Below, piece after piece: positions 1 to 64,000 of a DNA stretch of 64,000 nucleotides. The stretch spans positions 23,161 to 87,160 of the forward strand of contig JAEDGC010000001.1 of the NCBI GenBank assembly GCA_016297695.1, in the 5' to 3' direction. The stretch comes from Bacilli bacterium. Its GTDB lineage: Bacteria > Bacillota_I > Bacilli_A > RF39 > UBA660. Each line of letters opens with the position of its first letter. Position 1 is the stretch's first letter. The notes beneath the pieces were generated by a model. It was not told where the DNA came from. It was given only the letters and a program-made list of their open reading frames with translations, and did no database searches. Both the position numbers and the translations under genes were made by a program.

Positions 1-168
1 AGTCTATTTGAAGTTGTGAGTAATTATTATGATTATCAATTTAATTTATATTCAGTTATTTATTCAAATAATAAATTTTATAGATTACTCCAATCTAAAG
101 ATATTGATTATTCTATTGAAGGATCTAAAAATTCAATAATATTAGCTATGGAAGTAGCAGATGATTAA
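1..168 (+). CDS. 3' end of an upstream virion (tail/baseplate module) gene, partial
   Basis: Frame 1 is open from the window edge to TAA at 166-168 (...SKNSIILAMEVADD*). The next gene starts 24 nt later. Function is assigned by position only. Confidence 0.4.
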   Translation, partial: SLFEVVSNYYDYQFNLYSVIYSNNKFYRLLQSKDIDYSIEGSKNSIILAMEVADD

Positions 169-191
169 ATAAAAAAAGGGGGTAAAAGGAG

Positions 192-3100
192 ATGGCTGAT
201 GAAGCTTTTTTAGACGGAGAAGGCTTAACTCAAGTGGTTACTTGGTTAAGAGATAAAGATGTTGGACAATATACAGATGAATCTAAGACTAATGAAATAT
301 TTAATGATTATTCTAACAATAAAGCAAAAGGGAATTATAATCATGCAGAAGGATATAATACTCAAGCAATAGGTTCATATAATCATGCAGAAGGTTATAA
401 TACTACAGCTGGTTCATATCAAAATGCCTATTACAGATACTGCGGAAATCCAATTTTACAAGTTGAAAGTGGAACTTCTATTATTAGTAAAGCTACAATA
501 GATAGTAATAATTATCAAATATCTGGAAAAACTGGTGCTTTCTCACTAGATAGTATAGAGCTACCAGAAGATTTTACTGTAGGAAAATATAGTTCAGAAT
601 TACAGATATTTGATTACAATTATGTTTTTAATAATGATAATTGGTATACTACACAAATTACTAATATAGAAACGACTGATGAATTAAATTCTTTGTTTAC
701 TACTTTATTTGAAAATAATTCAAATATAAATAGAAAAATATATATGGTTTCAGAAGAACCAACAGAGGTATCTGATGATTTATATATATATAATGGCGCA
801 ATATATTGTTCTGCTTTTATGGATAATAAAATTACTGTATCAGAAGATACTATTAACGTCCTTACAACTATTAATACTCTTGAATCTCAAAAAGATAATT
901 ATATTACAACATTATATGTAAATGAATCTAATACATTTGGTTTTATATATTATTTAGCTGACGATAGTTTAATATTATTTAAACAAGAATATGATATTAA
1001 TAATATAATAACAATAATTAATCTAACTAATAACTATGGTACTTTTAAGAAAATTGATAAAGTTTATCAGTCTGCGCCAACTATAACTACTCAATTAGGC
1101 TTAGTATGTGGAACTTCTTTTAATTCAACAACAACTCCGCAATATTATGGAAAGAGTGGTAAATGGGAATATCTTAATGAATATAATGTTGTATTAACTA
1201 TTACAGAATCAGATAGGACAGTTTATGATAGCGAAGGAAATCCAACAGATGTTGTTAATCCATCACTTATAGTTACATATAATGATGAAATTTTAATAAA
1301 TAAGACAGTAGATTTTGCTACTGATACTCTTGATTTTATTTATAATAAAAATGAAGAAGAAATTTTTAATTGGTATTTAGATGGTAGTATAGTAGATTTA
1401 TCTGAATATGGAATTTCAGTAGAAAATCAACAAGAATACGATATTATTTCTTTTGAATTAAATAAAGTTTATATATCTTATGATTCAGAAGGTAATCAAA
1501 TAGAAAAAAATCAAGAAGAATTTTATAATGATAATCACGCATCTGGAACTACTTCTTATATATTTAATGGTACTGCATCGGGAAATTGGGTTAAAATTGT
1601 AAAAGATGGTGCAATAGGAAATACTACTTATTGTCACGCAGAGGGTTATAAGACTATCGCAACTGGGACAGGAGCTCACGTTGAAGGTGGTTGTTACAAG
1701 GAAGACGGAACAGAAAATACTTCGCGTGTAATTAGCATATCTTCTTTGGAACCTGATGGAGAACCTACAGAAGTAGAAATCATATCTTCTCGTGCTGACG
1801 GTATACAAGCTCATGCTGAAGGTACTCAGACATACGCATATGGATATTCCTCTCATGCAGAAGGTTATCAAACTATCGTAACTGGACCTGATAGTCACGC
1901 TGAAGGAATACAGACTCAGGTTGCCGGTAGCGGTTGTCACGCAGAAGGCCTTCAAACAAAAGTACACGCAGGTACGGCAAACCACGTTGAAGGATTAAGT
2001 TTATCAATCGCTGATGGAACAGCAAATCATGCAGAAGGTATGTTTAATACAATTTCAAACGGCTTAGCAAATCACAATGAGGGTATGTCAAATATAATCT
2101 CTTCTACCGGTAATTGTAATCATGCAGAAGGCAATGGTCATTATATATATAACGGAACAGCAAACCATGCAGAAGGATATGGTCATCATATTAACGAAAC
2201 TACTGCTGGCGACTATAATAGTGTTAGAAATTATGCAAATACTACTGATGGTAATTATGCTTCTGATATTTGCTGTGGTACTAATAAAGTTAAAGGCTGT
2301 AAATATACAAGCGTTAGCGGACAATCTAATACAGTAACAAATGATTATGCTTCTATTATATCTGGTATGAATAATACAACAGAAGGTGGCTGGAGAAATA
2401 TTATAGGTGGAGATAGGAATGAACTTCAAGGCGGACTTAATATTATATCTGGTCAAGGCAATAAAGTTAGTGGTAATGTAAATATTATTGTAGCAAATGG
2501 TGAAACTGTTAATGGTAGTTATAATCTCATTTCTGGTCTTAATAGCACAGCACTAAAAGGTGATGGCAATATTATAGGTGGTACTGCTCATTCTAATTGC
2601 AGCGGGGATAATAATTTAATATTTGGTGATGTTAATTCTGTTAGTGGTAATCAAAACATCATAGGTGGTACAAGTAATAAAATAGTTACAATAGAAAAAA
2701 ATAAATATTCTAGGGATAATGCAATTTTTGGAAGTATTAATTCTATTTATTCAGGAGAGAGCAGTATCATCGGAGGTACTTATAATACCTCATATAATTC
2801 ATTTCAATTTATTTTTGGTACTAGTCTTCAATCGGGGAATACAGACACTATTAACTCGGCGAGATCCGCTCTGGTCATTGGTGAGTGTAATGAAAATTGT
2901 TTTACCGATACCGAATATGTACTAACTAATGATACCATTTATTATGACACTCATAGTAAAACTTACTATTATATTAAAAATGATGAATATTATAAAATAG
3001 AAATTCTTTCAAATACAACTCCTAATAGTAATTGGTATGAATTAGTAAATGATGAATACATAAAAACTCAAGATAAAGAAATGATAGAAAATAAAGAATA

Positions 3101-3392
3101 TTATTATAGATATAGTGATACTGATTATAGATTAATAAAAATAAAAAATACCGAAATTACTCAACCCATCTATGAAATTAAACAATATATAATGATTGCA
3201 GGTAATGGAATCTATGATAATAGATCTAATGCTTTAGAATTAGATTATCAAGGTAATTTACAAACATCTGGAGATATTATAAATGGTGATGGGGTAGTGC
3301 TTGGAGCATATATATCTAATGAAAAAATTGATGAAATATGGGATAATATTTTTGGAGGAGGTAGAGTATGCTTAGTACAGACGAGTTCTTAA
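192..3392 (+). CDS. tail fibre / adhesin-like protein with YadA-head-type repeats
   Basis: 1066-aa ORF with an AAAGGAG RBS. Many degenerate tandem repeats of the form (N/S)HAEG.xT.A.G (aa ~50-75 and ~490-690), followed by NxxxG-rich repeats. Lies in the fibre/lysis block. Confidence 0.7.
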   Translation: MADEAFLDGEGLTQVVTWLRDKDVGQYTDESKTNEIFNDYSNNKAKGNYNHAEGYNTQAIGSYNHAEGYNTTAGSYQNAYYRYCGNPILQVESGTSIISKATIDSNNYQISGKTGAFSLDSIELPEDFTVGKYSSELQIFDYNYVFNNDNWYTTQITNIETTDELNSLFTTLFENNSNINRKIYMVSEEPTEVSDDLYIYNGAIYCSAFMDNKITVSEDTINVLTTINTLESQKDNYITTLYVNESNTFGFIYYLADDSLILFKQEYDINNIITIINLTNNYGTFKKIDKVYQSAPTITTQLGLVCGTSFNSTTTPQYYGKSGKWEYLNEYNVVLTITESDRTVYDSEGNPTDVVNPSLIVTYNDEILINKTVDFATDTLDFIYNKNEEEIFNWYLDGSIVDLSEYGISVENQQEYDIISFELNKVYISYDSEGNQIEKNQEEFYNDNHASGTTSYIFNGTASGNWVKIVKDGAIGNTTYCHAEGYKTIATGTGAHVEGGCYKEDGTENTSRVISISSLEPDGEPTEVEIISSRADGIQAHAEGTQTYAYGYSSHAEGYQTIVTGPDSHAEGIQTQVAGSGCHAEGLQTKVHAGTANHVEGLSLSIADGTANHAEGMFNTISNGLANHNEGMSNIISSTGNCNHAEGNGHYIYNGTANHAEGYGHHINETTAGDYNSVRNYANTTDGNYASDICCGTNKVKGCKYTSVSGQSNTVTNDYASIISGMNNTTEGGWRNIIGGDRNELQGGLNIISGQGNKVSGNVNIIVANGETVNGSYNLISGLNSTALKGDGNIIGGTAHSNCSGDNNLIFGDVNSVSGNQNIIGGTSNKIVTIEKNKYSRDNAIFGSINSIYSGESSIIGGTYNTSYNSFQFIFGTSLQSGNTDTINSARSALVIGECNENCFTDTEYVLTNDTIYYDTHSKTYYYIKNDEYYKIEILSNTTPNSNWYELVNDEYIKTQDKEMIENKEYYYRYSDTDYRLIKIKNTEITQPIYEIKQYIMIAGNGIYDNRSNALELDYQGNLQTSGDIINGDGVVLGAYISNEKIDEIWDNIFGGGRVCLVQTSS

Positions 3393-3631
3393 ATATAGAA
3401 GGGTTTACTCATACCCTCGAAAAAATAAAGTCAATAACAAGCACTTATATGTATGAACAGGGAGTTGCTGCAAATATCTGGGAGATTAATCATAATATGG
3501 GTAAATTTCCTTCTGTTACGGTAGTTGATAGTGCAGGAAGTGTAGTAATTGGCGCAATTGAATATATAGATATAAATAATTTAAAAATTACTTTTAATAG
3601 TAGTTTTGGTGGAAAAGCTTATTTGAATTAA
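3368..3631 (+). CDS. small hypothetical protein of the fibre module
   Basis: 87-aa ORF overlapping the preceding stop. No motif recognised. Confidence 0.4.
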   Translation: MLSTDEFLNIEGFTHTLEKIKSITSTYMYEQGVAANIWEINHNMGKFPSVTVVDSAGSVVIGAIEYIDINNLKITFNSSFGGKAYLN

Positions 3632-3645
3632 AAGGAGGAACTTAA

Positions 3646-4530
3646 ATGGCTGCTGAAAATAAATTTTTAGTACATTTAAATTTAAACGGAAATGAAATTA
3701 GAAATGTGATTCTACAAAATTTGAGTAGCGCACCAGAGGTAGAAACTGGTACGAATATAGGTAGAATGTACTATGATACAACAGAACTGACACCAAAAAT
3801 CTTTAATGGAACTGAATGGGTTTCTTTTGGTGGAAGTGAAGATACTAATACAACTTATTCTTTTAGTATTACTGAAAAAAATGCTGACGGTAATAAGGAA
3901 AAATATTTCCATTGGGAAGATTCTGATGGAAAAAGTGGAGATATTCTAATTGTAACAATAGATGGAACTGTATCTAGTACATCTACTAATCCAATACAAA
4001 ATAAAATTATAAAAGCTTATGTAGATACAACAGCAGAATCTACTTTAGCAAGTGCAAAAGAATATGCTGATGGATTAGTTACAAGAGCTATGAATTATAA
4101 AGGTACAATTAGTCGTAGTTCGGGCTTACCAACAGAAAATGTAAAAATTGGAGATACTTATAAGGTTGCGGAAGCTGGAACTTACGCTAGTCAAACAGCT
4201 AAAGTGGGTGACATATTTATAGCTTCTTCTGCTACTCCTACTTGGGATTATATTCCATCTGGTGATGAATCAAACGTGATTGTATATACAGCTACTAATC
4301 CAACTCTTACTGCTACATCTGGTGGGGTTTGTGAATGGTCTATTACTACAGTTGCCGCATCAAAAAATTCAATTCAATCTGTTGCGGTTTATGAAAATTC
4401 AACAAATGAACAAGTTTATCCTAATATTACTATATCAGGAACTTCAAATCCTACAATTAAGATAACCATTGGAGCATCTGTAGGTACTACTATTAATGCA
4501 AATACATATACTGCACGATACATTTATTAA
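3646..4530 (+). CDS. tail fibre protein
   Basis: 294 aa with an AAGGAGG RBS. The N-terminus (FLVHLNLNGNEIRNV...GRMYYDT...IFNGTEW) resembles phage fibre attachment domains. Confidence 0.6.
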   Translation: MAAENKFLVHLNLNGNEIRNVILQNLSSAPEVETGTNIGRMYYDTTELTPKIFNGTEWVSFGGSEDTNTTYSFSITEKNADGNKEKYFHWEDSDGKSGDILIVTIDGTVSSTSTNPIQNKIIKAYVDTTAESTLASAKEYADGLVTRAMNYKGTISRSSGLPTENVKIGDTYKVAEAGTYASQTAKVGDIFIASSATPTWDYIPSGDESNVIVYTATNPTLTATSGGVCEWSITTVAASKNSIQSVAVYENSTNEQVYPNITISGTSNPTIKITIGASVGTTINANTYTARYIY

Positions 4531-4545
4531 TAAGGAGGCATTAAA

Positions 4546-7500
4546 ATGAAATTATTAGCTCCTATTATAAATGATGAAGATGTTGTTAATAAAAAATATG
4601 TAGATACTACAGCAGATAAACTACAATCTCAAGTTGACAATATTCAGATAGGCGGTCGAAACTTATTATATTATAGCCGATTTGATAATAAATATGCTGA
4701 TTACTGGTACTATCCACCGAGCGTAACGTATTCGTTTGACAGTGGTTATACTACAATGACAAAGCCTGAAACCGCAGCAAGACAGTTTACAACGCAAGCG
4801 TCAAATAAAAACTTAAATTTGTTACCGGAAAACGGTTGTAGCTACACGCTTTCCTGCGAAGTTATGAAAGCGGAAGGGCTTAATGTCGGATATGGAACAA
4901 AGGTCACAGTAAGATATAACTACACGGACGGTACAGTAAAGGATTTTGACATTAATATTCCAAGTGATATTACAGAAGATGTATGGCATAAATGTAGCTA
5001 CGCATTTACATACTCTTCCGGCAAAACTATAAACTATACACAGTTTATAGTTGCACTTGGAGCAGAAGCCTGTGGAATCAAGATAAAGAATGTGAAGTTT
5101 GAAAAAGGCAATAAAGCCACTGATTGGACACCCGCACCTGAAGATGTTGACAATAATATTGCTGCGGCTATTGATGCAGTTGAAATTGGTGGACGAAATA
5201 TTGTAACTGGAACGGCAACAATGACTATTGGTACCGGTGGTCGTAGTGTAGGACATTGGAGAAAATCCGGAACAGGAACAATCGAAACCATAGACATTAC
5301 TGATACACCTTTGCCAGGTATTAATAAAGGTATAAAGATTACATCGTCAGAAGCAGGTTCACAAATAGGTATAGCACAAGATAAAACTCCATTGAATAGC
5401 AGTAGTATATATACGCTTTCTTGTTGGGTGCGTAGCAATGCAGTGTCAGGTCTTGAATGTAGATTACAACCTTTTTATTTATCGGCTTCTGATTATGGCG
5501 GAAATGGTGCTTTTAACATTACAAATCAATGGCAACATATAAGTTATACGACTATAAATAACCCAAAGAACACAACAGAGTATAGTGCATCATATATCTA
5601 TTTAATACCACAATCAGAAGGTGATATACTAGAAATATGCGGTATCAAATTAGAAGTCGGAAACAAAGCAACCGACTGGACTCCTGCCCCTGAAGACATT
5701 GACAATAATATTACGGATGCAACTAATGATTTTATAAAAGAATTATCTGTATCAAAAAGGACTATTACTTATACGAAGGGCGATGGCTCAACAGGTACTA
5801 TTACAACACAAGATACGATTACAACTGCCACTACAACTGGTTCAGGTAATGCAGTTACAGCAATTACTGCGAATGATAAAGGAGCATTAACAGTTACTAA
5901 AGGTGCTACCTTTTTAACAGCGCATCCTACTATTGCTACAAGTATGGATTCTACGTCTACTGCTTCTCCAAGTGCGGGAGATACATTTACAGCTATAGAC
6001 GCAGTAACAAAAGATAGTAATGGTCACGTAACTAAAGTAAATACCAAAACCATTACCTTACCTGCTAAACAAACTACAATATCTGGAAATGCAGGAAGTG
6101 CAACTAAACTTGCGACTGCGCGTACTATACAAATAAATTTAGAAAGTACTTCATCAGCTTCTTTTGACGGTACTGCTAATATAACACCAGGAGTTACTGG
6201 TACTCTTCCAATATCTAATGGAGGTACTGGTCAGACGACTGCTAAAGCTGCTGCAAACTCTTTTATAAATGCATTAGAAACAGGAAGTGATACTCCACAA
6301 GATACAGATTATTATGTATCTCAATATGCTGGGGGTGGAACAACTAATACTAGTTATGTTAGACGGACAATGAGCGCTTTATGGAATTATATTAAAAGTA
6401 AACTTGCTACTGTAGCAACCAGTGGTTCTTATAATGATTTGAGTAATAAACCAACTATACCTACTGTTGGAAATGGCACTATTACTATTAAACAAGCTGG
6501 TACTACAAAAGGAACATTTACAACAAATCAAGATGGTAATACAACTATTGAATTAACAGACAATAATACAGATACTAAAGTTACTCAAATAGTAACTACA
6601 AGTAATGCTAACTATCCTCTACTACTTGCTCCAAGCGGACAAACTACTACTACTACTACATCATCGTATTTTGGTACAGATCTAATATTTAATCCAAGCA
6701 CAAAAACACTTAAAACTAAACAGTTCGAAGGAAATCTTGCTGGTAGTGCAGTAAGACGATATGTATATGGAGAAGATAATAATGTTACTACTAACTACGG
6801 TTATTATAAAATAGCAAGTTTTACAATAGATTCCCCATATTACACAGCCGTATTAAAACTACGTATTTGGTCAGATAACTTTACTAATTTTGCAAGAACG
6901 CCTGCAGAAGTAACTATTGTTTTTAGGACTAATTCAACAACAGCAACAACTACTAACGCTTATACATACGTTGATGGAGAAATAATCGCACCTTTATTAA
7001 ATTCAATATATTTAAAATATCCTAATACTACAAACGCTGGTACTTGTGAACTTTATTTTTATAAAGATGCAACCTATCAAAAGATAGATGTAGATGTATT
7101 ATATGAAGGTATAAGAGGTAGCACTCCTTCAACATATCAATATCAGTCAGTTTGGACGTTTTCAGATAACAAAGTAATTTCTAATGATATTGCGGAAGAT
7201 GGATATGCAGTTGCAACATTAAACGCTTTAAAACAACATCAAGCCATAAAAGCATCAACGTTTACTGGTATTCATAATTATGAAGGTAATAATGGAGCTT
7301 GGGGATTAAATATCATAAGAACTGATTTTACAAAAGGCGATATTCCAACTTATAATACATATTGGGCATTGAATTTTATGGATAAAAATAGTGGAAATTC
7401 TCACGCTAATAGAATAGGATATTTAGATAGTTATATTGATACAAGCGGAAATTCTTATATAGAACTATGCGCTATGAATAATGTATTAAATGACACGACA

Positions 7501-8598
7501 GGTGCAGTTATTAGATTTGGTAAAAAACGTGATGGCACAGAATATCTAAGATTAGGCTCTTCTACGATAGGTAGTAGTGATAGTCCAGTATATATAAATG
7601 GAGGTATTATTACATCTACAGGTAAAAAGTTTTCAAATTATTTACCATTAGCAGGCGGAACTATGAGTGACACAATAATTTCATCTAAAACCACTAACTC
7701 ATATTTAAAAGGAAATCAAGGTGAAGCTATTATAAACTCAACAGCAGGGGCCGGTTCTTATACAATGCTTGCTAAAACAAATTCCGCAAATGGTTATTTC
7801 ACTACTGGTTCTTATCAAACTAAATATTTACTTCAATATACAGAAAAAGCCACTGTTGACGCAGGCACTAACGCTGTAACGAAATCTGTTACATTATTAG
7901 ACGAATCAGGAAATAGTTCTTTCCCTGGAACGGTTTCTGCTACTACATTTAGTGGAGCGTTATCAGGTAACGCTTCCAGTGCTACATACTCAACAAATGT
8001 AAGAGTAACTGATACTAATCCTACTACAGGAGCATGGTATTACCCAGTATGGGCAGATAATAAATTAGCAGATACTAACTACAAACTAAAAGCTAATGAC
8101 GGCCTTTGTATGTATTCATTAAATGGCACAACATCAACAGTAGGGAGAACATATTTAAGCATTGGTAATTCAACAGCGTCTGGGACAGCTGGCAATAAAA
8201 AAGGCTATTTGAGACTATATAGTGAATCATCAAGCTATACTGATATTCTAGCTACAACTTCCTCTGATAATTATAAAGTTGTACTTCCCGATTCAAATGG
8301 AACAATAGCATTAAGAACAGAATGTGTAGAAGGTGTAATTGGAGGTAATTCATTAACATTATCTTACATAACTGGAAGCAAAAAAGTTTTGCTGATAGGG
8401 ATTAGTACAGATATGAGTACTTCTTGTGCAGTCACTCATACAATATCGAATAGTATGACTGCTGTTTCGAATAAAACACTGCTTAGTTTTGGAGAAGATA
8501 GTCTTAAGTATTCTATCTCAACCAAAGGTGATATTACATTAACTAATGTTGGATCAGCTTCTTACGGATCGAAATACGTAGCTATATATTTTAAATAA
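4546..8598 (+). CDS. large tail fibre / receptor-binding protein
   Basis: 1350 aa with an AAGGAGG RBS. N-terminal DVVNKKYVD fibre motif. Two copies of a module ending GNKATDWTPAPED(V/I)DNNI. Long S/T/G/N-rich shaft. Confidence 0.7.
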   Translation: MKLLAPIINDEDVVNKKYVDTTADKLQSQVDNIQIGGRNLLYYSRFDNKYADYWYYPPSVTYSFDSGYTTMTKPETAARQFTTQASNKNLNLLPENGCSYTLSCEVMKAEGLNVGYGTKVTVRYNYTDGTVKDFDINIPSDITEDVWHKCSYAFTYSSGKTINYTQFIVALGAEACGIKIKNVKFEKGNKATDWTPAPEDVDNNIAAAIDAVEIGGRNIVTGTATMTIGTGGRSVGHWRKSGTGTIETIDITDTPLPGINKGIKITSSEAGSQIGIAQDKTPLNSSSIYTLSCWVRSNAVSGLECRLQPFYLSASDYGGNGAFNITNQWQHISYTTINNPKNTTEYSASYIYLIPQSEGDILEICGIKLEVGNKATDWTPAPEDIDNNITDATNDFIKELSVSKRTITYTKGDGSTGTITTQDTITTATTTGSGNAVTAITANDKGALTVTKGATFLTAHPTIATSMDSTSTASPSAGDTFTAIDAVTKDSNGHVTKVNTKTITLPAKQTTISGNAGSATKLATARTIQINLESTSSASFDGTANITPGVTGTLPISNGGTGQTTAKAAANSFINALETGSDTPQDTDYYVSQYAGGGTTNTSYVRRTMSALWNYIKSKLATVATSGSYNDLSNKPTIPTVGNGTITIKQAGTTKGTFTTNQDGNTTIELTDNNTDTKVTQIVTTSNANYPLLLAPSGQTTTTTTSSYFGTDLIFNPSTKTLKTKQFEGNLAGSAVRRYVYGEDNNVTTNYGYYKIASFTIDSPYYTAVLKLRIWSDNFTNFARTPAEVTIVFRTNSTTATTTNAYTYVDGEIIAPLLNSIYLKYPNTTNAGTCELYFYKDATYQKIDVDVLYEGIRGSTPSTYQYQSVWTFSDNKVISNDIAEDGYAVATLNALKQHQAIKASTFTGIHNYEGNNGAWGLNIIRTDFTKGDIPTYNTYWALNFMDKNSGNSHANRIGYLDSYIDTSGNSYIELCAMNNVLNDTTGAVIRFGKKRDGTEYLRLGSSTIGSSDSPVYINGGIITSTGKKFSNYLPLAGGTMSDTIISSKTTNSYLKGNQGEAIINSTAGAGSYTMLAKTNSANGYFTTGSYQTKYLLQYTEKATVDAGTNAVTKSVTLLDESGNSSFPGTVSATTFSGALSGNASSATYSTNVRVTDTNPTTGAWYYPVWADNKLADTNYKLKANDGLCMYSLNGTTSTVGRTYLSIGNSTASGTAGNKKGYLRLYSESSSYTDILATTSSDNYKVVLPDSNGTIALRTECVEGVIGGNSLTLSYITGSKKVLLIGISTDMSTSCAVTHTISNSMTAVSNKTLLSFGEDSLKYSISTKGDITLTNVGSASYGSKYVAIYFK

Positions 8599-8613
8599 GG
8601 AGGATGGTATATA

Positions 8614-9294
8614 ATGTTAATTTTTAAAGATAATACTTGGCAAATTAACGGGTCGTATCCTGATTTTGATTATACAAGATATGAAAGAGTTTATAATGAT
8701 AAACTGTCTGATTATGAAATAAAAGAAAAAGAAGATTATATCGAAAATGTTAATCCTGTAGTTTATGTAATATCTGACGATTCTCCTTTAACGTCTAAAG
8801 TTATGCAGTATGCTCCTAATATGAAGGTCATCACCGACGAGAAAGGAATCGTTATTGATGTTATAGAGGATTATTCTCTTGAAGATGTAATTAAATTAAA
8901 AATTGCAGAAGTTAATAATTCTTGTAATAATACAATTTATAATGGTATTGATTATAATGGAGAACATTTTGATTTAACTGAAGAAGATCAAATAAATATA
9001 ATGTCTAATCAAAAAACAGCCGAATTAGGCATTCCAGTTCCTTATCATTCTTCTAGTGCAGATAAAACTCTTCCTTGTAAGATTTATACTCCAGAAGAAT
9101 TTATAGGTTTAGCAAGGGCGGCAGCAGAATTTAAAGTATATCAATTAAGTTATTGTAATTTATTGAAGTGTCAAATATGGGAAATGACAGATAAAGAAGA
9201 AATAAAAGCTATTAAATATGGTGATTCTTTAAATGACAAGTATCAAAATATGTTAAATCAACTATTAGGTGGTCAAAATGAAACAAATTTTTAA
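8614..9294 (+). CDS. fibre-associated protein (DUF4376-like C-terminal half, from memory)
   Basis: 226 aa with a GGAGG RBS. C-terminal ...NGIDYNGEHFDLTEEDQINI...IYTPEEFIGL... resembles DUF4376 proteins found next to phage fibres. Confidence 0.4.
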   Translation: MLIFKDNTWQINGSYPDFDYTRYERVYNDKLSDYEIKEKEDYIENVNPVVYVISDDSPLTSKVMQYAPNMKVITDEKGIVIDVIEDYSLEDVIKLKIAEVNNSCNNTIYNGIDYNGEHFDLTEEDQINIMSNQKTAELGIPVPYHSSSADKTLPCKIYTPEEFIGLARAAAEFKVYQLSYCNLLKCQIWEMTDKEEIKAIKYGDSLNDKYQNMLNQLLGGQNETNF

Positions 9295-9694
9295 ACAGAT
9301 TTTTTTATATATAATAGGTGGATTGATCTATTTATTAATAGAAATTTTATTTAGGGGACATACTCATTGGACAATGTTTATTATTGGCGGATTGTGCTTT
9401 ACTTTGATAGGCTTGCTGAATGAGTGTCCCAATCTCCGCCTATCTTTAATTTATCAAGGTATTTTAGGCTCAGTTATTATTACTACTATTGAACTTATTT
9501 CTGGAATAATAATAAATATTATTTTAAAGTGGAACGTTTGGGATTATAGTAATCAGCCATTAAATTTATTAGGACAAATATGTTTGCCATTTAGTTTAGC
9601 ATGGATCTTTTTAGCTATCATCGCAGTTTTTGTAGATGATATATTAAGATATATAATATTTAAGGAAGAGATTCCAAAATATAAAATTTTATAA
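9278..9694 (+). CDS. multi-pass membrane protein of the lysis cassette (holin-like)
   Basis: About 4 predicted TM helices. ATG at 9278 follows AGGTGG (the ORF track starts at GTG 9269). Lies immediately upstream of the holin and endolysin. Confidence 0.5.
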   Translation: MKQIFKQIFLYIIGGLIYLLIEILFRGHTHWTMFIIGGLCFTLIGLLNECPNLRLSLIYQGILGSVIITTIELISGIIINIILKWNVWDYSNQPLNLLGQICLPFSLAWIFLAIIAVFVDDILRYIIFKEEIPKYKIL

Positions 9695-9706
9695 GGAGTG
9701 TTTTAT

Positions 9707-10000
9707 ATGGATTTTAGTTTTTTAAAAGATTATATTGTATTAGTTGTAGTGGGAATTTGCCTTATTATAGGTTTTATTATTAAAAATGTAATTCCTTCAG
9801 AAAAAATTAATAAATTTATTCCCTTAATTATGGGAGTACTTGGAGTAGTATTAAATTGCTGGGTAAATAATTGGGGGTTCAGTCCAGAAATTTTACTTGG
9901 CGGTTTAGCAAGTGGATTAGCTTCTACTGGTTCCTATGAATTAGTAGATAATATTAAAGGTCTTTTTATTAAAGGAAAGGATGATTCTAATGAAGATTAA
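9707..10000 (+). CDS. holin
   Basis: 97 aa from ATG 9707 (AAGGAG RBS 8 nt upstream). Two to three TM helices and a charged C-terminus. Overlaps the endolysin start. Confidence 0.6.
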   Translation: MDFSFLKDYIVLVVVGICLIIGFIIKNVIPSEKINKFIPLIMGVLGVVLNCWVNNWGFSPEILLGGLASGLASTGSYELVDNIKGLFIKGKDDSNED

Positions 10001-17703: not shown

Positions 17704-17740
17704 GTATATATATTATAACAAAAATTTTTTAAAATTTCAA
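17704..17740 (-). promoter_or_regulatory. class-2 promoter, copy 3
   Basis: TTGAAA-TTTTAAAAAATTTTTGT-TATAAT upstream of tRNA-Met. Confidence 0.6.
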
Positions 17741-18177
17741 AAGTAACAAATGTAATCAACATCTTCGTCATAACTTGGAGTTTCAAAATTTTTATACATT
17801 CTTTCAATAACTGACTCAGGAACGACTCTTTGTCTATTTGAATTTCTTTCAAGAGCAGTATCAATTGGAGTTTTACAATAGCAAATTACATTATTACAAT
17901 TGTATTCTCTACCAATATCAGTAATAATTTTTCTATCTTTTTTTCGGATATTGGTAGCATCAAAAATAACATTCTCACCAAGAGATAAATAATTTCTTAT
18001 TCTTGAATAAGCAAGAGAAAAAACTTCTTTGCCATTGCCTTGAATGTTTTCATCTCCGTATAATTCTTCTCTAATGGAATCAGTTGAAACAATGTTACCA
18101 TTGAAAAATTTTGCAATTGTAGATTTACCACTTGCGGGGATGCCGCACATTATGATTAAATTCATTCTATGCTCCAC
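17737..18177 (-). CDS. polynucleotide 5'-kinase-like P-loop protein (T4 Pnk kinase-domain-like)
   Basis: Walker A GIPASGKST, then STDSIRE (D-x-x-R spacing as in T4 Pnk D35/R38), FDATNIR, and RNSNRQRVVPESVIERMYKNF (compare T4 [22 protein letters not shown]). No phosphatase domain. The real start may be ATG 18165. Confidence 0.65.
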   Translation of the reverse strand: MEHRMNLIIMCGIPASGKSTIAKFFNGNIVSTDSIREELYGDENIQGNGKEVFSLAYSRIRNYLSLGENVIFDATNIRKKDRKIITDIGREYNCNNVICYCKTPIDTALERNSNRQRVVPESVIERMYKNFETPSYDEDVDYICYF

Positions 18178-18395
18178 TTTCTAAATAAGTTGATTATTTC
18201 CTCAGAAGGTTCAGAATCAAACTCAACAGTAAGAACGCCAGATAAATCAATAGAGAAAATTCCCATAATTGACTTACCATCTACCGCATAGTGCATATTC
18301 CTAACAGTGATTCTACCATTAAACTTGTTTGCCGCATCAACAAAAGACTTAACATCATCTATTGTATTCAGCTTCATTTTAAATAAACTCTGCAT
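18162..18395 (-). CDS. HPr-like small protein lacking the catalytic His
   Basis: 77 aa. ...KLNTIDDVKSFVDAA...VDGKSIMGIFSIDLS..LTVEF... resembles the clostridial HPr-family-like proteins (from memory). Confidence 0.45.
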   Translation of the reverse strand: MQSLFKMKLNTIDDVKSFVDAANKFNGRITVRNMHYAVDGKSIMGIFSIDLSGVLTVEFDSEPSEEIINLFRKWSIE

Positions 18396-18416
18396 TTTTT
18401 TAACTCCTTTCTTAAT

Positions 18417-18455
18417 TTCTATAAATATTATAACAAAAATTTTTTAAAATTTCAA
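18417..18455 (-). promoter_or_regulatory. class-2 promoter, copy 4
   Basis: TTGAAATTTTAAAAAATTTTTGTTATAATATTTATAGAA upstream of 18395. Confidence 0.6.
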
Positions 18456-18460
18456 TAAAC

Positions 18461-18498
18461 AAAAAAAGGGGAAGAGCAGAAAACTAAGTTCTGCTCTT
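18461..18498 (-). terminator. terminator closing the upstream tRNA transcription unit
   Basis: Stem AAGAGCAGAA/TTCTGCTCTT followed by CCCCTTTTTTT on the minus strand. Confidence 0.7.
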
Positions 18499-18522
18499 TA
18501 AGAAAAGGAATGTTGTTACAAG

Positions 18523-18611
18523 TGGCGGCGGACAAAGGTGTCGATCCCTATAGGAGTAAACCTACGCATTGTTTTCAAGACAAGCCTAATTGCCGAATTA
18601 GTTTATCCGCC
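18523..18611 (-). tRNA. tRNA-Ser (UGA), type II, atypical T-loop
   Basis: GGCGGAT...loop CTTGAAA...variable arm TAGG/CCTA...ATCGACA T-loop...GTCCGCC-G-CCA. The anticodon stem and T-arm are weak. Confidence 0.5.
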
Positions 18612-19004
18612 GTATATAAAACTGGACTGTCTTTTGATTATTTACTTCGACTTGCGAGCAGTCCAGAGTAGTAAATAACCTCTTGTTAGTCATCTGCTAC
18701 GAAGCAGCTCGGCGGCAGTATATATCATTTCAACTTACCGCAGGCTGCAAGCCTTTTTCTAACAAAAATATTAAGAAGAAGCCTTCAGCCATAGGAGCAG
18801 CTTCCATGCATCCTTACTAACGAGATGTGTAAGGACATTAGATTATGATTCTTTTAAAATTAATGGTTGTCCTATCCTTGAGAAGTTGCTGTTATGCTCG
18901 CTTGATAGATGACTATTTAAGCTACACTGTTACACCATTCAATAAAATTTAAAAATCGACTCTAATGTTTACTACCCGCCTATATTCACAGCTCTTAATA
19001 TTGT
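18612..19004 (-). ncRNA. 393-nt structured RNA with group-I-intron-like P, Q, R, S strings and no ORF
   Basis: Minus-strand order: CCTGCGGTAAGTTGAAAT (18744-18727), ACTGCCGCCGAGC (18719-18707), GCAGATGACTAACAAGAGG (18697-18679), AAAAGACAGTCCAG (18635-18622). GCGG/CCGC and GACT/AGTC can pair as P4 and P7. No exons identified. Confidence 0.4.
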
Positions 19005-19099
19005 TGGCGGAGGCGGACGGACTTGAACCATCACACCAGTATAAACTGATTACTCTCGGTTTAGCAAACCGATCCCTTACCAATTAGGGTTACGCCTCC
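19005..19099 (-). tRNA. tRNA-Ser (GCU), type II
   Basis: GGAGGCG...TCGGT-TTGCTAA-ACCGA-(long variable arm)-GATGG-TTCAAGT-CCGTC-CGCCTCC-G-CCA. Confidence 0.75.
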
Positions 19100-19104
19100 A
19101 TATA

Positions 19105-19181
19105 TGGTACGGAGATTGAGATTCGAACTCAAGATCTTCTGAATATCAGTCAGATGCTTTAACCAACTAAGCCATCTCCGC
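19105..19181 (-). tRNA. tRNA-Ile (GAU)
   Basis: GCGGAGA-TG-GCTT-AGTTGGTTA-AAGC-A-TCTGA-CTGATAT-TCAGA-..-TTGAG-TTCGAAT-CTCAA-TCTCCGT-A-CCA. Confidence 0.8.
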
Positions 19182-19186
19182 ATATT

Positions 19187-19263
19187 TGGTACGAGTGCTG
19201 GGATTCGAACCCAGAAACGGAGGTACTTGAAGCCTCTGTGTCTACCAATTGCACCACACTCGT
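19187..19263 (-). tRNA. tRNA with CAA anticodon, Leu-like D-arm but short variable loop
   Basis: ACGAGTG-TG-GTG-CAATTGGTAGA-CAC-A-GAGGC-TTCAAGT-ACCTC-CGTTT-CTGGG-TTCGAAT-CCCAG-CACTCGT-A-CCA. C31-A39 mismatch. Class-I architecture. Confidence 0.55.
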
Positions 19264-19363
19264 ATATTAAAGTATGTCTTTCTGTTGTGATTACGGTTAC
19301 GGGTGGAAAACATACAAACCTAATAACCTACTTGTTTTAAAGTTGCAAGACTCAACTTATTAA

Positions 19364-19463
19364 TCAACAGGCATGGATTTGCACCATACATAACAACATC
19401 GTTTGTCTTGTTCTGTATATAAATAACACTCATACTAGCGTCTACCTATTCCGCCACTGTTGA
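19364..19463 (-). pseudogene. aberrant Leu-type tRNA-like gene (100 nt)
   Basis: TCAACAG-TG-GCGGAATAGGTAGACGC (Leu-type D-arm) ... TATGG-TGCAAAT-CCATG-(C)-CTGTTGA. No anticodon arm could be folded. No CCA. Confidence 0.3.
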
Positions 19464-19490
19464 TTATTATTCTATTTCTAATATTTCTTT

Positions 19491-19616
19491 TGGTGCGGAG
19501 AATGGGATTCGAACCCACACTGAATGGATTTTTGGTGCGAAATATTGGGGTTGAACCAATTTAATGATACCGATCATTTCGCAAGTCCATTGCCTCTGCC
19601 GTTGGGCTATCTCCAC
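19491..19616 (-). tRNA. tRNA (anticodon UAA after insert removal) interrupted after U34 by a 50-nt minihelix
   Basis: GTGGAGA-TA-GCCC-AACGGCAG-AGGC-A-ATGGA-CTT[insert]AAAA-TCCAT-TCAGT-GTGGG-TTCGAAT-CCCAT-TCTCCGC-A-CCA. Confidence 0.65.
19533..19582 (-). ncRNA. nested acceptor/T-arm minihelix with CCA
   Basis: GCGAAAT-(GATCGGTATC-ATTAA)-ATTGG-TTCAACC-CCAAT-ATTTCGC-A-CCA. Perfect 7-bp acceptor and 5-bp T-stem. Confidence 0.6.
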
Positions 19617-19650
19617 ATATTATAAAAGCTAAGATTATTATACTTAGCTT

Positions 19651-19728
19651 TGGTGACGGAAACAGGATTTGAACTTGTAAAAACCTGCTCACTAAGACAG
19701 GCGTGTATGCCAATTCCACCATTCCGCC
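19651..19728 (-). tRNA. tRNA with an 8-nt anticodon loop (CUUAGUGA; UAG-type)
   Basis: GGCGGAA-TG-GTG..CAC-G-CCTGT-CTTAGTGA-GCAGG-TTTTT-ACAAG-TTCAAAT-CCTGT-TTCCGTC-A-CCA. One extra U relative to a canonical CUUAGGA loop. Class-I variable loop. Confidence 0.5.
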
Positions 19729-19735
19729 ATATATT

Positions 19736-19810
19736 ATTTGAGTTTTAACCTGTTAAACTATCAACCACCTCCATGAGGCAGTTGAGTGAGATTCGAACTC
19801 ACATTCAAAT
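19736..19810 (-). ncRNA. circularly permuted tRNA mimic (closed acceptor, open anticodon stem)
   Basis: ATTTG-AAT-GTGAG-TTCGAAT-CTCAC-TCAACTG-[CCTC-ATG-GAGG cap]-TGGTTGA-TA-GTTT-AACAGGTTA-AAAC-T-CAAAT. All tRNA helices are present, in the order 3' half, cap, 5' half. Confidence 0.55.
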
Positions 19811-20047
19811 AATATTTTTTTCGTATGGCAATGTATTAAACCTCTGCAGTGTACTTCTACAGCGTGCAACTCATACACCAACCCCATTTTCGGCTATATC
19901 CATACTTGTCCAGACAAACAACTTATAAGGAGTTGCCAACCTTCAACTTTCGTATGAGCACGGGTGAGTATCCGGACTATCACCTTTATTTTGTGCTATT
20001 AGTTATAATCCAGACTACACCACGAGGAGGTTGCACTATCGTAGTCC
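19811..20047 (-). ncRNA. about 240-nt structured RNA 5' of the permuted tRNA mimic
   Basis: R-like TCAGAGGACTACGA and S-like AAAGGTGATAGTCCGG (GGACTA/TAGTCC can pair). Long-range helix CGTGCTCATAC/GTATGAG..GCACG. GAAA loops. A CCTTATAAG...TATGG receptor-like motif. Confidence 0.4.
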
Positions 20048-20784
20048 TCTGAGTGAAGAGAATCGAACTCTTGTTTCCGGATCCAGTAAAAAATACTCTT
20101 ATAAAACAGGGAACTCCTTATATTTCCAATAATAATTATAAGCCATTTTATTTTTTGCTATGCTCTCCTTAATATATCTTATTTGTCTATCGTCAAACTT
20201 TTGTTTTAACTCTTCTGTTGTCCATAATTTTTCTTCCTCTAAATCAGAATAAGAAATAAATCTGTTATCAGAGTACTTTTTTATAGGAGTTTGAGTTATT
20301 ATTGATTGAATCACATTATCTATTAAATAATCTGAAGCGATAGACATTGTAGATTGTATTCCTTTTTTAGGTGATTTAATCCGTAAATACTTTTCAGTTG
20401 AAACTTCACCAATAGGAATTAAAAATCCGTATTCTTTCCAAGAAGTATAAAAATAATCAACTTCTTTTTCTGAATAAGTATATTTTGTTGTTTTTTGAGT
20501 ATTAGTTGTACTTCTCGTAGCAGACATTTTTAATACACCTTCATCTTCTGAATAAGAAGATGCTTTACACTGTATTTTATATAATTTATCATTAATATCA
20601 ACGATTAAATCATATCGACAAGAACCGCTAAATGGAATACTACAATAATACCCTCTTTTTTGAAAATCTAAGATACATTGGAGTTCATTTACATCGCCAC
20701 GAATTAAAGTGCTATCCATAGCAAACTGTTTTATATTAAAGTTTTTCTACCAAATCCGGGGGCTTACCTCTAACCGACACCCAG
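20048..20784 (-). tRNA. tRNA-Pro (UGG) interrupted in the anticodon loop by a 666-nt ORF-bearing insert
   Basis: 5' half CTGGGTG-TC-GGTT-AGAGGTA-AGCC-C-CCGGA-TTTGG. 3' half GA-TCCGG-AAAC-AAGAG-TTCGATT-CTCTT-CACTCAG-A. C1-G72/A73 as in bacterial tRNA-Pro. No CCA. Confidence 0.65.
20099..20719 (-). CDS. PD-(D/E)XK homing endonuclease (I-Ssp6803I-like, from memory)
   Basis: 206 aa. GDVNELQ...RYDLIVD...YKIQCK gives the E/D...QxK catalytic pattern of the intron-encoded PD-(D/E)XK family. Fills almost the whole insert in tRNA-Pro. Confidence 0.55.
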   Translation of the reverse strand: MDSTLIRGDVNELQCILDFQKRGYYCSIPFSGSCRYDLIVDINDKLYKIQCKASSYSEDEGVLKMSATRSTTNTQKTTKYTYSEKEVDYFYTSWKEYGFLIPIGEVSTEKYLRIKSPKKGIQSTMSIASDYLIDNVIQSIITQTPIKKYSDNRFISYSDLEEEKLWTTEELKQKFDDRQIRYIKESIAKNKMAYNYYWKYKEFPVL

Positions 20785-20818
20785 TTATTACATAAGGCTG
20801 TTTTTTTGTTTAACCTTA

Positions 20819-20854
20819 TGTATATATTATAACAAAAATTTTTTAAAATTTCAA
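20819..20854 (-). promoter_or_regulatory. class-2 promoter, copy 5
   Basis: TTGAAATTTTAAAAAATTTTTGTTATAATATATACA upstream of the split tRNA-Pro. Confidence 0.6.
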
Positions 20855-20855
20855 T

Positions 20856-20981
20856 TTATGCTTTATTCTGCATTTTTCTTATTCTTCTACGCAGTTTAGA
20901 AATAATTGCCGCATTTGATACTGGATCTTTCTCTGAAAGGATCCTTATTCGATTTTCATAACTTTCAATAGTTCTATTCAT
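20856..20981 (-). CDS. 41-aa basic protein
   Basis: Hand-verified MNRTIESYENRIRILSEKDPVSNAAIISKLRRRIRKMQNKA* with a GAAAGGAA RBS, downstream of promoter copy 6. Confidence 0.45.
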   Translation of the reverse strand: MNRTIESYENRIRILSEKDPVSNAAIISKLRRRIRKMQNKA

Positions 20982-21002
20982 AAAAATTATTCCTTTCTTA
21001 AT

Positions 21003-21041
21003 TTCTATAAATATTATAACAAAAATTTTTTAAAATTTCAA
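21003..21041 (-). promoter_or_regulatory. class-2 promoter, copy 6
   Basis: Identical box TTGAAATTTTAAAAAATTTTTGTTATAATATTTATAGAA. Confidence 0.6.
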
Positions 21042-21076
21042 TTAAGTATTTTTATCTAAAAAATAATTTATTATAA

Positions 21077-21613
21077 TTAAACTGTGTTACCCAATCTTTT
21101 GATTAAATTTACTCCGGATTTAGTATAATAATCAGTCAATGTAATTTCATAGACTTTAATATCATATACCCCATTGTCAATAAGTCTTACATGGTCTCTA
21201 TATATTCCTATAATCCTTCCGCCGCATTTTTCTACTATTTTATCATATGCTTTTTCCGCAGGATTACCTTTGACAACATAAAAATTGATTTTATGAAAAT
21301 GAAATTTTTCAAATATATCTTTAATAGCTTTTATCAAATCTCTTGCAAAAGTAAGTTTATCATTATCAGAAAAATCTATTATTCTAACATCATAAATAGA
21401 ATTAGTTTGACGATTGATACTATAACTTATATATCCTATTATCTCTTGTTCTGAATTTATAGATACATACTGATGTTGCGCCCAAGTATCCTCCGCAACT
21501 TCAAAATCATTATAATAATATTGAGAATTATAGTATTTATATTTTTCATTAAACCATATAGACTGCATTTTAGACTTTAATTCATCCGCATATTTTACAG
21601 CTAAGTCTAACAT
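21077..21613 (-). CDS. GNAT-family N-acetyltransferase-like protein
   Basis: 178 aa. ...FYVVKGNPAEKAYDKIVEKCGGRIIG... matches the GNAT motif A region. Confidence 0.5.
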   Translation of the reverse strand: MLDLAVKYADELKSKMQSIWFNEKYKYYNSQYYYNDFEVAEDTWAQHQYVSINSEQEIIGYISYSINRQTNSIYDVRIIDFSDNDKLTFARDLIKAIKDIFEKFHFHKINFYVVKGNPAEKAYDKIVEKCGGRIIGIYRDHVRLIDNGVYDIKVYEITLTDYYTKSGVNLIKRLGNTV

Positions 21614-21930
21614 TAGTTAACCTCCTTATTTGTTCTCCTATATTTTTCAATAAGGTCCCATCTTTTGTTTAACTCTTTAACAATAGCGTCACAATCTTTA
21701 GAATCTGTAAATACTAAATAAGGGTATTTGCCATTTATAATAGTGGCATTATAATGTTTTACCGCATATTTAAGAAAATCTACATATGACAAATTAAAAA
21801 GTCTTGCAAAAATTACATTATAAGTAGTATCGCACCTTAAGTCTGGCTCCTGCTCCCATATCTCCAAAGTAATTGCTACTCTTCTTAATTTAGCATTAGT
21901 TAAAGATTCAGCGTTTTCAAATACTTTCAT
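21613..21930 (-). CDS. hypothetical protein
   Basis: 105 aa. Start/stop overlap with both neighbours. Confidence 0.5.
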   Translation of the reverse strand: MKVFENAESLTNAKLRRVAITLEIWEQEPDLRCDTTYNVIFARLFNLSYVDFLKYAVKHYNATIINGKYPYLVFTDSKDCDAIVKELNKRWDLIEKYRRTNKEVN

Positions 21931-22211
21931 TAATTAAATTCCTTTCTAAATTTTTCTATTTCATCTATTTCTTCTTGTGATATTTGTAAAATTTCACACC
22001 AGTCTTTATCAAAGTCAGCTAAGTTTAAATTGACGTTATAATCAGGAATATCAGATAAAATAAGTTGATTATCTGGTTTATAATTAGGATCAATATATTT
22101 AGATACTGTTGCTGGAGATATTCCTAATCGTTTAGCAACTTGACTTTTGATGCCTAAAACAAAGTAAAGTTCGTTAATTTTTTTAATTGTCTCTGAGGAA
22201 GTACGCGCCAT
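21930..22211 (-). CDS. HTH DNA-binding protein
   Basis: ATG 22211 after AAAGGAG. VAKRLGISPATVSKYI helix-turn-helix. Confidence 0.55.
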   Translation of the reverse strand: MARTSSETIKKINELYFVLGIKSQVAKRLGISPATVSKYIDPNYKPDNQLILSDIPDYNVNLNLADFDKDWCEILQISQEEIDEIEKFRKEFN

Positions 22212-22229
22212 AGATAGCTCCTTTCTGCT

Positions 22230-22263
22230 CATAAAAAAGCACCTTTTTTGATGAGAAGGTGCT
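22230..22263 (-). terminator. leader terminator/attenuator between promoter copy 7 and the HTH gene
   Basis: AGCACCTT/AAGGTGCT hairpin plus TTTTTTAT on the minus strand, 20 nt upstream of the start codon. Confidence 0.5.
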
Positions 22264-22357
22264 GAAACTCAAAATGAAAAGGAATTAAAATTAATTAAGA
22301 TACAAGTGGAGTTTAATTAAAGCTACAAACTTTAATTAAACATATTTATTCTTTATT

Positions 22358-22396
22358 TTCTATAAATATTATAACAAAAATTTTTTAAAAAATCAA
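22358..22396 (-). promoter_or_regulatory. class-2 promoter, copy 7
   Basis: TTGATTTTTTAAAAAATTTTTGTTATAATATTTATAGAA. Confidence 0.55.
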
Positions 22397-22541
22397 ATCA
22401 ATCCTCATATAGAATTTTCTTATTTTCCTGTCTATTAAAGCTACCTTTACCTTTGCGGAGTTTAGATGTTCCTTTTCTTTTTTTAAAATGGAAAAATAAC
22501 TGTAGTTCTTCTCCTGTTTTTTTATTTAAATTTTTCATTAT

Positions 22542-23006
22542 TTACTCCTTATCATCTAAATGGTACTCAATAGGAATTAAAATAGTTGTTCTTTCACATA
22601 ACCAAGGTTTATTTTCAGTACCAAAATCTCCATATTCATTTAAGATAACTGGGTTTCCATAAATATATGAACATATTTTATTGCTGTTAGGTTCTCCTAT
22701 GGCTTTGTTATATGTTGCGGCAGTATATATAGAGTTAATTAACTTTTGGACGCCTAGTGAGATATGCAATAATGTGCCATCGTGTATAAATTGGGCTGAA
22801 GTAAAATATTGAAAATTAGCATCTGTATTATACTTAACATTCAAGAGAATATTATCATTATCAACTTGATATTCTCCATCTGGAATGAGAGGAATACATA
22901 AAGACTCATAACTAAACTCTTTAGCCTTTGTCCAATCTAACTGACTATACCTAGAAAATTTTAAATCAGATGCTCGTTTTATACAAAAGTCATAAGATTT
23001 ACTCAA
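22542..23006 (-). CDS. hypothetical protein
   Basis: 154 aa. TTG start after GGAAAGGA. Confidence 0.5.
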   Translation of the reverse strand: MSKSYDFCIKRASDLKFSRYSQLDWTKAKEFSYESLCIPLIPDGEYQVDNDNILLNVKYNTDANFQYFTSAQFIHDGTLLHISLGVQKLINSIYTAATYNKAIGEPNSNKICSYIYGNPVILNEYGDFGTENKPWLCERTTILIPIEYHLDDKE

Positions 23007-23105
23007 AATAAAATTTCCTTTCCCATATATATTAACAAACCTATTACAAAAAGAATAGATGCCGCAATAGCAATTAAGCTAAAAATAATAAAAATTGATA
23101 TTATC

Positions 23106-23306
23106 TTATTCTTCATCGTCATCCTCTGTTCCATTAACAAAAGCATTAAAAAGCTCTATAAATTTTTCATCTTCAAGATAAAATCCATCTTTACCAATGG
23201 CTTCTTGAAAATTCACCAATAACTGCATAAACCGCCAATCTGGAACTGTTTTCCAAATCTCAGCGATTTTTGCGCAAATTACATCAATACGGTTAATATC
23301 TCTCAT
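23106..23306 (-). CDS. hypothetical acidic protein
   Basis: 66 aa with an AAGGAG RBS. Confidence 0.5.
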   Translation of the reverse strand: MRDINRIDVICAKIAEIWKTVPDWRFMQLLVNFQEAIGKDGFYLEDEKFIELFNAFVNGTEDDDEE

Positions 23307-23328
23307 ACTTAATTCTCCTTTTCTTATC

Positions 23329-23364
23329 TTCTATAAATATTATAACAAAAATTTTTTAAAAAAT
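23329..23364 (-). promoter_or_regulatory. class-2 promoter, copy 8
   Basis: Conserved box upstream of 23306. Confidence 0.55.
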
Positions 23365-23373
23365 AAAGAAGAT

Positions 23374-23625
23374 TTAAAAATCTTCTTTAAGTTTATTTAC
23401 ATAAAATTCAAACTGATTAATTAAGTCTATCCCATATTGACCGGATGTTTTCTTTAATTCATCAAAAAATTCAATCAATCTATCATAATTGACATATATC
23501 ATTGTAACTAGTTCATATTTAGTACATAAATCAGGCTTTTTTGATACTGGACAATCACAACCAAGATACTCTAAAACTCTTGAGCAAGTGCTATTAAGAT
23601 TCCATTTGCATTGGTCTACTTCCAT
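23374..23625 (-). CDS. hypothetical protein
   Basis: 83 aa with a GGAGG RBS. Confidence 0.5.
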   Translation of the reverse strand: MEVDQCKWNLNSTCSRVLEYLGCDCPVSKKPDLCTKYELVTMIYVNYDRLIEFFDELKKTSGQYGIDLINQFEFYVNKLKEDF

Positions 23626-23626
23626 T

Positions 23627-23782
23627 TTACTCTTCCTCCGTAAGACCCAAACTAACTAAAGCATTATAATCTATTTTAAAAAATTTACAGACATAAGGGT
23701 ATTCTATTATTGGACAAAAGTCAGCACAATAAGGGGATTTATCATTACAACATATTCCTTCTATTTCATAATCACATCTCAT
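23627..23782 (-). CDS. 51-aa Cys-rich protein
   Basis: Hand-verified MRCDYEIEGICCNDKSPYCADFCPIIEYPYVCKFF... Confidence 0.4.
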   Translation of the reverse strand: MRCDYEIEGICCNDKSPYCADFCPIIEYPYVCKFFKIDYNALVSLGLTEEE

Positions 23783-23797
23783 ATTAATTTTTCTCCT

Positions 23798-23983
23798 TTA
23801 TTCAAATATTTTATAACTTGGAACATTTTTAAGGATATACTCTAAATCTGATGTACTTATTGTATTAATAGATAAACCAAAATCTTCGAGTAATTCTTTT
23901 ACATATACTACTTCTGCGGCTTCCGCAGCTTTCTTTACTCTATCTAACTTTGAATAATGGTCTAAGAACATCGCAGTAAACAT
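23798..23983 (-). CDS. hypothetical protein
   Basis: 61 aa with an AAGGAG RBS. Confidence 0.5.
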   Translation of the reverse strand: MFTAMFLDHYSKLDRVKKAAEAAEVVYVKELLEDFGLSINTISTSDLEYILKNVPSYKIFE

Positions 23984-24018
23984 TGTATTCTCCTTTTGTT
24001 TTTTATTACTCTTTATCT

Positions 24019-24054
24019 TTCTATATATATTATATCAAAAATTTTCAAAAAAAT
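24019..24054 (-). promoter_or_regulatory. class-2 promoter, copy 9 (variant)
   Basis: TTTTTTGAAAATTTTTGATATAATATATATAGAA. Confidence 0.5.
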
Positions 24055-24066
24055 AAAAGGAGATAA

Positions 24067-24741
24067 TTAATCTCCTTTTACATTCTCTGTAAAGTATTGT
24101 ATTTCATATCCTATGTTTTCAACATAAGGCGCCCACACTTCATCCGCATAATGTAGACCAATAGTATGAATAGATGTGCTTGTATGATAATTTCCATTGT
24201 GGTCATACCAAGGTTCCTCATACCACGTACCATCTTCCGCAATATATCCCTTAAGTATTAAATGTATAAAATCTTCTATACTTGCTTCATAAGAATTATA
24301 GTCTACAAAAGCATAGCTATTTTCTTGTCTGATATTAAAACAGTTATAGTTTCCTCGTGTAAATTGACCTGCGCCAGTTTCTGTTCTAGCGACACTTAAT
24401 AAGAAAATTAAATTAATTTCTTTATCTTTTGATAGCAAAAAATCTTCTAAGCCAACCCAATATTTACAATAGATAGAAAGATATTTAGATAATTCAGCTT
24501 TTGTTAAATTAGAAGGTTTAGTAATATCATAGGGGTCAAAATCAAAACCTTGTAAATTTAGTTTTTCTTCAATAGAGATAAGTCTATATGGAGGGATTTT
24601 ATATAAAGTTGGGGCAATAGACGAATCTTCTATTGATATATGAATAACATTACTTTTTATATCTTTCTCTTGATAATTAAGTAAATTTAAAGATAGAAAC
24701 AAATTTACAAAAGTAAAGAAATATATAAGTTTTTTTATCAT
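24067..24741 (-). CDS. secreted/anchored glucosaminidase-domain cell-wall hydrolase
   Basis: N-terminal hydrophobic segment. ...LLSVARTETGAGQF...NCFNIR...SYEASIEDF resembles the LytD/FlgJ glucosaminidase domain. Confidence 0.5.
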   Translation of the reverse strand: MIKKLIYFFTFVNLFLSLNLLNYQEKDIKSNVIHISIEDSSIAPTLYKIPPYRLISIEEKLNLQGFDFDPYDITKPSNLTKAELSKYLSIYCKYWVGLEDFLLSKDKEINLIFLLSVARTETGAGQFTRGNYNCFNIRQENSYAFVDYNSYEASIEDFIHLILKGYIAEDGTWYEEPWYDHNGNYHTSTSIHTIGLHYADEVWAPYVENIGYEIQYFTENVKGD

Positions 24742-25019
24742 AAATTAAGTGCAGCAAGCATTTCAGCTACCGTTCTCTTCTCCTTTGGTGTGATTTCAAC
24801 AGTATAATCCTCTGTGGCTGTTGCGGCGGCTACTGGTTTTTCTACTGTTTCATTTACAATATTTTCCTTTGCCGCAGTTAGACTTACTTTAATTTGTATT
24901 TCTTCGCCATTTTCATTTCCACAAATTCTTATTTCTTTGCCATTTACAAAGCTATTCGGAAATACTTCCAATATCTTGCTCACTATCTGGTTCTTCAGTT
25001 CTTGTCCTCTCGCTGCCAT
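24738..25019 (-). CDS. hypothetical protein
   Basis: 93 aa with a GGAGG RBS. Confidence 0.5.
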   Translation of the reverse strand: MAARGQELKNQIVSKILEVFPNSFVNGKEIRICGNENGEEIQIKVSLTAAKENIVNETVEKPVAAATATEDYTVEITPKEKRTVAEMLAALNL

Positions 25020-25764
25020 TCTTAACCTCCGCTATTTTATTTGCTATACTTATCATACTCTTGCATAAATTACATTGTCTTCCGCACATACAAGCATAAT
25101 GACACTGTAGGCGTAACTCACCAAAATTTGTTGGAATAAAAGGGTTCGCCGCATCTATATTAGGTATAATAATATTCAAGTTTGCTATCCACTCTTTTGT
25201 TTCAAAATATATATCAAATAATGTATCTTGCATATCTGGTCTATCATATGGAAATGCAAATTCTATAATATCAATATATGGTTCATATATTTCAATATCT
25301 TCTGGTCTAATATAAAAAGACCTTTCATCAGCCGCTGGTATATTGGGGATAACTCTTATAAGAATATCTTCTCCGCATACTTTTCTAACCGCAGGTAAAT
25401 CAAAACAAAGATCTTCTCCTATGTATATACTATAGGGATTTAGTTCTTTAATCCTATTTAGAGAAGTCCAGTTTGTAGCAATAGTATGAAAATAATAATC
25501 AATATTTAGCTTTTTAGCCTTTTCTATTAATATATCTATATTATAACTATCTAAGCTAAATAAAAAAGTTAAATTATCAGTTACTAAATCATTAGATATA
25601 AACATATCAAATTGTTCTATTGATTCAATAGGAACAATAACTCTTTGGCGGCTGTGTAAATCTAAAAAAGCCCGCCACTGGTCTGTTTCTTTATAATTAA
25701 TTATTAGTTCATCTGCTTCATAATTATATTTACTATTGCGGAAAAATCTTAAACACTTCTTCAT
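24952..25764 (-). CDS. hypothetical protein with C-terminal Cys cluster
   Basis: About 270 aa. CHYACMCGRQCNLC. The start is uncertain (ATG 25764, weak RBS). Overlaps the next gene by 68 nt. Confidence 0.4.
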   Translation of the reverse strand: MKKCLRFFRNSKYNYEADELIINYKETDQWRAFLDLHSRQRVIVPIESIEQFDMFISNDLVTDNLTFLFSLDSYNIDILIEKAKKLNIDYYFHTIATNWTSLNRIKELNPYSIYIGEDLCFDLPAVRKVCGEDILIRVIPNIPAADERSFYIRPEDIEIYEPYIDIIEFAFPYDRPDMQDTLFDIYFETKEWIANLNIIIPNIDAANPFIPTNFGELRLQCHYACMCGRQCNLCKSMISIANKIAEVKNGSERTRTEEPDSEQDIGSISE

Positions 25765-25780
25765 AAAGCAAAGAGGAAGC

Positions 25781-26203
25781 TTACGCTTCCTCACCTCCAG
25801 AAACAATTGCGATATATGCCATTCTGCGGCTCTTTGCTTCTCCTACGCGGACTTCATCCTTAACTACTCTACCAGCCTTAACAAGATTAGAAAGACGAGC
25901 TATAATCTTCTGCTTACTAAGACCTTCAATATCAAGAGCTTCAAGAATACTATCCGCAGTCATCTCTCTATCAGCTTCAGCAAGGATATTATAAATCTTT
26001 TCCTGAAGTTCATCTCCTGCAACCTTCTTTTCAGCAGCCTTTTCTCTTGCCTTGTCAGCCTTTCTGTCAAGAATCTCTATCTGCTTGTCGCACCATTCAA
26101 TAAGTTCTGCGTCGCTGGGATCGGTTTCATCTACATCATCACCAGTTAAAAGAGCCTTGATTGTAATAAACATATCCTTGTTTGTAAATTTCTTATCACT
26201 CAT
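25781..26203 (-). CDS. winged-helix-like protein, paralog 1 of 3
   Basis: 140 aa. The C-terminal half aligns with 33128..33493 and 38508..38894 (...ILE.L......S.....L..LVKAG.V.K...). Confidence 0.5.
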   Translation of the reverse strand: MSDKKFTNKDMFITIKALLTGDDVDETDPSDAELIEWCDKQIEILDRKADKAREKAAEKKVAGDELQEKIYNILAEADREMTADSILEALDIEGLSKQKIIARLSNLVKAGRVVKDEVRVGEAKSRRMAYIAIVSGGEEA

Positions 26204-26235
26204 TGTACATTCTCCTTTTAAAATCTCATTTTTTA

Positions 26236-26274
26236 TTGTATATACATTATATCAAAAATTTTTATTTTTGTCAA
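26236..26274 (-). promoter_or_regulatory. class-2 promoter, copy 10 (with TTGACA -35)
   Basis: TTGACA-AAAATAAAAATTTTTGA-TATAAT. Confidence 0.6.
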
Positions 26275-26282
26275 ATGCGTTC

Positions 26283-26420
26283 TTAACGCTTATTTTTTAT
26301 TGGCATAGTATATCCGCATCTCTTACAGATATATAATGTTTGTTCTGGTTCAACCGCCAAAACCTTAAAATTATGCCCTAGTTTTGAGCATAGCCAGTTT
26401 TTAAAGGTTTTCATCATCAT
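26283..26420 (-). CDS. 45-aa zinc-ribbon protein
   Basis: MMMKTFKNW...CKRCGYTMP with a GGAGGAG RBS. Overlaps the upstream ORF by 20 nt. Confidence 0.4.
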   Translation of the reverse strand: MMMKTFKNWLCSKLGHNFKVLAVEPEQTLYICKRCGYTMPIKNKR

Positions 26421-26574
26421 ATAACTCCTCCTCTGCGTTATAGTAATCTTCAATCTCATCATTAATAAATGAAATAGGAGTGTCCAAAAGAATAAGTTCA
26501 TTAATAAAACTTAACTCTCCACTAAAGTGAGTTCCATAATTAGTACCTTTAGGTTCTACATAAAACTTTCCCAT
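26401..26574 (-). CDS. 57-aa acidic protein
   Basis: MGKFYVEPKGTNYG... with an AAGGAGG RBS. Hand-verified. Confidence 0.45.
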   Translation of the reverse strand: MGKFYVEPKGTNYGTHFSGELSFINELILLDTPISFINDEIEDYYNAEEELYDDENL

Positions 26575-26584
26575 AATTACCTCC

Positions 26585-27313
26585 TTAAAGATATGACTGC
26601 GTACTATAATACTCTTCTGAACTATCAGAATATGAAGATGGATATGAATATTCATTAAAGCCAGCATAATCAATTATAACTGGCTTATTTTTATAGTATC
26701 CTATATTTGCGGAGTGCAAATCAGTAATGTTATTTTTTATAAATGATAATAAATCAACAACAAGATGTGTTGGATAAGCTAAAATAACATCATAAACCCA
26801 CTCTAAAGGCAAACGATATTTAAATTCAGACGGGACCTTATGCTGTTTATAAAAGTTATTAGTTGTAGTTTCAACTTTTTCATGATCATATTTCATTATT
26901 CCTTTGCAAGCAAAAATATCTCCAATAGGCTGTTTGTATATAGGGTACCCATTTATTTTACCTATTTCATAAATTGGTAAAAAGCAAGCCTCAATACCTT
27001 TTACTTTTGCGAGTTTATACAGTGCTTCTTCAACAGCACAATAGTCCCAATGATTAACTGCGTTAATTGCTCCTGTAAAATCCATTAACCAATTATCTTC
27101 ATCATTGGTATTGAAAGGCACTTTAATTACAAAGTCAGCATCCTTTAAGAATATTACTCCTTTTGAACAACCCTCTGACAAGCTTGAACAATAAGGTTTA
27201 ATTTTCTCATATACTATTTTAGTCCAATTCCAAGTGCTGAGTTTTATATCCTTATGCAACTCAGTCTTATTGAAAATAGATAAGATTTCTTTATCGGTAT
27301 AAACTCTACTCAT
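26585..27313 (-). CDS. protein-kinase-like fold protein, paralog A
   Basis: 242 aa. GCSKGVIFLKDADFVIKVP (Gly-loop/Lys) and DLHSANIGYYKNKPVIIDYAGF (HxD..N plus DFG-like). Confidence 0.5.
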   Translation of the reverse strand: MSRVYTDKEILSIFNKTELHKDIKLSTWNWTKIVYEKIKPYCSSLSEGCSKGVIFLKDADFVIKVPFNTNDEDNWLMDFTGAINAVNHWDYCAVEEALYKLAKVKGIEACFLPIYEIGKINGYPIYKQPIGDIFACKGIMKYDHEKVETTTNNFYKQHKVPSEFKYRLPLEWVYDVILAYPTHLVVDLLSFIKNNITDLHSANIGYYKNKPVIIDYAGFNEYSYPSSYSDSSEEYYSTQSYL

Positions 27314-27333
27314 TTTTTTAACCCCTTTTCTTT

Positions 27334-27369
27334 TTCTATAAATATTATAACAAAAATTTTTTAAAAAAT
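27334..27369 (-). promoter_or_regulatory. class-2 promoter, copy 11
   Basis: Conserved box upstream of 27313. Confidence 0.55.
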
Positions 27370-27431
27370 GAAGCAGAAGTTATAAGTTCTATAAAGTTTC
27401 AATAGCAAAAATAGTAAAATTTTCCAGCCGC

Positions 27432-27794
27432 CTATACATAATAAAGTTCACTTTCATTATCAATAGTATCAATATCTACTATTACTGGGTTATCACATTC
27501 AAATATTTTAGTATATCCATTTACAATAAATTCATTTCCCGCCAATTTAGATTCAATTTCATCGTAGAAGATGTTAAAAGCATCTTCCGCATCTATAGCT
27601 CTTATAAAACAATTTCTTCTTTCCCACTTTTCGCCATCGTCTATTATATATTTAATATTAAAAACTCTATCTCTGGATGCCAATAGTTCAAAACAGCTAT
27701 ATGCGTCTAACATTTCTTTAGAAAATAATGATTTTACAATACAATCTTCGCAAAGATGTGTTTGACAGTAATCAGTAGCTGCTTCTATATTCAT
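27432..27794 (-). CDS. hypothetical protein
   Basis: 120 aa. ATG overlaps the upstream stop. Confidence 0.5.
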   Translation of the reverse strand: MNIEAATDYCQTHLCEDCIVKSLFSKEMLDAYSCFELLASRDRVFNIKYIIDDGEKWERRNCFIRAIDAEDAFNIFYDEIESKLAGNEFIVNGYTKIFECDNPVIVDIDTIDNESELYYV

Positions 27795-28372
27795 ACCTCA
27801 TATCCTCCATAATCTATAAAAACTGGTTCTTTTTCTGCGGTATATCCTATATTACAAGAATGTAGGTCATTAATATTGTTATTATTAATAAAAGTAATAA
27901 GCTGTTCCAAGAGTGAAACATCATAAGTTATGTAAAATTCTTCAAAAAGAGTGTTTTCACATAAACCATTCCAATCATCACAATAGCCAAGTAATTCTGA
28001 TGCGGCTGGTGATAAATCCACTGTTTCATCTTTACCTATCGGTGGCGTAATTAATTTAGGTTGTGCATATATCTCTACTCCGTTAATTACATCATATAAA
28101 ACTGTTTTAGCAAAGAAGCGCTCTAAACCTGCCTCCTCCGCCTCCACATATATTTCTTCTTCTCTCTTGCAAGAGTCAGTATCTAATTCTATTTTAAATA
28201 CATAATCATTATCTGGAAATATAAAAACTCCTTTGGTGGCTCCATTCGTTAATTCCACTTCTTTACTATCCGCCATTTTATCTGCAAATTCATACCAACC
28301 AAGACTATCATCACTAAAATTTAGACAATAGTCAGCTATAATATTTAATTGCTTTTCTGTTAATGAAATCAT
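27791..28372 (-). CDS. protein-kinase-like fold protein, paralog B
   Basis: 193 aa. GATKGVFIFPDNDYVFKIE and DLHSCNIGYTAEKEPVFIDYGGY. Confidence 0.5.
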   Translation of the reverse strand: MISLTEKQLNIIADYCLNFSDDSLGWYEFADKMADSKEVELTNGATKGVFIFPDNDYVFKIELDTDSCKREEEIYVEAEEAGLERFFAKTVLYDVINGVEIYAQPKLITPPIGKDETVDLSPAASELLGYCDDWNGLCENTLFEEFYITYDVSLLEQLITFINNNNINDLHSCNIGYTAEKEPVFIDYGGYEV

Positions 28373-28421
28373 AGCAACCTCCGCATAAAAAATACCATTT
28401 AATTTAGGTACTTTATTTATT

Positions 28422-28457
28422 TTCTATAATAATTATAACAAATTTTTTATAAAAAAT
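28422..28457 (-). promoter_or_regulatory. class-2 promoter, copy 12 (variant)
   Basis: TTTTTTATAAAAAATTTGTTATAATTATTATAGAA. Confidence 0.5.
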
Positions 28458-28491
28458 AAATAAGTTCGCTAAACTAAATGGCGCTCTTTAT

Positions 28492-28833
28492 TTAGAGTAA
28501 GAAAAATAAATCACTTAAATCAATAGCTGAAGATGTTCTATACTTCTTCTTTGTGGGACTATTGATATATACATCAGTAAGATATTCCTTTAAATCTTGT
28601 GTATCTATATTAGGGTCAAGAGTAAGAAAACACTTAACTATTGTACCTATTGCTTTTGCCTTTTTCTCATTTTCTGCGGCAATTGCTTTTGCTCTCTCTT
28701 CTTCGGCTTTCTTTTTGTTATAAGCCTCCGCCTTTTCCTTCGCAATCTTATTCAGGGCTTCATCAATCTCCTTATCAACTTCCGCCCTAACCGCATCTAC
28801 ACTTTTAGTTTTTAACTCATTATAAAAATTCAT
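28492..28833 (-). CDS. K/E/A-rich coiled-coil protein
   Basis: ATG 28833 after AAAGGAG. 113 aa. Confidence 0.45.
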   Translation of the reverse strand: MNFYNELKTKSVDAVRAEVDKEIDEALNKIAKEKAEAYNKKKAEEERAKAIAAENEKKAKAIGTIVKCFLTLDPNIDTQDLKEYLTDVYINSPTKKKYRTSSAIDLSDLFFLL

Positions 28834-28880
28834 ATAAAAATTGCTCCTTTTGTTTGGTTTATTTATTCGAGAAAATGCGA

Positions 28881-29240
28881 TTACTCGCATACTTCTACAT
28901 AATAAGTATTTGTTTCTGTTGTGCTTCTATCCGCATAAAAATTATTAACTTGTTTAATAAGTTCCTTGAAGTTCTTTAAAGCAGTTTCCGCACTTTGTTT
29001 ATTATTATACGCATAGTGAAAAGTGGTATTATTTTCAGATTGATTTTTTCCTCTTAAATGTAATATATCATCATATAACATAGGTCTACTAAATATACAT
29101 AGACGATATAAATTATTATCTTCCAGTATATCATATTTATTAACTTTTTCTATTAATCTATCATCTTGCTGTAAAATCTTGCCGCATAGTATGTTTTCAT
29201 ATAAGCAAAATTCTACTTTTAAAAGGATATAATTTTTCAT
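28881..29240 (-). CDS. hypothetical protein
   Basis: ATG 29240 after AAAGGAG. 119 aa. Confidence 0.45.
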   Translation of the reverse strand: MKNYILLKVEFCLYENILCGKILQQDDRLIEKVNKYDILEDNNLYRLCIFSRPMLYDDILHLRGKNQSENNTTFHYAYNNKQSAETALKNFKELIKQVNNFYADRSTTETNTYYVEVCE

Positions 29241-29306
29241 AAATATTAACTCCTTTTGTTTTGTCATCTTCTCTTTATTTTAGAGGAGATTTATAATCTC
29301 CTCTTT

Positions 29307-29340
29307 TTCTATATATATTATAACAAAAATTTTTAAAAAA
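29307..29340 (-). promoter_or_regulatory. class-2 promoter, copy 13
   Basis: TTTTTTTAAAAATTTTTGTTATAATATATATAGAA. Confidence 0.55.
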
Positions 29341-29543
29341 AGCAAAAAGAACAAGAGTCTTTAACAGTAACAATGCATTGACTTTCGCAAGAAAGGCAAT
29401 GCAAAGGGGCAAAAAGGAGAATTATACTCAAGTAATTTCTCTGAAAGAGAAATTTCTTAGATGTATTGTTCGACGCATTTGCGCCTCTCTTTTTCTTTGG
29501 TCAAGATAATAAAATATATAAATAATAATTTTAAATAATATAT

Positions 29544-29584
29544 GGAATAAGTATTAGTCATTCCAAATTTTCAATACTTATTCC
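29544..29584. repeat. 12-bp perfect inverted repeat plus extra half-sites (operator-like)
   Basis: GGAATAAGTATT (29544-29555) and AATACTTATTCC (29573-29584). Additional TTGGAATAA/TTATTCCAA half-sites up to 29635, just upstream of ORF 29666. Confidence 0.6.
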
Positions 29585-29665
29585 AATTTTCATCATCCCT
29601 ATATTATATATAGGAATGATCGATTTTGGAATAACTCTTAGATTTGATGGAAGGAGGAAAGCGCA

Positions 29666-30361
29666 ATGATATTAGAAGCTGGAAAAATATATAACGCCGC
29701 TCAGTTAGCAGAATGGTTTAGAATTAAACCTAAAAGTTTTTCTAATAATAAAATTAAAAAGCTAAAAGAATTAGAAGAATATTGTAAATTTAATGATTTA
29801 GGTAGAAAAGGAGTAGAAGTAATAGAAGTTTATATAGAAGAATATAAGACTGCCGCAAAAGAAAAAGTTGCTAAATCATTTGAAGACTGTTGGGGTAATT
29901 CACACGGTGAAAAACTTGATACTGGAAAAAATGTTGCAAGAAAGATTAAACAAAAATATAATTTAGACACAAAAGAACAAACTTTAAGTAGTTATGTAAA
30001 TTTAGAAAGAAAAAAACAATATGGGAAAATTAACACTATAAAACATACTAATCCTCAAGGTGAAAAAGGTTCTTGTAAGTATGTATTTTGTAAAAAAGTA
30101 GGAAATGAGTTTTTACCCTTCACCGCCGCAGAATTAGAAATTAAAAAAGAATTATATAAAAAATATAAGTTTGATGAAGAAACAGAAGAATATGCAATTT
30201 GGAAAGAAGCTTATTTAGATGGAGATATAAGTGAACAAGATTGGATTGACTTTTGTAAAAATTATCAGTCTGATAAATGGGCTAATTTTAAGGCGGAGTT
30301 GAGTAAAGAATTAAAATGTATTTGTACTTATGCTACTTTATTAGAATTAAAACAAAATTAA
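29666..30361 (+). CDS. hypothetical protein, paralog of 31020..31736 (possible DNA-binding/replication-control)
   Basis: 231 aa with a GGAGG RBS. N-terminus ...AAQLAEWFRIKPKSFSNNKIKKLKELEEY aligns with ...LSEIAEWFGIKVTSFNAAKEKKLEELKEF. Confidence 0.5.
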   Translation: MILEAGKIYNAAQLAEWFRIKPKSFSNNKIKKLKELEEYCKFNDLGRKGVEVIEVYIEEYKTAAKEKVAKSFEDCWGNSHGEKLDTGKNVARKIKQKYNLDTKEQTLSSYVNLERKKQYGKINTIKHTNPQGEKGSCKYVFCKKVGNEFLPFTAAELEIKKELYKKYKFDEETEEYAIWKEAYLDGDISEQDWIDFCKNYQSDKWANFKAELSKELKCICTYATLLELKQN

Positions 30362-30370
30362 TATTAAAGG

Positions 30371-30416
30371 TATATATTATATAAATAATATATACCTTTA
30401 TTTTTTTTTATGATGT
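30371..30416 (+). terminator. terminator after 29666..30361
   Basis: AAAGGTATATATTAT...ATAATATATACCTTT hairpin followed by a T-run. Confidence 0.65.
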
Positions 30417-30484
30417 GTTATATCTTCTAATTTTATTCTATTCTTATTTTCTTTTGTTTTCTTGCCTTCTCTTATTTTCTTATC

Positions 30485-30518
30485 TTTTGATTTTTGATTT
30501 TTGATTTTTGATTTTTGA
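30485..30518. repeat. heptamer tandem repeat (GATTTTT, 4 full copies plus a partial fifth)
   Basis: ttttGATTTTTGATTTTTGATTTTTGATTTTTGAgg, preceded by an about 60-nt polypyrimidine tract. Confidence 0.8.
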
Positions 30519-30621
30519 GGAAAGTGAGGTGGCCCAATCTACACCTTCTTCCACAACACTTGAGTTGATTTCTTCGTTTTGTCGTTTATTGTTTATTAAG
30601 AGGTATATATCTCTATGGAGT

Positions 30622-30696
30622 TTCTGAAAAATAATAAGTTTTTTTTTCATCTCATATATATAAGTCAGTGAAAAAAAAACTTATTATTTTTCAGAA
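30622..30696. repeat. perfect 26-bp inverted repeat with 23-nt spacer
   Basis: TTCTGAAAAATAATAAGTTTTTTTTT ... AAAAAAAAACTTATTATTTTTCAGAA. Confidence 0.85.
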
Positions 30697-31019
30697 GATA
30701 TACATTTCTGTATATCTACTTACAACATTACTACTTTTGTTATTTTTAAATATACATAAGATTGATGTAATTTACAAATGTTTATATAATATATTATATT
30801 CTCTATTAAAAAGCAATGGTGTGTTGATAAAATTATTACTTTAGTAAATATTATTAAAATTAAATTATAATATATTAACTATTTTTAAGAAAAAAGTAAA
30901 ATTTATTAATTTGAAAAATTTTTCAGAATTTTTGGACAATATAGGAAAATGTAACTAAATATATTTTTAATATATAATGTCGAAGGACAAAATATATTAT
31001 ATTAAAAGGAGAAAGGAAA

Positions 31020-31736
31020 ATGACGCAATTAACTGTTGGAAAGTTCAAACTTTCAGAAATAGCTGAATGGTTTGGAATTAAAGTCACAAGTTTCAATGCA
31101 GCAAAAGAAAAGAAGTTAGAAGAGTTAAAAGAATTTGCGGATTATGAATTAATATCAACTCATCAAATTCAAATTACAAAAGTAAAATACCCTTTCTATG
31201 TAAAGAAAAATTCCAAGAACTATGAAATTATTAAAAAGCAGATAACTAAAACTTGGAATCCAGACGGTATTGATACTTGTAAAAGAGTTTCTAATCAAAT
31301 CTACAAAGAAAAGCATAATGAATTAACTCTTACAGAAAGTACTACATATAACTACACAATTAAAGCTAAAACTGAGTTGTATGGTAAGTGCGGAAGTAAG
31401 TATGGCGGCAGCATAGGTTATAGTAATTATATATGGGCTAAGTGGGATCACGAACATCAAAAGTATGTTAAATTATCTCCAGAAGAAGATAAAATAAAGA
31501 AACAGCTATTTACAAAGTATTTTGGTAAAGCCAATGAAGTCACTATGTTTATACAAGAGTCTATTAAGAATGGTGAATTAACTAAAGAAGAAGCTTGGGC
31601 GGCATATGATGAAATGATGGATATAGATTATAACTTTAAAAATGTATTAGATGATTTCTTTATTCAGACTGGTATAAAATTAGTAAGATGTACAATAGTA
31701 ACAGGTAAAGACTGGGAAGAAATAGTTGAGGCGTGA
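31020..31736 (+). CDS. hypothetical protein, paralog of 29666..30361
   Basis: 238 aa with an AAAGGAGAAAGG RBS. Confidence 0.5.
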   Translation: MTQLTVGKFKLSEIAEWFGIKVTSFNAAKEKKLEELKEFADYELISTHQIQITKVKYPFYVKKNSKNYEIIKKQITKTWNPDGIDTCKRVSNQIYKEKHNELTLTESTTYNYTIKAKTELYGKCGSKYGGSIGYSNYIWAKWDHEHQKYVKLSPEEDKIKKQLFTKYFGKANEVTMFIQESIKNGELTKEEAWAAYDEMMDIDYNFKNVLDDFFIQTGIKLVRCTIVTGKDWEEIVEA

Positions 31737-31806
31737 GTTGATATATATGTTACAGTAGTAGAGGGGCGTGGTAATTTTTGGAAGCCGCATTTTGTCTTTT
31801 TTTACT

Positions 31807-31835
31807 ATTGTAACATATTTTTTATTAAAAGTCAA
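31807..31835 (-). promoter_or_regulatory. tandem promoter 1 of 3, antisense to 31020..31736
   Basis: TTGACT-TTTAATAAAAAATATGT-TACAAT (17-nt spacer). Confidence 0.5.
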
Positions 31836-31878
31836 TGCAAATGAAAATTATGGAAATTATAATTTGCCTTTTTTATAT

Positions 31879-31907
31879 ATTATAACATATTTTTTATTAA
31901 AAGTCAA
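31879..31907 (-). promoter_or_regulatory. tandem promoter 2 of 3
   Basis: TTGACT-TTTAATAAAAAATATGT-TATAAT. Confidence 0.55.
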
Positions 31908-31933
31908 ATTATTATTATAATAAACCCCATTTT

Positions 31934-31962
31934 ATTATAACATATTTTTTAATAAAAATCAA
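31934..31962 (-). promoter_or_regulatory. tandem promoter 3 of 3
   Basis: TTGATT-TTTATTAAAAAATATGT-TATAAT. Confidence 0.5.
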
Positions 31963-32048
31963 GCGGCAGGTAATTTTTAACAGAAATGTAAAATTTTTCC
32001 TCGCCCCTTTATCTTAGACTATTGTTACATAAGCAAATAAAATTTGCT

Positions 32049-32321
32049 AACTTTTTTTGAGTAATTTCCTTAACCTTAACACTGACTCATTTTTAGTATT
32101 ATCAAGCAAATGCTGCTTAATTTACTATTGTTTCCTCTTGCAAAATTGGAAGGGGAGGAGCTTAAATTTTATATATGAGCGGCAACCAAAATCTGCTAAC
32201 TTTTGTTAAAGTAATTTATTACTCACGAACATCAATCCATTTTTGGTTTTATTAAGCAAATCCTGTTGAAATTAATTAGCATAGCGGCAACAAAAATGGA
32301 AAAGGAGGAACTTAAATTTTA
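32049..32321. repeat. two tandem about 125-135-bp repeat units
   Basis: Both units start AAAAT(T/C)TGCTAACTTTT, share CATTTTT.GT.TTAT.AAGCAAAT.CTG, and end GGAA..GGAGGA.CTTAAATTTTA. Confidence 0.7.
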
Positions 32322-32345
32322 GGAAAAGTAAAAAGCGGAGGATAG

Positions 32346-32531
32346 TTTACTTTATCCATAGAAAAGTTGCATATAGCTAGGGTGGGTTGGTTTAACGGCT
32401 TAAGCTGAGCGCAAGCCGACCTTGGTTATTCTGGGAAAAAGAATATAAATTTAGACATTTACTTTATTCAGGAGAAAATTGCATATAGGTCTAGGGTGAT
32501 TGGATTTACGGGGAGCTTTGCCCGCTCCCCG
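32346..32531. repeat. two tandem about 80-bp units, each ending in a different GC-rich hairpin
   Basis: TTTACTTTAT.CA..GAAAA.TTGCATATAG..TAGGGTG..TGG.TT.ACGG, followed by CGGCTT..AAGCCG or CGGGGAGC..GCTCCCCG. Confidence 0.65.
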
Positions 32532-32625
32532 CCCGAATAGCAGCCGCATAATATTGCAAAACTCAATACTTTACACAATAAAATATCAAAAAAAGCAATA
32601 TTTTACTATGTAAGGTATTGAAAAT

Positions 32626-32660
32626 ATAAAAAAATAGCAAGAAAAATGAATTTTTCTTGC
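32626..32660 (-). terminator. terminator after 32676..33077
   Basis: GCAAGAAAAA/TTTTTCTTGC stem plus a T-run on the minus strand. Confidence 0.7.
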
Positions 32661-32675
32661 CAAAAATATGGAATT

Positions 32676-33077
32676 TTACTTATTTCTCTGTCTTATTAAG
32701 TCAAGTTTAAAGGTATCTCCGCCCAAAGTAAAGGAAATTAACTTAGTTTTATTAAGAATTTCCACTTTTTCACAGCCTTTTTCTTCCAAAAGTGCCTTAA
32801 TACACTTGATAATGCTTTCTTTGGTAGGGTCATCTTTTAGTACTCTCTCACGCTGTGTTTTTTTAGTGTTTATTGCTTTAGCTTGATGTATTGTTGCGGT
32901 TATGCGGTTTGACTTAGCTTTTGTATCAAGTTGCACCTGTTCCGCATTTTCAAGGTACTCGTTATCCTCCAGCCATACTTGAACAGCCTCTTGATTAGTA
33001 ATACCCAGACCCGCCGCAATTTTTTCAACCTCTTGCTCTTTTATGCGGACAGCTTTACCATTTACAGTAATTGTCAT
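32676..33077 (-). CDS. hypothetical protein, partner gene of cassette 1 (paralog of 38098..38475)
   Basis: 133 aa. ...EAVQVWLEDNE... / ...EAEQLWEDDN..., K-rich middle, C-terminal ..ISF.....FKLDL. Confidence 0.5.
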   Translation of the reverse strand: MTITVNGKAVRIKEQEVEKIAAGLGITNQEAVQVWLEDNEYLENAEQVQLDTKAKSNRITATIHQAKAINTKKTQRERVLKDDPTKESIIKCIKALLEEKGCEKVEILNKTKLISFTLGGDTFKLDLIRQRNK

Positions 33078-33127
33078 AAAATCCCCCTTTTACAAGGGCG
33101 GGGGAATTTCACCCCCGCATTTTTGGC

Positions 33128-33493
33128 TTATTCCTCTATATCGGTAATAGAGTATCTATAAGCGCCTTTGACTTTTTCTCTTGTCACCTTGCCTTCATCA
33201 CATAACTTCATCAGCAGGTTTGTCATACGGGCGGAGGACATTTCAACAGGATTGCAATTGTAAGCTGTGATAATATCCTTAACGGTAACAGGGGCATTTA
33301 AAGCCTTGACATAACCGTAAACCTTGACAAGATTTTTCTCCATATCAGGATTTACCTTTTTGCTTGACTTTTTAGCAAGCAATTCAATTTCGTGCTGAAC
33401 AAACTGTTCAAGCTCAGGCTCTCCTGCGTTTGCAAGAATAGCGGCAATCTTAGAAAAGCCTTCTCTTTTTGTAAAATTAAACATTTTTTCCAT
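33128..33493 (-). CDS. winged-helix-like protein, paralog 2 of 3
   Basis: ATG 33493 (MEKMFNF...) after GGAGA. The track start at 33544 would lie about 10 nt from the predicted transcription start. Confidence 0.5.
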   Translation of the reverse strand: MEKMFNFTKREGFSKIAAILANAGEPELEQFVQHEIELLAKKSSKKVNPDMEKNLVKVYGYVKALNAPVTVKDIITAYNCNPVEMSSARMTNLLMKLCDEGKVTREKVKGAYRYSITDIEE

Positions 33494-33561
33494 AAGTTTA
33501 CATCTCCATTTCTGCTCTTTTCGAGCGGCTAAAGTTTTTTGCACCTCTTTGGTACATTTAT

Positions 33562-33590
33562 ATTATAGCACATTTTGTGCCATAAGTCAA
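33562..33590 (-). promoter_or_regulatory. class-1 promoter
   Basis: TTGACT-17-TATAAT. Confidence 0.6.
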
Positions 33591-33608
33591 GAGTTTTTTG
33601 AAAAATTT

Positions 33609-34370
33609 TTAAATATTTTTCAAGATTATATTATCTCCGTTGTTGCGGACAGTTTTTCTATTATAGGCAAATTCGTGCTTAAATCCGTCTGTGTCTGTAA
33701 CAGTCAAGACTTTTTCCGTAGTGCGTGGAATGCTTGAATAAGTTTTATATTCCTTGCCATATTCTAAGCCGTATCTGCCTACTGTGGATACAAGTATTTC
33801 TAACTCAATTACACTATCAGCAAGGGCGGTATGTTCCTCTTCAAAATCAATTACACCTGTAATATATTGATATACACTCTCTGCTGTTGTAGAATAATTA
33901 CCTTTTTCTGTAAAACGGTTATACTGTTCACAAAAGTTTTTATATACTTGATTAAAAGCAATGCTGTTATGAACATTTCCTCTTATATCAAGAATTGGTA
34001 CTGTATCAAAAGGATTATTACACTTGAAATAATCACAATTGTATTCAAATACCTTTTCATCAAAAGGTGCGTTATATGCGTAAGCATATTCAACATTAAA
34101 AGTATTTAAATCTCTTATCATTTCCTTGCATATATAGCCAAACTTATTCATTTTGGTTTTTCTTGCCTTCATGCGGCTAACATATATAGGGCGCTTATTC
34201 GCATAATAGGCGGTTGAGAATAAAGGCACATTATGCCATATCTGTTCAACAACAAAATCCTTTTGTGCAAGCATTTTATCGGTATCTGTGTTATATATAA
34301 CATAACCAATGTTATAGCAGAAAGGCTTGTTAAGGTTTACTGTTTCTGTATCAAATACCATAATATTCAT
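33609..34370 (-). CDS. DEDDh (DnaQ-like) 3'-5' exonuclease
   Basis: From MNIMVFDTET (Exo I), AYNAPFDEKVF (Exo II), HTALADSVIE (Exo III, H-x4-D). ATG 34370 after AAAGGA. Confidence 0.7.
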   Translation of the reverse strand: MNIMVFDTETVNLNKPFCYNIGYVIYNTDTDKMLAQKDFVVEQIWHNVPLFSTAYYANKRPIYVSRMKARKTKMNKFGYICKEMIRDLNTFNVEYAYAYNAPFDEKVFEYNCDYFKCNNPFDTVPILDIRGNVHNSIAFNQVYKNFCEQYNRFTEKGNYSTTAESVYQYITGVIDFEEEHTALADSVIELEILVSTVGRYGLEYGKEYKTYSSIPRTTEKVLTVTDTDGFKHEFAYNRKTVRNNGDNIILKNI

Positions 34371-34434
34371 TTGTAAAAATTCCTTTTCTCTGTTTTTACT
34401 GGAGTTTATCAGCTCTCCCCTTTTCTGTACTCTT

Positions 34435-34463
34435 ATTATAACACATTTTCTTGCGTTTGTCAA
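34435..34463 (-). promoter_or_regulatory. class-1 promoter
   Basis: TTGACA-AACGCAAGAAAATGTGT-TATAAT. Confidence 0.65.
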
Positions 34464-34533
34464 GAGTTTTTTGAATTTTTTTTAATTTTTTTTCAAGCGG
34501 TGATTTTTTTCTCTCCCTCTTGATTACATTTAT

Positions 34534-34562
34534 ATTATATCACTTTTTCATCAGAATTGCAA
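34534..34562 (-). promoter_or_regulatory. class-1 promoter (tandem, upstream)
   Basis: TTGCAA-17-TATAAT. Confidence 0.5.
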
Positions 34563-34631
34563 TAGGCAAAATGCACAAAAGTTTCGGGATTTTTTATTGA
34601 AAATTTGTGCAAAATTTTTTTGCAAAAATAC

Positions 34632-34660
34632 TTGACAAAGCACAAAATTTGTGGTATAAT
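34632..34660 (+). promoter_or_regulatory. consensus promoter driving a non-coding + strand transcript
   Basis: TTGACA-AAGCACAAAATTTGTGG-TATAAT, flanked by three GCACAAAA/TTTGTGC motifs. Confidence 0.6.
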
Positions 34661-34667
34661 TGTTGGA

Positions 34668-34866
34668 CCCACTCTGCGGGTTTCGGGAATTTGCAGAATA
34701 TGGTAGATATGGTAGAATCTGGAGCAAAAATCTGTACTTTAGTGCTTTAGTGTGGTAAAGTGGGCCTTGGCAAAAGAAAAGGGCCCACAGGCTGATGCCT
34801 TACAAAGTATAGTATTGATTTGTATAATATATAGAAAAGGAGAGCGGTTTCCCGCCCTCTCTTATT
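34668..34866 (+). ncRNA. candidate about 200-nt small RNA
   Basis: No ORF. Runs from the consensus promoter to the GAGAGCGG...CCGCCCTCTC hairpin plus T-rich tail. Contains the GTGGGCC...GGCCCAC hairpin and a GTATAGTATTGA box. Confidence 0.4.
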
Positions 34867-34969
34867 ACTTCTTTTTAGTTTTCTTCTTTTGTCCTTTTAC
34901 CTTATATTCTGCAAGTAAATAGTTTTTAAACTGTTCTCTATCTAAATATCTACCATTGACTTTAACCAT
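34865..34969 (-). CDS. 34-aa basic protein
   Basis: Hand-verified MVKVNGRYLDREQFKNYLLAEYKVKGQKKKTKKK*. TAATG overlap with the upstream ORF. Confidence 0.35.
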   Translation of the reverse strand: MVKVNGRYLDREQFKNYLLAEYKVKGQKKKTKKK

Positions 34970-35145
34970 TAAACATTCTCCTTATCAATTATACGTTCAA
35001 CTGTTAAAATATCACAAGGACTTGCCCCAACTCCTCTTAGTATATCGTCTGCAAATATTACAGCTTCATAAATAGATATTGCATTTATTGTAATACTCTC
35101 TGCTTTAAAATTTTCTGAAGGTCTTATAGTTACTTTAAATTTCAT
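34969..35145 (-). CDS. 58-aa hypothetical protein
   Basis: Hand-verified MKFKVTIRPSENFKAESITINAISIYEAV... The start overlaps the stop of 35135..35389. Confidence 0.4.
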   Translation of the reverse strand: MKFKVTIRPSENFKAESITINAISIYEAVIFADDILRGVGASPCDILTVERIIDKENV

Positions 35146-35389
35146 TTTTAATACTTATCCTTTCTAAATCCCAACGTTCAGGGAGTTCTTCTCTTAATAT
35201 GCAATCACCTGAACTATCATTATAAAATACACACTCATGACAATGGTGATATTTATTACATATTTCCTGTACTGTTTTAAGAGTGGGTATAATATCTTTT
35301 AGTTTATTAAATGTTTCATATTTAACACATTCTTCTTCTGTTTTAAATTCTTTACCGTCACAAGCAATAAATCTCTGTTCAATTGTCAT
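35135..35389 (-). CDS. hypothetical Cys/His-containing protein
   Basis: 84 aa with an AAAGGAA RBS and the conserved leader. Confidence 0.5.
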   Translation of the reverse strand: MTIEQRFIACDGKEFKTEEECVKYETFNKLKDIIPTLKTVQEICNKYHHCHECVFYNDSSGDCILREELPERWDLERISIKNEI

Positions 35390-35445
35390 TTTATTAATTC
35401 CTTTTCTCTGTTTTAGAAGTTTATCAGCTCTTCTTTTCTATAATT

Positions 35446-35474
35446 ATTATATCATATTTTTAAAAATTTGTCAA
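35446..35474 (-). promoter_or_regulatory. class-1 promoter
   Basis: TTGACA-17-TATAAT. Confidence 0.65.
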
Positions 35475-35483
35475 GTAGTTTTT

Positions 35484-35651
35484 TTAATTTTCTTGTTCTG
35501 TGTATAGAACACAGCAAGAGTAAAAATCATAGCGCCCATGGGAACTAACAGTGTATGATATTTGTTCAATATGATGAGTTTTTGCAAAATCATTTACCTC
35601 ATCTTTTAAATCCTGCCTAATATCACTTTCAAATATTTGAACCTTTTGCAT
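35484..35651 (-). CDS. 55-aa hypothetical protein
   Basis: Hand-verified MQKVQIFESDIRQDLKDEVNDFAKTHH... with GAGG 8 nt upstream. Confidence 0.4.
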   Translation of the reverse strand: MQKVQIFESDIRQDLKDEVNDFAKTHHIEQISYTVSSHGRYDFYSCCVLYTEQEN

Positions 35652-35661
35652 TTTAAAAACC

Positions 35662-35889
35662 TCACTTCCGCTCTTTATAAATTTTTATACCTTTTTCTAA
35701 CTGGTAATAGCTACCTCTTTCGTCGTACTGTAATTCTGCTCCTTGACGTTCAATCAGTTTAATCATTTTAAAATGTTGTATAGGTGTTAAAGATAACCAA
35801 AACCATCCCGCACAGTTAAATTCTGTATCTTTTACTATTGATACTTTTATTGTTCTTTCGTACCAATTATTAAACTCTTTTGTCAACAT
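35662..35889 (-). CDS. hypothetical protein
   Basis: ATG 35889 (MLTKEF...) after TGAGGTG. Confidence 0.45.
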   Translation of the reverse strand: MLTKEFNNWYERTIKVSIVKDTEFNCAGWFWLSLTPIQHFKMIKLIERQGAELQYDERGSYYQLEKGIKIYKERK

Positions 35890-35899
35890 TTTAAACACC

Positions 35900-36145
35900 T
35901 CACATAAATATTTTTACAATTAAGACGCCTAAACATATAGCGGTTAAGCATATATTCTTAATCTTTTCACTTAAAGGATATTTGCAAGCAAATACCCTTA
36001 TTAGTATAAGTATATCTGTTATCAGATATACAGTCTGTCCGACATAGAACAGAAAACCTATTGTGATTTGTCCAATTATTAAACCACCTAAACAAAGATA
36101 GTTAATAACTTCCCAAAAAGTGTTTGTTTTGTTTTCCATTAGCAT
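35900..36145 (-). CDS. small membrane protein
   Basis: About 80 aa with 2-3 TM helices. Confidence 0.5.
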   Translation of the reverse strand: MLMENKTNTFWEVINYLCLGGLIIGQITIGFLFYVGQTVYLITDILILIRVFACKYPLSEKIKNICLTAICLGVLIVKIFM

Positions 36146-36171
36146 TACCTCATTTCCTTTTCTGTATCTAT

Positions 36172-36200
36172 ATTATAACACACAGTCAGGTAATTGTCAA
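36172..36200 (-). promoter_or_regulatory. class-1 promoter
   Basis: TTGACA-17-TATAAT. Confidence 0.65.
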
Positions 36201-36389
36201 TAGGTAATTATACACAAAAATAAAACATCTTTTTTGGGAAAATTGCACAAAAGGAGAATCAATACTATATTAAATAAAATATTGGCTGACCTAATATTTG
36301 GTGCGCTAAAGTGGCGCGTGTCATTAGTAAGCGCGCCACAGGCCCTCAGTGTATTGCGAATGTCAATATTTTAGGTTGTATGGTATTGA

Positions 36390-36423
36390 GAATAGAAAAG
36401 GAAGGCAAGCCTAAACTTGCCTT
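36390..36423 (-). terminator. terminator
   Basis: AAGGCAAG/CTTGCCTT stem with a T-rich tail on the minus strand. Confidence 0.6.
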
Positions 36424-36525
36424 ACCTATTATTTTTTTATTGTTCGTATTATTGCGACACATATTCGACAAACCAGTAGTATTCCACCACAAATTAAATA
36501 AACTGTTTTTTCATCAATCATAATA

Positions 36526-36705
36526 TTAGTCAATCTTTATTACTAAAGCAGCCGTAGATAAATTTCTTTTCACATAATCAATATTTTCTTCTTCAATATA
36601 TTCTTCAAGAGAATAATAATCATCCCCGCAAGCATAATCTACAAGTATAGGGTAATCTTCAATCTTCAACTCTTTACAATATTCATAAAGTTCTTTTACT
36701 GTCAT
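36526..36705 (-). CDS. 59-aa protein, tandem paralog of 36720..36911
   Basis: Hand-verified MTVKELYEYCKELKIEDYPILV... Both paralogs start MTVKELY. Confidence 0.45.
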   Translation of the reverse strand: MTVKELYEYCKELKIEDYPILVDYACGDDYYSLEEYIEEENIDYVKRNLSTAALVIKID

Positions 36706-36719
36706 ATAATTGTTCCTCC

Positions 36720-36911
36720 TTATATTATTAAAGTTACTCTTGTATCTGGCTTTAAACTATCATCACACTGATAAAAGTCACTTACCGTCACTACATTAGA
36801 AAAGGTTAATTTCACATAATCTTCTATATTATCACCATTAGATACAATAACTAGTTCCTTATCTTCCCAATGATTATTTGCACAAAGATTGTATAATTCT
36901 TTTACTGTCAT
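36720..36911 (-). CDS. 63-aa protein, tandem paralog
   Basis: MTVKELYNLCANNHWEDKELVIV... ATG 36911 after GAGGAGG. Confidence 0.45.
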   Translation of the reverse strand: MTVKELYNLCANNHWEDKELVIVSNGDNIEDYVKLTFSNVVTVSDFYQCDDSLKPDTRVTLII

Positions 36912-36929
36912 ATAATCGTTCCTCCTCAA

Positions 36930-37373
36930 TTATTCAAGTTCACCGAGTATATCAAGCATATTGACTACATCAAAAGCATTTATACCCCATTCTGCACGAT
37001 TATTTTCTTCATCATCGAATAAATAACCATTCTTTTCTCTTGCTACTGTGCTTTTAGGTGTACCATAAGGTACAATGTGAATTTCATCAAACTTTACACT
37101 TGGTAAATGCTTATTGAGCCAAAAGTTTTTTGCTTTTTCAACAGCCTTGTCATATTCGGCGGTTGCGTGTTTACTTCCCCATGATATTATTCCTATTGTA
37201 TATCCTTTTCTCTGTAAAGTATTTAATCTTCTTGCAAGAGCGGATAACTTTACAAGCGGTCTTGCTTGTATATAGGGTGTTGCATCCTCCGCCCTTAATT
37301 TCTTTAGCCAATTATCAACGCTGTATAAGTCAGCTATTGTTCCATCCATATCAAGATAAATTGCCTTTGTCAT
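36930..37373 (-). CDS. HAD-superfamily phosphatase (nucleotidase-like)
   Basis: DMDGT motif I at residues 8-12. 147 aa. Confidence 0.6.
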   Translation of the reverse strand: MTKAIYLDMDGTIADLYSVDNWLKKLRAEDATPYIQARPLVKLSALARRLNTLQRKGYTIGIISWGSKHATAEYDKAVEKAKNFWLNKHLPSVKFDEIHIVPYGTPKSTVAREKNGYLFDDEENNRAEWGINAFDVVNMLDILGELE

Positions 37374-37427
37374 AATTTAATTCCTTTTCTCTGTTTACGG
37401 GTTTATCAGCTCCCTTTCTGTAATTAT

Positions 37428-37456
37428 ATTATAACTTATTTTTAATAATTTGTCAA
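37428..37456 (-). promoter_or_regulatory. class-1 promoter
   Basis: TTGACA-AATTATTAAAAATAAGT-TATAAT. Confidence 0.65.
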
Positions 37457-37504
37457 GTAGTAAAAATGTACAAAATTTTTTATTTTTTTTGTTAAATTTG
37501 ACTA

Positions 37505-37533
37505 TTGCGTTTTTTTAATTTTTGTGTTATAAT
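37505..37533 (+). promoter_or_regulatory. extended -10 promoter for the lone + strand gene
   Basis: TTGCGT-17-TATAAT with TGT immediately upstream of the -10. Confidence 0.5.
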
Positions 37534-37589
37534 GTAAATGTAATCAAGAGAGATGATAAACTCTTAAAAACATAGAAAAGGATAAAAAT

Positions 37590-37883
37590 ATGAAAAAGTT
37601 TGAAGAAATTAGAAGATATGAACCCTATCGTAGATACGAAAAACTTAAAATTTATGTCTTGACTACAAATGAAGTATATGATTGTTTTGATGATTTTTTC
37701 AATACCGAATATTTTCAAGAGAGATTTTATAGTAATTTAGATTGTAGTTATAGCGCTTCTGATGTCATTAACTTATCTCCGGTTGCAAAAAATGAGATAT
37801 TTCTAACAACAGCAGATAATACAATTGATGATTTAGTCGGATGTCAAGATATACTTATTATCAAGGAATTAGAGGGGAGGTAA
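37590..37883 (+). CDS. hypothetical protein (single + strand gene inside the - strand block)
   Basis: 97 aa. Own promoter, AAAGGA RBS and terminator hairpin GAGGGGAGG/CTCCTCTC. Confidence 0.5.
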   Translation: MKKFEEIRRYEPYRRYEKLKIYVLTTNEVYDCFDDFFNTEYFQERFYSNLDCSYSASDVINLSPVAKNEIFLTTADNTIDDLVGCQDILIIKELEGR

Positions 37884-38053
37884 TACTCCTCTCTATTATT
37901 TTAGGATTTTAATACCTTAAATATATAATATTATATCAACCTAAATATTTACCAAGCCAATATTTGGTACGCAAAATTGGGCGCCCTCCAATCAAATGCG
38001 CCCAGACGCCGCAAAATATTGACAAATCTAATATATTATTTTGTATAGTATTG

Positions 38054-38088
38054 AAAATAAAAAATTTGGCAAGATAAAATCTTGCCAA
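38054..38088 (-). terminator. terminator after 38098..38475
   Basis: TTGGCAAG/CTTGCCAA stem plus ATTTTTTATTTT. Confidence 0.7.
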
Positions 38089-38097
38089 TAAATAAGA

Positions 38098-38475
38098 TTA
38101 TTCTGCTTTTGTTTTAGGAGGTCTATGCTCTGTTAGTTTTAATGTATACTTTTTATTATCATACTCAAAACTAATTTCTGTTTCTGTCTTTGTCTGCATT
38201 TCCGCAATACCTAGATTAGTAAGGGTTTCTGCAAACTTTTCAAGCAAAAACTTTTTAGTTGTATTTACTTTTCTTTCTTTTGTTGAGGTTTTCCTTTTTT
38301 TGTCAGGATTTATTTCGTATTGCCTTTTCAAATTCTTTTTGGCTTTTTCTGTTAGCTCTGCTACCTCGGGCAATATCTCATCAGAATTATCATCCTCCCA
38401 TAGCTGTTCAGCCTCTTCTCTTGTCAAAGACAGCGTTTTCATATATTTTTCTATTGCTATATCTTTTTCTGTCAA
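38098..38475 (-). CDS. hypothetical protein, partner gene of cassette 2
   Basis: 125 aa. TTG start after GGGGGA. Paralog of 32676..33077. Confidence 0.5.
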   Translation of the reverse strand: MTEKDIAIEKYMKTLSLTREEAEQLWEDDNSDEILPEVAELTEKAKKNLKRQYEINPDKKRKTSTKERKVNTTKKFLLEKFAETLTNLGIAEMQTKTETEISFEYDNKKYTLKLTEHRPPKTKAE

Positions 38476-38507
38476 TCAAATTCCCCCTTTAGTAAGGGAG
38501 GAAGGGA

Positions 38508-38894
38508 TTACCCTTCCTCTGTTTCAGCAAGTGAGAAGTAGGACTTCTTCTTATCAGTAGTCTTGACTACCGTACCTGCCTTAACTGCAGAATTGAGAAT
38601 ATTGCTTACAAGCGCATTGGAATACTCAACAGGGTTGAGATTAAATTCTGCAAGGATTTCTGATACACGCATAGGCTTATCAGCCTTAGCAAGGCAATCC
38701 ATAATTACAGATACCTTCTTTTCACGCTCAGGATTTTCCTTCTTGCTTGACTTCTTGCGGCTTAACAGTTCAACTTCTCTGTCAATAAAGCTTACAAGGT
38801 CGGCTCTGTCAGCGGCTTCTGCAATTGCACGAAGTTCTGCAAAACGTGTTGCCTTAGTGATACGCTCACCATTCTCATTAAATTCGATTGTCAT
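38508..38894 (-). CDS. winged-helix-like protein, paralog 3 of 3
   Basis: 128 aa. ...REVELLSRKKSSKKENPEREKK... aligns with ...HEIELLAKKSSKKVNPDMEKN... of 33128..33493. Confidence 0.5.
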   Translation of the reverse strand: MTIEFNENGERITKATRFAELRAIAEAADRADLVSFIDREVELLSRKKSSKKENPEREKKVSVIMDCLAKADKPMRVSEILAEFNLNPVEYSNALVSNILNSAVKAGTVVKTTDKKKSYFSLAETEEG

Positions 38895-38962
38895 AATTAA
38901 ACACTCTCTTTCTGCCTTTGCGGCTCATAAAATTTTGTTTAGTACCTCTTTGGTACACTCTT

Positions 38963-38991
38963 ATTATAACACATTTCGTGTTATTTGTCAA
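38963..38991 (-). promoter_or_regulatory. class-1 promoter
   Basis: TTGACA-17-TATAAT. Confidence 0.65.
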
Positions 38992-39053
38992 GGGGTTTTA
39001 AGAAATTTTTTTCGGATTTTTTCTTTTTTCTTTCTTTCCCCTTCTGTATTTAT

Positions 39054-39082
39054 ATTATAACATAAAAATTTTAAATTGTCAA
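39054..39082 (-). promoter_or_regulatory. class-1 promoter (tandem, upstream)
   Basis: TTGACA-ATTTAAAATTTTTATGT-TATAAT, with TTTTGTGCAAT about 10 nt upstream of the -35. Confidence 0.6.
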
Positions 39083-39258
39083 TAGGAAAAATTGCACAAA
39101 AATATAGTTGCTCTTTTTGGGATTTTGCATACTATACAACCTAAGATATTTTCAAATAAAAATATTGGCTCATCTATTATTTTGGAGGAGGAATCGTGCG
39201 GGTGCAATAGAAAGCCGCACGCTGAGAAGATTGTCTATCATTGACATTGTATAGTATT

Positions 39259-39297
39259 GAAAATAAAACATATGCGGCAGGTAATATATCTGCCGCA
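39259..39297 (-). terminator. terminator after 39304..39549
   Basis: TGCGGCAG/CTGCCGCA stem plus TGTTTTATTTTC. Confidence 0.65.
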
Positions 39298-39303
39298 ATA
39301 AAT

Positions 39304-39549
39304 TTATTCTAGTTCTTTTTCATATCCTGTATAATAGCTTGGATAAGCATTAAGATTTTCTTGAAGCCTTGCTTTTATTTCATCTAAATTGTTTTCTGTT
39401 ATTTCCTTGTCATCATCTTTACATTTATTAATCTTATTGGCAATATAATTAACAGCTTTTTCTTTTGTAGCAAATACTTTGTCGAGTTTTTCATTTTCCC
39501 AATCCCAATTCTCCCATTCCCAAACTTCACAAACTACATAAACTCTCAT
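39304..39549 (-). CDS. hypothetical protein
   Basis: 81 aa, W/E-rich N-terminus. Confidence 0.5.
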   Translation of the reverse strand: MRVYVVCEVWEWENWDWENEKLDKVFATKEKAVNYIANKINKCKDDDKEITENNLDEIKARLQENLNAYPSYYTGYEKELE

Positions 39550-39550
39550 A

Positions 39551-39967
39551 TTACTTATTCTCCTTTAATTCATTTAACATTCTGTCGAGGTCTGCCTTGT
39601 TTCCGCCGAGTTCAAGAGTAAGAATAATATTCTCAATAGCTTCATTTATTTTTATTCTTCTTGCTCTTGCCGCTTCCTGTGCTTTTTGTCCTATTTCTGT
39701 GGTACTTCCTAAATCATAGGCATCATATATACATATATAGCTATCTCGTAATCTTATTCCGCCAGTTCTTTTATCAAGTCCGTGAATTGCATTAAAGGCT
39801 TTAATTTCTTCTTTAATCATAGGCTTAAATTTTTCATTAAGTCTATCTACTTCCGCACTTATTGCTTCTTTTAATGCGGAGTAAACCTTTTCTTCTTCTG
39901 TTGGTTCACTATAAATTTCTTCGACCATTCTTGTTACATAATCCTTAATTGTCTTTGTTACTCTCAT
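39551..39967 (-). CDS. hypothetical protein
   Basis: 138 aa with the conserved leader and AAAGGAA RBS. Confidence 0.5.
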   Translation of the reverse strand: MRVTKTIKDYVTRMVEEIYSEPTEEEKVYSALKEAISAEVDRLNEKFKPMIKEEIKAFNAIHGLDKRTGGIRLRDSYICIYDAYDLGSTTEIGQKAQEAARARRIKINEAIENIILTLELGGNKADLDRMLNELKENK

Positions 39968-40022
39968 ACTTAAATTCCTTTTCTCTGTTCTGTCGGTTTA
40001 TCAGCTCCCTTATCTTGATTAT

Positions 40023-40051
40023 ATTATAACACATCTTGATTGATTTGTCAA
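40023..40051 (-). promoter_or_regulatory. class-1 promoter
   Basis: TTGACA-17-TATAAT. Confidence 0.65.
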
Positions 40052-40063
40052 GAGTTTTTTGAA

Positions 40064-40528
40064 TTATTTTTCAATTAATCTGAAACAAACTTCTGTCCAG
40101 CCGTCATAACAATTTCCAATTTCCTTCGTAAAACCTTCAAGCTCAAAATTTTCAATTAAATAACTTCTAATTTTGCCGCCCCAAAAGTTACAATTATATT
40201 TCCACCATTTGCGGTCACGGAATTTAAGGTATTTCTGATTATACTTCAAACCCCATCCCATGCCATTATCGAAAAAGTAAAAAGACTTATCTTCTTCATC
40301 CCATTCAGCTATGCGTGGAATATAATAACTAAGAATTTCCTGCGCCCTGTTATCATCCCATTTATATTTACAAATAAGATACGGCTCAATTTTTTCTTTT
40401 ATCTTGATACTCCACCAAATAGGGAACAAAATCACTCTCATTACTTTATATCTGTTTTTGTTCCACCATTTGCGGAAGGTGTGTTCCTTCTCTTTTTTGT
40501 TCATAGCTTTAATTACTTCTTCATTCAT
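40064..40528 (-). CDS. hypothetical W/K-rich protein
   Basis: 154 aa. Confidence 0.5.
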   Translation of the reverse strand: MNEEVIKAMNKKEKEHTFRKWWNKNRYKVMRVILFPIWWSIKIKEKIEPYLICKYKWDDNRAQEILSYYIPRIAEWDEEDKSFYFFDNGMGWGLKYNQKYLKFRDRKWWKYNCNFWGGKIRSYLIENFELEGFTKEIGNCYDGWTEVCFRLIEK

Positions 40529-40560
40529 TTTATTTTATTCCTTTCCTTTACTGTACTTAT

Positions 40561-40589
40561 ATTATATCACATTTTGACTGATTTGTCAA
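40561..40589 (-). promoter_or_regulatory. class-1 promoter
   Basis: TTGACA-17-TATAAT. Confidence 0.65.
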
Positions 40590-40596
40590 GAGGTCT

Positions 40597-40758
40597 TTAA
40601 AAAATTCTCTCTTCAGTGATATAATCGTATCTAAAAATTTCTTCTCCAGTATCAATCACATAAAAGCCGAGCGGAGATACTCTAATTGATAAATCAGTTA
40701 AATCTCCACATCTCACTAAGTCTGTAAAATAGATAACATCTTTTTTAAATTCTGTCAT
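40597..40758 (-). CDS. 53-aa hypothetical protein
   Basis: Hand-verified MTEFKKDVIYFTDLVRCGDLTDLSIRVSPLGFYVIDTGEE... with an AAAGGTG RBS. Confidence 0.4.
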   Translation of the reverse strand: MTEFKKDVIYFTDLVRCGDLTDLSIRVSPLGFYVIDTGEEIFRYDYITEERIF

Positions 40759-40794
40759 AATAATCACCTTTAGCCTTTCCTTTTCTGTATCTTA

Positions 40795-40823
40795 ATTATA
40801 ACATAGTTTAAGCAATTTGTCAA
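40795..40823 (-). promoter_or_regulatory. class-1 promoter
   Basis: TTGACA-17-TATAAT. Confidence 0.65.
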
Positions 40824-41020
40824 GTGTTTTTTTATTGTGATTTTGCACAAAAATTTATAGGATTTTTTATGCATTTTGCCTTTACATTTTTACACATATT
40901 TTATAAATAAAATATTGAGAGCATAAAACATATACAACTTTGCGGCTCTGAGTCTAAGGTATTCGAGCGGCAGGCTCAATTTTATAAAGAATATTCAAGT
41001 ATATATAATATAACACGCTC

Positions 41021-41132
41021 TATACTATATAAGACATAGTATAACATCGCATAATAATACCTTACATTATAAGACATAGCAATAGCCGCATATTACTATA
41101 CAAGACATAATATTGCATAGCATAATAATACT
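41021..41132. repeat. three imperfect about 35-40-bp tandem repeats
   Basis: (C)TATA(T/C)AAGACATA(G/A)...GCATA(A)TA(A)TA occurs three times in the non-coding gap. Confidence 0.55.
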
Positions 41133-41148
41133 TGGTAAAAGGCAACCC

Positions 41149-41562
41149 TTAGAGGGCTACCCTTTCACCTTTTTCTTTTAGCAATATGCCTTTATGCCCA
41201 GCCTTTACCCACTGGTTTATATTGGTTTTATCATCATCTATCAGTATGCCTGTTTTAGTTCTCATATAATCGCATTTTTTACCACTGCCCACGATAACGA
41301 TTATACGATTTGATTTTAATTCCGGTATATACTTTTTAAGCCAATCAATTTTGCCCAGTTTTGCATTTTCACTTGCTGCCTTTGATAATATATACACGCT
41401 TTTACCCTGTTTTATAAGATTACGGATTAAATCAACATTATACATAAAAGGCTCAAGGTTTGCTATCCATTCTCTATTAATAGCATTTACATACTTATAA
41501 GGTTCTTTATGGAAATTACTTATTACGCCGTCCATATCAAAATAATATACTGTTCTTGCCAT
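41149..41562 (-). CDS. HAD-superfamily phosphatase (5'-nucleotidase-like)
   Basis: FDMDGV motif I. ...ILIDDD motif. 137 aa. Confidence 0.6.
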   Translation of the reverse strand: MARTVYYFDMDGVISNFHKEPYKYVNAINREWIANLEPFMYNVDLIRNLIKQGKSVYILSKAASENAKLGKIDWLKKYIPELKSNRIIVIVGSGKKCDYMRTKTGILIDDDKTNINQWVKAGHKGILLKEKGERVAL

Positions 41563-41563
41563 A

Positions 41564-41935
41564 TTATATACCCTCTTTCATTATTCCCATTATTTCTTTA
41601 TAACTTTGTTCAGCGTATTCAATAGCCTTTTCAGATATTTTTTTAATATCGTTTTTACTATTGTTTATATCATATAAGAAATGATCGTTCTGTACTGAAT
41701 TATATTCAGGCATTAAACTCAATTTAAATCTTACGTCAGCCTCTATCTTTTCAAGGGCGGGTTTGCTTATATTTTCAAAGCCTATTGAAGTATATATTTT
41801 AAACACCTCTTTTTTATTTAATTCATTTTCTCTTGCTTTAGGGGTTCTGCCGGTAATGCCTATTTTAAAGCAACCATATTTTTTCCTTTTGTACTGATAC
41901 CCGATATAAAAGTAGCCTGTGTTAAAGATTTTCAT
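41564..41935 (-). CDS. T5orf172/GIY-YIG-like domain protein
   Basis: FYIGY...GCFKIGITGRTPKARENEL... resembles the T5orf172 (GIY-YIG-related) family (from memory). Confidence 0.45.
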   Translation of the reverse strand: MKIFNTGYFYIGYQYKRKKYGCFKIGITGRTPKARENELNKKEVFKIYTSIGFENISKPALEKIEADVRFKLSLMPEYNSVQNDHFLYDINNSKNDIKKISEKAIEYAEQSYKEIMGIMKEGI

Positions 41936-42000
41936 TTTAAATCCCTTGCCTTTTCTCAGTTTTAAAGAATTTATCTGTTCTTTTGTTTTATTGTGTCTTT

Positions 42001-42029
42001 ATTATAGCACAGGTTTTCCAATTTGTCAA
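42001..42029 (-). promoter_or_regulatory. class-1 promoter (leftmost-transcribing unit of the divergent region)
   Basis: TTGACA-17-TATAAT. Confidence 0.65.
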
Positions 42030-42341
42030 GCCTTTTTTTGAAAAAATTTTTTCGTCAAAATATACAAAAAAATATGCGGTTTTTGTGCAATTTGACGGTA
42101 CTATATTTACCTATATATATGACGGGTATATATAGGGAAATAAGGTATTGACTGGAAGAAACTGGTATTCCCTCGACAACTCCCACTCCAAAAAATTTTT
42201 TCCAATATCAAAACACGACAAACTTTTCTTTCAATAATATACGATAATAACCCTATTAAACCAGGAAAATCAAAACTCAAATCATCAATTCAATTTTGTA
42301 AAAAAATTACCCATGCACAAAAACTCCAATTCCCGCTTTAC

Positions 42342-42370
42342 TTGACTTCATGTAAAATTTTTGCTATACT
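42342..42370 (+). promoter_or_regulatory. promoter of the rightward (packaging/structural) block
   Basis: TTGACT-TCATGTAAAATTTTTGC-TATACT. ATGCACAAAAA motif 20 nt upstream. Confidence 0.6.
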
Positions 42371-42395
42371 AATAAAAGAAAGGAGAATGAACCTC

Positions 42396-43448
42396 ATGAA
42401 ATTAGATTTTACTATTCAAGATGCTAAAGAAAGAGTTAAATATGTAGAAAATATTTTACAAGATCCTAATATTAATCCTACTCCTTCTCTTTTAGAAAAA
42501 TTAGCAGACTATATTATTTTTGCTCAAGATAAACAAGAGCGTAAAGAAAAAAAGATTTTAACAGATAATAGATTAGCAACTGTAAATAAACGAGAAACTT
42601 CTTATGAGGGTTTGGTTGCTAAATTTGAAAATGGGGAGGATGGTGTCTACAACTTAATGAGTTCTAATAAAAATGTCTTATTAGTTCCAAAAATTGCCAT
42701 CACCCCACAAGATTTAAAAGATATTCCAGAATTATCAAATTTAAAAGAAGATATAAAAACAATAGAAGGACAGTTCTCAAAAGCTACCGGCCGCCGCAAA
42801 TATCTTCTAAAAAAGCAATTAATAGAAATGCACCAAGACCAATATGTAATTAAAAATGCAGCAAAACCGCCCGTAAAAGCTAACAACCTCGCCAAAACAA
42901 TAAACAGTATAGACTTATATGAACAGATTACTTTTGATGAAAGCGGCGAACCAGTTAGTAATTGTATAATAAATTTTTTCAATCCATTACACATATCTGC
43001 GCTATTGTGTAATTATTCTGCGCTAAAGCAAGAAGTGTCAGAATGTTTTTGGGGCGATGCGTATTATATGATGTTAGACTTTGATGCGTTATGTTCTGCG
43101 GCTTTGGATGATAAGCCTATATTTTTGCGGCTTGTGGAATATAAGGTAGACGGTTTACAAAATTTGGAAATACAGGCTCTAATAAAAGATGAATTTGATA
43201 TTAAGTATACTGTTGAATATATTTCTGCTCTTTGGCGCAAAAAGATACCCAAAATTATTGCGGATAAGGCAAAAGAACAGTATATAAATTGGTATTTTAC
43301 TTATAAAGAAAAAGGCGCATATAAAAAATGTTCACGCTGTGGACAAAATAAATTAAAAATTAATCGTTACTTTTCTAAAAACAACACCAGTAAAGATGGC
43401 TATTATAGTATATGCAAAGAGTGTAGAAATAAGGCGGCAAATAAATGA
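42396..43448 (+). CDS. hypothetical protein with C-terminal zinc ribbon (first gene of the rightward operon)
   Basis: ATG 42396 about 10 nt after AGGAG (the track start lies inside the promoter). C-terminal CSRCG...CKEC. Confidence 0.5.
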   Translation: MKLDFTIQDAKERVKYVENILQDPNINPTPSLLEKLADYIIFAQDKQERKEKKILTDNRLATVNKRETSYEGLVAKFENGEDGVYNLMSSNKNVLLVPKIAITPQDLKDIPELSNLKEDIKTIEGQFSKATGRRKYLLKKQLIEMHQDQYVIKNAAKPPVKANNLAKTINSIDLYEQITFDESGEPVSNCIINFFNPLHISALLCNYSALKQEVSECFWGDAYYMMLDFDALCSAALDDKPIFLRLVEYKVDGLQNLEIQALIKDEFDIKYTVEYISALWRKKIPKIIADKAKEQYINWYFTYKEKGAYKKCSRCGQNKLKINRYFSKNNTSKDGYYSICKECRNKAANK

Positions 43449-43759
43449 TTTGCGAAAGATGTAAAAAAGATAAGGTGCCTTCCAAATTTTTACAATTTAA
43501 AGATAAACAAATCAAACCAGTTTGTAAAGATTGTCTTTATTCAAATATAAAAGATGAAAATATAGAAACAATTCTACCATTAATGCAAGAGTTTAATATA
43601 CCTTATATAGAAGATGTATGGCGGCGACTATTAAATAATAAACCAATTACCGCACCATCTATTTTTGGTAAATATCTTGCAACAATGAAACTATATAGTT
43701 ATTCTTCTTTTGGTTATAATGATAGCTATCTATTTAATAACAAGGAGAGTGATTTATAA
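43445..43759 (+). CDS. zinc-ribbon protein, paralog of the N-terminus of 43761..44936
   Basis: CERC...CKDC, then ...FNIPYIEDVW...IFGKYLATMKL, versus CQKC...CKKC...LDVPYIEAEW...VFGKYIAKMKL. Confidence 0.5.
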   Translation: MICERCKKDKVPSKFLQFKDKQIKPVCKDCLYSNIKDENIETILPLMQEFNIPYIEDVWRRLLNNKPITAPSIFGKYLATMKLYSYSSFGYNDSYLFNNKESDL

Positions 43760-43760
43760 A

Positions 43761-44936
43761 ATGGCAAAAAAGATTTGTCAAAAATGCCATAAAGAAATGG
43801 AGGATGGCAATTTTTATACATATAGAAATGGTGAAAAAACAGAGCTATGTAAAAAATGTTTAACCATGCATATAGATAATTTTGATCCTTCAACCTTTTT
43901 ATGGCTTTGTGAAAAATTAGATGTACCATACATAGAGGCGGAATGGAATGTCCTAAGAGACAGGGCTTATGCAAAAGACCCCACTAAAATGAATGGTATG
44001 TCTGTATTTGGTAAATATATAGCCAAAATGAAACTAAAACAATGGAAACAATATACTTGGGCGGATACTGAAAGATTAGCGGAAGAAGCAAAAAAAGCTG
44101 CGGAAGAACAATTAGCAAAAGAAAAAGAACAAGAAGCTTATGCAGAGGTGGCTTTCGCACAAAACTTAATATCAGAAGCTCAATATAAAACATTAGTATC
44201 AACAGAAACTCAACATAAAAATGATAAACCTGCGGCGCCTCCGCCAATAGAAGAAACATACTTCTTTGATGAAGATTATCTTCCAGATTTTGCGGCAAGC
44301 TTAACAGAAGATGATAAAATAAAAATGGCATTAAAATGGGGCAGATATTATAAACCATCTGAGTGGGTTGAATTGGAAAAAGCTTATACTGATATGGAAA
44401 ATTCATTTGATATACAAGATGCGGATACCCGCAATACTCTAATACTCTTGTGTAAGACAAATTTAAAAATGAATCAAGCCCTAGACAGCGGAGATATAGA
44501 AACCTACAAAAAGTTAAGCACTGTATCTGATAGTTTAAGAAAATCAGCAAAATTTACTGCCGCACAAAATAAAGAAAAGAAAGAAGAATTTGTTGATAGT
44601 GTAGGTCAGATTGTTTACTATTGTGAAAAATGGGGCGGACAAATTCCAAGATTTAAAATAGAAGCTCCGCAAGATATTATTGATACTATTATTAATGATA
44701 ATAAACAATATATTAAAAACTTATTTTATCAAGATACTGCGCTGGCTCGTCAAATGGAAGACTACTTAAAGAAAAGAGAAATTGCTGAACAACAACATAG
44801 AGATATGCTATTGGCAAAATCAAAAGGACAAGATTATGTAGAGATTTCTGATGCGGATATCATAGAACATCAAGAAAATTTGCGGAAGATGCAAGAAGAG
44901 TCAGAGCAAATTTCTAATGGGGAGGCTGATGAATAA
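43761..44936 (+). CDS. zinc-ribbon/coiled-coil protein upstream of terL (possible small terminase, by position only)
   Basis: ATG 43761 after AAGGAGAG. 391 aa. Stop overlaps the terL start. Confidence 0.4.
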   Translation: MAKKICQKCHKEMEDGNFYTYRNGEKTELCKKCLTMHIDNFDPSTFLWLCEKLDVPYIEAEWNVLRDRAYAKDPTKMNGMSVFGKYIAKMKLKQWKQYTWADTERLAEEAKKAAEEQLAKEKEQEAYAEVAFAQNLISEAQYKTLVSTETQHKNDKPAAPPPIEETYFFDEDYLPDFAASLTEDDKIKMALKWGRYYKPSEWVELEKAYTDMENSFDIQDADTRNTLILLCKTNLKMNQALDSGDIETYKKLSTVSDSLRKSAKFTAAQNKEKKEEFVDSVGQIVYYCEKWGGQIPRFKIEAPQDIIDTIINDNKQYIKNLFYQDTALARQMEDYLKKREIAEQQHRDMLLAKSKGQDYVEISDADIIEHQENLRKMQEESEQISNGEADE

Positions 44937-45271
44937 TGGCATTAGCTGACATTATTGCTCTCTCTTGTGAAGATTCTAACAAAAAAAGTGGTATGTCAGA
45001 AGAAAGACTTAGGGCGCAATTGGAAAATTTACGCTATTTAATCAGTTTTTTTAGAGAATATCCAGATTTATTTGTAGATTTTATTAAGGGAGAAGATTGT
45101 AATTTTAAATTTTTCTTCTATCAGAGAGTATTTTTGCGACAAGTCATGCGCTATAGATTTGTTTACGCAACCTATCCGCGCGCATTCTCTAAGTCATTTT
45201 TATCTATTATGGCATTAATGTTAAAAGCAATTTTATACCCAGGTTGTGAGCTCTTCATAACTACTGGTGGT
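44936..45271 (+). CDS. terL: terminase large subunit, exon 1
   Basis: ...FVYATYPRAFSKSF (deviant Walker A)...LFITTGG. The ORF runs into a stop 15 nt after the proposed 5' splice site (the U at 45271). Confidence 0.75.
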
Positions 45272-46261
45272 AAATTTATATTTATATAATTTCAAATTTT
45301 TATAAAGGAGTTTTATAATGAGTGCAACAAATAATATAAGACATTTTGAAATTATAGATACAGAAGAAAAAGCTTATTGGTTAGGATTTTTATATGCAGA
45401 TGGTTCAGTTGGTTCTACTGATAATCGAATTGAGTTAGGATTAGCAGAGAAAGATTTAACTCATATTGAAAAGTTTAAAGAATTTATTGGAATACCAAAT
45501 AAAATTAGTTATAGACCTCAAACTAAATCTTATCGTTATTCTTTTAAAAGTATTCCTTGTAAAGAGGATTTGATAAACCACGGATGTGTACCTAAAAAAT
45601 CTTTAATCTTAAAATTTCCAACAGAAGAACAAGTTCCAGAGCATCTAATAAGACATTTTATTAGAGGATATTTTGATGGAGATGGTTGGTTTAGCAATAC
45701 TTCCTCTTGTTTCCAAGTTGGGATTATTGGAACTGAAGATTTTATAAGAGGTTTTTTAAATATAATTGATATTCAAAATAAAAGTAATAAAATTTTTATA
45801 GTACATAGAGAGCAAGGAGCTAAAAGATATGTTTTTAGTGGATTAAATGATGTAACTAATTTTTTAAACTGGATATATAAAGATTCTACAATATACTTAG
45901 ATAGAAAGTATGAACATTATTTAGATTTTATAAATAATGGAAGTAAGTATCATAAAAAAAAATAAATATAATTTGCCGTATAATATAGTAATATGTTATA
46001 TGATTACTGCGGAATTAAGCGGGAAGGCTGAGATGCTAATCCGAACCGAAGGCTATGCAAAGTATAGTCAGGGGCAACGCATAGTAGGTGAAAAGATATA
46101 ATCCTACCACGAGGCCGCAGCATAAAAGCTATAGGCTTTTTGAGATTATCTCACCAATAATCAATACCTACCGTTATAACGAGGATGAAAAGATATGCTG
46201 AGCTTATGAGAAAATGAATCATAAGAAATAAATGATAAAAAGCATTTATGATAACAAACTG
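45272..46261 (+). mobile_element. group I intron (990 nt) with LAGLIDADG ORF
   Basis: Exon 1 ends in U and the intron ends in G (46261). The 3' non-coding 300 nt contains AAGCGGGAAGG / AATCCGAACC / AAGTATAGTCAGG / AAAGATATAATCC strings. Joining 45271 to 46262 keeps the frame (…TTGG|KEQAAS…). Confidence 0.7.
45318..45965 (+). CDS. double-motif LAGLIDADG homing endonuclease
   Basis: LGFLYADGSV and IRGYFDGDGWF motifs. Own AAAGGAG RBS. Confidence 0.85.
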   Translation: MSATNNIRHFEIIDTEEKAYWLGFLYADGSVGSTDNRIELGLAEKDLTHIEKFKEFIGIPNKISYRPQTKSYRYSFKSIPCKEDLINHGCVPKKSLILKFPTEEQVPEHLIRHFIRGYFDGDGWFSNTSSCFQVGIIGTEDFIRGFLNIIDIQNKSNKIFIVHREQGAKRYVFSGLNDVTNFLNWIYKDSTIYLDRKYEHYLDFINNGSKYHKKK

Positions 46262-47656
46262 AAAGAACAGGCCGCGTCAATCACTATGAGCAAGGTCGAA
46301 GAAATATGTAAGCTGATTCCTGCGTTGCAGAACGAGATTAAGTGGGACAGGGGCGCAACTAAAAAGACTAAAGATAGTGTTGAATATGTATTTAAAAATG
46401 GTAGTAAAATTAATATACTTCCCGCAAAAGAAAGCTCCCGAGGCCAAAGGCGCACAGGAGGACTCATGGAAGAGTGTGTTCTGATAGACCAGGAAGCCCT
46501 AAATGAAATTATTATACCTACAACCAACGTTGACAGATTATTGCCAGACGGAACCCGTCATAAGGAAGAGATTATCAATAAATCTCAAGTGTATATTACT
46601 ACAGCAGGCTATAAGAACTCATTCGCATATTCAAAATTAATTGAGTTATTTATACAAAGCGTAATAGATCCAAATCTTGTTACAGTAATGGGCGGAACTT
46701 ATGAAACTCCTGTTGCGGAGGGTCTTATTGCAGATGACTTCGTCGCACAACTGAAACTGCAAGGTACTTTCAATGAGGACTCGTTTGATCGAGAATATCG
46801 CAGTGTCTGGACCGGAGATGTAAGTAATGCATTCTTCTCTGCGGAGAAGTTTGATAAACATAGACAATTACTCCAACCTGAATATCAATTAAATAACAAG
46901 ATAGGAAAAACTACTTATTACGTTATTGGAGTCGATGTTGGTAGATTAGACTGTACAACAGAAGCGGTTGTTATGAAAGTGGCTCCGCAGCAGCAAGGAA
47001 CTGCATTAAAAAGTGTTGTTAATATATTTAGTTATGTTGCAGAAGATTTTGAACAGCAGGCTATAAAATTAAAGAAATTATTTTTCAAATTCCACGCAAA
47101 AGCATTAGCTATTGATGGTAACGGACTGGGTATTGGATTAATAGATTTTATGATAAAATCCCAAGTTGATCCCGAAACATCTGAAATATTACCACCTTTT
47201 GGAATTATTAATGATGATAAAGGTGAATATAAAAAGTATAAAACTGCGGATATGGTAAATAATGCTATTTATATAATAAAAGCAAATGCACCAATCAATA
47301 CAGAATGTTATACTTATGCGCAGACTCAAATGGGAAGTGGAAAAGTTAAATTCTTAATTGATGATAGCTCCGCAAAAACAAAACTTATGCAAACAAAAGT
47401 GGGACAGAATATGACTGTTGAACAAAGAAATGAATATTTAATGCCATTCTTAAATACTACTATTTTAAGAGAACAAATTTTAAATTTAGTACAAGAGAAT
47501 GAAGGTATAAATATTATTTTAAAACAATCAAATAGAGGTATTAAAAAAGATAAATTTTCTGCTTTTATTTATGGTTTATATTTTATTAAACAAGAAGAAG
47601 ATAGAAAGAAAAAGAGAAGAAGCAGAGATATGTCAGAATTTTTATTATTCTCTTAA
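46262..47656 (+). CDS. terL: terminase large subunit, exon 2
   Basis: KEQAASITMSKVEEI...GLMEECVLID (Walker B-like)...IGVDVGRLD and LAIDGNGLG (RNase H-like nuclease aspartates). Precedes the portal gene. Confidence 0.75.
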   Translation, partial: KEQAASITMSKVEEICKLIPALQNEIKWDRGATKKTKDSVEYVFKNGSKINILPAKESSRGQRRTGGLMEECVLIDQEALNEIIIPTTNVDRLLPDGTRHKEEIINKSQVYITTAGYKNSFAYSKLIELFIQSVIDPNLVTVMGGTYETPVAEGLIADDFVAQLKLQGTFNEDSFDREYRSVWTGDVSNAFFSAEKFDKHRQLLQPEYQLNNKIGKTTYYVIGVDVGRLDCTTEAVVMKVAPQQQGTALKSVVNIFSYVAEDFEQQAIKLKKLFFKFHAKALAIDGNGLGIGLIDFMIKSQVDPETSEILPPFGIINDDKGEYKKYKTADMVNNAIYIIKANAPINTECYTYAQTQMGSGKVKFLIDDSSAKTKLMQTKVGQNMTVEQRNEYLMPFLNTTILREQILNLVQENEGINIILKQSNRGIKKDKFSAFIYGLYFIKQEEDRKKKRRSRDMSEFLLFS

Positions 47657-47756
47657 AAAATTTTAGGACAACGAAGTTTAAATATTTCTTCTTTATTTTT
47701 AAGATTATAAGATAAAGGAGAAATATCACTTTATAAACAGAAAGGGCGTTATTTTT

Positions 47757-48116
47757 ATGAAAGCAAGTCGTGGAGAAATAAAAATATTTGATATTTTAAC
47801 TGCGGCAGGTCTGAATTTTGAAGAAGAATATAGCTTTCCAGATCTAGTAAGTGCTAAAAAAGCGCCGTTAAGATTTGATTTTGCAGTATTTGATGATGAT
47901 GGAGATTTAGATTTTTTAATTGAGTATCAAGGTATACAGCATTATCTTCCTAAAGAAAAATTTGGCGGATTAGCTGGATTAAGAAAACAGCAGTTTAATG
48001 ATATGTTAAAAAGAGAGTATTGCCGCAAACATAATATAACTTTAGTTGAAATACCTTATACAGAAGAAGGTCTTCTTGATTATGATTTAATTATGACTAA
48101 AGCAGGTTATAATTAA
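47757..48116 (+). CDS. Vsr/DUF559-like PD-(D/E)XK nuclease (free-standing, homing-endonuclease-like)
   Basis: 119 aa. ...RFDFAVFDDDGDLDFLIEYQGIQHY... has the D...E.Q pattern of the Vsr-like fold. Inserted between terL and the portal gene. Confidence 0.45.
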   Translation: MKASRGEIKIFDILTAAGLNFEEEYSFPDLVSAKKAPLRFDFAVFDDDGDLDFLIEYQGIQHYLPKEKFGGLAGLRKQQFNDMLKREYCRKHNITLVEIPYTEEGLLDYDLIMTKAGYN

Positions 48117-48122
48117 TTAAAG

Positions 48123-48151
48123 TTGACAAAGATGAAAATTTTTGGTATACT
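48123..48151 (+). promoter_or_regulatory. consensus-type promoter upstream of the portal gene
   Basis: TTGACA-AAGATGAAAATTTTTGG-TATACT. Confidence 0.55.
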
Positions 48152-48178
48152 ATACAAAGAGAAAGGAGAAGGATAGTT

Positions 48179-49699
48179 TTGATAAACAGACAAAATAACA
48201 ATATAGAACAATCTCCTAAAATTGATTTCTCTAAAATAAAAGTTGGTTTAAAAACTTTAGATGATGCTACATTAACTTTAACTCAAGAAAAAACAAATCC
48301 ATATACAGATAAAAGTTATATTTTACAAGCTATTGAAAATTGTGATTATGAAGAAATGATAAAAATCTCTGATTACTATTATAAGACAAGTGGTATTTAC
48401 AACAGATTATGTAGATATATGGCTTATTTATATAGATATGATTGGATGGTTACCCCTTATATTAGTGATGAAAAACAAAAGAATGATAAAATGTTATCAA
48501 CCTTTTACAAAATTTTACAATTTTTAGATAATTTTAATGTAAAAAGATTTTTTGGAGAAGTTGCTTTAAAAGTTATAAAAAATGGTTGTTATTATGGTTA
48601 TAAAATATATAATAGTAACAATACATTATCTATACAAGAACTTCCAAGTAAATATTGTCGTTCAAGATTTAAAGTTGATTTGCAACCAGTTGTTGAATTT
48701 AATATGAAATACTTTGATGAAGTTTTCAAAGATGTAAATCAAAGAATGAAAATATTAAATTTATTTCCGCCAGAATTTAAAAAAGGTTATAGTTTATATA
48801 AACAAAATAAATTAAAGCCTGAGTTTAGCGGAGATAGCGCTGGATGGTATATGTTAGATATTAATTTTGCTTTTAAATTTAACATTAATGAAACAGATAT
48901 TCCAACTTTTATTTCTGTAATTCCTGCTATTATTGATTTAAATACAACAGAAGAATTAAATCTCAAAAAAATGCAACAACAGCTATTAAAAATAATAATT
49001 CAAAAAATGCCATTTGATAAAAATGGAGATATGATTTTTGATTTAGATGAAGCGGCTCAACTTCATAATAATGCTGTGCATATGTTAAAAAGAGCAATTG
49101 GCATAGATGTATTAACGACTTTCGCGGATGTTGAAGTTGCTACTTTATCAGATAGAAATACTAACACCACAACAGATGATTTAGCTATTGTTGAGAGAGA
49201 AGTTTTTAATGAAGCTGGTGTTTCTCAGAAGCAATTTAATACAGATGGTAATTTAGCTCTTGAAAAATCTATTTTAAATGATGAAGCTTCAATTTATAAT
49301 TTAATTATTCAATTTGAAGATTTTTTAAATAGCATTATTAGACCTTTTTATAAAAATCCAAATAAATTATATTTTAAAGCACAAATATTGACAACTACAA
49401 TTTATAATTATAAGGAAATGTCTAAAATGTATAAAGAGCAAATGCAATTAGGTTTTTCTAAACTATTGCCGCAAATTGCTCTTGGTCAATCTCAAAGTAT
49501 GATTCTTGCAACTGCTTATTTTGAAAATGAAGTATTAGATTTGGTAACATTATTTATTCCCCCAATGATGTCATCAACTATGAATACAGAAGCTATTGAT
49601 AAAATAAGAGAAGAGAATAAAGCTGGAAGACCATCAAATGAAGAATTAGGAAAAGAAGTTTCTGATAAAACTTTAGCTAATAAAGAAGCAGAAAGCTGA
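48179..49699 (+). CDS. portal protein
   Basis: 506 aa. TTG start after AGGAGAAGG. Size and position immediately after terL. Confidence 0.6.
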   Translation: MINRQNNNIEQSPKIDFSKIKVGLKTLDDATLTLTQEKTNPYTDKSYILQAIENCDYEEMIKISDYYYKTSGIYNRLCRYMAYLYRYDWMVTPYISDEKQKNDKMLSTFYKILQFLDNFNVKRFFGEVALKVIKNGCYYGYKIYNSNNTLSIQELPSKYCRSRFKVDLQPVVEFNMKYFDEVFKDVNQRMKILNLFPPEFKKGYSLYKQNKLKPEFSGDSAGWYMLDINFAFKFNINETDIPTFISVIPAIIDLNTTEELNLKKMQQQLLKIIIQKMPFDKNGDMIFDLDEAAQLHNNAVHMLKRAIGIDVLTTFADVEVATLSDRNTNTTTDDLAIVEREVFNEAGVSQKQFNTDGNLALEKSILNDEASIYNLIIQFEDFLNSIIRPFYKNPNKLYFKAQILTTTIYNYKEMSKMYKEQMQLGFSKLLPQIALGQSQSMILATAYFENEVLDLVTLFIPPMMSSTMNTEAIDKIREENKAGRPSNEELGKEVSDKTLANKEAES

Positions 49700-49709
49700 G
49701 GAGAATAAT

Positions 49710-50960
49710 ATGTATAAATCATTAGCAACTATTAAATCTCCTGAATTTATTAATCTACAACCAGTTGATATAAACCCTCTTATGAGTACCTGTGATATAA
49801 AGGTTTTATATTTAGGAAAAAATAGAAATCATAGTTATATTACTAAAGAAGTTGCTACAGAAATGGCAAAGACGTTAAGAGGGTGTCCAATTGTTGGATA
49901 CTTTAAAGAAGAGCAACAAGATTTTAGAGACCATGGAGAACAAGTAGTAATGGATGAATCTGGTATTCATTTTAATTGTCTTACTACTCCCTATGGTTTT
50001 GTTGCGCCAGATGCAAAAGTATGGTTTCAAGAATTTGAAGACACTGACCAATTTGGTAATGTAACAACAAGGGAATATTTAATGACAACTGGCTTTTTAT
50101 GGACTGGACAATTTCCAGAAATTAAAGAAGCAGTGGATGAAGGCCGCCCTCAGTCAATGGAATTAGATGAAAAAACTTGTGAAGGAAATTGGGCAACCGA
50201 TAATAATTCAGGTTTAGAATTTTTTATTATAAATGATGCAATATTTTCAAAATTATGTATTTTAGGAGAAGATGTTGAGCCTTGTTTCGAGGGTAGTTCA
50301 GTTAAAACTACATTTACAAAAGATCTGGATGATAAATTTACAACTACATTATTCTCCATGATGCAAGATTTACAATTTGTTTTAAAAGGAGGACCTAATA
50401 TGCCAAATATGGACAATATTGAACAAACTGTTGAAGTTGAAAATCAAGAAATTACAGAAACAGAAGTTCCTGTAGAAGAAACTCCAACAGAAGAAATAGT
50501 TGAAGAAACTCCTGCTGAAGAACCAACTGTAGAAGAAGAACCAGTTGTTGAAGAAGCTTCTGTAGAAGAACCTGCAGAAACTCCAGAGTCTACTGAATTT
50601 TCTTTATTACAAACTCAATATCAAGAATTACAAGCTAAATTTGATAATTTAAAGAAAGATTATGATGAACTTGTAGAATTTAAATTACAAGTAGAAGATA
50701 AAGAAAAAGATGCTTTAATTAATAGTTTCTATATGTTATCAGATGAAGATAAAGCAGATGTAATTAAAAATAAAAGACAATATTCTTATGATGATATTGA
50801 AGCAAAACTTTCTGTTATTTGCGTAAGAAATAAAGTAAATTTCACAAATGACAATGAAGAAAAGCAAGATCAAGTTATTACATATTCTTTAAATGATGAT
50901 ACTGATAGTGTACCAGCTTGGTTAAAAGCAGTTCAAAGAACTCAATCAAAACAAGATTAA
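49710..50960 (+). CDS. scaffolding protein (possibly protease-scaffold fusion)
   Basis: 416 aa. Acidic E/P/V/T low-complexity linker, then a coiled-coil C-terminus. Lies between portal and capsid genes. Confidence 0.45.
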   Translation: MYKSLATIKSPEFINLQPVDINPLMSTCDIKVLYLGKNRNHSYITKEVATEMAKTLRGCPIVGYFKEEQQDFRDHGEQVVMDESGIHFNCLTTPYGFVAPDAKVWFQEFEDTDQFGNVTTREYLMTTGFLWTGQFPEIKEAVDEGRPQSMELDEKTCEGNWATDNNSGLEFFIINDAIFSKLCILGEDVEPCFEGSSVKTTFTKDLDDKFTTTLFSMMQDLQFVLKGGPNMPNMDNIEQTVEVENQEITETEVPVEETPTEEIVEETPAEEPTVEEEPVVEEASVEEPAETPESTEFSLLQTQYQELQAKFDNLKKDYDELVEFKLQVEDKEKDALINSFYMLSDEDKADVIKNKRQYSYDDIEAKLSVICVRNKVNFTNDNEEKQDQVITYSLNDDTDSVPAWLKAVQRTQSKQD

Positions 50961-50978
50961 TATAAGGAGGACAATTAT

Positions 50979-51503
50979 ATGGCACAGATAGATAGAATTG
51001 GATTTGGTCAAGTAGAACCTAATCACTTATCTGCTCAAAGAACTGGACAGATTTATGCTCAGCTTCCCGCAGCATCTGCAATTACTACTCTTGAAAATGG
51101 TCAGTTTGCAAAATATGATTATGCTACTGGAGAAGTTAATTATACAGGCGCAGGCGAGTGGATGCTTGTATTTAATGAAGTAAAACTTTATGGTTCAAAA
51201 GAAACTTATAAGGATTTTGCTTTACAAAAGACAGATTATATTGATGGAGTTATGACTCCAAGATTATTTAAGACAAATGTTGGTGATATTTTCACAACTA
51301 ATACAGTAAAGAAGGCTGCAACATCAAACACTGGCTCTACTACTGGTGAAGCTCTTGCTGAAAAGGATACACTCGTTGTAAATGCAGCAGGTTATCTTGA
51401 AAAGTCATCAGCCCCAACAGCAGGCGCAATGGTTTGGGAAGTAGCTAAGGTTACTACAATGCCAGATGGTCAAGCCGCAGTTAAAATTGTAAGAATTAAG
51501 TAA
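50979..51503 (+). CDS. head protein (decoration/accessory, by position)
   Basis: 174 aa with an AAGGAGG RBS and GC-richer codons like the capsid gene. Confidence 0.4.
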   Translation: MAQIDRIGFGQVEPNHLSAQRTGQIYAQLPAASAITTLENGQFAKYDYATGEVNYTGAGEWMLVFNEVKLYGSKETYKDFALQKTDYIDGVMTPRLFKTNVGDIFTTNTVKKAATSNTGSTTGEALAEKDTLVVNAAGYLEKSSAPTAGAMVWEVAKVTTMPDGQAAVKIVRIK

Positions 51504-51516
51504 GGAGGTAAAAGAT

Positions 51517-52539
51517 ATGTTAGATTTTAATAATTTAGTAACTCTTGCAAAGAAAACTACAGAAGCTGCTAATAAGCCAACAACTACTTTTTCTTATAAT
51601 GATGTAAATTGTACTTATTCAGATCTTAATAATACTTTAAGAGAAGAATTAAATAACTATGCTGGCACTTATGCATCCTTCCGTGAAAATAAAAACAAGA
51701 TTTTCCAACTTGTAGAAACAATTATTGACGATGTACTTCCTCAGAGAGTTATGGAAGCATACGCACAGTTTGCAGAAATTAAGACTTTCAACCAGGGAGA
51801 TAAGCCTGTATTCGTACAGAAAGTTACTGCTGCCTCAAGACGCAGAGCTAAACAGTTTATTACTAAGGTAGGTCTTGCTGGTATTTATGAAGTATTTAAG
51901 CTTGATGGACAGAGCTATGAAGTTCCTACTTCTGCTTATGGCGGAGCTGCTCAGATTGGTCTCGAAGAGTTCCTTGATGGAAGAGTAGATTGGGGCGTTT
52001 TAGTAGACATTGTAATGGAAGGTCTTGATGAAGCTATTTATAGAGAAATGGCTAAGGCTCTTGTTGCTGCTGTAACAAGTCTTCAGTCTACAAATAAGAC
52101 TACTCAAACTGGTTTCGTAGAGGCTGAAATGGATAAGCTTCTTCAAATTGCAGATTCTTATGGTAAGGCAGAAATTTACTGCACATATGAATTTGCAGCT
52201 ACAATGGTTCCTTCTACTGGTTGGGTATCTGATGATATGAGAAATCAGAAGTGGAATAATGGTTATCTTGGTAACTATAAAACTCACAGAGTAATTGTTC
52301 TTCCTCAGTCTTTTGAAGATGAAACTAACACTAAGAAGGTTCTTGATCCTAGCTACGCTTGGATTATTCCTACTGGAACGGGTGAAAAGCCTATCAAGGT
52401 TGCTATGGAAGGTCAGACAATTGTTGATGAATATGTTAATAAAGATCGTTCAAGAGAAATTCAAGTTTACAAGAAGATTGGTGTAGGCGCAAAGATTACT
52501 AATAATATTTGCGTTTATAAGAATAGTTCTCTTGCGTAA
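51517..52539 (+). CDS. major capsid protein
   Basis: 340 aa with an AAGGAGG RBS. Shift to highly-expressed-type codons, strong terminator directly downstream, position after the scaffold gene. Confidence 0.65.
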   Translation: MLDFNNLVTLAKKTTEAANKPTTTFSYNDVNCTYSDLNNTLREELNNYAGTYASFRENKNKIFQLVETIIDDVLPQRVMEAYAQFAEIKTFNQGDKPVFVQKVTAASRRRAKQFITKVGLAGIYEVFKLDGQSYEVPTSAYGGAAQIGLEEFLDGRVDWGVLVDIVMEGLDEAIYREMAKALVAAVTSLQSTNKTTQTGFVEAEMDKLLQIADSYGKAEIYCTYEFAATMVPSTGWVSDDMRNQKWNNGYLGNYKTHRVIVLPQSFEDETNTKKVLDPSYAWIIPTGTGEKPIKVAMEGQTIVDEYVNKDRSREIQVYKKIGVGAKITNNICVYKNSSLA

Positions 52540-52552
52540 TTAGATAAAGAAA

Positions 52553-52596
52553 GGGAAGATAAAATTTAATATTTTTATCTTCCCTTTTTATTTTTT
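52553..52596 (+). terminator. terminator after the capsid gene
   Basis: GGGAAGATAAAA/TTTTATCTTCCC stem plus a T-run. Confidence 0.75.
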
Positions 52597-52621
52597 ATAA
52601 GAGATAAAAGGAGAGAATAAT

Positions 52622-53182
52622 ATGTTATTAGATGATGTTATAATTGAAGTAACCAATAGAGATAATGGAAGTGTTGGTTATACTATAGAAGATTTGAATA
52701 ATTTACACAGAAATTTTATGCCCAATGAAACAAAAAAGATTACAATGGGCGAATTAAGAAAATTAGCTTATACTCCAGGCGGACAATATTTACTTAATAA
52801 TTGTTTAAAGTTAAATAATAGTGAAGCAATAGATGAACTAATTGGTGAAGTAGAAATTGAATATTATTACGATGAAGAAAAAATAAAGAATCTATTAACA
52901 GTTGGTTCTCTTGATGAATTTTTAGATTGTCTTGATTTTGCGCCAGATGGAGTAATTGATTTAGTAAAAAATTTAGCTGTAACATTAAAATTAAATGACT
53001 ATGCAAAGAGAGAAGCAATTCTTGAAAAAACTGGATTTGATGTTAGTAAAGCTATTGAAATAAATAAAGAAACAGAAGAAGTTAAACAGGATAAAACCAA
53101 TACAACAAGAAGGGTTAAAGAAGAAACTCAAGAAGTTGAAAATAAGCCTGTAAGGAGAACACTTAGTTCAACTAAAAAATAA
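52622..53182 (+). CDS. hypothetical head/connector-module protein
   Basis: 186 aa. Confidence 0.4.
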   Translation: MLLDDVIIEVTNRDNGSVGYTIEDLNNLHRNFMPNETKKITMGELRKLAYTPGGQYLLNNCLKLNNSEAIDELIGEVEIEYYYDEEKIKNLLTVGSLDEFLDCLDFAPDGVIDLVKNLAVTLKLNDYAKREAILEKTGFDVSKAIEINKETEEVKQDKTNTTRRVKEETQEVENKPVRRTLSSTKK

Positions 53183-53196
53183 AGGAGGAAAATGCT

Positions 53197-53739
53197 ATGG
53201 GTAAAACCTCTTTTTCCTTTGTATATGACAGATTTCTATCAAAAATAACTGATGATATGTATATGGAATTAACAGAATTAGATACTTATAGATTATTAGA
53301 AGATTTGTTAATTTCCGCAATACAAAAGTTTGAATTTCCAAGAGTTAATCTAAATGACTATGAAATTGAAAGCTTTGAAGATCAGAGTGAATATACTGGA
53401 GTAGAAAGTGATAACGAGACTGTTATCACTTATCTTTATACAGAGGGATATTTTAATGCTGAATTAACAGCGGAAGAGATTAATATTTTAGCAACTTATA
53501 TGATTGTAGAATGGCTTGGACAACAATTAGCAAGTGTAGAAAATACAAGATTAAAGTATAGCGGTTCAGATTTTAAATTCACTTCACAAGCTAATCATAT
53601 GGCTAAAATATTAGCGTTAAAAACAGATTATGAAAGAGAAGGCTTCCATTTACAAAGATTATATAAGAGAAGAGAAAATGGGTCTGATGGATTTATTAAA
53701 AATAGAATGGATGTCTTTTTAACAAGCGCAAATGAATAA
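53197..53739 (+). CDS. head-tail connector protein (by position)
   Basis: 180 aa with an AGGAGG RBS. Confidence 0.4.
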   Translation: MGKTSFSFVYDRFLSKITDDMYMELTELDTYRLLEDLLISAIQKFEFPRVNLNDYEIESFEDQSEYTGVESDNETVITYLYTEGYFNAELTAEEINILATYMIVEWLGQQLASVENTRLKYSGSDFKFTSQANHMAKILALKTDYEREGFHLQRLYKRRENGSDGFIKNRMDVFLTSANE

Positions 53740-54046
53740 AAGATTATCAATATCAAATTCCGCTATACAAAAGAATTTACGCAGAATAGTAAATCAAATT
53801 TATAAATTATTACCTTGTAGAGAAGAAGGTTTAGATTGGCAATCCCCCTTAACAACAATTATTGAAGAACTAATTGGTATGAATGATTTAATTGAAGATG
53901 AGAATTTCTTCTCCTTAATATGTAAACTACAAGGATTATTACATCTAACCGCAGAAGAAGATTTTTTCTTATATAGAAGAATTATATTTGAATGTCTTTC
54001 TTTATTAAATAAAATATTAAATAACTTTAAGGAGGAAGATATATGA
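53732..54046 (+). CDS. small connector-module protein
   Basis: 104 aa. Overlapping start/stop codons with neighbours. Confidence 0.4.
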   Translation: MNKRLSISNSAIQKNLRRIVNQIYKLLPCREEGLDWQSPLTTIIEELIGMNDLIEDENFFSLICKLQGLLHLTAEEDFFLYRRIIFECLSLLNKILNNFKEEDI

Positions 54047-54999
54047 GTGGATTAGATAATTTAAAAACAAGAGTAAAATACTATGGTGTTACTACTGAGG
54101 ACAGAATGAGGACTGATAAATTAAGGGGTTTACGGACAGCCCTGTTTAATTCAGACCAGGCGGAAACTATAGTATTAAATGATGGTAGAGAATTTAAATG
54201 CCTTATTAATCCAAGTAAAATAAATAAAGATGAAGATATAAAACTATTATCTATTCCTTTTAAAGATATATGTTTAAATAGTGATAGAAAAGGTAAAACT
54301 TCTGAAGGAATAGAAGAAATTGGAATAAAAAATGGCGATGTTATTCAATGGAAAGAGAATCAATCTTATTGGTTAGTATATTTACAAAATTTAGAAGAAG
54401 AAGCTTACTTTAGAGGTACTCTTCGCAGATGTAGATATGAACTTACTATTGGTGAAAATACTTATAAAATTTATTTTTGTGGACCAAGTGTTAAGACTAT
54501 GGACTGGAGTTCTGAAAAACAGATTTACTGGAATGGTCTCAATTATGATGCAATGCTTACAATAACTCAAAATGAAGAAACTTTAAAATTTTTTAATAGA
54601 TTTACTAAAGTTAAAATTAATAATGAAAATTGGGTTGTTGAAGCAACAGATAAAATTTCAACAGAAGGAATAATTGATGTGTATTTGAAAGAAGATTATT
54701 CAAATACTGTTGAAGATGAAAATGAAATTGCGCCAATTGAACCAGTAGAGCCAGACTTAGAATCTTCATACATTAAGGGTGATGATTCAGTCTATCCTTA
54801 TGATGTTAAACAGTATAATATTATTAATTCAGAAAAGGGATTTTGGTCTGTTGATAATATTAAAAAAGCAAAAATATTATCTCAATCTTCTTCTAATTGT
54901 GAAATTGAAATACTTGGTAATAAAGGTGAATTTAATTTAATCTATAGCGCTGATGGGCAAGATGATATAATTTTATTGATTAAAATTTTACCAATATAA
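54043..54999 (+). CDS. virion neck/tail-module protein
   Basis: 318 aa. Confidence 0.4.
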   Translation: MSGLDNLKTRVKYYGVTTEDRMRTDKLRGLRTALFNSDQAETIVLNDGREFKCLINPSKINKDEDIKLLSIPFKDICLNSDRKGKTSEGIEEIGIKNGDVIQWKENQSYWLVYLQNLEEEAYFRGTLRRCRYELTIGENTYKIYFCGPSVKTMDWSSEKQIYWNGLNYDAMLTITQNEETLKFFNRFTKVKINNENWVVEATDKISTEGIIDVYLKEDYSNTVEDENEIAPIEPVEPDLESSYIKGDDSVYPYDVKQYNIINSEKGFWSVDNIKKAKILSQSSSNCEIEILGNKGEFNLIYSADGQDDIILLIKILPI

Positions 55000-55011
55000 A
55001 AGGAGAAAAAT

Positions 55012-55590
55012 ATGATTAACTTAACTAAACCTATTGAATCCTCTTTTTTCTCTTGTGAAAAAGATACTGAATTAATATTAGAAAAATTGTTTATTACAAA
55101 TAGACAAAAAGGAAATGAGTTAAAAAGACTCCTTGTTATTAATACACCAGACTGTTTAGATACAACTAATATAAGATATCAACAAATCGTTGAGAGTAAA
55201 TCTATTAAAGATTTAAAAAATGAACAGTATATTAAGATTACTCCTAAAATTGCTTTTAAAGAACACGAAGAAGTAAAAAGTTATATACTAATTAGTTTTG
55301 ATAATTTTGTTCCTAATGCCACAAACCCAGAATTTAGAGATTGCACGGTTAGTTTTGATATTATATGTCATACTGATTATTGGGATTTAGGCGGCTTTCA
55401 ATTAAGACCTTTAAAAATTGCTGGTTATATAGATGGATTACTAAACAATTGTAAATTAACTGGAATAGGTACTTTCCAGTTTTTAGGCTGTAGTGAATTA
55501 ATTTTAGATGAGAACTTAGCCGGTTATACTTTAATGTACTCTGCCATTCATGGTAGTGATGATAGGATAGAGAATAACGATGATGATTGA
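55012..55590 (+). CDS. virion neck/tail-module protein
   Basis: 192 aa. Confidence 0.4.
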   Translation: MINLTKPIESSFFSCEKDTELILEKLFITNRQKGNELKRLLVINTPDCLDTTNIRYQQIVESKSIKDLKNEQYIKITPKIAFKEHEEVKSYILISFDNFVPNATNPEFRDCTVSFDIICHTDYWDLGGFQLRPLKIAGYIDGLLNNCKLTGIGTFQFLGCSELILDENLAGYTLMYSAIHGSDDRIENNDDD

Positions 55591-56311
55591 TGAATTAACT
55601 CTTGCAACTGGCGCAGATATAGTGTTTAAAAAAGGTAGATTAGTAATACATCAGCCAACAATTAAAGAAATTGGTCTTATTGGAGAAAACAATTTCTTTT
55701 TAGGAATACAATTGTTAAGATTATCTAAGGAAAATTTATTTGGAGCTAAGGACAATGTAGATTTATCTAATTATAGTGATTTTCAAGTATTAATGTCAAT
55801 AATAAAAAGCAATCTTAAAGAATCACAAGAGCAGATAGAAGCTTTTTATTTAGTTCTTTCGTTGCTATTTCCGCAAAATGAAGTAAAAATTGAAGACTCT
55901 AAGATATCTATTGGAGAAACTGGATTTTTAAATGATTATAATTTTGAGGATTTTAAGCAATATATAAAAGAAATGTTCTCTTCTTTTAATGGAGAACAAG
56001 AATTACGACCTTCTGAAGGTAAACTTATGGATAAACTTATGAAAAAGTTAAATGAGCGTCATAAAAAATTGGCGGAATTGAAAGATGAAAGTGAACAAGA
56101 AGGAAGTCTATTAGGTAGACTTGTATCTATTATTGCTGTTGGGGGAAATAAAAGCAAAGTAGATATATCTCAATACACTTTTTATCAAATTCAAGAAGAG
56201 TTTAAAAGAATGAATTTAAAAATTTATTATGATTTTTATAATTCAGCAAAGATGGTAGGTTGTAAAGATTTAAAAGAACCAGAAGATTGGATGCAATATA
56301 TACATCCATAA
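55580..56311 (+). CDS. virion neck/tail-module protein
   Basis: 243 aa. Confidence 0.4.
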   Translation: MMIDELTLATGADIVFKKGRLVIHQPTIKEIGLIGENNFFLGIQLLRLSKENLFGAKDNVDLSNYSDFQVLMSIIKSNLKESQEQIEAFYLVLSLLFPQNEVKIEDSKISIGETGFLNDYNFEDFKQYIKEMFSSFNGEQELRPSEGKLMDKLMKKLNERHKKLAELKDESEQEGSLLGRLVSIIAVGGNKSKVDISQYTFYQIQEEFKRMNLKIYYDFYNSAKMVGCKDLKEPEDWMQYIHP

Positions 56312-56334
56312 AATATTTTAAGGAGGAAAAACCT

Positions 56335-57555
56335 ATGAAATTTGGTATTCGTGAAGTTTGTAATTTAACTTATAGAGCAAAGACTTCTGTAAAAATTGGT
56401 AACAAAATTTTTGAGGCTGGTCAACCTGTTTTAATAATTGATTCTGCAAAGACTTCAACTCTTGAAGGAGCAGGCACAACTGTATATGCAACTGGTGGTC
56501 GTGGTAATACTCGTTTAATAGCTTGGGAAGGTGAAAAGACTCTTACCTTTACAGTAGAAGATGCACTTATTTCACCAATAGGCTTATCAATACTTACTGG
56601 TGCAGGTCTTATTAAAAAAGGAGAAAAGGAATATGTTCATGTACATCAAACAATTATGGCAACAGCAGATGCAAATAATGGTGTTATAGATCTAAAAGAT
56701 GCTCTTGGCAGTGATAAAATTTGTGGTTCAGCGCCTTTATTTGTTTTAGCTACCGATCCAGATGGTGGTTTAACAGGCGATATTTATAAAGTAGCTAGTG
56801 TAGACCAGGATGGTGATAATAGAAAGATTATTCTGCTCGGAGATGAAGGAAAAGGAAACAATGTAATTGTAGACTGTTATATTTTAAAAGAAGGTTCTAG
56901 TGTTTCAGAAATTCAAATTGATGCTGAAAATTTTGCCGGTTATTATTATGTAGAAGGAGACACTTACTTCAGAGCACAAGGTAATGGTAAAGATATGCCA
57001 GCTGTTATTACTCTTCCTAATGTAAAGATTCAATCTAACTTTACATTTACAATGGCTTCCAGTGGCGATCCTAGTACATTTACTTACACTATGGATGCGT
57101 TCCCCGGTTACACCTATTTTAATAAAACAAAGAAAGTTCTTTGTTTAATTCAAATAATTGAAGAATCAAAACCAGTAGATGCTAAATGGGATACTGTAAT
57201 GGGACACGCAGAAAGAGAAGAAATAAGAACAGACGATGAAACAAATACAGATGTAGATAGCTATAAGGGCATAGATATTCCTAGTTTTTCAGCAGTTACT
57301 TTTACTGCAAATGGGAAAACGATTGATTTAATTGATAATACTATAACAGTTCCAGCTGATGCTAGTGATAACTTAACATTAGCTATTAGCGAAGAAGGAT
57401 TTAATATCAGAGATGATGTTAAAATTCCAGTAACTGGAATATCAGATGCTTATAAAACAGCCTATGCAACAACCATTTATTCTACAACAGATAATACTAA
57501 ATCAAAAACTTATACTTGGTATGCTATTAAAGCAAAAGCAGCAGCAACTGAATAA
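56335..57555 (+). CDS. major tail protein with C-terminal Ig-like domain
   Basis: ATG 56335 after AAGGAGG. 406 aa. Strong terminator downstream. Position before the chaperone and tape measure. No separate sheath/tube pair seen. Confidence 0.5.
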   Translation: MKFGIREVCNLTYRAKTSVKIGNKIFEAGQPVLIIDSAKTSTLEGAGTTVYATGGRGNTRLIAWEGEKTLTFTVEDALISPIGLSILTGAGLIKKGEKEYVHVHQTIMATADANNGVIDLKDALGSDKICGSAPLFVLATDPDGGLTGDIYKVASVDQDGDNRKIILLGDEGKGNNVIVDCYILKEGSSVSEIQIDAENFAGYYYVEGDTYFRAQGNGKDMPAVITLPNVKIQSNFTFTMASSGDPSTFTYTMDAFPGYTYFNKTKKVLCLIQIIEESKPVDAKWDTVMGHAEREEIRTDDETNTDVDSYKGIDIPSFSAVTFTANGKTIDLIDNTITVPADASDNLTLAISEEGFNIRDDVKIPVTGISDAYKTAYATTIYSTTDNTKSKTYTWYAIKAKAAATE

Positions 57556-57563
57556 TTAAAATA

Positions 57564-57596
57564 AATAAGGGGGATTTATTCCCCCTTATTTTTTTA
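57564..57596 (+). terminator. terminator after the major tail protein gene
   Basis: AATAAGGGGG/CCCCCTTATT stem plus TTTTT. Confidence 0.75.
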
Positions 57597-57616
57597 CCTA
57601 AAAAGAGGTGAAATAA

Positions 57617-59212
57617 ATGATAACTAAGCAAAAAAACTATGTCCATGCATATATGGACAGTATTGAAGATATAGATAAAAATAATTATGCAAAGCTAATT
57701 GACAAACATCATAACTATTTAAATAATTTAATTCAAAAAACAGGTAATGAGAATACCGCAAGAGATATAAGAGAAAAATTAAAAAATAATAAGGAAGAAT
57801 ATAAAAATTTAGAAAAAAACCTTTTAGCATTTTTAAAAGAAAAAGGAAATGAAGATATATATACTAAATTTTGTGAATCACTTTTAGATGAATTTACTAA
57901 TATAACTGTTGATAAAGATAATCTTTTTACGGAAGATTTTAAAATTAATCCAGAAGCTATTTTAACTTATACAGACAAAATTACTAAACTCGGTAAGGTT
58001 AAAGAAAAACATTATCTTACAACTATAGAAAAAAGAATAAAAAAAGCTGAAACTGTTAAAAACGATTTACTTCAAGACTATAAAAATAGTAAAAATCCTT
58101 ATACTTTAAAAATTATTAAATTAATTTATTCACAGATGCTCGATATACGAAAGCTATATAATCAATTAGTTAAATTAAATATAAAAGAAGTTAAAAAATC
58201 AGATTTAGAAAAACAAATTGATAATCGAATAACTATTAATAATAACCAAGAGAAAATAGACGCTTTTAAATTTTTTGAAGATAGTATTAAAAAGCTATAT
58301 AAAACAATTAATAAGTCTGGTTGTGTATTTAGACTAGAAAAAAGATTAAGAGAAGTAATTGTATATTATATTATGAATAATGTTGAGAATTTATCTGTTA
58401 AGTTCACAACTGAAATGATAGAAAAAGGAATTAAAGATGTTTCTGCAGCCAGTAAAAAAGTTACTTTTTCTAAGGGTCTTATTGACAGTCAAGGTAAATC
58501 AACGATAGGTAAACTATATAGAAATGTAGCAAAAGATATAAGTGATAAAATTGTAGAACAAATTGGTAATGACGATTATTATATTAATTTTGGAGCAAAA
58601 AAAGTTGATAATAAAATTGATTTTTATATTCAGATAAATGAAAAAAAAGATACTGGTATATCTTTTAAATCATATGATTTTACAAATAAGAATCCAAAAA
58701 TAAAAGGAATTACTCTTGCAAGTACTTTAAATTTATTAAGTTTAATTTTAGGAATGAACAGTATTGATAAGTCTTATGCTTTTTTAAATACTATTGCACC
58801 AGAGGGTCAAAATAAAAATAGAAAAAAAGCTCTTGATACATTAGAAAGACAAGCTGTTTATGCCGCGGCGACAGGTCATTTAGGTGGAAGAGAATTAATA
58901 AATAATAATAAGGATAAAGCAGAATATTTAGTTATTGAAGATACTAATAGTAAAGAAATATATATATATGCTATGAGTACAATAATTAATAATCTTAGAG
59001 GATATATTTTTATAGATCCAAATCCATTTAATTTAGATAATTATAATGATTATTTTATAAACAAATATATTACATCTAAATCTGGAGATGAAAGAAATGC
59101 TTTAGCTGCAATGGAAAGAAACACTATATTATTAATAAAATTAAGACAGACAAAAATGCACATTGGAATTAAAAAAGAAGTCCTTCCTCAAGGAAATGTT
59201 ACAACAGTTTGA
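57617..59212 (+). CDS. 531-aa K/N-rich protein of unknown function (moron-like insertion in the tail module)
   Basis: Own RBS (AGAGGTG). Bracketed by a terminator upstream and a consensus promoter overlapping its stop. More AT-rich than its neighbours. Confidence 0.5.
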   Translation: MITKQKNYVHAYMDSIEDIDKNNYAKLIDKHHNYLNNLIQKTGNENTARDIREKLKNNKEEYKNLEKNLLAFLKEKGNEDIYTKFCESLLDEFTNITVDKDNLFTEDFKINPEAILTYTDKITKLGKVKEKHYLTTIEKRIKKAETVKNDLLQDYKNSKNPYTLKIIKLIYSQMLDIRKLYNQLVKLNIKEVKKSDLEKQIDNRITINNNQEKIDAFKFFEDSIKKLYKTINKSGCVFRLEKRLREVIVYYIMNNVENLSVKFTTEMIEKGIKDVSAASKKVTFSKGLIDSQGKSTIGKLYRNVAKDISDKIVEQIGNDDYYINFGAKKVDNKIDFYIQINEKKDTGISFKSYDFTNKNPKIKGITLASTLNLLSLILGMNSIDKSYAFLNTIAPEGQNKNRKKALDTLERQAVYAAATGHLGGRELINNNKDKAEYLVIEDTNSKEIYIYAMSTIINNLRGYIFIDPNPFNLDNYNDYFINKYITSKSGDERNALAAMERNTILLIKLRQTKMHIGIKKEVLPQGNVTTV

Positions 59213-59237
59213 CATTTACCAAAATTTTTGGTATAAT
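59209..59237 (+). promoter_or_regulatory. perfect consensus promoter inside the tail operon
   Basis: TTGACA-TTTACCAAAATTTTTGG-TATAAT. Confidence 0.6.
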
Positions 59238-59270
59238 ATAAAAAAGAAGAGAAAAAAGGAGATAAAAGAT

Positions 59271-59801
59271 ATGAAGTTTTCAGAATTAAATCTTACAATA
59301 GACCAAAGTGTTACAGAAGTAACATTTAACAGTCAAACATTTAATGTATATAATTATTTACCAACAAGAGACAAGGCAAACCTAATTGAAATTACTTTAC
59401 AAGAAAGTTATGAACCAGAAGGTTGGTATAATCCTATTAAATTAGACTGGTTCTTTTATGCTAACATTGTTATGGTATATACTGATATTGAATTTGATAT
59501 TGAAGATGAAACAGATTTATCAGAATTTTATGATAAAGTAAAAACTTCTGGATTACTTGCGGAAGTTATTAAAGCAATTCCTAAAACAGAATATAATGAA
59601 TTATTTAAGATGATGGAAGATATGCTTACTGCTCGAAAAGAAGTTGAATCTTCAATTGTTAATAAACTTATTAATTTCCTTAGAACAGCCCCAGAAGAAA
59701 TGCAAAAACTTAATGAACTTGTAAAAGATTTTGATAAAGAAAAGTATCAGGAAGTTATGCGTTTTGCACAAGCCGCAAATGGTGGAAGAGAAATAAGCTG
59801 A
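59271..59801 (+). CDS. tail assembly chaperone (by position)
   Basis: ATG 59271 after AAAGGAGA. 176 aa, acidic. Immediately upstream of the tape measure gene. Confidence 0.45.
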   Translation: MKFSELNLTIDQSVTEVTFNSQTFNVYNYLPTRDKANLIEITLQESYEPEGWYNPIKLDWFFYANIVMVYTDIEFDIEDETDLSEFYDKVKTSGLLAEVIKAIPKTEYNELFKMMEDMLTARKEVESSIVNKLINFLRTAPEEMQKLNELVKDFDKEKYQEVMRFAQAANGGREIS

Positions 59802-59892
59802 TTGGACAAAATTATATAATCATAAAGCCTTTATTATTATTTATTAATAGTAGAGGCTTTATTTTTATATAAAGAAAAGGAGGAATAAGGAT

Positions 59893-62800
59893 ATGGCTAA
59901 TAGACGCATAGATTATACTATTGGCTTTAAACCCGATAAGACTAGTCTTAACTCAATTTATAATAGTCTTAAAGAAATTCAGCAGATGACTGCAAAAGAC
60001 TATATGCTTAAATTTAGTAAAAGTGATAATATTTATCAAGCAAGAGTAGAGTTAGAGGCTATTCAAGGACAAGTATTAAATATTGCAAATTCCTATTCTA
60101 AAAGTTTTGATTCAAAATTAGGAGTTGTAAATTTAAGAAATTTTGATAATGAGTTACAAAAATGCAATATACAATCTAAAGATTTATTTACGATTTTATC
60201 TAAAGTAGGTAAAGAAGATGTATTTAGTAATATTATTAAAGATTCTTTAACCGCAAATGTTCAATTAGAAAAAACTACAAGCTTTTTAGATAAAATGGGA
60301 GAAACTTTAACTTCAACTATTAGATGGGGCATTTCTTCTCGTTTAATGAACTCTTTTGTAGGTTCTGTTAAAGGTTCTTTTACATATATTAAAGAATTAG
60401 ATACTTCTTTAAGTAATATTCGTATAGTTACTGGTAAAAGTGCTGATGAAATGGCAACTTTTGCAAAAGAAGCTAATAAAGCTGCAAGCGCTTTAGGTTC
60501 AACAACTAAGACATATACTGATGCTTCTTTAATTTATTTCCAACAGGGTCTTTCTGATAGTGAAGTAAAAGCAAGGGCGGAGACTACATTAAAAGCAGCA
60601 AATGTTACTGGTCAAACCGGTGAGGAAGTTTCTGAACAATTAACTGCGGTATGGAATGGTTATAAAGTATCTGCTGCGGAAACAGAACTTTATGTAGATA
60701 AACTTGCAGCCGTTGCAGCTACAACTGCATCTGACCTTGAAGAATTATCTACTGGTATGTCTAAAGTTGCATCTGCCGCAAGTATTATGGGTGTTGATAT
60801 AGACCAATTAAATGGTATGCTATCAACAACTATATCTGTTACAAGACAGGCTCCAGAATCCGTAGGTACAGCCTTTAAAACAATTTTCGCCCGTATTGGT
60901 GATATTGAAGCTGGAAAAGGAGAAATTAGTTTAGGTGAATATACATCTAAAATGAAAGAAATTGGTTTCAATGTATTAGATGCAAATAATAAATTAAGAA
61001 ACCAGGGTCAAGTTATTGAAGAAATAGGTAGTAAATGGAATACTCTAAGTAGAGAACAGCAAATTGCATTAACGCAGACTATGGCTGGTGCAAGACAATA
61101 TAATAATCTATTAGCATTGTTTGATAACTGGAGTATGTATACTAAAGCTATTGAAACTTCTAAAAATGCAACTGGCACACTCCAAAAACAGCAAGATATC
61201 TATATGCAGTCTACAGAAGCTCATTTAAAGGAATTAACTGCTGCACAAGAACAATTTCAAGCGAGCTTATTAGATCCAAACACTATTAATGAAGTTGCTG
61301 ACGCTTTAAAAGCAATGTTTAATGTTTTTGCTAAAGGCGTTGATGCTTTAGGTGGCGGAGCTGGTGTTTTATTAAATTTTGGTTCTATACTGACACAAGT
61401 ATTTAGTAAACAAATTGCCGCAAATATTATGCCTATTGTTAATGGGTTCAAAGCAATGGGTAATCAATCTAAGGCAGTTCAACAAATAGTTGATAATGTT
61501 AAAACAATGGCTAATTTAGATAGCTTAGGTTCAAAAACAGCGATTCCAAACTTAGTAAAAAGAGTTGAGAGAGATATTAGTGCGCTTAATTATATGAATC
61601 CTCAACAACTTGAACAAATGATTGGATATTACACTAAAATAGCTGAGTTAGAAAGTGATCTTGAAGCTCATAATATAAGAAAAGGCGAAACAGCAGGAAA
61701 ATTAAATTTAATTAGTAAAGCTACTGGTGGAAAAGAAATTACAGCAGATACAAATTTTAACTCTACTGAAGTTAATCAGATGATAGATGATAGAGCTGGA
61801 AGAATAGACCAGTTCACAGTAAGTTTACAGCAAATAGAAGAACAAAGTGCGGCTTTATTAACAAAGAGTGGAGATAAACAAAAACAATTAGCTGAAAGCG
61901 TTGCTCAACAGGCTCAAGATTTATTAATAAATTTTAATAGTTTAAATGGACTTCAATTTTTTGACGAGAAACAATATAAAGCAACTGAACAAAGAATTAA
62001 AGAAATTCAGCAATTGGCTAATGAAGTTCTTAATCCAAAAACCCCAATAGATAAAGACACAGCTATAGATAACTTACCAAAAGAATTAAAGGAACAAATA
62101 GACGCAAGGAAAAAAGCTCTACTAAAAAATGGGCCTGCAGTAAAAGAAGGACGGTATCTTGTTTATAAAGATGAAAATGAAAATAAAATTACCAGTAAAG
62201 ACATAAAAGAGCAATTTATACAAGAGTATAATGATGGTATAAGAACATCGGTAGAAAATACTAATGCTCTTGGAGAAAAAATTAAAGAAATTGTCCAAGA
62301 TACACAAAGAGCAACAGAAGCTAATAAAGGTTTTGTAGAGACACTTGAAGAAGGAAAAACTCCAACAGAACAATTAAAAGGTGATATAGAAGCTGCTAAA
62401 AAGAATGCAGAAGCTTTAAAAAAATCAACAGATTTACAAAAAAATATCGACAGCGTAGTTCAATTAACAAGTAGTTTAGGCATGAGTATGTCTATAATGA
62501 ATAATATTGCTAATTTACCTAACATTTGGCAAAGTCAAGAGGATGGAGTTACAAAATTTGCTCAAATCAGTTTTAATTTAGCACAAACCGCAATTCCGGC
62601 TGTCGTATCAGGTATTAATACTATAGCAACAGCAACCACCGCACTTCAAGCCGCAATGGGCTGGATAGGTATTATAGGTATGGCTCTTGGTGCTATTGTA
62701 GGTATTTTCCAGGCAGTCGCAAATGCTCAAGAAAACGAAAGAAAAGCAAGAATAGAAAATAATAAAGCTATTATTGAAGAAAACAAACTCCGCCAAGAAG

Positions 62801-64000
62801 AAATAGATTCAAATACAGCTTTATGTAATAATTATATTGAATTAGAAAAAAAATATAAAAATGGAGATATTTCTAAAAAAGAATTATTATCTTCTACTGA
62901 TGAATTAATAGACGCTTATGATGTTGAAAATGGTAAGTTATATCAGTTAACTGGACAATATGATAAATTAGCTGAAGCAATTAAGAAAAAAAGGCTTGAA
63001 GAGGCTCGTGATAAAAGAGATATTGCAAAGTCTAGTTTAGAAGCAAATTTAGACACTTTTAAAGCAAATTCTGGTAATAAAGATTTAAATGAATTATTAT
63101 CAAAAAATATTTATTTTACAGAAGATGCGAATGATAAAAAATTATATCAAATTCAAGAGATATTTGAAAAAGCTGGCTTAAAAACACAAATAAGTACTAG
63201 TGCTATGTCTGGGGTAACAAGTTTAGATTTTATAAAAGATCAAGATGTTAATTTAAATGATCCAAATAATATTTTAAAACTGCAAAATGCAATACAAGAG
63301 CTTGCAGATAATTCATTATATGGAGAATTAAGCACTGAAGTCGGTGGCATATATACTATTCTTCATGGTTTTGTAGATAATGATACAACAGATTTAAAAC
63401 AATCCTTATTAGAAGCTAATCAAGCAGAATTTGAATTTCAAATTAAAGATAGCGATATAGAATCTATTACTTCTTATGAAGAATATGTTAAAGCATTAAA
63501 AACGTTACAGAACTCTATGAATATTAGCTCTGATGAATTTTATTCTCTTGTTGAAGGTTTAGGCACTACTTACTCATCAAGATTTGCAGCGCTTGAAAGA
63601 ATTTTAAATAATCCATTACAAACAGGAGTTTCAGAATTTTTAAAAAGTTTATCTGATGAAGATTTAGCTATTGCTGTAACATTAGGCATTAATGAGCAAG
63701 ATAGTGTTGAAAGCATAAAAGCAGCTATTGAAGCGGCTAAGCAACAATTGTCAACTAAAGATACAACTATTTTTGTTGATATTAGAGCTAAATTAGGAAC
63801 TGAAGATATAAAAGAAGCTAAAAACGAATTATCTGAATATGCTGATTTATTAGAAGATATTGAAGATAGAAGTTTATTTAGACAGGTAAACGCTCTTGAA
63901 GGTATTGAAGATACTATGTTAAATGATAATCAACAATATATACAAGATATGTTTTTATCTGATAAAGAAAAAGATGCTCAATTAGAAAAATATAAAGAAG
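59893..64000 (+). CDS. tail tape measure protein, 5' partial (runs off the window)
   Basis: Absent from the ORF track because it has no stop in the window. I translated about 1.6 kb from ATG 59893 (GGAGGA RBS) without a stop, and the absence of any + strand track ORF is consistent with it staying open to the edge. Contains the canonical TMP core ...ITGKSADEMATFAKEANKAASALGSTT...LAAVAATTASDLEELSTGMSKVASAA... Confidence 0.85.
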   Translation, partial: MANRRIDYTIGFKPDKTSLNSIYNSLKEIQQMTAKDYMLKFSKSDNIYQARVELEAIQGQVLNIANSYSKSFDSKLGVVNLRNFDNELQKCNIQSKDLFTILSKVGKEDVFSNIIKDSLTANVQLEKTTSFLDKMGETLTSTIRWGISSRLMNSFVGSVKGSFTYIKELDTSLSNIRIVTGKSADEMATFAKEANKAASALGSTTKTYTDASLIYFQQGLSDSEVKARAETTLKAANVTGQTGEEVSEQLTAVWNGYKVSAAETELYVDKLAAVAATTASDLEELSTGMSKVASAASIMGVDIDQLNGMLSTTISVTRQAPESVGTAFKTIFARIGDIEAGKGEISLGEYTSKMKEIGFNVLDANNKLRNQGQVIEEIGSKWNTLSREQQIALTQTMAGARQYNNLLALFDNWSMYTKAIETSKNATGTLQKQQDIYMQSTEAHLKELTAAQEQFQASLLDPNTINEVADALKAMFNVFAKGVDALGGGAGVLLNFGSILTQVFSKQIAANIMPIVNGFKAMGNQSKAVQQIVDNVKTMANLDSLGSKTAIPNLVKRVERDISALNYMNPQQLEQMIGYYTKIAELESDLEAHNIRKGETAGKLNLISKATGGKEITADTNFNSTEVNQMIDDRAGRIDQFTVSLQQIEEQSAALLTKSGDKQKQLAESVAQQAQDLLINFNSLNGLQFFDEKQYKATEQRIKEIQQLANEVLNPKTPIDKDTAIDNLPKELKEQIDARKKALLKNGPAVKEGRYLVYKDENENKITSKDIKEQFIQEYNDGIRTSVENTNALGEKIKEIVQDTQRATEANKGFVETLEEGKTPTEQLKGDIEAAKKNAEALKKSTDLQKNIDSVVQLTSSLGMSMSIMNNIANLPNIWQSQEDGVTKFAQISFNLAQTAIPAVVSGINTIATATTALQAAMGWIGIIGMALGAIVGIFQAVANAQENERKARIENNKAIIEENKLRQEEIDSNTALCNNYIELEKKYKNGDISKKELLSSTDELIDAYDVENGKLYQLTGQYDKLAEAIKKKRLEEARDKRDIAKSSLEANLDTFKANSGNKDLNELLSKNIYFTEDANDKKLYQIQEIFEKAGLKTQISTSAMSGVTSLDFIKDQDVNLNDPNNILKLQNAIQELADNSLYGELSTEVGGIYTILHGFVDNDTTDLKQSLLEANQAEFEFQIKDSDIESITSYEEYVKALKTLQNSMNISSDEFYSLVEGLGTTYSSRFAALERILNNPLQTGVSEFLKSLSDEDLAIAVTLGINEQDSVESIKAAIEAAKQQLSTKDTTIFVDIRAKLGTEDIKEAKNELSEYADLLEDIEDRSLFRQVNALEGIEDTMLNDNQQYIQDMFLSDKEKDAQLEKYKE

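Follow-up and report, generated by a model that had tools for sequence, protein, structure and literature searches.

The window, by which we mean the whole 64,000-nucleotide stretch of gut phage DNA that was analysed, encodes on its minus strand a protein of 142 residues which sequence, profile and fold comparisons support as a kinase-only polynucleotide kinase of the Pnk type. We consider it probable that the phage carries a dispersed version of the healing-and-sealing kit of T4 (Pnkp/Rnl) or of bacterial Pnkp, in which this enzyme would act as the 5'-OH kinase for RNA or tRNA repair, since the same phage also encodes an RNA ligase that would use the ends made by such a kinase.

Identity of the kinase

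An open reading frame check found the kinase gene and an HPr-like gene ahead of it, both on the minus strand, arranged as follows.

18162..18395, minus strand: HPr-fold protein of 77 aa, without His15 and with the Ser46 motif (GKSIMG) kept; assigned by PF00381, alignment and fold
18172..18175, minus strand: GGAG ribosome-binding site of the kinase, within the 3' end of the HPr-like gene; assigned from the sequence, with the same GGAG layout in the relatives L003, L004, L100 and L101
17737..18165, minus strand: stand-alone Pnk-clade polynucleotide 5'-kinase (P0001) of 142 aa; assigned by sequence, profile and fold

The preliminary description of this DNA had given the kinase 146 residues, which corresponds to a start at the GTG at 18177. 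We dropped that start in favour of the ATG at 18165, because GGAG lies 6 nt upstream of it, the TGA stop codon of the HPr-like gene overlaps it (ATGA) and the homologues all start with MN.LI in the alignment. Residue numbers (K18, D33, T75, R111 and so on) are nevertheless those of the 146-residue version, so that D33 is D29 in the 142-residue numbering.

Searches with the protein pointed to the Pnk group. It matched the Pfam families AAA_33 (3e-24) and KTI12 (5e-18) and PHROG 505, "polynucleotide kinase" (6e-22), while its top NCBIfam match, TIGR03574, was far under the cutoff. When solved structures were searched with the single sequence, the best match was the kinase domain of C. thermocellum Pnkp (CthPnk, 6.5e-14), and T4 Pnk was reached at 0.035; a profile of the family matched CthPnk at 2.4e-25, PSTK at 8e-24, Pnkp1 at 4.5e-16 and T4 Pnk at 3e-14 in the PDB. 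The AlphaFold model (pLDDT 95) had CthPnk as its top six Foldseek matches (TM 0.92-0.94, rmsd 1.5 Å, 29% identity), and mammalian PNKP was also among the fold matches. The likeness to T4 Pnk that had been proposed therefore stands as far as the clade is concerned, but the nearest relative is the bacterial enzyme CthPnk and not T4 Pnk.

The kinase motifs listed in the preliminary description proved to be real: GIPASGKST, D33-x-x-R36, D73-A-T75-N and R111-x-x-x-R115-x-R117 vary little or not at all among 43 homologues. The P-loop (G12-IPASGKST-20), the element that binds the NTP and Mg2+, aligned to K21/S22 of CthPnk, with K18/S19 at the equivalent positions and the G, K, S and T invariant, and D33, R36 and T75, equivalent to D38, R41 and T80 of CthPnk, are invariant as well. 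The counterparts of the lid arginines R111, R115 and R117 (RxxxRxxR) are R116, R120 and R123, and those of V123 and M127, in the aliphatic pocket for the first nucleobase, are V129 and H133 (Met139 in T4); most of the CthPnk-equivalent positions are invariant across the 43 homologues. In CthPnk, D38 serves as general base, R41, which orients it, holds the first phosphodiester of the acceptor together with T80, and the residues conserved in the window kinase were shown experimentally to be essential (PMC3902929). None of the catalytic and acceptor-site residues of CthPnk has been lost in the window kinase.

No 3'-phosphatase or 2',3'-cyclic phosphodiesterase domain is fused to the kinase; the lack of a fused phosphatase had been noted before. 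The PSTK and KTI12 models, 249-271 positions long, were matched over their N-terminal 139-143 positions only; the protein ends at residue 142 and is thus too short to hold the C-terminal tRNA-binding domain of PSTK and KTI12. Membership of a defence system was considered and rejected, the best PADLOC match being only VakA (E = 2e-4). Together, sequence, profile, predicted fold and the residues essential in CthPnk (PMC3902929) support the assignment as a kinase-only Pnk-type polynucleotide kinase, for which we infer activity on RNA ends.

The HPr-like gene and the tRNA island

The upstream gene had been called HPr-like, and this was borne out by a match to PF00381 (4.6e-6) and by a model with the HPr fold (TM about 0.7 to HPr structures). 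In the alignment, TIDDVK replaces GIHARPA with a deletion of five residues, which is true of the whole subfamily, and KSIMG, the Ser46 motif, is invariant, with Ser42 here as the equivalent of Ser46. The His15 to Arg17 surface of HPr is the one that serves in binding CcpA. The relatives of the protein form a clostridial subfamily of 75-77 aa, a hint that the host may belong to the Clostridia; in bacteria its members are present as tandem pairs, and no kinase neighbour was found for the bacterial genes. Judging from the gene arrangement, the HPr-like protein and the kinase are made from one transcript by coupled translation, and the former could be an adaptor or a regulator. No account of an HPr-like protein with a part in RNA repair came up in our literature search. 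The HPr-like protein was ruled out as a partner of the kinase family in general, KSIMG being present in 1 of 80 IMG/VR kinase loci; among these loci, L069 alone has an HPr-like gene within 6 kb of the kinase relative.

Three transcription signals surround the pair.

18472..18498, minus strand: intrinsic terminator (10-bp stem, then a T run) ending the preceding tRNA/RNA unit, not the kinase unit
18425..18455, minus strand: promoter cassette of the HPr-like/kinase operon (TTGAAA, 17-nt spacer, TG-TATAAT); 11/12 consensus positions, extended -10
17710..17740, minus strand: promoter cassette of the following unit (tRNA-Met and later tRNAs), its -35 overlapping the kinase stop codon; assigned by cassette match

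Of the promoter-terminator unit that had been proposed for the pair, the promoter holds, but the terminator closes the preceding unit, and none was predicted between the kinase stop codon and tRNA-Met. The promoter is an exact copy of a 31-nt cassette that has eight minus-strand copies between 16.8 and 27.4 kb (chance expectation 0), other copies standing ahead of tRNA blocks. Because the same strong cassette drives the tRNA blocks, the kinase would be made at the same time as the tRNAs. Among the RNA sequencing runs searched for the region, no run contained it.

The pair sits between tRNA blocks, in agreement with the preliminary description, and the interrupted Lys, Glu, UAA and Pro tRNAs that it had reported were all confirmed by comparison with their uninterrupted orthologues in L003. 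The island comprises the following features.

13369..14823, minus strand: DUF2828/DUF7788 protein at the end of the tRNA island; Pfam 2.8e-30 and 1.7e-16
15619..16556, minus strand: tRNA-Glu(UUC) split by an element with an HNH ORF; halves match L003 tRNA-Glu nt 1-36 and 37-76
17163..17311, minus strand: tRNA-Lys(UUU) with a 75-nt tRNA-shaped insert ending in ACCA; ARAGORN -i, intact orthologue in L003
19491..19616, minus strand: tRNA(UAA) with a 50-nt acceptor/T-arm minihelix insert ending in ACCA; ARAGORN -i, intact orthologue in L003
20048..20784, minus strand: tRNA-Pro(UGG) split by a PD-(D/E)XK endonuclease ORF; halves match L003 tRNA-Pro, PF11645 2.9e-23

The HNH domain lies in the ORF at 15683-16474, inside the tRNA-Glu element. 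The DUF2828/DUF7788 protein matched PHROG 850, "RNA-binding protein", at 4e-101; its gene is syntenic in L003-L005 and, of 80 IMG/VR loci, 9 have it no more than 6 kb from the kinase relative. Literature searches yielded nothing relevant on DUF2828 and no paper on tRNA-shaped inserts, and none of 50,697 phage records was matched by the island in megablast.

The HPr-like/kinase pair is conserved in the tRNA island of related gut phages of ~120 kb and persists even between lineages whose kinases share no more than 50% identity, the HPr-like protein being the more conserved of the two (77-87% identity, against 50-89% for the kinase). In L003, all four of the Lys, UAA, Glu and Pro tRNA genes are uninterrupted and the pair is still kept (87-89% identity), which argues that the kinase is not tied to the four inserts and makes any link between it and the tRNA-shaped introns speculative. 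Placement in a tRNA island was ruled out as a family-wide trait, since tRNAs occur within 6 kb in only 5 of 60 kinase loci.

RNA ligase, phosphoesterase candidates and relatives

No RNA ligase had been seen in the window, and the absence of any ligase from the genome had been named as a ground for rejecting the kinase reading. That ground fell away, because an Rnl5/DraRnl-type RNA ligase is encoded 1.4-2.6 kb beyond the left end of the window. Its gene is on contig L015, which over 10.6 kb (window positions 1-10591) has 100% identity with the window, and it lies at the end of a 13-kb Logan contig. The ligase has 368 aa in a frame open to about 400 aa, combines PF09414 with the PHA02142 OB domain and matches TIGR02306 (DraRnl) and NgrRnl 5cot (2.6e-21). 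It was not found in the genome-contig search; an identical ligase protein is recorded on a contig of 124,720 bp, and the contig of the kinase likewise measures 124,720 bp. HMMs of HD and metallophosphoesterase partners had no match in the window or in its 2.65-kb extension.

Kinase and ligase genes are about 19 kb apart, neither adjacent nor in one operon, with plus-strand tail and lysis genes between them, a distance that counts against the healing-and-sealing reading. Rnl5 enzymes are presented as sealers of nicks in duplexes and their cellular roles as uncharted (PMC5397189). Sealing of duplex nicks, not of anticodon loops, counts against a tRNA-repair reading.

Two small HAD proteins are present in the window, as had been reported; calling them RNA 3'-phosphatases is not yet justified. 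One of them is a candidate partner.

36930..37373, minus strand: small DxDxT HAD phosphatase of 147 aa, candidate 3'-end-healing partner; assigned by catalytic residues

Its HAD catalytic residues D8, D10, K107, D120 and D121 are invariant. In L010, L016, L102 and L104, a homologue (39-60% identity) is encoded about 0.35-3.7 kb away from the stand-alone kinase, and in L103 the contig stops within the HAD gene; the 71 Pnk-HD fusion loci have none. The annotation is ambiguous, the protein matching PHROG 2643, "deoxyribonucleotidase", at 3e-8, and NT5C-like HAD neighbours would fit nucleotide metabolism too. A T4-type Pnkp phosphatase was considered and set aside: the longer homologues of the 147-aa protein are without a kinase domain, two of them carrying homing-endonuclease-type domains and the rest having no Pfam match. 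A HAD profile gave nothing significant against the PDB, and single-sequence PDB searches were empty. In relatives, a metallophosphoesterase gene is found past the ligase, at a distance of 1.2-2.1 kb.

In two IMG/VR relatives, the HPr-like gene, the kinase, the Rnl5 ligase and a metallophosphoesterase all occur on one contig and are spaced as they are here. More widely, relatives of the kinase, mostly Pnk-HD fusions, are found within 6 kb of a same-strand RNA ligase in 55 of 77 IMG/VR phage loci, and in 19 of these 55 the gap is at most 20 nt. The family ligases fall into three clusters, Rnl1-type, Rnl5-type and a third (22 loci) recognized by sub-threshold PF09414 and PHA02142 only; Thg1-like, DUF2828 and metallophosphoesterase genes recur in the kinase-relative loci. 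The closest phage homologues in GenBank are Pnk-HD fusions, at about 39-40% identity.

In the tree, the window kinase falls into a clade made up entirely of stand-alone kinases (35 leaves, support 0.90), which includes bacterial chromosomal members and stands apart from most of the Pnk-HD fusions that are linked to a ligase. Most of the stand-alone loci examined are without a ligase within 6-10 kb (L010, L016, L031, L068, L076, L090 and L102-104), L060 being an exception with a ligase nearby, and the recurrent neighbour in the clade is the small DxDxT HAD, which is also encoded here. The scarcity of nearby ligases in the loci examined and the bacterial chromosomal members of the clade count against the healing-and-sealing reading.

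Proposed role and comparison with known systems

In RNA repair as we propose it, the kinase would use an NTP as donor and place its gamma-phosphate on the 5'-OH of broken RNAs, such as a tRNA whose anticodon loop has been cut by a host ribotoxin. A separate phosphoesterase would remove the 2',3'-cyclic or 3'-phosphate, and the ATP-dependent Rnl5/DraRnl-type ligase would use the 5'-phosphate made by the kinase, together with the 3'-OH, to reseal the break. This phosphoesterase could be the DxDxT HAD at 36930-37373 or a metallophosphoesterase that synteny with relatives would place just past the ligase. We infer RNA as the substrate, cooperation with the ligase and the identity of the 3'-healing enzyme.

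Alternatively, the kinase could be dedicated to the splicing of the tRNA-shaped introns in the manner of Trl1, phosphorylating the 5'-OH of the 3' exon once the insert is out, so that Rnl5 joins the exons. As the same island holds tRNA genes with tRNA-shaped inserts, kinase and ligase are the obvious candidates should these inserts be spliced. In favour of such a role, the operon lies among four interrupted tRNA genes and has a promoter in common with them, precise exon joining would need a ligase, and the genome encodes one that depends on a 5'-phosphate. Against this stand L003, which keeps the pair with all four tRNAs intact, and the rarity of tRNAs near kinase loci elsewhere. Moreover, were the inserts cut by RNase P and an RNase Z-type enzyme, the 3' exon would already be 5'-phosphorylated, and no kinase would be needed. 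We regard a dedicated splicing kinase as unlikely. A broader proposal, that the HPr-like/kinase pair, the Rnl5 ligase and a free phosphoesterase form the healing-sealing arm of protein-catalysed phage tRNA splicing (a Trl1 counterpart), with the HPr fold as a phospho-regulated adaptor bringing the kinase to the tRNA halves, seems to us quite unlikely. It is also improbable that the protein is a nucleotide or small-molecule kinase which, with NT5C-like HAD phosphatases, reshapes nucleotide pools. Such a role would agree with the PHROGs label of 5'-3' deoxyribonucleotidase on the recurrent HAD neighbour, with the small-molecule kinases also found within AAA_33 and with bacterial chromosomal clade members that have no repair context. 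However, the residues for the first phosphodiester (R36, T75) and the first nucleobase (V123, M127) are conserved, the fold resembles CthPnk most and not the nucleoside or nucleotide kinases (E-values for dNK and adenylate kinase were 0.01 or worse), and there is no lid or NMP-binding domain.

The tight and conserved coupling of the two genes, the higher conservation of the HPr-like protein, its invariant KSIMG and the phosphorylation of a serine hydroxyl by the related PSTK would be consistent with a protein kinase acting on Ser42 of the HPr-like protein, the product being a mimic of P-Ser-HPr/Crh that reprograms host carbon-catabolite control. Yet the bacterial subfamily members, as tandem pairs, do without such a kinase, an HPr-like gene accompanies the kinase at L069 only among the 80 IMG/VR loci, the His15 to Arg17 surface is deleted, and the acceptor site is nucleotide-shaped (PMC3902929), which makes this very unlikely. 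A DNA 5'-kinase for phage DNA repair or recombination, for example after cuts by homing endonucleases or host nucleases, is in our view highly improbable: CthPnk and T4 Pnk do accept DNA as well as RNA (PMC3902929), mammalian PNKP is a fold match and the phage has several homing endonucleases, but the wider family recurs with RNA ligases, Thg1-like proteins and DUF2828 RNA-binding proteins, not with DNA ligases, and the gene lies within a tRNA island. Finally, action on an aminoacyl-tRNA in the manner of PSTK/KTI12, for example on the Ser-tRNA of the adjacent UUA suppressor, appears extremely unlikely. The PSTK profile match is nearly equal to that of CthPnk, TIGR03574 leads the NCBIfam matches, albeit far under cutoff, and the suppressor tRNA lies 150 nt downstream of the kinase; however, the C-terminal tRNA-binding domain is absent, the structure is closer to CthPnk (TM 0.92-0.94, against 0.80-0.85), and L003 has lost the anticodon arm of the suppressor and kept the kinase.

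Phages are known to counter host toxins that cut tRNAs by repairing the RNA with a kinase, a phosphatase and a ligase, and the toolkit logic has been published (PMC7824862). The layout here is reduced and dispersed, with a kinase of 142 aa that has no fused phosphatase and always a degenerate HPr-fold gene ahead of it, within tRNA operons, and an Rnl5-type ligase elsewhere. The kinase makes a very small Pnk enzyme available for biochemistry and is a candidate physiological partner of Rnl5 ligases, enzymes with uncharted roles in the cell (PMC5397189), and the pair is the first hint we found of an HPr-like fold in RNA-end metabolism.

With HPr and Crh, the phage protein shares the HPr fold and the Ser46 motif KSIMG, but its His15 loop is replaced and shorter by five residues. 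The phage kinase has the fold of CthPnk (PDB 4gp6, 4mde, 4jst; Pnkp-Hen1 system) and shares with it the P-loop, the general-base Asp, the Arg/Thr anchor, the lid arginines and the nucleobase pocket. Whereas CthPnk forms the N-terminal domain of a polyprotein that also comprises metallophosphoesterase and ligase domains and has Hen1 as its partner, the phage kinase is a free protein, its ligase is of another type (Rnl5) and about 19 kb off, and no Hen1 was seen. The phage Pnk-HD fusions (Bacillus phages PJN02 and Tsamsa-like; 71 IMG/VR loci) have kinase domains 37-47% identical to that of the window and fall with it into one BLAST cluster; they differ in their C-terminal HD phosphoesterase, a domain for which the HMM search found no match anywhere in the window, and in usually abutting an RNA ligase, and the window kinase belongs to a separate stand-alone clade. 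In the HD-Pnk of Runella slithyformis the domain order is the reverse of that in Pnk-HD. T4 Pnkp (pseT), which with Rnl1 repairs tRNA-Lys cleaved by PrrC, is of the same kinase clade and catalytic logic, and its Asp35, Arg38, Thr86 and Met139 have equivalents in the phage kinase, although the protein taken singly resembles it only weakly in sequence (E = 0.035) and the fused DxDxT phosphatase is absent. Like T4, the phage genome encodes a kinase plus an RNA ligase; it differs in that the ligase is Rnl5-type and not Rnl1, the genes are dispersed, and an HPr-like gene is coupled to the kinase.

The HPr-like/kinase operon within the tRNA island

The window is phage DNA of about 30% GC, with proteins recorded on a 124,720-bp contig, and the same DNA is present in gut, pig-gut, digester and wastewater metagenomes. 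The kinase and HPr-like genes sit as a pair between blocks of tRNA genes, with the following layout:

18162..18395, minus strand: HPr-like ORF, 77 aa, upstream gene of the pair
17737..18177, minus strand: kinase ORF as first called, downstream of the HPr-like ORF
18425-18455, minus strand: promoter of the pair, 11/12 consensus positions, extended -10
18472-18498, minus strand: terminator closing the preceding RNA unit

The preliminary description placed a 146-aa kinase ORF in its own promoter-terminator unit. The ORF is real, but its true start is the ATG at 18165, inside the longer frame, giving a product of 142 aa, as in the gene-caller protein P0001. A GGAG (18172-18175) lies 6 nt 5' of this ATG, which overlaps the HPr-like TGA stop as ATGA, and the alignment shows MN.LI as the N-terminus of every kinase homologue. 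The promoter was likewise confirmed, whereas the terminator belongs to the preceding unit. No terminator was found 3' of the kinase, the stop codon of which is overlapped by the -35 of the next promoter, and transcription from the kinase likely reads through into tRNA-Met. A 31-nt promoter cassette, TTGAAATTTTAAAAAATTTTTGTTATAATAT, occurs in 8 copies (4 exact), all on the minus strand between 16850 and 27372, against a chance expectation of 0; the exact copies stand before the kinase operon and before tRNA blocks. Since the promoter of the pair is an exact copy of the tRNA-block cassette, the kinase operon is probably co-regulated with the tRNAs. Such repetition looks like the mark of a regulon, with strong promoters of early or middle type.

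Four tRNA genes had been described as interrupted, and this was borne out by ARAGORN -i and by their uninterrupted orthologues in L003, a locus of a related phage:

tRNA-Lys(UUU): interrupted by a 75-nt tRNA-shaped insert
tRNA(UAA): interrupted by a 50-nt minihelix insert
tRNA-Glu(UUC): interrupted by an element with an HNH ORF
tRNA-Pro(UGG): interrupted by a PD-(D/E)XK ORF

In all relatives, the island ends with a DUF2828/DUF7788 protein (PHROG 850 'RNA-binding protein', 4e-101). Other RNA features were observed on the minus strand. Directly after tRNA-Met, a tRNA with anticodon UUA (17511-17586; Rfam 31.6 bits, called by ARAGORN at relaxed threshold only) would read the stop codon UAA; in its L003 orthologue, about 13 nt of the anticodon arm are missing. 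The tRNA at 19651-19728 has an 8-nt anticodon loop (ARAGORN anticodon 'tagt') and is 87% identical to the L003 tRNA-Leu(UAG), whose loop has the normal 7 nt; the gene may be decaying or may encode a tRNA of the frameshift type. From the 3' end of tRNA-Gln, 15027-15083 gives a sub-threshold Rfam match (30 bits for a cutoff of 44, E = 0.011) to an HDV-like ribozyme (F. prausnitzii); were it to self-cleave, the tRNA would end in a cyclic phosphate and the ribozyme would begin with a 5'-OH, and such ends are relevant to a phosphatase and a kinase. Finally, a conserved stretch of about 480 nt without an ORF lies between tRNA-Ser(GCU) and the terminator (18500-19004; L003 9504-9890). Its 3' part (18523-18611) is called tRNA-Ser(UGA) by ARAGORN at relaxed threshold, and the rest has no Rfam match.

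Relationships of the kinase and its HPr-like partner

The kinase matched AAA_33 (3e-24) and KTI12 (5e-18) in Pfam, PHROG 505 'polynucleotide kinase' (6e-22) and, with the N-terminal parts only, the NCBIfam PSTK and bacterial Pnkp models. Among solved structures, a search with the kinase sequence alone retrieved the Clostridium thermocellum Pnkp kinase domain (CthPnk, 6.5e-14) and archaeal PSTK (9e-13), but T4 Pnk at only 0.035. A 43-sequence family profile gave CthPnk 2.4e-25, PSTK 8e-24, Pnkp1 4.5e-16, T4 Pnk 3e-14 and mammalian PNKP 1.6e-9, with PFK-2 and adenylate kinases far weaker. The AlphaFold model (pLDDT 95) superposed on CthPnk with a TM of 0.92-0.94 (rmsd 1.5 A), compared with 0.80-0.85 for PSTK and 0.76-0.79 for T4 Pnk. 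Alignment to CthPnk, with residue roles from PMC3902929, gave the following correspondence, most of these catalytic and acceptor positions being invariant across the family.

Kinase residues (in the 146-aa numbering) and their CthPnk counterparts
K18, S19: K21, S22; P-loop
D33: D38; general base
R36, T75: R41, T80; anchor the first phosphodiester
R111: R116; stacks on the NTP base
R115, R117: R120, R123; lid arginines
V123, M127: V129, H133 (Met139 in T4); first-nucleobase pocket

Sequence, profile, fold and catalytic residues thus support the proposed Pnk-type identity; the likeness to T4 Pnk holds for the kinase clade, the closest solved relative being CthPnk. By these residues, the 142-aa protein is predicted to have polynucleotide kinase activity.

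The HPr-like assignment also stood, with a PF00381 match (4.6e-6) and an HPr fold in the model (pLDDT 85, TM about 0.7 to HPr structures). The alignment places the protein in a subfamily of 75-77 aa that is common among Clostridia. Its members have TIDDVK for GIHARPA, with 5 residues deleted, so that His15 is missing, and KSIMG, the Ser46 motif, is invariant. Bacterial members come two in tandem, with no kinase, next to smpB and a MiaB-like radical-SAM gene; in L012-L014 (5745-6228) the tandem His15-less genes are divergent to these two. Identity to the window proteins was 87% (HPr-like) and 89% (kinase) in L003, 80% and 51% in L004, L005 and L100, and 77% and 50% in L101; in all five loci the kinase start overlaps the HPr-like stop or lies a few nt away. 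By these identities, the HPr-like protein is under tighter constraint than the kinase. In another stand-alone subclade, genes of 59-61 aa that are not HPr-like overlap the kinase start:

L010 1334-1513
L102 9823-10008
L104 9826-10008

The L010 product, the only one translated, is very basic. Stand-alone Pnk kinases in general may have a small upstream partner coupled to them.

RNA ligases and 3'-end-healing candidates

Exact look-up of the first large protein of the window led to L015, a contig 100% identical to window positions 1-10591 that reaches 2,650 bp further left and encodes:

L015 50-1255, minus strand: RNA ligase, PF09414 (5.5e-21) with a PHA02142 OB domain

This ligase matched TIGR02306 (DraRnl, 5e-22), PHROG 968 'RNA ligase' (2e-55) and the Naegleria RNA ligase structure 5cot (2.6e-21), and from its sequence is classed as an ATP-dependent Rnl5-type enzyme. 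The same 368 aa, as protein P0341, appear in the record of a contig of 124,720 bp, equal in length to the contig with the kinase P0001. Since the frame called from GTG is open further 5' and the closest homologues measure about 400 aa, translation probably begins about 96 nt further 5'. A genome devoid of any ligase had been named as counting against RNA repair; here one is encoded on DNA contiguous with the window, about 19 kb from the kinase. According to PMC5397189, Rnl5-type ligases require a 3'-OH and a 5'-phosphate, the latter being the end that a Pnk makes.

For 3'-end healing, HMMs of HD, metallophosphoesterase, Thg1 and Rnl1 partners had no match in the window or the 2.65-kb extension. 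Three relatives (L097-L099) encode, 1.2-2.1 kb after the ligase, a 184-aa metallophosphoesterase of the family found in 10 kinase loci, and on two of their IMG/VR contigs the HPr-like and kinase genes are present as well, at a distance of about 16 kb from the ligase. The window itself encodes:

36930..37373: small HAD protein, 147 aa, four HAD motifs (DMDGT, K107, D120/D121)

Homologues with 39-60% identity are found at distances of about 0.35-3.7 kb from the stand-alone kinases of L010, L016, L102 and L104, the gene in L103 is cut by the contig end, and none occurs in the 71 HD-fusion loci. Its longer relatives have no kinase domain, and its profile found no relative among solved structures.

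For the wider family, ORFs were called and clustered in 80 phage loci from IMG/VR that encode relatives of the kinase, and 77 of these gave a kinase-cluster protein. Most of the proteins (71/77) have 288-480 aa, typically with the kinase followed by an HD domain at the C-terminus; the other 6 are stand-alone. Same-strand RNA ligases occur within 6 kb in 55 of the 77 loci, with a gap of 20 nt or less in 19 of those. The ligases form three clusters, one Rnl1-type (PF09511 1.3e-17), one Rnl5-type and a third, from 22 loci, whose only matches, to PF09414 (25.9 bits vs cut-off 27) and PHA02142, are sub-threshold. Thg1-like (10), metallophosphoesterase (10) and DUF2828 (9) genes recur in the 80 loci, and in GenBank Bacillus phages a 341-aa 'polynucleotide kinase' adjoins an RNA ligase in the same pattern. 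In 26/80 loci, the 6 kb around the Pnk-HD gene also include a member of a protein family of about 275 aa without Pfam match (e.g. L081 5157-5984), directly next to the kinase in the representatives seen. This family may correspond to the RlaP nucleotidyltransferase, which PMC7824862 links to RNA ligases.

In the tree, the window kinase falls in an all-stand-alone clade (35 leaves, support 0.90) apart from most HD fusions, which includes bacterial chromosomal members (Desulfuribacillus, Heliobacillus). The stand-alone loci differ among themselves. In L060, both an Rnl5 ligase and a metallophosphoesterase are present; L010, L016, L031, L068, L076, L090 and L102-104 have no ligase within 6-10 kb. 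A stand-alone kinase with 51% identity to that of the window occurs in L007-L009 (8001-10146), and a Thg1-like 3'-5' polymerase is encoded two genes downstream of it. Both lie in an apparent mobile element that includes the methylase and specificity subunit of a type I R-M system, and the two may be another pairing for RNA 5'-end repair.

Role of the kinase and comparison with known phage systems

We consider it fairly probable that the window kinase heals 5' ends as part of an RNA/tRNA repair kit whose genes are dispersed in the phage genome. The interrupted tRNAs around it could instead point to the splicing of phage tRNA introns, which we regard as improbable: L003 keeps the pair with all four tRNA genes intact, so the kinase is not bound to these inserts. 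Nucleotide metabolism appears improbable to the same degree. HAD genes near kinases fit it and, equally, a split kinase and DxDxT phosphatase, and PHROGs labels the HAD family deoxyribonucleotidase; the conserved acceptor residues make the kinase site look shaped for a nucleotide with a 3' phosphodiester, i.e. a polynucleotide.

The HPr-like protein could be an adaptor, a regulator or a substrate. Phosphorylation of this partner by the kinase would suit their tight coupling, yet we give it little credence; outside this phage lineage KSIMG lies within 6 kb of the kinase in only 1/80 loci, 4 kb away there. DNA repair, which would also call for a polynucleotide kinase, seems slightly less likely still, the recurrent neighbours being RNA ligases, and a PSTK-like role is very improbable, PSTK coming after CthPnk in both profile and fold. 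The combination of kinase and RNA ligase, which the favoured repair reading invokes, is a known phage RNA-repair toolkit (PMC7824862); what is new here is that the protein consists of the kinase only, that its coupling to an HPr-like gene is conserved and that it is placed among tRNA operons.

Follow-up and report, generated by a model that had tools for sequence, protein, structure and literature searches.

What is a 50-nt sequence shaped like part of a tRNA doing in the anticodon loop of another tRNA gene? The question arises at positions 19616..19491 (minus strand) of the window, the 64,000-nt stretch of DNA analyzed here, where a tRNA(UAA) gene is interrupted between U34 and A35 by an insert at 19582..19533. 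The 5′ exon (19583..19616, minus; an Rfam tRNA match) supplies the 5′ strand of the acceptor stem, the D arm, the 5′ strand of the anticodon stem and C32, U33, and U34. The 3′ exon (19491..19532, minus) supplies A35, A36, A37, and A38, the 3′ strand of the anticodon stem, a 5-nt variable loop, the T arm, and finally the 3′ strand of the acceptor stem with ACCA, giving a cloverleaf when spliced. This parse had been proposed in a sequence-only reading of the locus and proved exact to the base when the sequence was reread. The Rfam model RF00005 aligns end to end (model positions 1–71) with 19494-19616(-), tolerating the insertion, at 43.2 bits (E = 7.5e-6; gathering score 29), and without 19582..19533 ARAGORN recognizes a 76-nt cloverleaf, tRNA(UAA). 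By its covariance-model cloverleaf and its 7-nt anticodon loop with U33, the outer gene is a tRNA gene.

Related genes that lack the insert fix its boundaries. Using the 3′-terminal 25 nt of the 5′ exon as a 25-mer probe, we found 23 phage loci, and in 19/23 the loop is uninterrupted and reads CTTAAAA; the sequence-only reading had predicted this same loop, CUUAAAA in the RNA, upon removal of the insert. Flanked by T and A, the insert itself begins with G and ends with A, so its junctions are unable to slide. Nominally, UAA is a leucine anticodon, and the long type II arm of bacterial tRNA-Leu is absent, the variable loop (TCAGT) having 5 nt, so the outer gene does not have the structure of a bacterial tRNA-Leu. 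A partial homologue in Pseudomonas phage ZC03 carries the annotation tRNA-Leu, and the sole blastn match of the 126 nt is to 30 nt of tRNA-Leu in Pseudomonas phages. The outer tRNA body has no G3:U70 pair. The tRNA island as a whole gave no megablast match to GenBank phages, and a search for relatives of the neighboring DUF2828 gene gave none. Phass-1, a metagenome-assembled phage with genetic code 15, shows 36% portal identity.

The insert (19533..19582, minus), missing from the 19 uninterrupted homologues, is built like a tRNA without its anticodon arm. Its acceptor-like helix pairs GCGAAAT (19576..19582) with ATTTCGC (19537..19543) and is followed inward by a D-like hairpin, GAT-CGGT-ATC, of 3 bp and a 4-nt loop (19566..19575) and by a T-like arm, ATTGG-TTCAACC-CCAAT, of 5 bp and a 7-nt loop (19544..19560); an ACCA tail (19533..19536) ends directly at the 3′ junction (all on the minus strand). 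The sequence-only reading had described an acceptor/T-arm/CCA minihelix nested in the outer tRNA, and the 7-bp helix, the 5-bp/7-nt T-like arm, and ACCA are all present, while the small D-like hairpin of the ~50-nt inserts had gone unrecognized. The insert by itself is not a four-arm tRNA, since ARAGORN finds none in the 50 nt, and no Rfam family matches it in a search of 14900-20400 at E ≤ 1. Both the outer 126 nt (z = −2.18) and the insert (z = −2.72) fold moderately better than shuffled controls. The minimum-free-energy fold recovers the outer cloverleaf and the closing helix and misses both inner hairpins, which we therefore judged by covariation. Minihelices consisting of an acceptor stem, a T arm, and CCA are classical model substrates of RNase P. 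The window copy has every sequence feature of such a substrate (7-bp helix, 5-bp T stem with 7-nt loop, U-1, G+1:C72, a purine at 73, and CCA), and its shape suggests recognition by RNase P and CCA-adding enzymes.

Recurrence of this architecture in other phage tRNA genes shows that the insert belongs to a family. We found 15 distinct nested inserts of 47–77 nt. Some are same-site variants in tRNA(UAA) with unrelated helix sequences (L005/L009, L024, and L025/L058), and others occupy type II tRNA-Leu, tRNA-Gln, tRNA-Glu, tRNA-Lys, and a UAU tRNA. Their 7-bp acceptor-like helices together comprise 94 Watson–Crick pairs, 10 G.U, 0 A.C, and 1 other pair; the +1:72 pair is G-C or C-G in 15/15, an NCCA tail is present in 15/15 (ACCA, with N73 = A, in 13/15), and the base at −1 is U in 14/15. 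Insertion points fall at 34|35, 35|36, or 36|37, and the exon loop parts without the insert always make an exact 7-nt anticodon loop with the expected anticodon. The sequence-only reading had taken insertion after CTT, with G as the first insert base, to be a rule; it does not extend to the family, in which CTTT, CTTTC, and CTTAT also precede inserts and four inserts begin with C. Sizes form a series (47–50, 62, 66–67, 75–77, and ~860 nt) along which the anticodon arm disappears while acceptor, elbow, and CCA stay. The 7-bp helix, a pair of elbow-like loops, and NCCA thus survive size reduction, and these are the features that tRNA end-processing enzymes recognize. At the larger end, some nested inserts are complete, apparently functional tRNAs, one of them a CUA suppressor, and at the smaller end most have 7-nt loops such as GGCAGCA that are not canonical T loops. 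An HNH-bearing orthologue in L136 ends in GCAA, an exception to the NCCA rule.

A descriptor scan of 388 kb of related phage DNA gave 20 matches compared with about 2 in shuffled sequence. In the same 388 kb, a covariance model of the small inserts (R1) recovered none but its own training sequences and did not detect any copy standing free; the window insert scores 48.8 bits with R1, which shows only that it fits the family, because it is one of the training sequences. Scanning one metagenome yielded 109 stretches, almost all due to chance and only L058 real, and scanning one genome yielded 88, all due to chance. The same architecture is present in independent assemblies from several metagenomes and in a Logan assembly of this genome. 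Among the tRNA-shaped inserts that occupy anticodon loops of phage tRNAs, this one represents the smallest, endonuclease-free kind; the family also takes in whole nested tRNAs and a tRNA frame with a putative HNH homing endonuclease. It is not an accident, and chance is disfavored more by the recurrence of one architecture with different sequences than by folding energies. Neither nested tRNAs nor tRNA-like introns turned up in the literature that we searched.

Two further members, and possibly a third, lie in the same window. At 17163..17311 (minus), a tRNA-Lys(UUU) gene contains a nested tRNA(UAA), as found by ARAGORN, a spliced test, and the descriptor scan; the insert (17204-17278) is a complete 75-nt tRNA(UAA) with 25% GC, placed at U34|U35. 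At 15619..16556 (minus), a gene whose spliced form is tRNA-Glu(UUC) holds an 862-nt insert (15659-16520) in which an acceptor helix and D arm are followed by an HNH endonuclease ORF (15683-16474; phrog_10822, 1.6e-40), a T arm, and ACCA, an arrangement with an orthologue in L136. These two inserts have an AT-rich TAGTTTAA D arm in common, and the 50-nt insert belongs to a separate family of ~50-nt elements. A possible relative at 20048..20784 (minus; ARAGORN -i) is a CCA-less tRNA-Pro(UGG)-like gene with a 666-nt insert, a parse that depends on homology to L005 1400-1473. This insert has an 8-bp closing helix and a PD-(D/E)XK ORF (20099-20719; PD-(D/E)XK_5, 2.9e-23), and it departs from the family rule in having no CCA and no obvious T arm.

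Compensatory change shows that the helices of the small inserts are maintained as RNA. We compared seven ~50-nt inserts in a hand-made alignment that follows the structure, with N as padding; MAFFT, which on its own misaligned the diverged sequences, left this alignment unchanged. In this alignment, which leans towards structure and has two close relatives (window and L005) among its seven rows, both sides have changed in 14/15 base pairs, including 7/7 in the acceptor-like helix (100% of cells paired), all three in the D-like hairpin (GAT/ATC, GTT/AAC, TTC/GAA, and AGC/GCT), and 4/5 in the T-like arm. Overall, 98.1% of cells are paired vs. 62% in shuffles, 0/500 shuffles reach the observed score, and alignments slid out of register pair at 34–43%. 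The fifth pair of the T-like arm is an invariant G-C, positions 3 and 4 of its loop are invariant C and A, and the third base of the D-like loop is G in 7/7 aligned inserts (A in the variant L153). The sequence-only reading had proposed aligning the three window inserts to look for compensatory changes in their stems; such changes are found among the seven small inserts, and the three window inserts are not one alignable family. The insert helices are kept by compensatory change on the tRNA-sense RNA strand. A DNA hairpin transposon or MITE (IS200/IS605-type or REP-like) was also considered and rejected, given 10 G.U vs. 0 A.C in the closing helix, no target duplication (L140 vs. L141), and flanks that vary among CTT, CTTT, CTTTC, and CTTAT.

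Comparison of close relatives shows precise gain or loss of family members in the DNA, and interrupted exons that remain intact. L140 and L141 have flanks that are 99.1% identical; L141 carries an uninterrupted type II tRNA-Leu(UAA), and L140 has identical exons plus a 47-nt insert without target duplication. This precise presence/absence, as expected of a mobile intron, is seen for that family member, in L140 versus L141. Together with the 15 distinct inserts and their strong covariation, it bears out the earlier judgment that the nested genes are a system rather than an accident. Between the window and L005, exons differ at 1/76 positions (5′ exon 1/34, 3′ exon 0/42), much as the neighboring tRNA-Ile (0/77) and tRNA-Ser (1/95) do, and the inserts differ by 5 substitutions and 1 indel in 50 nt with every pair preserved. 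All five interrupted tRNA(UAA) alleles have full cloverleaf pairing, with compensatory differences in acceptor stem and T stem. The inserts of L025 and L058 are identical and their exons differ at 7 positions, which suggests recent transfer, and exon integrity there may predate insertion. The 50-nt copy has no endonuclease gene, its sibling in tRNA-Glu carries the HNH ORF, and free-standing HNH homologues are found in the islands of L140, L141, and L143.

We give about an even chance to the explanation that the 50-nt element is a new type of intervening sequence, a tRNA mimic that tRNA end-processing excises and whose exons a ligase seals. Transcription, cleavage, and ligation of the interrupted gene are steps that we infer. 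Host RNase P would cut the precursor at the first base pair of the inner helix, in a context of U at −1, G+1-C72, A73, and CCA, leaving U34 with a 3′-OH. A second endonuclease, acting like E. coli RNase BN or the RNase Z of Thermotoga maritima, would cut right after the inner CCA and free A35 with a 5′-phosphate; if this cut instead left a 5′-OH, the kinase encoded in the island could phosphorylate it. A phage Rnl5-type ligase would then join U34 to A35 and restore the anticodon UAA, with a predicted spliced junction GGACUU|AAAAUCC (GGCAAUGGACUU|AAAAUCCAUUCAG). In DNA, spread of the insert, or protection of its site, probably goes hand in hand with the HNH endonucleases that the island encodes. 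We know of no bacterial enzyme obliged to cut exactly after an encoded CCA that precedes structured RNA, and the RNase Z of Bacillus subtilis is inhibited by CCA. Slightly short of even, in our judgment, is the wider proposition that gut phages of Bacillota carry a new class of mobile tRNA introns that are tRNA mimics, excised by host RNase P and RNase Z and sealed by Rnl5, ranging from whole tRNAs to 47-nt acceptor/elbow/CCA modules and in some cases bearing homing endonuclease genes.

Candidate sealing and healing enzymes are encoded nearby. A ligase gene of 368 aa lies 1.5–2.6 kb upstream of window position 1 (L315 50-1156(-)) and matches Pfam RNA_ligase (75.9 bits, cut-off 27) and the PHA02142 OB fold (54.2 bits). 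Among proteins of solved structure it is closest to the Naegleria Rnl5 ligase (E = 2.4e-21), and it has the nucleotidyltransferase domain and N-terminal OB fold that mark Rnl5 (DraRnl/NgrRnl). Orthologues occur in both other phages that bear the same small insert, and four further contigs with small inserts have a second, TIGR02306-like ligase type; within the window itself, no RNA ligase was found among about 40 ORFs or by tblastn. In the island, 17737..18177 (minus) encodes a kinase-only polynucleotide-kinase homologue (AAA_33, 3e-24; bacterial Pnkp kinase domain, 7.4e-19; PSTK, 1.3e-19), a candidate for healing 5′ ends. Characterized Rnl5 ligases seal nicks in duplex RNA, not breaks in anticodon loops. 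Repair of the damage done by anticodon nucleases of the host is, moreover, the standard explanation for ligase and kinase genes in phages. A published survey found a 140-fold enrichment of DRB0094-family ligase among phages that have HDV-like ribozymes adjacent to tRNAs and left the association unexplained (PMC10879173). An Rfam match to an HDV-like ribozyme is present in the window at 15027-15083.

Several other explanations were weighed. The insert could be a selfish, mobile, tRNA-derived DNA element that is never spliced and inactivates dispensable phage tRNA genes, its tRNA shape reflecting ancestry or its own propagation and its intact exons recent insertion. Precise presence/absence polymorphism in 99%-identical genomes, the identical insert in the diverged exons of L025 and L058, and the HNH and PD-(D/E)XK endonuclease genes in and around these tRNAs all fit such an element; phage tRNAs are accessory genes, and since they are dispensable a dead gene could persist for a while. 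We nevertheless regard it as unlikely. Between the window and L005, the insert has diverged by ~12% and the exons by 1.3%, like the intact neighboring tRNAs, and the five interrupted alleles, from diverged lineages, all form perfect cloverleaves with compensatory changes. Covariation that admits G.U and no A.C indicates that the insert helices are selected as RNA, for which endonuclease homing has no need, and a DNA parasite would have no reason to keep processing determinants through size reduction, with NCCA in 15/15. Less probable again is a processing cassette whose products are a CCA-ended minihelix and/or two tRNA halves rather than a rejoined tRNA, the pieces serving as decoys or inhibitors, for example of host anticodon nucleases, CCA-targeting toxins, or tRNA-sensing defenses. 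The insert has all that release as a stable CCA-ended minihelix needs, release of the inner RNA is clearly intended in those nested inserts that are complete tRNAs, including the CUA suppressor, and the insertion sites coincide with bonds cut by known anticodon nucleases. Such a cassette sits poorly with minihelix stems that share no sequence and so hold no conserved synthetase or toxin identity set, with small inserts that are never free-standing, although that would be a simpler way to make the product, and with loop parts that sum to an exact 7-nt anticodon loop, which matters only if the exons are rejoined.

Splicing could also take another route, in which a phage or host endonuclease as yet unrecognized cuts at the junction of helix and internal loop and leaves 2′,3′-cyclic phosphate and 5′-OH ends, to be joined by RtcB or healed by a kinase and ligated, or in which the small RNA is itself catalytic. 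The island kinase implies 5′-OH ends, the HNH- and PD-(D/E)XK-bearing relatives depart from the NCCA rule, and the 3′ cut of the RNase P/RNase Z model has no assured enzyme. We consider this route as improbable as the cassette, given that bulge–helix–bulge geometry is absent, that Rfam gives no match to a ribozyme or intron family at E ≤ 1, and that the only conserved unpaired bases (the elbow-like G, the C-A of the 7-nt loop, and NCCA) are tRNA recognition elements rather than a catalytic core. No RtcB or EndA-like gene was found among the window ORFs scanned. Finally, the intron option of ARAGORN reports tRNA-Ala(tgc) i(38,50), an intron after position 37. We rejected this Ala UGC parse because the loop of the uninterrupted homologues is CTTAAAA, not CTTGCGA; the lack of G3:U70 and the same architecture in independent assemblies further reduce a canonical-position intron in tRNA-Ala(UGC), or a chance or assembly artifact, to a barely credible explanation.

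Excision by tRNA end-processing followed by ligation would have several consequences. In the current view, the tRNA introns of bacteria and phages splice themselves (group I, rarely group II), and protein-dependent splicing belongs to archaea and eukaryotes; removal of a tRNA-shaped intron by RNase P/Z and a ligase would solve the same problem in a new way. If true, the proposed splicing would establish an enzyme-dependent tRNA splicing pathway in bacteria and phages for the first time, would explain the enrichment of DRB0094-family ligases in tRNA-rich gut phages, and would add a housekeeping function to the repair work of phage RNA ligases and kinases. It also suggests a route by which split, permuted, and intron-containing tRNAs could have originated from misjoined tRNA pieces. 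Nested suppressor tRNAs in relatives with recoded genetic codes hint that tRNA supply may be gated by ligase expression, and the elements, as compact self-excising cassettes, may find use in tRNA and small-RNA expression.

Group I introns in tRNA-Leu(UAA) of cyanobacteria and plastids, and in some phage and bacterial tRNAs, interrupt the same type of gene as the insert does, at the same bond, U34|A35, with U before it, and like the insert family they are presence/absence polymorphic and occur with endonuclease genes, those of the insert family being candidate homing endonucleases, but the conserved features of the insert are tRNA-like, not catalytic. The insert cannot itself be a group I intron, because the P3–P9 core, for which 200 nt or more are typical, does not fit in 50 nt and is absent; its last base is A rather than G, and no Rfam match appears at E ≤ 1. 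At the same site lie a 268-nt insert in the relative L021 and, in L003, one of about 1 kb that contains an HNH ORF; neither matches the Rfam group I model even at E ≤ 10. Small self-cleaving ribozymes (hammerhead, twister, pistol, HDV-like, and others) were likewise rejected, the insert being unmatched at E ≤ 1. Archaeal and eukaryal tRNA introns are short, protein-dependent, and not self-splicing, lie in the anticodon loop, and are removed with ligase rejoining, as proposed for the insert, and in archaea such introns may contain further RNAs or genes for endonucleases, as in the insert family. The insert differs in lying at 34|35 instead of 37|38 and in having no bulge–helix–bulge, a motif in which a 4-bp helix stands between two 3-nt bulges that hold the splice sites. 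Its 5′ site directly adjoins the 7-bp helix and is separated from the anticodon stem by 3 nt; 4 nt separate the 3′ site from the helix before it, and another 4 nt from the stem after it. We know of no splicing endonuclease in Bacillota-type hosts. Compared with the RtcB pathway, the ends predicted here are 3′-OH and 5′-phosphate and the ligase is an ATP-dependent Rnl5.

In tRNA punctuation (mitochondrial transcripts), MALAT1 mascRNA, plant t-elements, and herpesvirus tRNA-miRNA units, a tRNA-shaped module recruits RNase P and RNase Z, which cut the longer RNA at set points; there the flanks are released, whereas here they are tRNA halves that would need religation, and we know of no tRNA-like processing signal inside an anticodon loop. 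Phage T4 repair, in which PrrC cuts tRNA-Lys, Pnkp heals the ends, and Rnl1 seals them, shares the theme of an anticodon-loop break sealed by an ATP-dependent phage ligase with a kinase in support, and the tRNA-Lys(UUU), tRNA-Glu, and tRNA-Gln genes interrupted here are also classic nuclease targets. In T4 the host inflicts the break, whereas here the gene itself would program it; the ligase is of the Rnl5 type with an N-terminal OB-fold domain, not Rnl1, and the kinase lacks a phosphatase domain. Split and permuted tRNA genes (Nanoarchaeum and Cyanidioschyzon) are also broken in the anticodon loop, and their halves, which flanking helices bring together, are joined after processing, but those halves are separate or permuted genes and depend on bulge–helix–bulge endonuclease chemistry, whereas here both lie in one continuous gene, and the RNA between them mimics a tRNA.

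The window encodes all its tRNA genes on the minus strand, within one island at ~15.0–20.8 kb, and one of them, a tRNA(UAA) gene at 19616..19491 (−), is interrupted in its anticodon loop. A 34-nt 5′ half ending in ATGGA-CTT and a 42-nt 3′ half opening with AAAA-TCCAT flank a 50-nt insert at 19582..19533 (−), which reads GCGAAAT GATCGGTATC ATTAA ATTGG TTCAACC CCAAT ATTTCGC ACCA. The sequence-only reading had parsed this stretch base by base, and its parse matches the sequence exactly. It had also proposed that removing the insert restores the loop CUUAAAA; without 19582..19533 the gene is indeed a 76-nt cloverleaf that ARAGORN calls as tRNA(UAA), and the folding advantage expected over shuffled sequence is present, at a moderate level, in the 126-nt interrupted gene (z = −2.18). 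Its minimum-free-energy fold (−35.8 kcal/mol) retains every outer stem and the inner closing helix, and the insert folded alone reaches −12.5 kcal/mol (z = −2.72). The Rfam tRNA model covers the whole 123 nt (43.2 bits, gathering score 29, E = 7.5e-6), with the middle as an insertion. Among 23 IMG/VR phage loci matched by a 25-mer probe from the 5′ half, 19 carry the same tRNA uninterrupted with the loop CTTAAAA, two (L005 and L009) share the window-like architecture, and two (L021 and L003) are interrupted by long inserts at the identical bond. Because the insert runs from G to A between T and A flanks, the junctions cannot slide, and the sequence places the insertion point at U34/A35. An ARAGORN call of tRNA-Ala(UGC), which puts the intron behind position 37, is ruled out by these fixed junctions and by the loop CTTAAAA in homologues.

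The insert belongs to a family of 15 distinct nested inserts found in phage contigs, assembled from a gapped pattern, a search for HNH homologues, a survey of ARAGORN introns and a descriptor scan (20 matches in 388 kb versus ~2 in shuffled sequence). The tRNA-shaped "minis" of 47–50 nt occupy short-arm tRNA(UAA) genes (window and contigs L005/L009, L024 and L025/L058), a type II tRNA-Leu(UAA) in L140, tRNA-Gln(UUG) genes (L140, L153–155, L141/L158 and L152/L156) and a UUU tRNA in L143. Inserts of 62–67 nt have a stub replacing the anticodon arm (L159, L143 and L157). Complete nested tRNAs of 75–77 nt occur within tRNA-Lys in the window (17278..17204), as tRNA-Lys within tRNA-Gln in L025, and as a CUA suppressor within a UAU tRNA in L140/L141. 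Finally, a ~860-nt version within tRNA-Glu (window and L136) arranges acceptor helix, D arm, T arm and tail around an HNH endonuclease ORF. Along this size series the anticodon arm is dropped and the acceptor helix, elbow-like loops and NCCA are retained. A metagenome scan added only L058, a genome scan for further nested inserts added none, and no free-standing mini was found in 388 kb of related phage DNA. The family is so far restricted to large phage contigs, the majority from one gut-type metagenome, and by portal similarity the window phage groups with human-gut phages related to SPbeta-like phages of Bacillota. In tRNA-Gln at 34/35, the L159 and L140 inserts (62 vs. 48 nt) have near-identical closing helices (GTCAGAT/ATCTGGC vs. 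GTCAGAC/GTCTGGC, one compensatory pair) around unrelated interiors, a pattern suggesting that the interior was swapped while the junction helix stayed.

The proposal that inserts follow CTT and begin with G survives as a tendency and falls as a rule: insertion sites are 34/35, 35/36 or 36/37, and the first pair of the insert helix is G-C in 11/15 and C-G in 4/15. The preceding base is U in 14/15, the base 3′ of the helix is A in 13/15, and the loop parts left after insert removal always sum to a normal 7-nt loop. An NCCA tail is present in 15/15 inserts. Two further cases depart from the pattern. The HNH-bearing L136 orthologue ends in GCAA, and at 20784..20048 (−) a tRNA-Pro(UGG)-like gene without CCA is split by a 666-nt insert consisting nearly throughout of a PD-(D/E)XK endonuclease ORF (~48 nt non-coding), with an 8-bp closing helix, a 1-nt tail, no CCA and no clear T arm. 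Its non-ORF part is too small for a group I intron; possibly the insert is related to the nested-tRNA family, as a form lacking CCA.

Seven minis were aligned by hand to a structural model in which a 7-bp helix encloses two hairpins, the first of 3 bp with a loop of 4 nt and the second of 5 bp with a loop of 7 nt, and is followed by a 4-nt tail. In this alignment 98.1% of cells are paired (62% in shuffles), two-sided changes occur in 14/15 pairs, the covariation score is equalled by 0/500 shuffles, and sliding partners by 1–3 columns leaves pairing at only 34–43%, figures that are indicative and not probabilities because the alignment is structure-fitted and contains two closely related rows. 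The helices are obvious in every single sequence, including a D-like hairpin that the sequence-only reading had overlooked. Outside the helices, the seven minis share the tail, the small-loop G, and C-A at positions 3–4 of the 7-nt loop without variation; G, C and A correspond to tRNA elbow G19, C56 and R57, and in the further variant L153 A replaces the G. Over all 15 inserts the closing helix comprises 94 Watson–Crick, 10 G.U, 0 A.C and 1 other pair, an asymmetry expected only with selection on the tRNA-sense transcript, which counts against a DNA-hairpin element.

The anatomy of the insert is at odds with the defining features of all known intron classes. Length and the terminal A exclude a group I intron, the geometry of a bulge-helix-bulge intron is absent, and no Rfam family matches the insert at E ≤ 1. 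The long inserts at the U34/A35 bond (268 nt in L021; ~1 kb with an HNH ORF in L003) both terminate in G, and their CAGACTA and GATATAG motifs recall group I R and S elements; Rfam recognizes neither even at E ≤ 10. Full-text literature searches for tRNAs nested in tRNAs and for tRNA-like introns in phages returned no report. The finding is real, recurrent and selected at the RNA level, with no description in the literature searched, and we are highly confident that the 50-nt element is a conserved, RNA-structured intervening element.

The preserved features suggest how such an element is most likely removed. What the inserts retain is what bacterial RNase P reads, namely the stacked acceptor and T helices, the elbow, U-1, G+1 and the RCCA that pairs with the L15 loop, and RNase Z and the CCA-adding enzyme read these features too. 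RNase P would cut at the inner G1, leaving U34 with a 3′-OH, a cut exactly after the inner CCA would free the 3′ junction, and an ATP-dependent ligase would seal the 3′-OH and 5′-phosphate ends. On precursors that contain CCA, the RNase Z of Thermotoga and the RNase BN of E. coli cut after it, whereas CCA blocks the B. subtilis RNase Z; this cut is the weakest step of the route. A 368-aa ligase is encoded 1.5–2.6 kb upstream of window position 1 in the window's own genome (Logan assembly; 75.9 bits to RNA_ligase, 54.2 bits to the PHA02142 OB-fold); among solved structures the closest is the Naegleria Rnl5 ligase (E = 2.4e-21). An orthologue with 66% identity occurs in both other phages bearing the window's mini, and a second, DRB0094-like ligase in four contigs with other minis. 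A kinase-only Pnkp homologue (18177..17737, −) sits within the tRNA island, and a phosphatase-less kinase would fit a 5′-OH from the 3′ cut and a 3′-OH from RNase P. The conventional role of phage RNA-repair genes is counter-defence against host anticodon nucleases, and characterized Rnl5 enzymes prefer nicked duplexes. We give this combination of RNase P, a cut after CCA and Rnl5 an even chance, or slightly less, of being the one in use; splicing through an unrecognized endonuclease or self-catalysis is considerably less likely. DRB0094-family ligases are 140-fold enriched, an observation left unexplained, in phages with HDV-like ribozymes beside tRNAs (PMC10879173). In the window, an HDV-like (theta-type) ribozyme candidate directly follows a CCA-less tRNA-Gln at 15027–15083 (−) (RF02682, 30 bits, E = 0.012, below gathering), and its core string AACCTCCTCGTGGTG recurs at ~19990–20047 (−), right after the interrupted tRNA-Pro-like gene.

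The state of the exons bears on whether the gene still works. Between the window and L005, the tRNA(UAA) exons differ at 1/76 positions, the neighboring tRNA-Ile at 0/77 and tRNA-Ser at 1/95, and the insert shows 5 substitutions and 1 indel in 50 with every pair kept (C-G to U.G, A-U to G.U and A-U to G-C). One and the same mini occurs in L025 and L058, whose exons differ at 7 positions, none near the junctions, including one compensatory T-stem change. All 5 interrupted tRNA(UAA) alleles have full cloverleaf pairing, with acceptor and T stems that differ in compensating ways. Exon conservation and compensated cloverleaves favor, at the level of sequence comparison, a gene still functional despite its insert, an argument that recent insert transfer makes weaker for some pairs. 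A selfish element that never undergoes splicing is unlikely in our estimate, though the leading alternative; a cassette that serves to release its pieces, the minihelix and the tRNA halves, is less likely again, on a par with splicing by unrecognized means, and a mis-parse or artefact is extremely improbable. Restoration of the interrupted tRNA at the RNA level is probable, with more confidence than we attach to any particular route.

The islands hold further unusual elements. A tRNA at 19651–19728 (−) has an 8-nt anticodon loop (CTTAGTGA; ARAGORN anticodon "tagt", no identity; Rfam 44.8 bits). A 100-nt tRNA-Leu-like element (19364–19463, −; L005 2806–2905), 95% identical between the two phages, combines a perfect 7-bp acceptor helix (TCAACAG/CTGTTGA) with a D arm of Leu type and a T arm whose loop reads TGCAAAT; ~45 nt of unrelated sequence takes the place of the anticodon arm, and CCA is absent. 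Between tRNA-Ser and a small ORF lie ~460 nt without ORFs (18523–18980, −; L005 ~3116–3445), whose final ~100 nt resemble a type II tRNA-Ser(UGA) that ends in GCCA and has an unusual T loop (ATCGACA), called by neither ARAGORN nor Rfam. Unusually AT-rich (25–35% GC), mitochondrial-like tRNAs with a common TAGTTTAA D arm, namely Trp(CCA) at 16890–16965, the nested tRNA(UAA) at 17204–17278 and a weak Rfam tRNA match (31.6 bits) at 17511–17584 (all −), adjoin ~50% GC tRNAs within one island. A promoter-like repeat block (TTGAAATTTTAAAAAATTTTTGTTATAATAT) precedes tRNA groups and small ORFs (~18430–18470, 17700–17735 and 16845–16880, −), near-verbatim in the related phage L005 (260–290, 1170–1200 and 1350–1380). 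Orphan Rfam motifs in phage tRNA islands comprise RAGATH-33 (121.5 bits), skipping-rope (73.5 bits) and DUF3800-XI (59.6/43 bits), at L025 11235–11365 and 13778–13828 and L058 2386–2470 and 2831–2878, one DUF3800-XI copy lying directly 3′ of a nested tRNA-Gln. Flanking the island, a 484-aa DUF2828/DUF7788 protein (13369–14823, −; phrog_850 "RNA-binding protein"; also in L136, L140, L152 and L021) may be a Ro60/TROVE-type RNA-repair partner, and with the kinase and ligase would form an RNA-repair gene set. In L140/L141 (2582–2735) the complete CUA (amber suppressor) tRNA is nested at 36/37 in an outer loop CTTATAA, and phage Phass-1, related to the window phage through its portal gene (36% identity), is assigned to a clade with TAG recoded ("code 15"), so nesting could gate suppressor tRNA supply.

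Insert gain or loss is visible in one pair of phages. L140 and L141 are 99.1% identical around a type II tRNA-Leu(UAA). The gene is intact in L141; in L140 a 47-nt mini separates exons that are identical to those of L141, and the target is not duplicated. Both also have, at a distance of 1 kb, a free-standing homologue of the HNH encoded within the window's insert. This presence/absence with a nearby HNH resembles endonuclease-assisted homing, and possibly collaborative homing, in which an intron without an endonuclease shields the insertion site.

What the first reader, a model, noticed from the sequence alone, without database searches (positions are those of the whole stretch)
19736..19810. 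Circularly permuted tRNA mimic: 3' half, capping hairpin, 5' half
The minus strand reads ATTTG-AAT-GTGAG-TTCGAAT-CTCAC-TCAACTG-[CCTC-ATG-GAGG]-TGGTTGA-TA-GTTT-AACAGGTTA-AAAC-T-CAAAT. Every tRNA helix is present: T-arm, 7-bp acceptor (two wobble pairs), D-arm, and a perfect 5-bp anticodon stem CAAAT/ATTTG. However, the acceptor end is closed by a hairpin cap and the molecule opens at the anticodon stem. That stem is extended by flanking AAATATT/AATATAT pairing. The element therefore cannot be aminoacylated and looks like a tRNA-shaped domain grafted onto the 240-nt structured RNA just upstream. As far as I recall, a permuted tRNA-like module of this kind is the signature of bacterial YrlA-type Y RNAs that bind Ro60 orthologues, and a Ro60-like gene lies 5 kb away at 13369..14823.
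Basis: partly seen in the sequence, partly recalled or inferred. Interest (0 to 1): 0.78.

Follow-up and report, generated by a model that had tools for sequence, protein, structure and literature searches.

The report
Permuted tRNA mimic near phage Ro60
A phage tRNA operon encodes a conserved RNA shaped like a tRNA whose acceptor end is sealed and whose anticodon end is open, the kind of module known from bacterial Y RNAs (YrlA), and the phage also encodes a divergent Ro60-like protein, but here the mimic is fused to a new, almost invariant 174-nt RNA domain instead of the usual Ro-binding stem.

Summary
Window 19736-19810 (minus strand) is a complete, circularly permuted tRNA cloverleaf: T arm, closed acceptor-like hairpin, D arm and closing stem. 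It folds far better than shuffles (z = -5.3). It is kept in three sister phages with compensatory changes, and ARAGORN calls it a tRNA once it is un-permuted.

The "Ro60-like" gene claim also holds. ORF 13369-14823 matches only DUF2828/DUF7788 in Pfam, but its AlphaFold model matches Ro60/TROVE structures over its full length (E about 1e-9).

The same module occurs on the same strand near homologous genes in at least 18 of 80 further phage loci (24 counting hits of 27-29 bits) and in mycobacteriophage LeBron. There Rfam's YrlA model aligns end to end, though below its cut-off. In those phages the module sits inside a stem followed by a CAGCRA motif.

The window lineage differs. Its stem+CAGCAA hairpins lie next to the Ro60-like gene, while the mimic is fused to an almost invariant 174-nt domain, which I call S, 4.9 kb away in a tRNA operon.

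Verdict: a new variant of the YrlA kind. Binding to the Ro60-like protein is inferred, not shown.

The parts
19736..19810 (-). Circularly permuted tRNA-like module (TLS). Closing stem 5' strand 19806-19810; variable AAU 19803-19805; T arm 19786-19802; acceptor-like hairpin (7 bp + 4-bp cap + AUG loop) 19761-19785; U8 A9 19759-19760; D arm 19742-19758; closing stem 3' strand 19736-19740.
   Evidence: Sequence; fold z = -5.3; covariation in 4 lineage copies and 23 family members; tRNA tertiary signature; called a tRNA after un-permutation.
19811..19984 (-). S domain: a 174-nt structured RNA fused 5' of the TLS. The first ~120 nt are almost invariant (3 differences window vs L013). The 3' hairpin CUGUAG-AAGUACA-CUGCAG covaries. 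Contains CAUACGAAAG and a small AAGG-UU(G/A)GCAACU-CCUU hairpin.
   Evidence: Present in the window, L013, L022 and L023 only (nhmmer E <= 1e-55, nothing in ~110 other loci). Consensus fold. No Rfam match at E <= 10.
19729..19735 (-). 3' tail AAUAUAU between the TLS and the first base of tRNA-Leu(UAG). It pairs with AAAUAUU 5' of the TLS in the window.
   Evidence: The extension is only partly conserved.
19985..20047 (-). Context, not part of the unit: a minimal HDV-like (theta-type) ribozyme. Its G1 follows discriminator A20048 of tRNA-Pro. It replaces the CCAAUU found in sister phages.
   Evidence: Weak RF02682/RF01787 hits (21.5 and 19.4 bits). Absent in L013, L022 and L023. A second copy with covarying P1 and P2 lies at 15029-15083. 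Context as in PMC10879173.
20048..20784 (-). Context: tRNA-Pro(UGG) split in the anticodon loop. 5' exon 20750-20784, 3' exon 20048-20083, 666-nt insert 20084-20749 carrying PD-(D/E)XK ORF 20099-20719.
   Evidence: Intact gene in sister loci.
19651..19728 (-). Context: tRNA-Leu(UAG) immediately 3' of the unit. RNase P cleavage at its 5' end would define the 3' end of S-TLS.
20826..20854 (-). Promoter-like site TTGAAA-17-TATAAT (11 of 12, TG-extended) that would start the tRNA-Pro / S-TLS / tRNA array transcript. A terminator-like hairpin at 18472-18498 would end it.
   Evidence: consensus match only.
13369..14823 (-). Ro60-like protein (Pfam DUF2828 + DUF7788): helical TROVE-like ring plus vWA domain with MIDAS DxSxS (D300, S302, S304).
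   Evidence: Pfam. AlphaFold2 pLDDT 90.6, pTM 0.89. The top 13 Foldseek PDB hits are all Ro60/TROVE, E 1.3e-9 to 2.5e-5, TM up to 0.62 over ~507-557 columns. Homologues are annotated 'Ro-like RNA binding protein' in mycobacteriophages.
14892..14945 (-). Stem+CAGCAA hairpin RNA (AAGAUAGCUU-CAGCAA...AGGCUAUCUU), the presumptive Ro60-like-binding small RNA (YrlB-like).
   Evidence: Family statistics.
14957..14996 (-). Second stem+CAGCAA hairpin RNA (AAGGCAAU-UU-CAGCAA...AUUGCCUU).
   Evidence: Orthologues in L013, L022 and L023.

Best explanation
The element is the tRNA-mimic effector module of a phage Y-RNA-like system. It is a tRNA cloverleaf rewired so that the acceptor stem is closed by a hairpin and the strands enter and leave through the anticodon stem. 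This keeps the T-loop/D-loop elbow but has no anticodon and no free CCA end.

It is transcribed from the strong promoter at 20854-20826 as part of a tRNA operon (inferred). It would be released as an S-TLS RNA of about 250 nt by the enzymes that process the flanking tRNA-Pro and tRNA-Leu (inferred).

It belongs to a family of such modules that accompany DUF2828/DUF7788 proteins. Those proteins are divergent Ro60 homologues (TROVE ring + vWA) found in many tRNA-rich phages, often beside RNA-repair genes (shown by comparison). By analogy with YrlA, the elbow would be recognised by tRNA-binding enzymes such as TruB, Dus, RNase P or repair enzymes. It would couple them, or the RNA itself, to the Ro60-like ribonucleoprotein during tRNA surveillance or repair in infection (inferred).

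In the window lineage the usual enclosing stem+CAGCRA part has been replaced by the invariant S domain. S may supply the protein-binding or a new effector function (speculative).
For: Structure.

Protein.

Association: model R2, built from the window lineage, finds closed-hairpin permuted modules on the gene's strand. At least 18 of 80 IMG/VR loci with a DUF2828 homologue have a hit of 30 bits or more, and 24 of 80 counting hits of 27-29 bits. It also finds them in L114 and 145 nt downstream of LeBron gp53, annotated 'Ro-like RNA binding protein'. Tandem-tRNA junctions in tRNA-rich control loci reach at most 27.6 bits.

Link to YrlA: RF02553 aligns positions 1-114 with the LeBron RNA (39.8 bits, E 2.6e-7), and gives 36.2 bits on L072 and 28.4 bits on L055.

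Companion RNAs: stem+CAGCRA RNAs number 274 on the gene's strand, 73 on the opposite strand and 40 in shuffles. 74 of 80 loci have one and 52 of 80 have one within 600 nt of the gene. Sizes are bimodal, 40-80 and 110-140 nt. All modules outside the window lineage that I inspected are enclosed by such a stem.

Repair context: RNA ligases, AAA_33+HD kinase/phosphatase, Thg1, Metallophos and RtcB lie next to homologous genes. An AAA_33/KTI12 kinase is in the window at 17737-18177.

Transcription unit.

Literature: Chen et al. 2014 (PMC4201824); Thermus phage phiLo Ro60 with Y-like RNAs (PMC12135203); TROVE as an RNA-repair platform with a tRNA-like partner in jumbo phages (PMC7824862).
Against: The window element is not enclosed by a stem+CAGCRA and has no GNCGAAN0-1G. 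RF02553 gives no hit on it or on its sister L022 at E <= 10. It lies 4.9 kb from the Ro60-like gene in a different predicted transcription unit, while the hairpins that look like Ro partners sit beside the gene.

The link to the Ro60-like protein therefore rests on homology of architecture and on co-occurrence in other lineages. Because every member is tRNA-derived, similarity detected by the covariance model shows shared architecture, not necessarily common descent. No expression, processing or binding data exist. The 80 loci include near-duplicates, so counts are not independent events.
Confidence: 0.6

Rival explanations
1. A stand-alone tRNA mimic that works without the Ro60-like protein. 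It could be a 3' handle that stabilises or processes the S RNA, as tRNA-like ends do for MALAT1/mascRNA or plant viral RNAs. It could also be a decoy or sponge for host tRNA-binding factors such as modification enzymes, RNase P or tRNA-directed defence nucleases. In this reading S is the functional part and the TLS only supplies tRNA-like recognition.
For: The TLS is physically fused to S and not to a stem+CAGCRA. S is about five times more conserved than the flanking tRNAs: 3 differences in ~120 nt, against ~9 of 72 in tRNA-Pro and ~20 of 75 in the TLS, window vs L013. The unit lies in a tRNA operon separate from the Ro60-like gene. The S-TLS arrangement is confined to one lineage.
Against: Every module found outside this lineage lies inside a stem+CAGCRA RNA close to a Ro60-like gene. 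The most economical history is therefore a YrlA-like module that changed partners. A decoy for anticodon nucleases would need an anticodon loop, which is absent. Nothing known matches S.
Confidence: 0.27
2. A circularly permuted tRNA gene, as in Cyanidioschyzon or Thermofilum. The transcript ends would be joined across the anticodon loop, and the cap removed by RNase P and 3' processing, to give a chargeable tRNA.
For: All cloverleaf helices are present, and the un-permuted sequence is accepted by ARAGORN. The window copy has a 7-bp acceptor stem. The phage carries other interrupted tRNA genes and a polynucleotide-kinase-like gene.
Against: In L023 the cap is deleted, pair 2:71 is U.U, and the hairpin is 5 bp with a 6-nt loop. 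Across the family the hairpin is 5-10 bp with tetraloops and no conserved discriminator or CCA. No 7-nt anticodon loop with U33 can be assembled from the flanks. In other lineages the closing stem continues into linkers and an enclosing stem, not a loop. There is no G3.U70 and no bulge-helix-bulge motif.
Confidence: 0.04
3. A chance junction or fossil: the 3' half of one tRNA pseudogene next to the 5' half of another, the dimeric-tRNA false positive that Chen et al. warn about, with no function.
For: The phage has split and interrupted tRNA genes. Tandem tRNA junctions score up to 27.6 bits with the model.
Against: The two 'halves' are complementary over 7 bp and continue into a cap hairpin. 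Five pairs of that hairpin, one of the T stem and one of the closing stem changed on both sides among four phages. The element is kept at one position in four genomes while neighbouring features vary. The fold z-score is -5.3.
Confidence: 0.03

Closest known systems
YrlA (Y RNA-like A; Rfam RF02553; Chen et al. 2014, PMC4201824), partner of bacterial and phage Ro60/Rsr
   Same: A tRNA-like domain in the order T arm, closed acceptor-like stem-loop, D arm, entered through the position of the anticodon stem. It has U8, A14, G18G19, a T-loop consensus and a covarying 15:48 Levitt pair. It is encoded on the same strand as a Ro60-type protein and occurs in phages. Acceptor-like stem length varies (7 bp in M. 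smegmatis, shorter in Salmonella).
   Different: No GNCGAAN0-1G motif. No terminal stem made of the 5' and 3' ends. About 250 nt with S instead of 80-130 nt. 4.9 kb from the gene rather than within 4 kb, and in another transcription unit. No RF02553 hit at E <= 10. The partner protein is DUF2828/DUF7788-type, not a Pfam TROVE match.
Stem+CAGCRA small RNAs next to DUF2828-type Ro-like genes
   Same: The same permuted tRNA-like module (30-41 bits with the window-lineage model), the same protein family nearby, the same strand, and often embedded in tRNA arrays.
   Different: In those RNAs the module is enclosed by a 7-10-bp stem followed by CAGCRA. In the window lineage that stem+motif exists only as separate 40-54-nt hairpins beside the gene, and the module is fused to S.
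Thermus phage phiLo Ro60 with Yrl1/Yrl2 (PMC12135203; PDB 9KOP, 9L5Y)
   Same: A phage-encoded Ro60 homologue with phage-encoded Y-like RNAs near the gene. phiLo Ro60 is among the best structural matches of the window protein (E 1.3e-9 and 9.3e-9).
   Different: The phiLo Yrls are described as 5'-3' stems around a bulge with a CGAA motif. No tRNA-like module or S-like domain is reported in the passages read.
Circularly permuted tRNA genes (Cyanidioschyzon merolae, Thermofilum) and two-piece (permuted) tmRNA
   Same: Gene order is 3' half, intervening segment, 5' half of a tRNA fold.
   Different: Those mature to free, chargeable acceptor ends. Here the acceptor-like hairpin is not conserved as a 7-bp stem plus discriminator, there is no anticodon loop, no G3.U70 and no tag reading frame, and ARAGORN calls no tmRNA in the window.
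Theta (minimal HDV-like) ribozymes at phage tRNA 3' ends (Kienbeck et al. 2024, PMC10879173). Relevant only to 19985-20047.
   Same: The cleavage site is exactly one base after the tRNA discriminator. The tRNA lacks an encoded CCA. Minimal P4. Probably a gut phage of Bacillota.
   Different: Scores below the Rfam HDV-family cut-offs (21.5 vs 44). I did not compare it with the published theta descriptor.

Membership tests
YrlA (RF02553 / Chen et al. 2014) | tRNA-like domain with T arm, closed acceptor-like stem-loop and D arm in that order, closed by a stem at the anticodon-stem position | tested here: met
YrlA (RF02553 / Chen et al. 2014) | Conserved tRNA tertiary-interaction nucleotides, including a covarying 15:48 Levitt pair | tested here: met
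   U8, A14, GG and a UUCRANY T loop are invariant in 23 members. 15:48 is A:U in 17 and G:C in 2, with no mismatch.
YrlA (RF02553 / Chen et al. 2014) | GNCGAAN0-1G motif near the 5' end (presumed Ro60 contact) | tested here: not met
   No match within 110 nt either side of the TLS in the window or L013. The nearest is UACGAAAG in S, with one mismatch.
YrlA (RF02553 / Chen et al. 2014) | Encoded within about 4 kb of, and on the same strand as, a Ro60 orthologue | tested here: inconclusive
   Same strand, but 4,913 nt away (19736 to 14823) and separated by a predicted terminator and promoter. The protein is Ro60-like by fold only.
YrlA (RF02553 / Chen et al. 2014) | 80-130-nt RNA whose 5' and 3' ends form the long stem | tested here: not met
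   The 5' side is the 174-nt S domain, and the 3' side is 7 nt before the next tRNA.
YrlA (RF02553 / Chen et al. 2014) | Score at or above the Rfam gathering threshold (69 bits) | tested here: not met
   No RF02553 hit at E <= 10 on window 19400-20400 or on the TLS of L022. Relatives score 39.8 (LeBron), 36.2 (L072) and 28.4 (L055), all below threshold.
YrlA (RF02553 / Chen et al. 2014) | Bound by Ro60; pseudouridine and dihydrouridine installed by TruB and DusA | not testable with these tools
   Needs immunoprecipitation and modification mapping.
Ro60 / TROVE protein family (for ORF 13369-14823) | Ring of HEAT-like helical repeats followed by a vWA domain with a MIDAS motif | tested here: met
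   AlphaFold2 pLDDT 90.6. The top 13 PDB matches are all Ro60/TROVE over ~507-557 columns, TM 0.40-0.62. DxSxS is invariant.
Ro60 / TROVE protein family (for ORF 13369-14823) | Sequence match to Pfam TROVE (PF05731) or to Ro60 chains | tested here: not met
   Pfam gives DUF2828 + DUF7788 only. phmmer and a profile search against PDB sequences find only vWA domains.
Stem+CAGCRA RNAs of DUF2828-type loci (defined here) | 7-10-bp stem, 0-3 nt, then CAGCRA, with the 3' strand closing the RNA | tested here: not met
   Not present around the TLS. Met by 14892-14945 and 14957-14996.
Circularly permuted tRNA genes | Conserved 7-bp acceptor stem with discriminator, and an anticodon loop that can be reconstituted from the termini | tested here: not met
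   L023 has a 5-bp hairpin with a U.U at 2:71. No U33-containing 7-nt loop can be assembled from the flanks.
Permuted (two-piece) tmRNA | tRNA-Ala-like acceptor with G3.U70, CCA end, tag reading frame | tested here: not met
   ARAGORN finds no tmRNA. Pair 3:70 is G-C. No RF04321 hit in the window scan.
HDV-like / theta ribozymes (for 19985-20047 only) | Nested double-pseudoknot core with a G.U at the cleavage site, a C in J4/2, and the cleavage site within 1 nt of a tRNA 3' end | tested here: inconclusive
   The position is exact (G20047 after A20048). P1, P2, P3 and P1.1 can be drawn by hand, and a second copy at 15029-15083 has covarying P1 and P2. Rfam scores are 21.5 and 19.4, below the cut-offs of 44 and 37. 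No cleavage assay.

The most novel reading that the evidence does not exclude
DUF2828/DUF7788 proteins define a second, so far undescribed Ro60/Y-RNA system. It is spread over hundreds of cultured and uncultured phages (Listeria Pecentumvirus, Staphylococcus 6ec, FelixO1-like, mycobacteriophage cluster L, gut Bacillota phages). Its RNAs are recognised by a stem+CAGCRA signature instead of GNCGAA and come in short (YrlB-like) and tRNA-mimic (YrlA-like) forms inside tRNA arrays. In the window lineage the tRNA mimic has been moved from the Ro-binding stem onto a new, almost invariant 174-nt RNA domain (S). S would then be a new functional RNA, either a protein-binding platform or a ribozyme, that uses a tRNA-shaped handle.
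Probability: 0.35. Interest if true: 0.8.

Novelty: new variant of a known kind. Interest (0 to 1): 0.62.

Why it matters
Ro60/Y-RNA particles are conserved from bacteria to humans, yet what the tRNA-like module does is still open.

This locus and its relatives show that a large protein family filed only as DUFs is Ro60-like. It travels with permuted tRNA mimics and with a distinct stem+CAGCRA RNA signature, and it sits in phage tRNA arrays beside RNA ligases, kinase/phosphatases, Thg1 and RtcB. That ties the system to tRNA repair or counter-defence during infection. It also offers tractable models in cultured Listeria, Staphylococcus, Escherichia/Salmonella and Mycobacterium phages.

The window lineage is a natural domain swap: the tRNA mimic is separated from the presumed Ro-binding stem and fused to a new invariant domain. 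That makes it possible to test which part of a Y RNA does what.

Tried and rejected
- blastn of the 1-kb region against INPHARED phages found no match.
- Exact-pattern scans of IMG/VR for the ribozyme core, the acceptor/cap segment and the S core all found nothing.
- A degenerate T-loop...D-arm pattern returned 8 loci that were all ordinary tandem tRNAs. These served later as a control set.
- S-core anchor scans of JGI metagenomes and GTDB genomes found nothing.
- MAFFT misaligned the two first copies. I replaced it with an Infernal alignment to a hand-given structure.
- Group I intron for the ORF-bearing insert in tRNA-Pro: no Rfam hit at E <= 10, and no room for a ribozyme core.
- My first thought that GGACUAC.../AAGGUGAUAGUCC were group I R/S elements was dropped once the sister loci showed the ribozyme segment to be an insertion.
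- tmRNA and permuted tmRNA were rejected.
- Sequence searches of the protein against PDB found only vWA. Only the fold search revealed Ro60.
- GNCGAAN0-1G is absent next to the modules.
- nhmmer finds S nowhere outside four loci.
- Homologues of the upstream 178-aa gene lie in unrelated contexts and gave no further copies.
- The closest outgroup contigs either end before the array (L014, L113) or carry the canonical stem-enclosed form (L114).
- No RNA ligase was found among 24 window ORFs scanned with Pfam.
- The Chen et al. supplementary tables are not held, so I could not check whether LeBron-type RNAs were in their list.
Full report
**1. The observation**

ARAGORN and Rfam ordinary tRNAs on this strand between 15083 and 19728, but nothing at 19736-19810.

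Folded alone, 19729-19820 gives the closing stem, the T hairpin and an 11-bp acceptor/cap hairpin at -27.7 kcal/mol. Shuffles average -12.6 +/- 2.8, so z = -5.3. When the two halves are swapped back and a neutral anticodon loop is supplied, ARAGORN accepts the sequence as a tRNA. In native order it does not. The element is therefore a complete circular permutation of a cloverleaf.

**2. Conservation and covariation**

The protein of ORF 13369-14823 led to a sister phage contig, L013 (protein 76% identical), and to two closer ones, L022 and L023. All three have the same order: promoter, tRNA-Pro(UGG), a ~170-nt RNA, the permuted element, tRNA-Leu(UAG).

A covariance model built from the window copy scores them at 50.5, 72.3 and 58.5 bits. 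On the resulting alignment:
- 97.9% of cells pair, against 34-52% with slid partners.
- Seven pairs changed on both sides. Examples: closing stem AUUUG/CAAAU becomes AUCUG/CAGAU; T stem GUGAG/CUCAC becomes GCGAG/CUCGU.
- The cap varies in shape: CCUC-AUG-GAGG in the window, UCC-GAGA-GGA in L013, UUU-UGUG-GAA in L022.

A sealed hairpin of variable length, together with the lack of any U33-type loop at the open end, rules out maturation into a chargeable tRNA.

**3. What lies upstream**

The first part is 20047-19985, an HDV-like ribozyme:
- It contains the core ACCUCCUCGUGGU, and P1 (GGACUAC/GUAGUCU) opens with a G.U pair.
- It gets weak hits to RF02682 and RF01787.
- It begins one base after discriminator A20048 of tRNA-Pro.
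- It is absent from all three sisters, which have CCAAUU at that place.
- A second copy follows tRNA-Gln at 15083-15029, with P1 and P2 changed in a compensatory way and the same J4/2 CUAAUA.
- This matches the published context of theta ribozymes (PMC10879173).

The second part is 19984-19811, which I call S. It is conserved in all four phages and found nowhere else among ~110 fetched loci, IMG/VR, JGI metagenomes or GTDB genomes. Its first ~120 nt differ at 3 positions between the window and L013. Over the same comparison tRNA-Pro differs at ~9 of 72 positions and the permuted element at ~20 of 75. Only its 3' hairpin covaries, so its fold remains unproven. No Rfam family matches it.

**4. 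The protein**

Pfam assigns ORF 13369-14823 to DUF2828 + DUF7788, not TROVE. Sequence searches against PDB find only vWA domains. An AlphaFold2 model built on 36 homologues is confident (pLDDT 90.6, pTM 0.89).

Its 13 best Foldseek matches in PDB are all Ro60/TROVE structures: Xenopus and human Ro60, D. radiodurans Rsr, and Thermus phage phiLo Ro60. They score E 1.3e-9 to 2.5e-5 and TM up to 0.62 over ~507-557 columns. After them come only isolated vWA domains. The MIDAS DxSxS motif is invariant.

tblastn finds homologues in 708 phage records. Those in mycobacteriophage cluster L are annotated "Ro-like RNA binding protein".

**5. The module and this protein family**

A model built from the four lineage copies (R2) was run on 80 IMG/VR loci that encode homologues (33-49% identity, with 8 kb of flank on each side).

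- It found hits of 30 bits or more in at least 18 loci, and in 24 loci counting hits of 27-29 bits. All are on the gene's strand.
- In every hit aligned, the T arm is followed directly by a self-complementary closed hairpin (5-10 bp, loops such as UUCG or GAGA), then UA and a D arm. These cannot be tandem tRNAs.
- Control: junctions of ordinary tandem tRNAs in tRNA-rich loci reach at most 27.6 bits.
- On the 23-row alignment 95% of cells pair, against 34-48% slid. 164 cells changed on both sides, against 52 in shuffles. This alignment was fitted to the model.
- The tRNA tertiary signature is intact and the Levitt pair covaries.

The model also finds a module 145 nt downstream of LeBron gp53 (31.7 bits) and one in L114 (31.4 bits).

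Rfam's YrlA model aligns positions 1-114 with the LeBron RNA (39.8 bits, E 2.6e-7, cut-off 69). It gives 36.2 and 28.4 bits on two gut-phage members, but nothing on the window lineage. The link of the window element to YrlA is therefore transitive, and it is a link of architecture.

**6. A second signature, and where the window differs**

Outside the window lineage every module I inspected is enclosed by a stem followed by CAGCRA. Examples are L055 AAGACACAU-ACAGCAA...AUGUGUCUU and LeBron GGACUCU-AG-CAGCAA...GGAGUCC. Rare variants have CUGCAA or UCGCAA.

A descriptor scan of the 80 loci gives these counts:
- 274 such RNAs on the gene's strand, 73 on the other strand, and 40 in shuffled sequence.
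- 74 of 80 loci have at least one, and 52 of 80 have one within 600 nt of the gene.
- Sizes are bimodal, 40-80 nt and 110-140 nt.

Listeria phage LP-124 has three directly upstream of its gene, Staphylococcus phage 6ec has three directly downstream, and LeBron has three. None of these RNAs reaches any Rfam gathering score.

The window lineage also has them, but as short hairpins beside the gene: 14957-14996 and 14892-14945, between the second ribozyme and the start codon. The tRNA mimic is not enclosed by one. In this lineage, then, the presumptive protein-binding part and the tRNA mimic are on different RNAs, and the mimic is fused to S.

**7. Context and likely mechanism**

Three near-identical TTGAAA-17-TATAAT promoters lie on the minus strand. 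The one at 20854-20826 precedes tRNA-Pro, and a terminator-like hairpin at 18498-18472 closes the array. This is a consensus match only.

S-TLS would thus be cut out of a polycistronic tRNA precursor by the enzymes that trim its neighbours (inferred). In this phage it would carry the 63-nt ribozyme on its 5' end.

Homologous Ro60-like genes sit among RNA ligases (PF09414, PF09511), AAA_33+HD kinase/phosphatases, Thg1, Metallophos and, in LP-124, an RtcB-like ligase. The window has an AAA_33/KTI12 kinase at 17737-18177. I found no ligase among the ORFs scanned.

This mirrors the cellular rsr-yrlBA-rtcBA arrangement, and the view of TROVE proteins as an RNA-repair platform with a tRNA-like partner (PMC7824862, PMC7790460). 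I therefore read the element as the tRNA-mimic effector of a phage Ro60-like system involved in tRNA surveillance or repair. The step "S-TLS is bound by, or works with, the Ro60-like protein" is inferred (confidence 0.6).

The main rival is a tRNA-shaped handle serving S independently of that protein (0.27).

**8. Comparison with the known, and novelty**

Permuted tRNA-like modules next to Ro60 genes, including in phages, have been known since 2014. The window element meets the architectural and tertiary-signature criteria of YrlA. It fails the motif, terminal-stem, size and Rfam-score criteria, and is borderline on distance. I file it as a new variant of that kind, not as a member of RF02553.

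What I did not find in Rfam 15 or in the held literature:
- the Ro60-like nature of DUF2828/DUF7788 as a basis for a Y-RNA system;
- the stem+CAGCRA signature;
- the S fusion.

I could not consult the supplementary tables of Chen et al., so part of this may already be known.

**9. Limits**

- Only four copies of S-TLS exist in the data, and three of them are close relatives.
- The 80 loci contain near-duplicates.
- The control set for the module is small.
- The covariance-model alignments lean towards the model.
- Promoter, terminator and ribozyme assignments are pattern-based.
- There is no experimental evidence for expression, processing or binding.

Noticed in passing
window 20048-20784 (-); also L001 ~3930-4680 and L002 ~3930-4680: tRNA-Pro(UGG) is interrupted after UUUGG of the anticodon loop by a 666-nt insert that is almost entirely a PD-(D/E)XK (PF11645, I-Ssp6803I-type) endonuclease ORF. 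The same site and the same mutually pairing insert ends (UAGAAAAACUUUAAUAUAA... / ...GAGUAUUUUUUACUG) occur in two unrelated viral contigs. Sister phages have the intact gene. There is no room for a group I core and no Rfam intron hit, so it is unclear how the tRNA is restored, or whether it is.
   Followed up: partly
window 19985-20047 (-) and 15029-15083 (-): Two minimal HDV-like (theta-type) ribozymes, each starting one base after a tRNA discriminator (tRNA-Pro A20048, tRNA-Gln G15084). Both have the core ACCUCCUCGUGGU (2 exact copies, 0.19 expected), covarying P1 and P2, and J4/2 CUAAUA. Sister phages have an encoded CCA at the tRNA-Pro site and no room for a ribozyme after tRNA-Gln. Both copies are below Rfam cut-offs.
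   Followed up: partly
window 14892-14945 (-), 14957-14996 (-); L015-L108 many: A widespread class of small RNAs made of a 7-10-bp stem plus CAGCRA, next to DUF2828-type Ro60-like genes. In 80 loci there are 274 on the gene's strand, 73 on the opposite strand and 40 in shuffles. It is also present in Listeria LP-124, Staphylococcus 6ec and Mycobacterium LeBron. No Rfam family covers it.
   Followed up: yes
window 19651-19728 (-): tRNA-Leu(UAG) has an 8-nt anticodon loop, CUUAGUGA (ARAGORN reports a 4-base anticodon). The orthologues in L013, L022 and L023 have the normal CUUAGAA.
   Followed up: no
window 19494-19616 (-): tRNA-Leu(UAA) carries a ~49-nt insert between U34 and A35, the classical insertion site of the tRNA-Leu group I intron. 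The insert is far too short to be a group I ribozyme. The orthologue in L013 (5600-5675) is uninterrupted. L002 4683-4803 shows a similar short insert in a tRNA-Leu-like gene.
   Followed up: no
window 18499-19004 (-); L013 5930-6330; L015 ~9200-9640: A 400-600-nt gene-free stretch after tRNA-Ser, just before the terminator. It shares blocks between lineages (e.g. GGAAGCUGCUCCUAUGGCUGAAGGCU). It may be a further large structured RNA. No Rfam match.
   Followed up: no
L015 8863-8945 and 6325-6410: A skipping-rope RNA (RF02924, 62 bits) lies about 1 kb upstream of the Ro60-like gene, and a c-di-GMP-I riboswitch (RF01051, 70.5 bits) precedes a dockerin-domain gene, both in a related phage contig.
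   Followed up: no
L015-L021, L107 (Listeria phage LP-124): Ro60-like genes are embedded in RNA-repair neighbourhoods: RNA ligases PF09414 and PF09511, AAA_33+HD kinase/phosphatase, Thg1, Metallophos, and an RtcB-like ligase, together with NAD-salvage genes and tRNA arrays.
   Followed up: partly
window 21013-21041, 20826-20854, 18427-18455 (-): Three near-identical ~45-nt promoter cassettes (ATTGAAATTTTAAAAAATTTTTGTTATAATAT) head successive short transcription units. The same cassette is present in the sister phages.
   Followed up: no
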